Shown here one piece after another: positions 1-20,000 of a DNA stretch of 20,000 nucleotides. Every line of letters starts with the position of its first letter. Position 1 is the first letter of the stretch. The position numbers and the translations under genes were made by a program. The stretch is from Proteromonas lacertae (taxonomy: Eukaryota): positions 551,228-571,227 of the forward strand of contig NGBS01000583.1 in the NCBI GenBank assembly GCA_002245135.1, written 5' to 3'. The notes below the pieces were generated by a model. It saw only the letters and a program-made list of their open reading frames with translations, did no database searches and was not told the origin of the DNA.

Positions 1-147
1 TAATATATAGTAATTACAATAAAATTAATGAAAATATATATTTAAAGCAAAAAAAGTGTTATACACCTTCAAAAAATTGAAAAAATGAAATACACTTGGT
101 TTTTCAGAACAATTTTTTGGTAGACCATAGTTTTTTAAAATCATTCT

Positions 148-445
148 ATGTCGAAAGAGACAAAGGAAGAGGAGAAAGAGCCAATATATCCAGTATTATT
201 ACATTATATATTATAGTTACCATCATACAAATTTACAATAACAGCAATAGTTTTGATTATAATGGGTTGTGTTCTTGATTACAATGGTAAATGGTTTTGT
301 TTTTCTTGTGCTATGTCATATCATTTTGATTAGAATATATTTTACTTTTCTTTAACAAATCACTTTATTTATTATCAATTATCTTAGAGCCAGAAACATA
401 ACTAAAGTCTATAATGAAAGTTTAGCAAAAAGTAAAAAGGAATAG
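148..445 (+). CDS. Small two-transmembrane protein, 75 aa, 3 exons (148-192, 217-317, 364-445); not in the ORF track
   Basis: Removing a GTAT..TAG intron (193-216) and an AT..AC intron (318-363) gives an intact frame: MSKETKEEEKEPIYPLPSYKFTITAIVLIIMGCVLDYNGKWFCFSCAMSLFIINYLRARNITKVYNESLAKSKKE*. It has two hydrophobic segments and a C-terminal KxKxx. No homolog recognised. Confidence 0.65.
318..363 (+). other. Putative U12-type (minor spliceosomal) AT-AC intron, 46 nt
   Basis: Donor ATATCATTTT, branch-like TTTTCTTTAAC (346-356) and terminal AC. Removing it joins two exon frames, and the donor is identical to that of the intron at 8935-8887. Confidence 0.7.
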
Positions 446-625
446 TTTATTTTATATATAATATTTTTTGTTTAATAAACACAACAAAACATAATTAGAA
501 CAAAAATATATGTCATTAAAAAGTATTTATATAAATTTAATTAAAATTAACTAAAATGTTTTGTTATTAATTTTTTTTTAGGACTAATAAAATAACACAA
601 TACATATTCTTAATTTGATGAGCTG

Positions 626-1380
626 CTATTGATTAAAGCAGGATGGACAGCAAATATCAAATACATATTGCCTTTTGATTTTATTAAATTTGACAAAACG
701 ATACAATGGGACAATATGACCATTTGCACATGTTAAACAAGGTATATTATAATATCCTGTCACATCTGATTCACGCAATTGCTCATTCTGAGAGCAAGCT
801 GTCACAAATAAACCAGGATTGGTTATACCTGTCACAAAATGAATGATTAAACACGTTAATCTCTTCATGACAATAATGACAGTTAGCAGTTACATTCTGA
901 AAATTGATATATACAGTAATTGCATCTCTTAAGATGTTTAAAGGGTAAATTGGATGGTGAATTTAACACCTGATATATAATGGAGCAATAATTATCACCA
1001 CACAACACACTTATATACTCTTTTACAAGGCATATAGGTGTACCAAGGTGTGATTTTATGTGATATATGTAAGGCCTCATTATCAACTCGCCATCTTCAT
1101 CAGCATTGACATCTATAAGCATCATAATTCTTAATTATACGTTTGGATTCAAACAAAATGCATTCGAGGGCTGTGCGAGGAGACTGTACTAAAAACTCAC
1201 CATTGAGTGTATTTTGACTTTGATTAAAGGGATTGGTGGTAGTACTATAAAATATATTTTATGATGGAGCATTATATACTATAAAATGGTAGGGTCCATT
1301 AGAATTGTTTCAATGTTGCTCATTGTATCTGTATCGTAAATGTTTTCTGGTGAAAACGTTATATTAGTATCTTCATCCAT
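626..1380 (-). pseudogene. Cys-rich, putative Zn-binding protein (about 229 aa if corrected) with 2 introns and two +1 frameshifts; pseudogene or assembly error
   Basis: ATG at 1380 (MDEDTNITF). Introns 1279-1245 (35 nt) and 1140-1113 (28 nt) restore the frame. Removing one base from each homopolymer at 900-903 and 796-797 gives a continuous frame with CNYC, CHYC, CDSC, CLTC and CPSC up to TAG at 628-626. Confidence 0.6.
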
Positions 1381-3000
1381 AGCTGTGGAAATTCTGTGAA
1401 TAAACTAGAGCTATTAAATAAAAGAAAGCAAAAAATAAAGAATTTTGGTTTTAATAACTTCAATTGTTGTTTTTATTAATTACTTACAGAAATTACATAT
1501 ATAATCACTCTGTTTCAGCATTAGGTAATGATTTGATATACTATAACAGTACTGTGCTGTTTAAACGAAAAGAAACGTGAGTGTAAGACTGTTAATTTGA
1601 TGTTTTTTTATGTTTTTGAATAAATTGCTGTATAACTACTTATAAAATTTAAATTTGTGTCTGAATATATTTTTAATGCTCAATTTAGAACATATTTAAA
1701 TAAATGTAATGTTAGATAAAAATCTATTTAAATCAGCCATATTCAATGTCGTCTATTTTTTACTCTTCAAAATATCATATTTATTTGATTATGAGTATAG
1801 CAACAGTGAGTTTTGAATAATATAGTCTGAAAATAGTGTTTGACAGCCAATCAAATTCAATTTCGTAAATTTCTAACAAACAACTGAAACACATGCAAAT
1901 GTTTAATTGCTTTGAATATAAATATACAATAGAAAAATATAGCGTTGTTCAAAGTGGATCTTGCAGTTTTATGACAGATAGAGTATAGGTGGTAGTTACA
2001 CCCACAATGATTAAGTGTTTAGTTATAACGATACTTGTTTCCACGATGTGTAAAAAATATAAACTTTTTTTATACGGTAAAGAATGATTATTTTCTGTAG
2101 ATTAAAGTGATATTATTTTAGAAGTTAAAAAGGATATATAAGCTATTCTTATTTCTGTATATTCGCTGTAGCATTTTTTGAACTTATCAGGAATGCATGG
2201 TTCTTCAGCCATTACGTCAATTTCAACTATTCACATGAAATAAACTATAATAAAGAGATACTTCTTACATTCAGCATTAGCACATAGTGATGCATAAAAT
2301 AAATGGCTAACCTTGAGAAGGCTGAAGTATTGTACTATTCATAGCCTTCACTCACAATTAACAGCGATTCTATTAACATATATACTTAGAAATCATCAAA
2401 AGTAACAGTTTAATGATAATAATACTGACTGATAATCTAAAATCTACAGGATATAAAGCATTTTATATAATTAGTATGTATATTATTATAAAATATATAC
2501 ATACACAGTTCTACGACGTTTTTTATACTATGTTTCTTCTCTTTAATACACAATCTAAGCAAATGTACTACAGATTCTGTAAAATTGCTAAAGTCTAAAA
2601 ATAATACAAATATATACTGTAATATTAAGCAGTATTCCTTTTAAGAAGGTTAATATTCTATAAATTACCTTAAAAATGCAGTTTTGAAAAAAGTCACTAA
2701 CTGAAGATATATTTGAGCTGCATTCATCCAGTAAAATGCTATTTGTAATATATAAATTCTACTTATACGTATAATCCGATTTGTGAAATAGTTGCAAATC
2801 ATTCTGTGTTTATGTTTGCAGATAGTATTTTTAAGGTATACATCCTAATTTTGGTTAAATATTTTCTCCTTATTCACGATACTGAGGGCAATGCAAGTAA
2901 TTCTTAAGATAAAAAAAGAAAGAGTAAAAAATAAAAAAATAAAATTATGACATTTATGACATTTGTCAGGTAATTATTTATTTTCTTCTCAAATTCTTCA

Positions 3001-5098
3001 ATGAGTATTTCATTATGCTGTGAAATACCACTTTTACTATACACTGTCTATCTCCTTTTTAGTGTTGGTTATTGTATCTATGAATGCAACCCTGAATCGA
3101 GATTAGTTATATTTCCTTCAATAGAATCTAGTGAAATACAGCATTTCAGAAAGATCATCGATGAAGGTATTATATTCTTAGATAATATTATATAGATATA
3201 AAACCAAATCAAAATCTATTCAAATTTGTTCATATATCTGATTTACATTTGCAAGAACCTAAGAAATCATCAAATAGTAAAACATTTGAAAAATTTGTAA
3301 AGCAATACTTACCTTTATTAGATCCACAATTAATTCTAATCACAGGTGATATGGTTCATGGAGATTCTACAGGAATGGTTGCATTCAATGAAGATGAGTG
3401 GATGTTATATACAAATCCATTTAAAAATTCCAAATATAAAGATAGAATATTAGATATAAGAGGCAATCATGAATCACGAGGAATATCTGAATATAATGAT
3501 TTATACTTGAATTATTCATTTGCACATAATACTGAGCCAGTTTATAATTATGTTTATAATTTAAATAATAATACAAAATATAATTTTATTGGTTTAGATA
3601 TGAATATTTTACCTGGTACAAGATCTGTAACAAACACATTCAATTTCTTTGGAAGTATGATTAAAAGTAACTTAGATAAATTAACAACGATATTAAATGG
3701 AAATAAAGCAAATCATACTGTTTTATTTACTCATTTTCCATTAAATACAGTTTACTCATCATTATCATCAGATGGTTTAACGTTTAGAGAGATTGTTAGT
3801 AAGTATAATGTATCTTTATATTTATGTGGTCATTTACATGGTGTTTTACCATATTTACAAACTCCACATTTAACAGGTCCATATTTAGAAATGGAAGTTT
3901 CTAATTTTATGAATTCGTATAAATTGTTATTGTTATATTTCACAATAGAATTCGTTTTTATACAATGTATAATGATATAATCAGTCTTACAGATATATCA
4001 ACATTAGAATATATTCATAATCCTGTGATTGTTCATTTTATATATCCAAAAGATAGTCATTATATCATACCATCAGAACCATCATCTAATTATTCATATA
4101 TTTATTGTATGATACTTACAAATGACAAAATTAAGAATGTTTCATTATTTATTAATAATGAATATATTGGAGAATTAATTGAATTGAAAAAATCACGTTA
4201 TTATTACATTTACGATTTGAATCAATTGTCTACTAATCAAAGTCATTCAATTAAAGTTGAAGTTAAAACAAATCAATATAAAACATCATCTACAATCACG
4301 TACTATAGTAATTCATTTCGTCCTGCCTTATACAACTATATCCACCAATTATTCATGTCAATTAACTTTCCATTAGTATTGAGTCTTTACTTTTGGTTTG
4401 TATATCTTTGTTTCATTCTCGTTTTGATTATACCAAAGATGATATTGTTATATTTTACAAATACAATTAAAGATTGGTCTTTTACTACTATTATTGTATA
4501 TATATATATATATTCTATTATTATTATTATATATAAATAGTCATTAGAGAAGCAGTTATATGTAATATTTCCACCACCAGTCCAGCCAATTCAGTCATTA
4601 TTACATACAATTTTCATTAGATTAATGTTATATTGCTCTACACCATTATTCTGGATAAATATATTTGTTTGCATTTATCTAGTTAATTTTCCTATTATAT
4701 ATGGTCCAATATCCTATAAAAAGATTGGTTCTATATATTTATCAACAGTGTTTTATAATACTGATAATACTTCATTCACTATTCCAGATACTTATTTCTT
4801 AGGTGGAAATATTATTTTGTTTGTATTTGTTCCATTTTTAATACATCATTTAATATGGATTATTCCACCGTGTACCTGTATTTGCTCAATCTTATCGTTG
4901 TGGTTTTCTTACTTGTTTTTCTCGTGTTATCCATTATCAGTGATGAAGTATGTTTATCAACACAATTCTTTCTTTTTATTTCTAATGTCACCACTTACAT
5001 GGATTATTGTGTTATATCTTGCATTGACATTGGGATATTCATTGTATTATCACATGATATTATCAACTTATAATCAATACAAGTATCATAGGTGTTAA
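3001..5098 (+). CDS. TMEM62: TMEM62-like calcineurin-like metallophosphoesterase with C-terminal TM helices, 663 aa; exons 3001-3166, 3196-3916, 3949-4495, 4541-5098
   Basis: Metallophosphoesterase motifs ISDLH, ITGDMVH, DIRGNHE, FTHFP and YLCGHLH, then an LEMEV..IRFYTMYNDIISLTD segment typical of TMEM62. It has an N-terminal TM and a multi-TM C-terminus. Three GT-AG introns (29, 32, 45 nt) join the frames exactly. Confidence 0.85.
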
Positions 5099-5207
5099 TT
5101 TAAGCATTCTTTTATTTTATTCTCTTATTTTTGTTTTATAATATATAACGAACATATAAAGAACATAAATTTTAATTATATATTATTATTATGTGTTAAA
5201 CATTGAA

Positions 5208-7002
5208 TTAATCAGAATCAGATTCAAGTTCTGCCCATTTTTCACTTTTCCTAACTTCAATAGCTTCAAAGCAATTACTTTGATTTGCCTGTAACATAAT
5301 CACCAGCAGCCAGAGTTAATAAACCAAGGAAATCACTAGCAATATTTCTCTTACTTTTACCATTAACCATACGTTGAAATTCTACAATAGGATTCTGTTC
5401 AAACTCATTTTTTAAATCATTTACAATTTCAATCGATCTATTCACTTGATTAATAATCACAGTTTCTTCTTCACGAATGGGATAATCTTGATTAAAATCT
5501 TCATTAATTTCTATCATAGGATCATCCATAGTTTCATTAAATGTTGGTCCTTCTAGAAAAGATACTGTTCCATCAATTCTACTATTCATTTGTATAGTAT
5601 CATTCACTGGTGATGATGGCGACATTTGCTGCTGTTGTTGTTGTTGTTGTTGTTGTTGTTCATTATGGTCATTAATATTCATTGTTGTAAATTCAAAATC
5701 ATCATTTATTCTTTCTTCTTCATCATCTAATCCCAACTGCATTAAATCAATTTCATCTACATCATCTCTATCATCATCTCTTGGAAGTTTCTTCATTTCT
5801 GGTAATTGTCTAATGAAGTGTGTAATTGGGTTTATAAATTTGGAATATTCTGGTTTTTTATATTTTCTTTTTTTAACTATTTTATTAATATTATTGTTAT
5901 TGTTATTATTATTATTATTGTTATTGTTATTTCTTCTTCTGTTCCTTCTTGGTGTATTACCATCATCGTCATCATCATCTCCGTCATCATCATCATCACT
6001 GCCATTTTCTTCATCACTATCACTGTATATATCATCATTTTTCATTTTTCTTACAATTTCTTCAGATAATTCAGTTTCTTCATCAAATAAAGTCTTTCTT
6101 CTCTTCCTTTTATTTACTAAAGATTGTGATCTTTTATGTTTGCCAGATCCTGTTACTCTATCATCATAATCTTCATCTCCATTTAATGGACTATCATCTA
6201 ATTCTATATTATTATTCTCTAATACTGAACCTTTTAGACTCTCTACAACATCAACATACCTATTTCTTCTATTCTCACTTTCTCTTCCTTCTACTTCTTC
6301 CATATCACCTCCTTGCTCAGGTTGCATGTCTTGATATATTTCGTCTTGATCCATCATTGGCTCTGTATAATCATATTGTTCAGCTGCAGCTTGATTATCA
6401 TCAATTACTTCACCCATAGACTGAAATGTTCTTCGAGTTTCTATACTACTGGCTCTACCGCTTCTAAGACCAGTTTCTGGTGTTCTGAATCTATCAGATG
6501 GAGAGTATAATATACGACTCTCACTTGCTCCATCAATCTAGGTATTATCATAAATCAAGAAATTATACTGTAGTCATATCTAACCAATTCTGAGCAGTAG
6601 AAAAATGTTCAAATTGACTCACACTAAAATCGTCTGAAAATGACAGATCATTAGTATCTTGTATTCTAACTAGATTATCTACTGTATTGCTAGTATCAAC
6701 TGTATCATTTAGATTATTAACTGACATTCGTCTCTGGAATGTTCTCATATCATTTTCTGTATATATAACCTTTTTTGAATAAATGTAAGCCACAGCATAA
6801 ATAAATGAACTGATTGTATCAATAGATTCGTTATTATCAGGAATAACAGCGATTGCATCCTATGGCGGTTTAATATATATTTTAATACCCTAATATTGGT
6901 AGTAATAATCTGTTCTTTTGATAACCTCCTAGGATTGTTTATGGCGGTGATCATTTTTGTTAATGGCCCGTTCTGGGTGATTACAGTGCTGGCATTAAAC
7001 AT
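5208..7002 (-). CDS. RAD21: Rad21/Rec8-family cohesin kleisin; exons 7002-6889, 6859-6569, 6537-5208 with an apparent +1 frameshift near 5285 (as written it stops at 5275)
   Basis: N-terminal kleisin domain (MFNASTVITQNGPLTKM..LSKEQIITTNI..AVAYIYSKKVIY), acidic low-complexity linker, separase-type SIETRR site and C-terminal winged helix (KSKRNIASDFLGLLTL). Introns are 29 and 31 nt. RAD21 versus REC8 cannot be resolved without phylogeny. Confidence 0.8.
5626..5660. repeat. (CAA/CAG)n trinucleotide repeat encoding poly-Gln in the kleisin linker
   Basis: TTG/CTG run on the + strand, which reads as a poly-Q tract on the - strand. A second AAT/AAC run encoding poly-Asn lies at about 5886-5930. 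Confidence 0.85.
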
Positions 7003-7021
7003 TACAATAAAAAATCAAAAA

Positions 7022-7030
7022 CGCGCCAAA
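7022..7030 (-). promoter_or_regulatory. E2F-type site TTTGGCGCG about 20 bp upstream of the kleisin start codon
   Basis: Exact match to the E2F consensus TTTSSCGC in very CG-poor DNA, directly upstream of a cell-cycle gene. It is followed by the CHR-like TTTGAT. Confidence 0.5.
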
Positions 7031-7336
7031 TTTTAAGAGATTTATTCTTGATTAGAAAAACTGGTAATAACAGATGAAATTAAGGCAATTGATGCTATTT
7101 TATAAAATTATGTATTTTAATCATGAATATAGAGTATTATTTCGATTTGTATTAATTCTACATCTTCCGCTATTTCTCCATTTATGATATATAGAAATGT
7201 GAAAAGTTAATGAAAAATGCATTTATGAAATATGTCTCATTTAAGATTATCATTTTTATTTCACTATTATACCACACTTTTTATCAAATCAAGCAAATCA
7301 GTTTTTGAATTTTTGTAATTAATTCTCATTAACAAG

Positions 7337-7938
7337 ATGCCATATGATGAAAAAGATGATGATGCACCACCAAGAGGAGCTCCGGCTAGTGGATGGGGAG
7401 AGGACACCACAGGACAAGTAGTAATTCCAACTTTGGAGAAGTATTGTTATTTTTGATATATAATGATAGAAATAAACCTAAACCACAAGAAGATAATGAA
7501 ACAGGTATTTTTTATTGAAAGTTATTTATTGTAGAAGAAATAATGATTATTCCAGATATTGAAGATATACAAGAAGAAGAGAAGATGGTTGATGTTGCTG
7601 AAGCACCACAAGTAAAGACTTTCAGAGTTCAAGGATTAGAAGAATTGAAAAGAACTGGTCAATCGAGTCTTCCATTAGCTTACGATCCAGGTGTTGATCT
7701 TACAATATTAGTCACTCATTTTTTACAAGAGAACTTAGTATTATTACATATTTTCATTATTGGTTAGATTGAAGAGCCAAAAAATCCCTGGGATTTTGAA
7801 CAATTGTTACAAGATGTAAAACAAGGTATTAGAACTGATGAAGAGAAAAACGGTATTGATGAAAATAATGATGCAATGAATACTACTCAGACTGCACCAT
7901 CTTCAGTACCTGTAGCAAAACAACCACCTGGAAAGTAA
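7337..7938 (+). CDS. IFT43: Intraflagellar transport protein 43 (IFT-A subunit), 170 aa; exons 7337-7440, 7470-7504, 7535-7737, 7768-7938
   Basis: The spliced product has an N-terminal SGWG and the IFT43 core IIPDIEDIQEEE..VAEAP..RVQGLEEL..GVDLTIL..EEPKNPWDFEQLLQDV. Three GT-AG introns (29, 30, 30 nt) restore the frame. Confidence 0.85.
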
Positions 7939-8014
7939 AATTAATTATTTAATTTATTATTCTATTGTATTGTTATGAAATAAAAAAAAATCAATTAATA
8001 TAAAATATATAAAT

Positions 8015-9724
8015 CTACTTTTTCTTAAACATTCCACTAATTTTCTTCAAATTAATATCAAATGACATTTTTCTATCTCTAGGAGTGTTATTGTTATCAG
8101 AATCATTGGTAAAAGAAGTAGAACATATTTCATTCTCTTTTTTATACTGTTCTTCTAATGTATCTAAATACTGTTGATTGAATTTAAATGATAATGAATG
8201 TTGAATAATCTTACTACCATCTTCCTCAGTTAAATCTTTAACATTTGATTTTTGTAATCTTTGTAAATAAATTAGAATTTGTTCCATATCAAATCCTTTC
8301 AATTTCTCTTCAAAAAATGCTAATACAGATAAACCAACTCTATATATAACTTTCCAACCTTCAATTAAGAAGGAATCTAATACTTTAGACACTGTAATTG
8401 GTGGTAATAAACAATGACTAGTGTATAATGTCATTAACCATTCAGTGGAAAACATATCAATTATAACACCAACACAGTCAAAATGAAATGCTAATTTAGG
8501 TAAGAATTGATCTATTAAATGTTTAAATACATATTGACAAAGATGTAAACGAGGTAATCCAGACATATATAATTCATATAACTTCATTCTTTCACACAAT
8601 GTAAAGCTGTTCATTAACCAAAAGGCATTGACTTTATTCCAATTGGATATACGTAATAACTCAACAGCTACATGATTCATACCTTGACAATATTCAACCG
8701 AATCTCTTAAGAAGGAGGAAGCATGTAATAATTCTGATAATATTGATTGTTTTTGTGCTTCTGTTAGTTTATCACCAGATTCATCAATATCCACTATTTT
8801 AATATAAAAACGATAATAATATTTAGATTTATACTAGCTTCACAAGCACCATCATATCTATTATCATTAACAAATGTTCTATCTACTTAAAAAAATAGGA
8901 ATTAAAGAAAAAAATATGTAAATATAAAATGATATATCATCCATAATAACCTTTTGTATAGTTGGAGATGGTGGTTGATCAACAAATAATTCAAATACAC
9001 CTGGTTGACGATGCATTATATTATGACACTCTCTTTTCATATCCAACTCAGTTTGATATCTCCAGAAATTATATCTGTATTTTGGTGGTATTCCTGATAA
9101 TCTAATTCTCCATTTTAATAATGATTTATGAGGTTTTAATAAGACTGATTTGTAAGGATCTTCATCTATTCCTATACTATTATCATCAAAATCATAATTA
9201 GATAGTTGTCTTGTATATGTATGCTCTTTTTTGAAGAAAAATTGATTATTTGGTAAATTAATTGTTTGTTGATTTTTGTTCTTCTTTGAACCATATATCC
9301 ATGAATGCCATTTTTTACAAACACGACTACATTGACCAAGGTTTGGAGCATCTAAAAATGTGAGTATTCTTCTTCCTATATAAGTTGATTGTAAAGGTTC
9401 AGAATATGTCATTACAGAATCTGATATGTCATATCCCAATGAATCAGTTAGTAAATCTAAAACAGTATTACTTACTAATGCATTCTCAAGTTCAGCCATT
9501 GGATAGTTTAACAAAAGGTAATATGTTATTTTATCAGCATCTCTTGGAAACTATAACTATATTACTAAAATTCAAATACATATCTTTCCACAAAGGACAG
9601 TAACTCAGAACCCATATTCAGTATTGCTCTATTTAATCCAAATACTCTTCTTTCAAAATATTCATCCTTCCTAAAATCAATTTATTATTTTGAACTAATA
9701 CAAATTAGCTGCTATTCTACTCAT
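8015..9724 (-). CDS. TBC-domain Rab GTPase-activating protein with an N-terminal F-box-like motif, 519 aa; exons 9724-9702, 9670-9580, 9550-8936, 8886-8835, 8793-8015
   Basis: TBC motifs GIPPKYRYNFW, IMDDVDRTF (R finger, formed after splicing), YCQGMN (Q finger), AFWL, WLMTLY and DSFLIEGWKVIYRVGL. F-box-like ILTFLDAPNLGQCSRVCKKWHS. Three GT-AG introns (31, 29, 41 nt) plus one AT-started intron. Confidence 0.85.
8887..8935 (-). other. Putative U12-type AT-AA intron, 49 nt, inside the TBC arginine-finger motif
   Basis: On the - strand: ATG GAT GAT | ATATCATTTT..TTTTCTTTAAT TCCTATTTTTTTAA | GTA GAT AGA ACA TTT. The insert contains no GT donor, and removing it restores IxxDxxRTF and the reading frame. 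Confidence 0.8.
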
Positions 9725-9780
9725 TTTGAAGAATAAATCTATAGAAAGCTTGAAGTTTGAGTTACAAATTATTTTGAAAA

Positions 9781-11192
9781 ATGAGTGATTCAGAGTTTTG
9801 CTTTAGTTTTCAAGGCCCAAAAGCCACACCTGATTTTCCTCATACTCTCAAAAGATCCAAATCCTTCAGTGATATCTTGGAAGAAGCAGAAAATGAGAAA
9901 AATGAAACTCCTGAAAGGAATTTATTCACATCAAAGATAATAAAACAATTAAAATTCGCGAATGATGAATGTTTTAAAGAATTAACAAGGTATGTTTATT
10001 TTTATTCTTCAATTTTAGTCATTGTGTTTTGCCTCTTCCAGATACACCTTTAGCTCAATTTCAAATAGCTGTATGCACCGAAATTCATCAGATTTTACTG
10101 GTATATTTTACTGTTGATCTAATTCATAATTTTAGAATGCTTGTAGTGAAGATAAGATAGAAAAAACTGCTCTTATGGATGATTTATTTCACAATCTCTC
10201 TTGTGATATTGATTATGAAACACGAAAAAGATTAAAACTGTCAATAGTTGATCATTGTTATAGATTCTTCGAAATAGTAGCAACTTATTATATAACACCA
10301 GAAACACATACTTTATTCGCAGAACTAATAGAATCAACAAATATCCTACAAAGTCATATACTTTTTCCTTCAATTTTCGTATTATTATCATATTTATGGA
10401 TATTATATGATAATCCTAATACAAAGGATAATTATGAGAGTAAAAAGTATTGGACAATATTCTGTAAAGGCTGTAATCAGTTATTTTGGTGTGATTTAAT
10501 TAATTCAACTCATAAATATCAAGCCATATTTGATAATTTAATACATTCAATCTCCTCTATATTGTGCTCAACTGAGAATAATATTATCCCTTATATTGTG
10601 AGAAATGAGATAATATTGTTGATAGATAGATTTTTCTTCTATTATTATACAGTTAAAGAGTTGGATAATTATTTAAACAATATATACAAAGTAGATAATA
10701 GTGTAGATGAAGATTACACAGTATAAAAACTCATTATTTCATCATTTTTCTATATAGACCCATTATAATATGTTTATATTAGCAATATCACAACAAATTC
10801 ACTTAATTGAAGATGAAGAAGCATTACTAACATACCTAGATAATATCGGTAAATGTAAAGTGCCCACTGATCATAGAACTTCCTTTAAATTACAAAGTGC
10901 ACTAGTTGTATTATCATACCCTGGTGGACCTTTATTTCCCACTAGAAATGTAAGAATCGCAACAAAGAATGTAGTTAATACTTTATACCCTGCTGGTAGA
11001 TATAGTCGAAAATTAGTGAACTTATTCTTTAGAATACTTCATCCTTATTATTGGCCTAACGATGCTTTGTACTGGATTAAGCAGAATGTAATAGCTTTGT
11101 TTCAGTTGTATGTTATGTATATAGTAGCATTCTTTAGTTGGTTGAAGAGACTATTAATACCTTGTATAAAAGATAAATCTCACAAATCATAG
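9781..11192 (+). CDS. Conserved uncharacterised protein, 436 aa; exons 9781-9989, 10019-10100, 10136-10720, 10758-11192
   Basis: Three GT-AG introns (29, 35, 37 nt) join three ORF-track fragments in frame. The C-terminal PGGPLFPTRNVR..LYPAGRYSRKLVNLFFRILHPYYWP motif resembles, from memory, an uncharacterised plant/protist family. Hydrophobic tail. Confidence 0.8.
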
Positions 11193-11325
11193 ATACTTCG
11201 TATTTTTAGTTTAATTTTGATTAATACGTTGTTATTATATTGAATATATATTTGTTTTCTTGAAACTCATTCTATTACACACTTTTTTAAGTTTTAAAAA
11301 TATAGCTGTTTCAAAATAATTAAAA

Positions 11326-11989
11326 ATGATTATCATCATTTCAGTTATAGTTGGACTGTTTTATGGAATATACTATTTACTTAAACCAAAAATAGCGGAA
11401 GTAGATGAAGAATCTCCTAAGAAAGTTCAAAGTATTTCTTCTATTTTTTATTAGCATGACTATATTGTAGATTTTGCACCAAACAAAATTCCAAAGCGCA
11501 TTGATGCAATTGTAGTAGGTTCTGGAATTTCATCTCTATGTTGTGCAGCTAATTTGAGTAATCTAGGATATAGAGTAGTAGTACTAGAAAAATCACCAAA
11601 CATAGGTGGATGTCTTCATTCTTATACATATCAAAAATATGAATTTGATAGTGGACTTCATTTCATTGGAAATATGTTTCCTGGAAAGAAAGACTTTACA
11701 TTTTTGCAAGATGTAATGGATGAAAAGGTATATTCTTTTATATAATGTTTATTTTTGAATATTAGTGTGAATTCACTTCAATGAACAGAGGAGGTGAATC
11801 AGGTGAAGCATTTGATAAAGTACTAATAGAAAACAAGACATATGAAATACCAGGTGAAGTAGACAAATGTAAGCAAGCTTTGTACAATTATTTCCCAGAA
11901 GAAAAACCAGCAATTGATCAATATTTTGATGAAATAAAAAAAGGTAAAAGTCAATACAATACATTATTCTTTTTAAAGATGTTTCCTAA

Positions 11990-12025
<36 letters not shown>

Positions 12026-13286
12026 TAGTTGGTTATCTTCATTTTTAATGAAATATTTCTATCCAAATTTAGAAGATGAAATGAAAAAAACTTTAGAAGA
12101 AGTGGTATTGAAGATAACAGATAATAAAACACTTCGTAAAATAATGTGTAGATATTATTTAATGTATATATAATATTAATCATATTTATTATATTATAGC
12201 ATGGGAGGTGGACCATCTGAAATATCGTTTGCTGCTTATTCAATGCTTACAGATCATTATTTAAAGGGATCTTCATATCCAACTGTATGTATTGACATTA
12301 TTATTATTAAATAGAAAGGTTCTGGTGATATAGCTGATAGAATAGTGAATTATATACTCAATAGAAATGGCTTATTCTTTGTTAGAGCAGATGTAAAAGA
12401 AATTATCATTAATAACAGTAATAAAAAAGTAGAAGGTGTAAGAATCAAGTATTTAGATCAATTAGTAGATGTTAAATCATCAATTGTTATATCAACAATT
12501 GGAATACCAAATACATATAAACTATTAGAAAATGTATATGAAAATATATGATAATTATATATAATGAAATAGATACCAAATGTAAAAGAATCAAAAGGAT
12601 ACAAACTAGTTCAAACCATGAGTAATAGTGAAGCAGCAGTAACAGTTGAATTAGTATTAGATGGTAGTCCAGAGGATTTTGGTATTGATTCATCCAACTA
12701 TTGGTTCTTCCCTGATGGTACATTTCACGATAACTTAGAGAAATTCTACAAGGACAGTAATACACCAATACCTGTTGTATATTGTACTTGTTTAACAGCA
12801 AAGAGTCAATATTATAGAGAGAAATATGCTGGTAAAACTTTATTACAATTAATTACATTTGGTGGTGATTATAAATGGTATGAAAAGTGGAGAAATGAAA
12901 GACCAATGTGTAGATCAGAGGAATATGCTGAAGTGAAAGATAAAATAGCCAATCAGATGTTAGAATATGTTTATAACAAATTCAAAAATGCAAGAGAAAA
13001 AGAGGTGTTTCATAGAAGTAGTTCTCCTTTAACTAATGAATTTTATATTAATACTCCACAAGGATCATGTTATGGAATAAAGCCAACACCAGAAAAGTTC
13101 CTTAATTGGAAATACTTTAGGATATTTACTGAATATAGTGGATTATATAATAGTGGTCAAGATGTGTTTAGTCATGGAGTATTAGGTGCATTTTGGAGTG
13201 GTTATTTCTGCGCTGCATGTGTGGCTCCTCAACTATTTATTAAATTGATATTATTATCTATTAAAGCAAGTAGAATGAAAAAGTAG
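11326..13286 (+). CDS. RETSAT: All-trans-retinol 13,14-reductase / phytoene desaturase family FAD oxidoreductase, copy A, 579 aa; exons 11326-11431, 11471-11727, 11766-11989, 12029-12163, 12200-12284, 12315-12533, 12573-13286
   Basis: N-terminal TM anchor, Rossmann motif DAIVVGSGIS..VLEK..GGCLHSY..YEFDSGLHFIG, SSPLTNEFY..PQGSCYG and SGQDVFSHGVLGA. Six GT-AG introns (30-39 nt) restore the frame. Confidence 0.85.
11991..12020. repeat. (TA)15 microsatellite making up most of intron 11990-12028
   Basis: Perfect TA dinucleotide run directly after the donor G. A shorter run occupies the start of intron 4496-4540. Confidence 0.9.
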
Positions 13287-13430
13287 AATAAATATGTAAT
13301 TCTTATATTCATTAATCATATATTATTGTCTAAATATTATAAAGATCTTGTTTAACCATCAAATTTACAAAAATTGTCAAAGTTTGTCAAATATAGGCTT
13401 GACATTGTTTGAAATTCTTTTTTCTCTATC

Positions 13431-15222
13431 ATGTTTTTAGAGATACTTTGTGTTTTATTTCTTCCAGTTGTAGGAGCTGCAGGATATTTTGGATACAAAG
13501 CGTATAAAATTAAAAACCAAAATGTGTTAGGTACAAAAATGTCAAAACTAGAACGTATATTTGTCGTATTAGTGTTTTAGTGTTTGCACCTGAAAAACTT
13601 CCTGATAGAATTGATGATATTATTATAGGAGGTGGAGTATCTGGATTAGTATGTGCTGCAAGCCTTGCCAAAATAGGTCATCATGTTTGTATTTTAGAGA
13701 AAGCAAAATCTGCAGGAGGTGCTTTACATGGCTACTCATGTAAAGAATATGAATTTGATTCTGGAATTCATTTCATTGGTGATCAAATACCTGGTTGGAT
13801 GGATTATGAAGCAATCAGAGAGTTCTGTGAAGAACCAGTTGATATGGTTGAATTAAGAGGAGGAGAAACAGGAAATGCATATGATGTAATTCAAATTGGA
13901 GATAAGGTATTTGAAGTTCCAGCTGGTGTAGATAATTACAAAAGAGCTTTATATAGTTATTTTCCTGATGAACATCAAGCTATTAATGATTTTTTTGTTT
14001 GTATAGAAGAAGCTAAAAATACATTTCAAACTACTTTTCCATTGAAAATTGTTCCATCGTATTTTTTCGATATATTTTATTATTATTTAGATTTCTTGTT
14101 CCAGTAATGAAAAAGAATATAAATAAAGGAATTAAATATGTATCCCAAACAATAGATGAAGTAGTAGATTCTTTAACAGACAATAAAGTATTAAAACAAT
14201 TACTAACTCATTATTTCACAATTTGTGGAGGAAGTACCAGCGAAGTTTCATTTGCTGTATTTGCTGAAATATTCGATCATTATCAAAGAGGAGCATTTTA
14301 TCCTGCAAAAGGAGGCATTGAAATAGCAAAGCAATTAATTAGCTATATTTTACATAGAAATGGTGTAATTTTTACTAAAGCTGATGTTGATGAAATAATG
14401 ATTAATGGAGATAATGTTGTTGAAGGTGTAAAAGTGAAATACTTAAATGAATCAGTTGACATTAAATGTAATAGTGTTATTAGTTCAGTTGGTATGATAC
14501 ATACTTATGACTGTATAAAATCTGTTGAAGATATTAGATCAACCAGTGAATATCAATTCATTAATCATTTACAACCATCAGATAGTAGTGTTATTGTTGA
14601 ATTGGTATTGGATGGTAAACCAGAGGATTATGGTATTACTGCTTCAAATTATTGGTTCTTCCCAGAAGGTAGTCATAGTGAAAATATTGAAAAATATTAC
14701 AGAGAAAAGAATCATCCAATACCAGCTGTGTATTTTACATGTATATCAGCAAAAAGTCCATATTTCCATGATCTACATCCAGATAAATGTGTTATCCAAG
14801 CATTGACTATATGTGGTCAATATGAATGGTTTGATAAATGGAGAAGTGAAAGACCAAAGAATAGATCTGAAGGATATGAAGAAGTTAAAGATCAAATAGC
14901 TAATCAATTGTTAGAATATATTTTTAATCGTTTTCCAGGTACAAGAGATAAAGAAATATTACATAGAAGTAGTTCTCCTTTAACTAATGAGTATTATATG
15001 AATAGTCCAAAAGGATCATGCTATGGATTAAAACCAACACCAGAAGTGTTAATGAATGGTGATTATTTCCCAATTGTTAGTAAATATAAAGGATTATGTT
15101 TAACAGGTCAAGATATATTCTGTCATGGTATTGTTGGTGCATGGTTAGGCGGATTTCTTACTTCGTTAATGGTTTTATATTTTCAAATTCATAAACACAA
15201 ACAAACACAAATGCAACAATAA
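13431..15222 (+). CDS. RETSAT: RETSAT/phytoene desaturase family FAD oxidoreductase, tandem copy B, 577 aa; exons 13431-13554, 13581-14058, 14091-15222; aberrant C-terminus
   Basis: Collinear with copy A (IIIGGGVSG, YEFDSGIHFIG, SSPLTNEYY, TGQDIFCHGIVGA). Two GT-AG introns (26, 32 nt). Similarity to copy A ends at about 15174. Confidence 0.8.
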
Positions 15223-16520
15223 CAACAGCAACAGCGACAGCAAGAAGAAACATCCTCACAGCAGCAGCAACAACAACAACAATTACAATCATCAATTCAA
15301 AATCAAGATCAAAATCAACAAAATCAACAACAATTGAATATTCAAAATCCAAATATTGAAATATCACCTAATCTATCTTCAGCAAATAATCAATCTCAAA
15401 TGAAAAATAATATGAATGAGAATAAAACGAAAAAAAAATGAAAAATACTTCGCTTTCAAATAATAACATTCAACAACAACAACAGACAACAATTAATAAA
15501 TGAAAAATACATAAAAACAGAATGTAATTCATTTCTGAAAGAATTAAAATCAAGTAGTAAATTAGAAAAGATTTGTTATTTCCGTTTTTTAATAGAAGGA
15601 GTTAATAAAACTGACAGAAAACATATACATAAACTATTAAAAGAAAATTTCTAAAATGAAAACATAAATTGTGGAAATAATAATAATAACTGTTGTGATT
15701 TTTCTAATAATTATGGAGGAATAAATAATAATAGTCGAAATGGTAGTATGAGACCATATAGACCAAGTAGTGATGTAACTCTCTCAACGGAAACACACAG
15801 AAAAAGATCAATTCAAGCTTGGAATCAACTTGCGAAAGTATTTGGAGCAGAAGAAGAGAAAAAAGGAGGAAATAATTGTGATTTAGCTATGTTTAATGGA
15901 TTGAAATGTATATGTTTTTGAATCATAGAGATTATTTGACTGAGTTGTGTAAAGTGTATGGTCTTTGTGCGAATAAAGAAGAAAATCAAAAGCAAATGAA
16001 TGATCAAGATATATCTGATGAAACAAATGATAAAATTGTGTGATAATCATGGTCTTGTATAACATATGATGAAGAGTTAGATGATATTGATAACAAAAAT
16101 ACCAGAGCTGCGCTATCCAAAATTACCTCCTACAAGGTTAGCTAGAAGAAATAGAAGAATTGTGAAGGAAAACCAGTATTCACCAATGTGTTGTGATTGT
16201 CTCTTTTGTATCATAGTTATGTTATTTGTATTTATTATATATTTTATTTTTTTAAATTGAGAGTAGAATTTAAATTATTGAAAGAGAAAAAAATAATTGA
16301 GTTTGAAAAGAGTCTGAGTAAACAACATTATAATGATTAAGATAATCATACTAACCTTGAAGAATGTATTGAGATTCCTGATAAGAATGCAAACATTAAT
16401 ATATCTATCATCAACATTTAATAAAACACTTTCTGAGTTATGAATATCTTCTGAAACATTACCACTAATGATAGTGAAAACGAAGAATATAGCATATTGA
16501 ACAGTCATATTTTTAATTAA
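15175..16520 (+). pseudogene. Decayed Q/N-rich coding relic of unknown family
   Basis: One frame stays protein-like for about 250 codons with scattered stops (TAA 15220, TGA 15439, TAA 15652, TGA 15919). Further coding-like segments with multiple stops continue in shifted frames to about 16520. Confidence 0.45.
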
Positions 16521-16642
16521 AACACAAAAATATAAACAGTTTAAAAACACATATTATATTGTTTTTATTTTTTTTAAATTCATATTTCATAAATTAAAAG
16601 AATATTTTCAATGAATACTATGCTAAAAATATGAGAATGAGA

Positions 16643-16662
16643 AAAGGACAAAGTTGTCCTTT
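16643..16662 (-). terminator. Perfect 8-bp hairpin (AAAGGACA-N4-TGTCCTTT) resembling a bacterial intrinsic terminator
   Basis: Inverted repeat seen directly, about 145 bp downstream of the stop of the intronless - strand gene, with T-rich flanks. No function in a eukaryote is supported. Confidence 0.2.
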
Positions 16663-16806
16663 CGCTTTTATTATTTTTACTCTTTTCAAAAAATTTTATA
16701 ACTCAGAGCAGAATTTTCTTTTCTGTGTTCATTTGAAAATCCAAAAAATTAAAAAAAAATAAGATAATAAAAGCAATATAATAGAAATTTATAGTATTTC
16801 AGTTTT

Positions 16807-19645
16807 TCATAAATTCGTAGATATAACAAGAGTAATAGTTCCAGAAACTATTTGAGCCACTTCTGCACCTAACATAATTTTTCTTGTAGTTAAACTATCT
16901 TTAAAAAAATTTTCAATTACTTCACTTATAATTCCTCTAGCACATAATATTATTGTATTAGGAACTGTTGTAAATGGCTCACAATTAACTATTGATGCTA
17001 TAGTTATGCCAATACTAAAACCTATTGAAGCAAATGCTGATACAATCTTGACAGTCTTGACTAATGGATTAAACTCTACATTGTCTACTGGTGGATGAGA
17101 AAACATACGCAAAGTATCTAATGCGTGATGAACTATACAAGCTAACATTGATAAGAGTGCATCACCCATACTCGTTTTTTTATAAGGTATACATGAATCG
17201 ACAAACATAGATATAGTCATAATCAGATCTGCAGATGCAGCGAAAGGCTTTATAGCTTCGTTTTGTGGCAAAAAAGAACCAATTTTAAAAACTCCACCTA
17301 CTACTTGTATAGATAACACTATGCAACTTGTTACTACAGACCGAGTCATTTTCTTTATTTTTGTTAATATGGTATAAGGAATGGAAGCAGCTAGAGAAAT
17401 GACTGATAACCAGGTTATTTTACCTAATCCTAGGTATTTACATATGGAACTGATGATGGGTATCTCCATATTTATAACATCTCTTAAATCAGAGAGTATA
17501 GATCCTATAAGATCAATTGCAATTTGGAATAACTGTTTTGATACATTTAAAACAACGTCTATTAACTCTCTAATTGCTTCACAAAAAGTATTCAAAACAT
17601 TATTTATTACATTTCCTTTTGTAAAAGCATCTTTGATTTTATTGAAAAAATTATCAAATACTCCTTCGTAATCTCCAATAAATAAACACTTGGACATTAA
17701 TGAATCCATGAACTTCTTAAACATTTTTTCAAAGATACTTCCAATGCTTTTCTTTTTGTTTTCTGATATTAACGAATATGCTACATAATTATTTTGAGAT
17801 AATCTATCTGATTCTTCATTAACAGTTTCTTGTTTTATAACATTTTCTCTTTCTTTTTCTAAATAAGATACAGTTTCATTTTTTTTATTTTCTATTTTAT
17901 ATATTTCATTGTTAATATTCTGTTTCCAATTTGACCTAGTTTCACTATTATTAAATTGATTTATTAATAGCTCAAGATTGCTATTAATACTTCTTTCTAT
18001 TTCTTTAGCATTTCTAAATACATCACCAATGTTGAACAATCTACATAAAAATTTACCTATATCAACTATTATATTACCTAAACGAGATATATAAGCTAAA
18101 AACGAATGCCATCAATTTTTGAGCTGTATCGCATATCCATTTTATTGTATATCTTATGCCATCAACAATGTAATCAATAATTATATTCATTTTCTCTTTT
18201 ACAAAGTATGTTATTTTGCAACTCCATGATATACTGCAGAAGTAAATTTTTAATACTGTTCCATATGGATTTAAGACCATCTAAAACAGCATTTCTTCTC
18301 TTTATAATACCTCTACCACTTTCATATGTTCCATCGTCATTTAGTACAAAATAAAAACAATCATCTAATGAATTTCCATCTTTAGTCATGCTTTCTTCCT
18401 CATTTAATATATCTATTGCATCTAAAAAACTCTTACATTTTTCTTTATCATCTGCTATTGAAAAATCTTTTAGATCTTCTTCTTTATAGTTTTTATTTCA
18501 TTTAGCACCTTTTCATTTGGATCAATAACTTCTTTTGTGCCTCCAAATTCGATTGTATATGAACATCCTGCTATATCATCAAATACTTCTTCCAATATTG
18601 TAAAATAACCACATGTAATTGGAACTGTTATAGGCTTTCCTGAATCTACAAAATATACTTTATCATTTATAATTAATGAGCTATATTCATCTGTATATAT
18701 TGTAATATTATCTATATCGTCACTCAATTCATTGTCTTTATATATTCTACATTCAGTCATCATCACATTACGAATAGATGCTTTATCTTCTGACGAAAAC
18801 ATGTACATTGGCATTATATCTATCGACATTTTTTTAAATTTTACTTCATAATCATCTCCATATTCTTCTACTTCGATAAATGTACCATCATCGCATTCGA
18901 AAGTTACTTTACCCATATCTTTTATATTACTGCACCACTAAGTACAAATTGCAATTTTTTTTCAAAAATATTGGGACTATAAAGAATTATGTTTTCACCA
19001 TCTGATAGAGCTTCTGCAAACATTTTATTATTCTTTATTACAAACTTTTTAAAGTAAATTTCCATCTCTAATTTTATTTTTTACTATACATCTATCATTT
19101 TCTATTTTTAATTGGTATAGCATAGTTTTATGATCCACAGTGTTGTTACATATATAAAAACAATCATTATCTCCTGAATATTGCATTAGAGTAACAGAGC
19201 CAATTTCATCGAAAAAACTTACAAATGTCTCACTCGACATACGATACACCCCTCTTGATGTCAATACTAAACGCTCACCTTGGGCATATACAAACGAATA
19301 ACGAAATTCTTCTGACAACTGATGTGTTTCATAATCTCTATCTTCACCTAAAATAGAGGCGCATAAAGCATATGTATTACCTAAACTATCTCTATATAAA
19401 CAAAATATTATAGGTTCATCAGCCATTTCCATACTTACACTAATTAGCTTACCTTCTACACTTATCTCTTTTGTGACCATGTCTTGCACTTTAATTCCAA
19501 CTGTAATACATCCGCCATATTCACTACTCAGCAACTCATAAGTCGTATCTTGATAGTAAAAAACTGGGTGCATGCGAGATGCTAGCTTGTAATCAAAGTT
19601 CGTATTATATGTATAACATGAATAGTGTTCTAAAGAATAGACCAT
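16807..19645 (-). pseudogene. Single intronless gene of about 945 aa broken by five single-base frameshifts; beta-rich N-half, helical middle, hydrophobic C-terminus; uncharacterised
   Basis: ORF-track pieces 19645-19049, 18916-18470, 18389-18174, 18280-18074 and 18039-16807, plus an unlisted frame at about 19080-18925, join via shifts at about 19082 (+1), 18928 (-1), 18485 (-1), 18245 (+1) and 18098 (+1). No in-frame stop and no intron is needed. The true start is uncertain. Confidence 0.7.
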
Positions 19646-19706
19646 TAGACAATAAAATCCTTAAAATATCTTTATAAAGATAAATATTGATGAATCGTCA
19701 TATTAA

Positions 19707-19732
19707 GGGCGGGGTTAGGGGGAGAGCTAGGG
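19707..19732 (+). other. Canonical G-quadruplex-forming motif GGG-C-GGGG-TTA-GGGGG-AGAGCTA-GGG
   Basis: Four G-tracts of at least 3 with loops of 1, 3 and 7 nt. It is the only such G-cluster I saw in the window and contains one GGGTTAGGG. Confidence 0.55.
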
Positions 19733-20000
19733 CTTTGCCTCAAAACTCTTCAAAGAAAAAAGTGGCTCCAGAAAAACAAGCAGATTGGCATTACGCTCAT
19801 AACTATAAAGAGTAGCTTCATTTTTGAGTATTATTTTGATGGAGCTTTGAAAAATATAGCCACACGGTATACTCTTGCTATATAAACACTCAAAATCTGG
19901 ACCAAGAATATTATTGTATTGTTATTATTAATATATATTTATTATTATTATTATCTACTTTTTTTTTGATCTACTTGAACCGTTCGTGCCTCTTAGTTTA

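What the first reader, a model, noticed from the sequence alone, without database searches (positions are those of the whole stretch)
318..8935. Two independent non-GT introns share one altered consensus: candidate lineage-specific miniaturised minor spliceosome
Seen: the introns at 318-363 (+) and 8935-8887 (-) lie in unrelated genes. They share a 10/10 identical donor ATATCATTTT and the branch motif TTTTCTTTAAY, and both (46, 49 nt) are longer than all 25 GT-AG introns here (24-45 nt). Both differ from the canonical U12 signals in the same way: donor +6 C to A, and branch TCCTTAA to TCTTTAA. Inference: U11/U6atac and U12 snRNAs carry compensatory changes. Two of 27 introns would also be a very high minor-intron share, since such introns are usually under 1%, though this sample is tiny.
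Basis: partly seen in the sequence, partly recalled or inferred. Interest (0 to 1): 0.85.

Follow-up and report, generated by a model that had tools for sequence, protein, structure and literature searches.

The report
Tiny minor introns with shifted donor
Two unrelated genes of an unidentified flagellated protist each carry a very short intron with the signals of the rare "minor" splicing class and the same unusual letter in the start signal, which likely marks a lineage-wide shift of that signal, although neither RNA evidence nor the splicing machinery could be examined.

Summary
The sequence facts hold. 318-363 (+, AT-AC, 46 nt) and 8935-8887 (-, AT-AA, 49 nt) share donor ATATCATTTT and branch motif TTTTCTTTAAY; 0 of 200 shuffles gave that pair twice. 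The second intron is forced by homology: of 913 open junctions the best 7 all remove 49 nt, none is GT/GC-AG, and splicing restores the TBC IxxDVxRT motif. The first has motif and reading-frame support only. Much of the claimed novelty is known: Blastocystis has about 1% short AT-AC/AG/AA minor introns longer than its 30-nt major ones, and the TTTTCTTTAAC branch occurs in human minor introns, so no U12 change is needed. What stays unusual is donor +6 A (0 ATATCA against 336 ATATCC in Blastocystis; 5 donors against about 1,300 in human/mouse). Two of two argues for a lineage trait, but cannot separate a new fixed A from a relaxed position in AT-rich DNA, and a canonical look-alike lies at 2137 (-). 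No genome, RNA or snRNA was available. The scan noted similar off-consensus pairs on other DNA, not this motif. New variant of a known kind; interest moderate.

The parts
318..363 (+). Predicted U12-type AT-AC intron, 46 nt, phase 2
   Evidence: Donor, branch motif and AC end in the sequence; removal gives a 75-aa open frame, retention stops at 54 aa; no homolog found to confirm the junction
318..327 (+). Donor ATATCATTTT (+6 A in place of C)
346..356 (+). Branch-like motif TTTTCTTTAAC, 7 nt before the 3' end
148..445 (+). Predicted host gene 1: 75-aa small protein with two hydrophobic stretches, exons 148-192, 217-317, 364-445; also a 24-nt GT-AG intron at 193-216; family unknown
   Evidence: no Pfam family, no homolog, no Atlas hit for exon 2
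8887..8935 (-). U12-type AT-AA intron, 49 nt, phase 0, inside the TBC IxxDVxRT motif
   Evidence: Best of all junctions with recognisable ends against a profile of 130 homologs; no GT/GC-AG junction up to 100 nt keeps the frame
8926..8935 (-). Donor ATATCATTTT
8901..8911 (-). Branch-like motif TTTTCTTTAAT, 14 nt before the 3' end
8015..9724 (-). Host gene 2: F-box plus RabGAP-TBC protein, about 520 aa, with three GT-AG introns besides the AT-AA one (5' end from a crude parse)
   Evidence: Pfam PF00566 E 1.6e-32 and PF00646 E 1.9e-6; gene model; 94% identical relative P0004
2093..2137 (-). Look-alike with the canonical donor ATATCCTTTT, then CACTTTAAT and possible AC/AG/AA ends (41, 43, 45 nt), in a stretch that does not parse as an intact gene; status unknown
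   Evidence: 0.29 such loose matches expected by chance, 52 of 200 shuffles

Best explanation
Both stretches are likely U12-type (minor-class) introns removed by a minor spliceosome in an AT-rich, tiny-intron flagellated protist whose minor donor consensus has likely shifted from ATATCCTT to ATATCATT. Inferred mechanism: the U11/U12 particle binds the donor and the TTTTCTTTAAY branch site together; an unchanged U12 would pair with this branch site through one G-U wobble; the acceptor is the first usable AC/AA 7-14 nt after the branch motif; the extra length over the major introns makes room for two fixed signals. The +6 A is a true mismatch to a canonical G, so the U11 base facing it has most likely changed to U (about 0.35 overall); U6atac need not have changed. 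Shown: motifs, coordinates, non-GT-AG junction forced by homology for intron 2. Inferred: intron 1 as spliced, the machinery, the lineage-wide reach, any snRNA change.
For: Intron 2: 913 open junctions scored; top 7 all 49 nt (284-286 bits), AT-AA at 8935-8887 scores 285.9 against 279.6 for the next junction with recognisable ends; no GT/GC-AG up to 100 nt, and 115-127-nt GT-AG options score 256-258 and delete the motif. Intron 1 matches the intron 2 template with expectation at most 3.3e-3 and ends in AC in frame. 0 of 23 GT-AG introns have C at +5 or a C(C/T)T(T)AAY motif. +6 A is rare where counted: Blastocystis table 336 ATATCC, 3 ATATCT, 0 ATATCA; human/mouse table 1,329 TATCC, 66 TATCT, 9 TATCA of which 5 in donor columns; two of two has likelihood about 1e-5 in such a lineage, 0.13 if +6 were free, about 0.8 if A were fixed. 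Short AT-AC/AG/AA minor introns with full machinery exist in Blastocystis; AT-AA is the commonest non-canonical minor end in animals and plants; coevolution of signal and snRNA has a precedent in Physarum U12.
Against: n = 2, and only one junction is validated. Exon 3 of gene 1 scores -0.5 in a codon test, matched by 89 of 365 stop-free noncoding stretches, and a 47-nt GT-AG intron at 287-333 gives a 60-aa rival frame, though its GTAA donor and 28% GC are unlike all 23 others. A canonical ATATCCTTTT look-alike sits at 2137 (-). U6atac variants that do not pair with these donor positions are published for oomycetes, Acanthamoeba and others, and in yeasts donor preference switched without U1 or U6 change. 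No minor snRNA lies in the window. The lineage is unplaced; ciliates, one candidate group, have no minor snRNAs.
Confidence: 0.5

Rival explanations
1. They are minor introns, but donor position +6 is no longer read, and A is simply what AT-rich drift puts there; the snRNAs are canonical or mismatched at that place.
For: Intron interiors are 36% A and 52% T, so A twice has probability 0.13; mismatched U6atac variants are tolerated elsewhere; donor shifts without snRNA change in yeasts; the +6 C look-alike at 2137 would fit a mixed position.
Against: About sixfold less likely than a fixed A on two of two; T would be the likelier drift letter; +6 is among the strictest positions in Blastocystis, where +7/+8 are looser (183 of 336 have TT).
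Confidence: 0.25
2. There is no separate minor spliceosome; one major or hybrid machine that already wants xTAT donors removes these AT introns with help from a strong branch site.
For: All 23 GT-AG introns begin GTAT, sharing +2..+4 with the AT donors; hybrid machines are proposed for Giardia and some other lineages (passages); ciliates lack minor snRNAs and the organism is ciliated or flagellated.
Against: C at +5, the 11-nt branch motif and non-AG ends occur together only in the two AT introns; 23 of 23 major introns end in TAG and lack the motif, which points to two recognition systems.
Confidence: 0.12
3. The lineage has ordinary ATATCC minor introns; intron 2 is a lone weak-donor outlier and intron 1 is either a second outlier or not an intron.
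For: Such outliers exist (human RNF123 ATATCATTT); intron 1 lacks homology support and has a GT-AG rival; windows are selected for oddities; canonical look-alike at 2137.
Against: A chance site matching the intron 2 template is expected at most 3.3e-3 times; two outliers have likelihood about 1e-5.
Confidence: 0.1
4. The two introns are copies of one small mobile element, or the odd ends are assembly errors.
For: Identical 10-nt starts; element-derived minor introns are proposed for Physarum.
Against: Interiors and 3' ends differ and lengths differ; the flanks show no shared or duplicated target and the ends are not inverted repeats (by eye); an error would have to hit both ends of intron 2 and recreate the same motif twice.
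Confidence: 0.03

Closest known systems
Blastocystis ST1 minor (U12-type) introns (PMC5608401: Introns section, S1 Table, searched rows of S11 Data; PMC10639083: passages)
   Same: Tiny-intron genome with major introns near 30 nt; minor introns somewhat longer (median 39 bp), AT donors with AC, AG, AA and AT ends, branch site close to the 3' end, share near 1%.
   Different: Blastocystis keeps +6 C (336 ATATCC, 0 ATATCA in the held, truncated file); its snRNAs and proteins are identified; it has lost nearly all cilia genes while this window holds IFT43, so this is probably another organism.
Canonical human/mouse U12-type introns (PMC6717393: searched rows of one supplementary table; PMC2846911: passages)
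   Same: RTATC start, TTAAY branch; the very branch TTTTCTTTAAC/T occurs in RASGRP3 and MLXIP; AT-AC and AT-AA ends.
   Different: The stated donor rule RTATCCTT allows C-to-T at +5 or +6, not A; TATCA donors are 5 entries against about 1,300 TATCC.
Physarum polycephalum transformed minor system (bioRxiv 10.1101/2020.10.12.336362: passages; supplements closed)
   Same: Lineage-specific change of a core minor signal; AT-AG and AT-AA ends.
   Different: There the branch changed (TTTGA) with a matching U12, and donors are RTATCYTT; here the real departure is donor +6 A, the branch is within the canonical range, and no snRNA is in hand.
CC and ATGGA variants of U6atac (PMC2396436: section 16 and passages)
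   Same: Natural variation in the snRNA bases that face donor +6/+7.
   Different: The AATGA form predicted for ATATCATT is not among the variants listed there and was not found in one metagenome scan.

Membership tests
U12-type (minor) intron | Is an intron at these coordinates (junction needed for the protein) | tested here: met
   Met for 8935-8887 by homology; for 318-363 only by open frame and motif
U12-type (minor) intron | Donor core RTATC at +1..+5 with TT at +7/+8 | tested here: met
   Both ATATC-A-TT
U12-type (minor) intron | C (or T) at donor +6, as in the RTATCCTT rule | tested here: not met
   A in both; rule as stated in PMC2846911. Rare A donors are nonetheless catalogued as minor in human/mouse, so this marks a variant rather than excluding the class
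U12-type (minor) intron | Extended branch site of type TTCCTTRAY near the 3' end | tested here: met
   TTTTCTTTAAY, one C-to-T from consensus, seen in human minor introns; absent from 23 of 23 GT-AG introns
U12-type (minor) intron | Termini of the minor repertoire (AT-AC, AT-AA) | tested here: met
U12-type (minor) intron | Spliced in RNA at these junctions | not testable with these tools
   No sequencing run was listed
U12-type (minor) intron | Genome encodes U11, U12, U4atac, U6atac and minor-specific proteins | not testable with these tools
   No genome held; none within the 20 kb
U12-type (minor) intron | Position shared with a minor intron in orthologs | tested here: inconclusive
   No related locus fetched; the only TBC-named gene among TBC1D/EVI5/RABGAP1 in the human/mouse table is TBC1D32, orthology not examined
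Coevolved minor spliceosome (Physarum-like) | Altered signal holds genome-wide | tested here: inconclusive
   2 of 2 in the window, one canonical look-alike of unknown status
Coevolved minor spliceosome (Physarum-like) | snRNA carries the complementary change | not testable with these tools
   Organism's snRNAs unavailable; 52 metagenome matches to a predicted variant U6atac motif held 0 U6atac genes
Introner-type mobile introns | Copies alike along their length, with repeats at the ends | tested here: not met
   Only donor and branch motifs are shared

The most novel reading that the evidence does not exclude
This flagellated protist has rewired the most conserved signal of minor splicing: its minor introns start ATATCATT genome-wide and its U11 (perhaps also U6atac) carries a compensating U, a natural case of donor-snRNA coevolution in the minor spliceosome, in introns under 50 nt. 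If the organism proves to be from a group thought to lack minor splicing, such as ciliates, the case is stronger still.
Probability: 0.35. Interest if true: 0.72.

Novelty: new variant of a known kind. Interest (0 to 1): 0.5.

Why it matters
Donor +5/+6 CC is the hallmark by which minor introns are found, so a lineage with +6 A would be scored down by standard classifiers (the human ATATCATTT donor scores 59 against 85-100 for most CC donors shown) and could be miscounted as having lost minor splicing. It would also give a natural test of which snRNA reads +6: the published U6atac variants that fail to pair there are described as hard to explain, and the Physarum preprint presented branch-U12 coevolution as the first such case. 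Gene callers limited to GT-AG would break the TBC gene at its catalytic motif.

Tried and rejected
Whole genome: none held. Sequencing runs for 1-9900: no RNA holder listed, so no reads were laid. Rfam on the window: one weak snoRNA match at E 0.087, no spliceosomal RNA. Related loci of the TBC exon in JGI metagenomes: 245 pattern matches, 0 confirmed. Intron motif in viral contigs, as a chance gauge: 120 listed, about 310 estimated; 9 of 120 were open only if spliced and 15 of 120 open unspliced, so collection-wide motif scans are too noisy and none was run on metagenomes. Predicted variant U6atac motif (recalled core, one base altered) in metagenomes: 52 matches, 0 with a U6atac family hit in all 52; uninformative for this organism. 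Gene 1 family: nothing in Pfam, the 5.8-billion-protein search or the Atlas; a recalled resemblance to PAT10/Asterix was not tested. Organism: word searches gave only 24-34% hits; the HMMER search gave unnamed Logan relatives at 94% and 81%; named hits among 19 hits looked up were three stramenopile clusters at 33-38%; a tree of 162 TBC stretches left the window's branch unplaced (support 0.185). Proteromonas lacertae matches only in GC (27.0%) and flagella; a lead, not an identification. Blastocystis rejected on IFT43. Literature: full-text search for TATCATT with U12, intron and splice site listed 7 papers, none by title or abstract on a shifted minor donor (listings only); searches likewise showed no +6 A lineage; subscription papers, the intron database behind PMC10639083 and bioRxiv supplements were not seen and could hold such a case. 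The stretch 1560-2990 could be parsed through 2137 only with atypical introns and has no Pfam match in the five fragments scanned.
Full report
Setting. The window is 27% GC, gene-dense, read in the standard code, with introns of 23-45 nt. It holds IFT43 (Pfam E 6.8e-12), so the organism builds cilia or flagella. No genome and no sequencing run were available, and the lineage could not be placed.

The observation. Alone, each motif is at chance level, as is a loose pairing (2 seen, 1.20 expected). The strict pair is not: 2 seen, none twice in 200 shuffles. Because that motif was defined from both sites, I also took intron 2 as template; a second match is expected 1.4e-4 times at window composition and 3.3e-3 at intron composition.

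Intron 2 (8935-8887, minus). It interrupts an F-box plus TBC gene. I built a profile from 130 homologs longer than 300 aa, of 157 proteins then held, leaving out the window's close relatives, and scored all 913 frame-keeping junctions of 20-100 nt around the site. The top seven all remove 49 nt; among them only 8935-8887 has recognisable ends (AT-AA, 285.9 bits; three slid versions with TA-AG, AT-GT, TC-TA ends score 286.3). The next junction with plausible ends scores 279.6. No GT-AG or GC-AG junction in that range keeps the frame, and four longer GT-AG options (115-127 nt) score 256-258. Splicing gives KVIMDD|VDRTF, in register with VILRDVDRT in homolog P0006. A non-GT-AG intron here is therefore well founded.

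Intron 1 (318-363, plus). Removal gives a 75-aa protein with two hydrophobic stretches; retention stops at 54 aa. No homolog or family was found, exon 3 is weak in a codon test (89 of 365 noncoding stretches score as high), and a GT-AG intron at 287-333 is a formal rival, although its donor and GC content differ from all 23 accepted introns. It rests on the template match plus an in-frame AC seven bases after the branch motif. I put it near 0.9.

Two intron classes. All 23 GT-AG introns I could support start GTAT and end TAG (partly built into my parse), none has C at +5 and none has the branch motif. The two AT introns have both, end in AC and AA, and are the longest of the 25. That is the pattern of U12-type introns beside U2-type ones.

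What is already known. Blastocystis ST1 has 346 minor introns among about 35,000, with all four snRNAs and seven proteins, median length 39 bp against 30 for major introns; rows seen in its intron table end in AC, AG, AA and AT. AT-AA is the commonest non-canonical minor end in animals and plants. So miniaturisation, odd acceptors and a share near 1% are not new. Two of 25 has about a 2.6% chance at a 1% share (hand arithmetic), and the window was selected for this. The branch change is not lineage-specific either: TTTTCTTTAAC/T is listed for human MLXIP and RASGRP3, TCTTTAAC for HSBP1 and PPME1, and C-to-U opposite G is a wobble pair.

What remains unusual. The donor rule allows T but not A at +6. 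The Blastocystis table, as far as it is held, has 336 ATATCC, 3 ATATCT and 0 ATATCA starts; the human/mouse table has 1,329 TATCC, 66 TATCT and 9 TATCA strings, 5 of these in donor columns. Two of two with A has likelihood about 1e-5 in such a lineage, 0.13 if +6 were free in this AT-rich DNA and about 0.8 if A were fixed. A canonical lineage is thus unlikely, but fixed against relaxed is only about six to one. Against a uniform shift stands a canonical ATATCCTTTT with a branch-like CACTTTAAT at 2137 (minus): a loose match is expected 0.29 times, the strict form only 0.003-0.008 times, and it lies in DNA that does not parse as an intact gene. It may be chance or a relic minor intron.

Mechanism. 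From established knowledge (recalled; the papers on U11 and U6atac pairing were seen only as references), U11 and then U6atac pair with donor +4..+8 and U12 with the branch. The AAGGA stretch of U6atac faces TCCTT, so ATATCATT predicts AATGA, and U11 a like G-to-U change. But U6atac variants that do not pair with these positions occur in oomycetes, Acanthamoeba, Physarum and others, and yeasts switched donor +4 with no U1 or U6 change. Compensation is therefore plausible for U11, optional for U6atac and unnecessary for U12. Physarum shows that signal and snRNA can coevolve. A scan for the predicted U6atac variant in metagenomes gave 52 matches and no U6atac, which says nothing about this organism.

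Earlier notes of this scan hold none for this genome or sequence and none with this donor motif; they include similar cases on other DNA, which I used as leads only.

Papers seen: PMC10639083, PMC11347168, PMC2846911, PMC12129017, PMC5953543, PMC13685798 and the Physarum preprint as passages; PMC5608401 as passages, the Introns section, S1 Table and searched rows of S11 Data (file cut when stored); PMC2396436 as passages and section 16; PMC6717393 as searched supplement rows; PMC10581693 as abstract and section 7; all others as search listings.

Verdict. Two real, probably minor-class introns; one new-looking trait, donor +6 A, likely lineage-wide but resting on two cases; compensation untested. 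New variant of a known kind, interest 0.5.

Noticed in passing
window, 23 GT-AG introns (list): All start GTAT and end TAG, with no branch consensus. Invariant +4 U is linked to loss of METTL16 or SNRNP27K in yeasts (PMC10581693 abstract); worth checking in this genome. My parse favoured these ends.
   Followed up: partly
window 2093-2137 (-): Canonical minor donor look-alike with a branch-like motif, in a stretch (about 1700-2900) of broken reading frames.
   Followed up: partly
window 520-1560 (-): Broken Cys-rich reading frames; 629-889 has a weak, below-cut-off match to phage terminase gpA ATPase (E 0.0057), possibly a decayed viral or mobile element.
   Followed up: partly
window 7337-7938 (+): IFT43 with three introns of 29-30 nt; shows the organism has cilia or flagella.
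   Followed up: yes
window about 11326-13286 and 13431-15222 (+): Tandem pair of FAD-dependent oxidoreductases (retinol-saturase-like by recall); the first has six introns, the second only two that I could support; nearest database hits are 24-26% identical.
   Followed up: partly
window 5275-7002 (-): Rad21/Rec8-like gene (weak Pfam match E 0.03) with poly-N, poly-Q and acidic runs.
   Followed up: no
window 3001-5098 (+): TMEM62-like metallophosphoesterase, 664 aa, three introns.
   Followed up: no
window 16807-19660 (-): Long unknown reading frames broken by a few stops or frame changes, intron style unlike the rest; no significant Pfam match.
   Followed up: no
window 19706-19732 (+): Short G-rich island containing one TTAGGG-like unit in otherwise AT-rich DNA.
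   Followed up: no
P0076, P0154, P0155: Unnamed relatives 81% identical over the matched stretch, on 14 contigs in all, whose frame diverges right after the EQILMY motif, as if they carry an intron the window's gene lacks.
   Followed up: no
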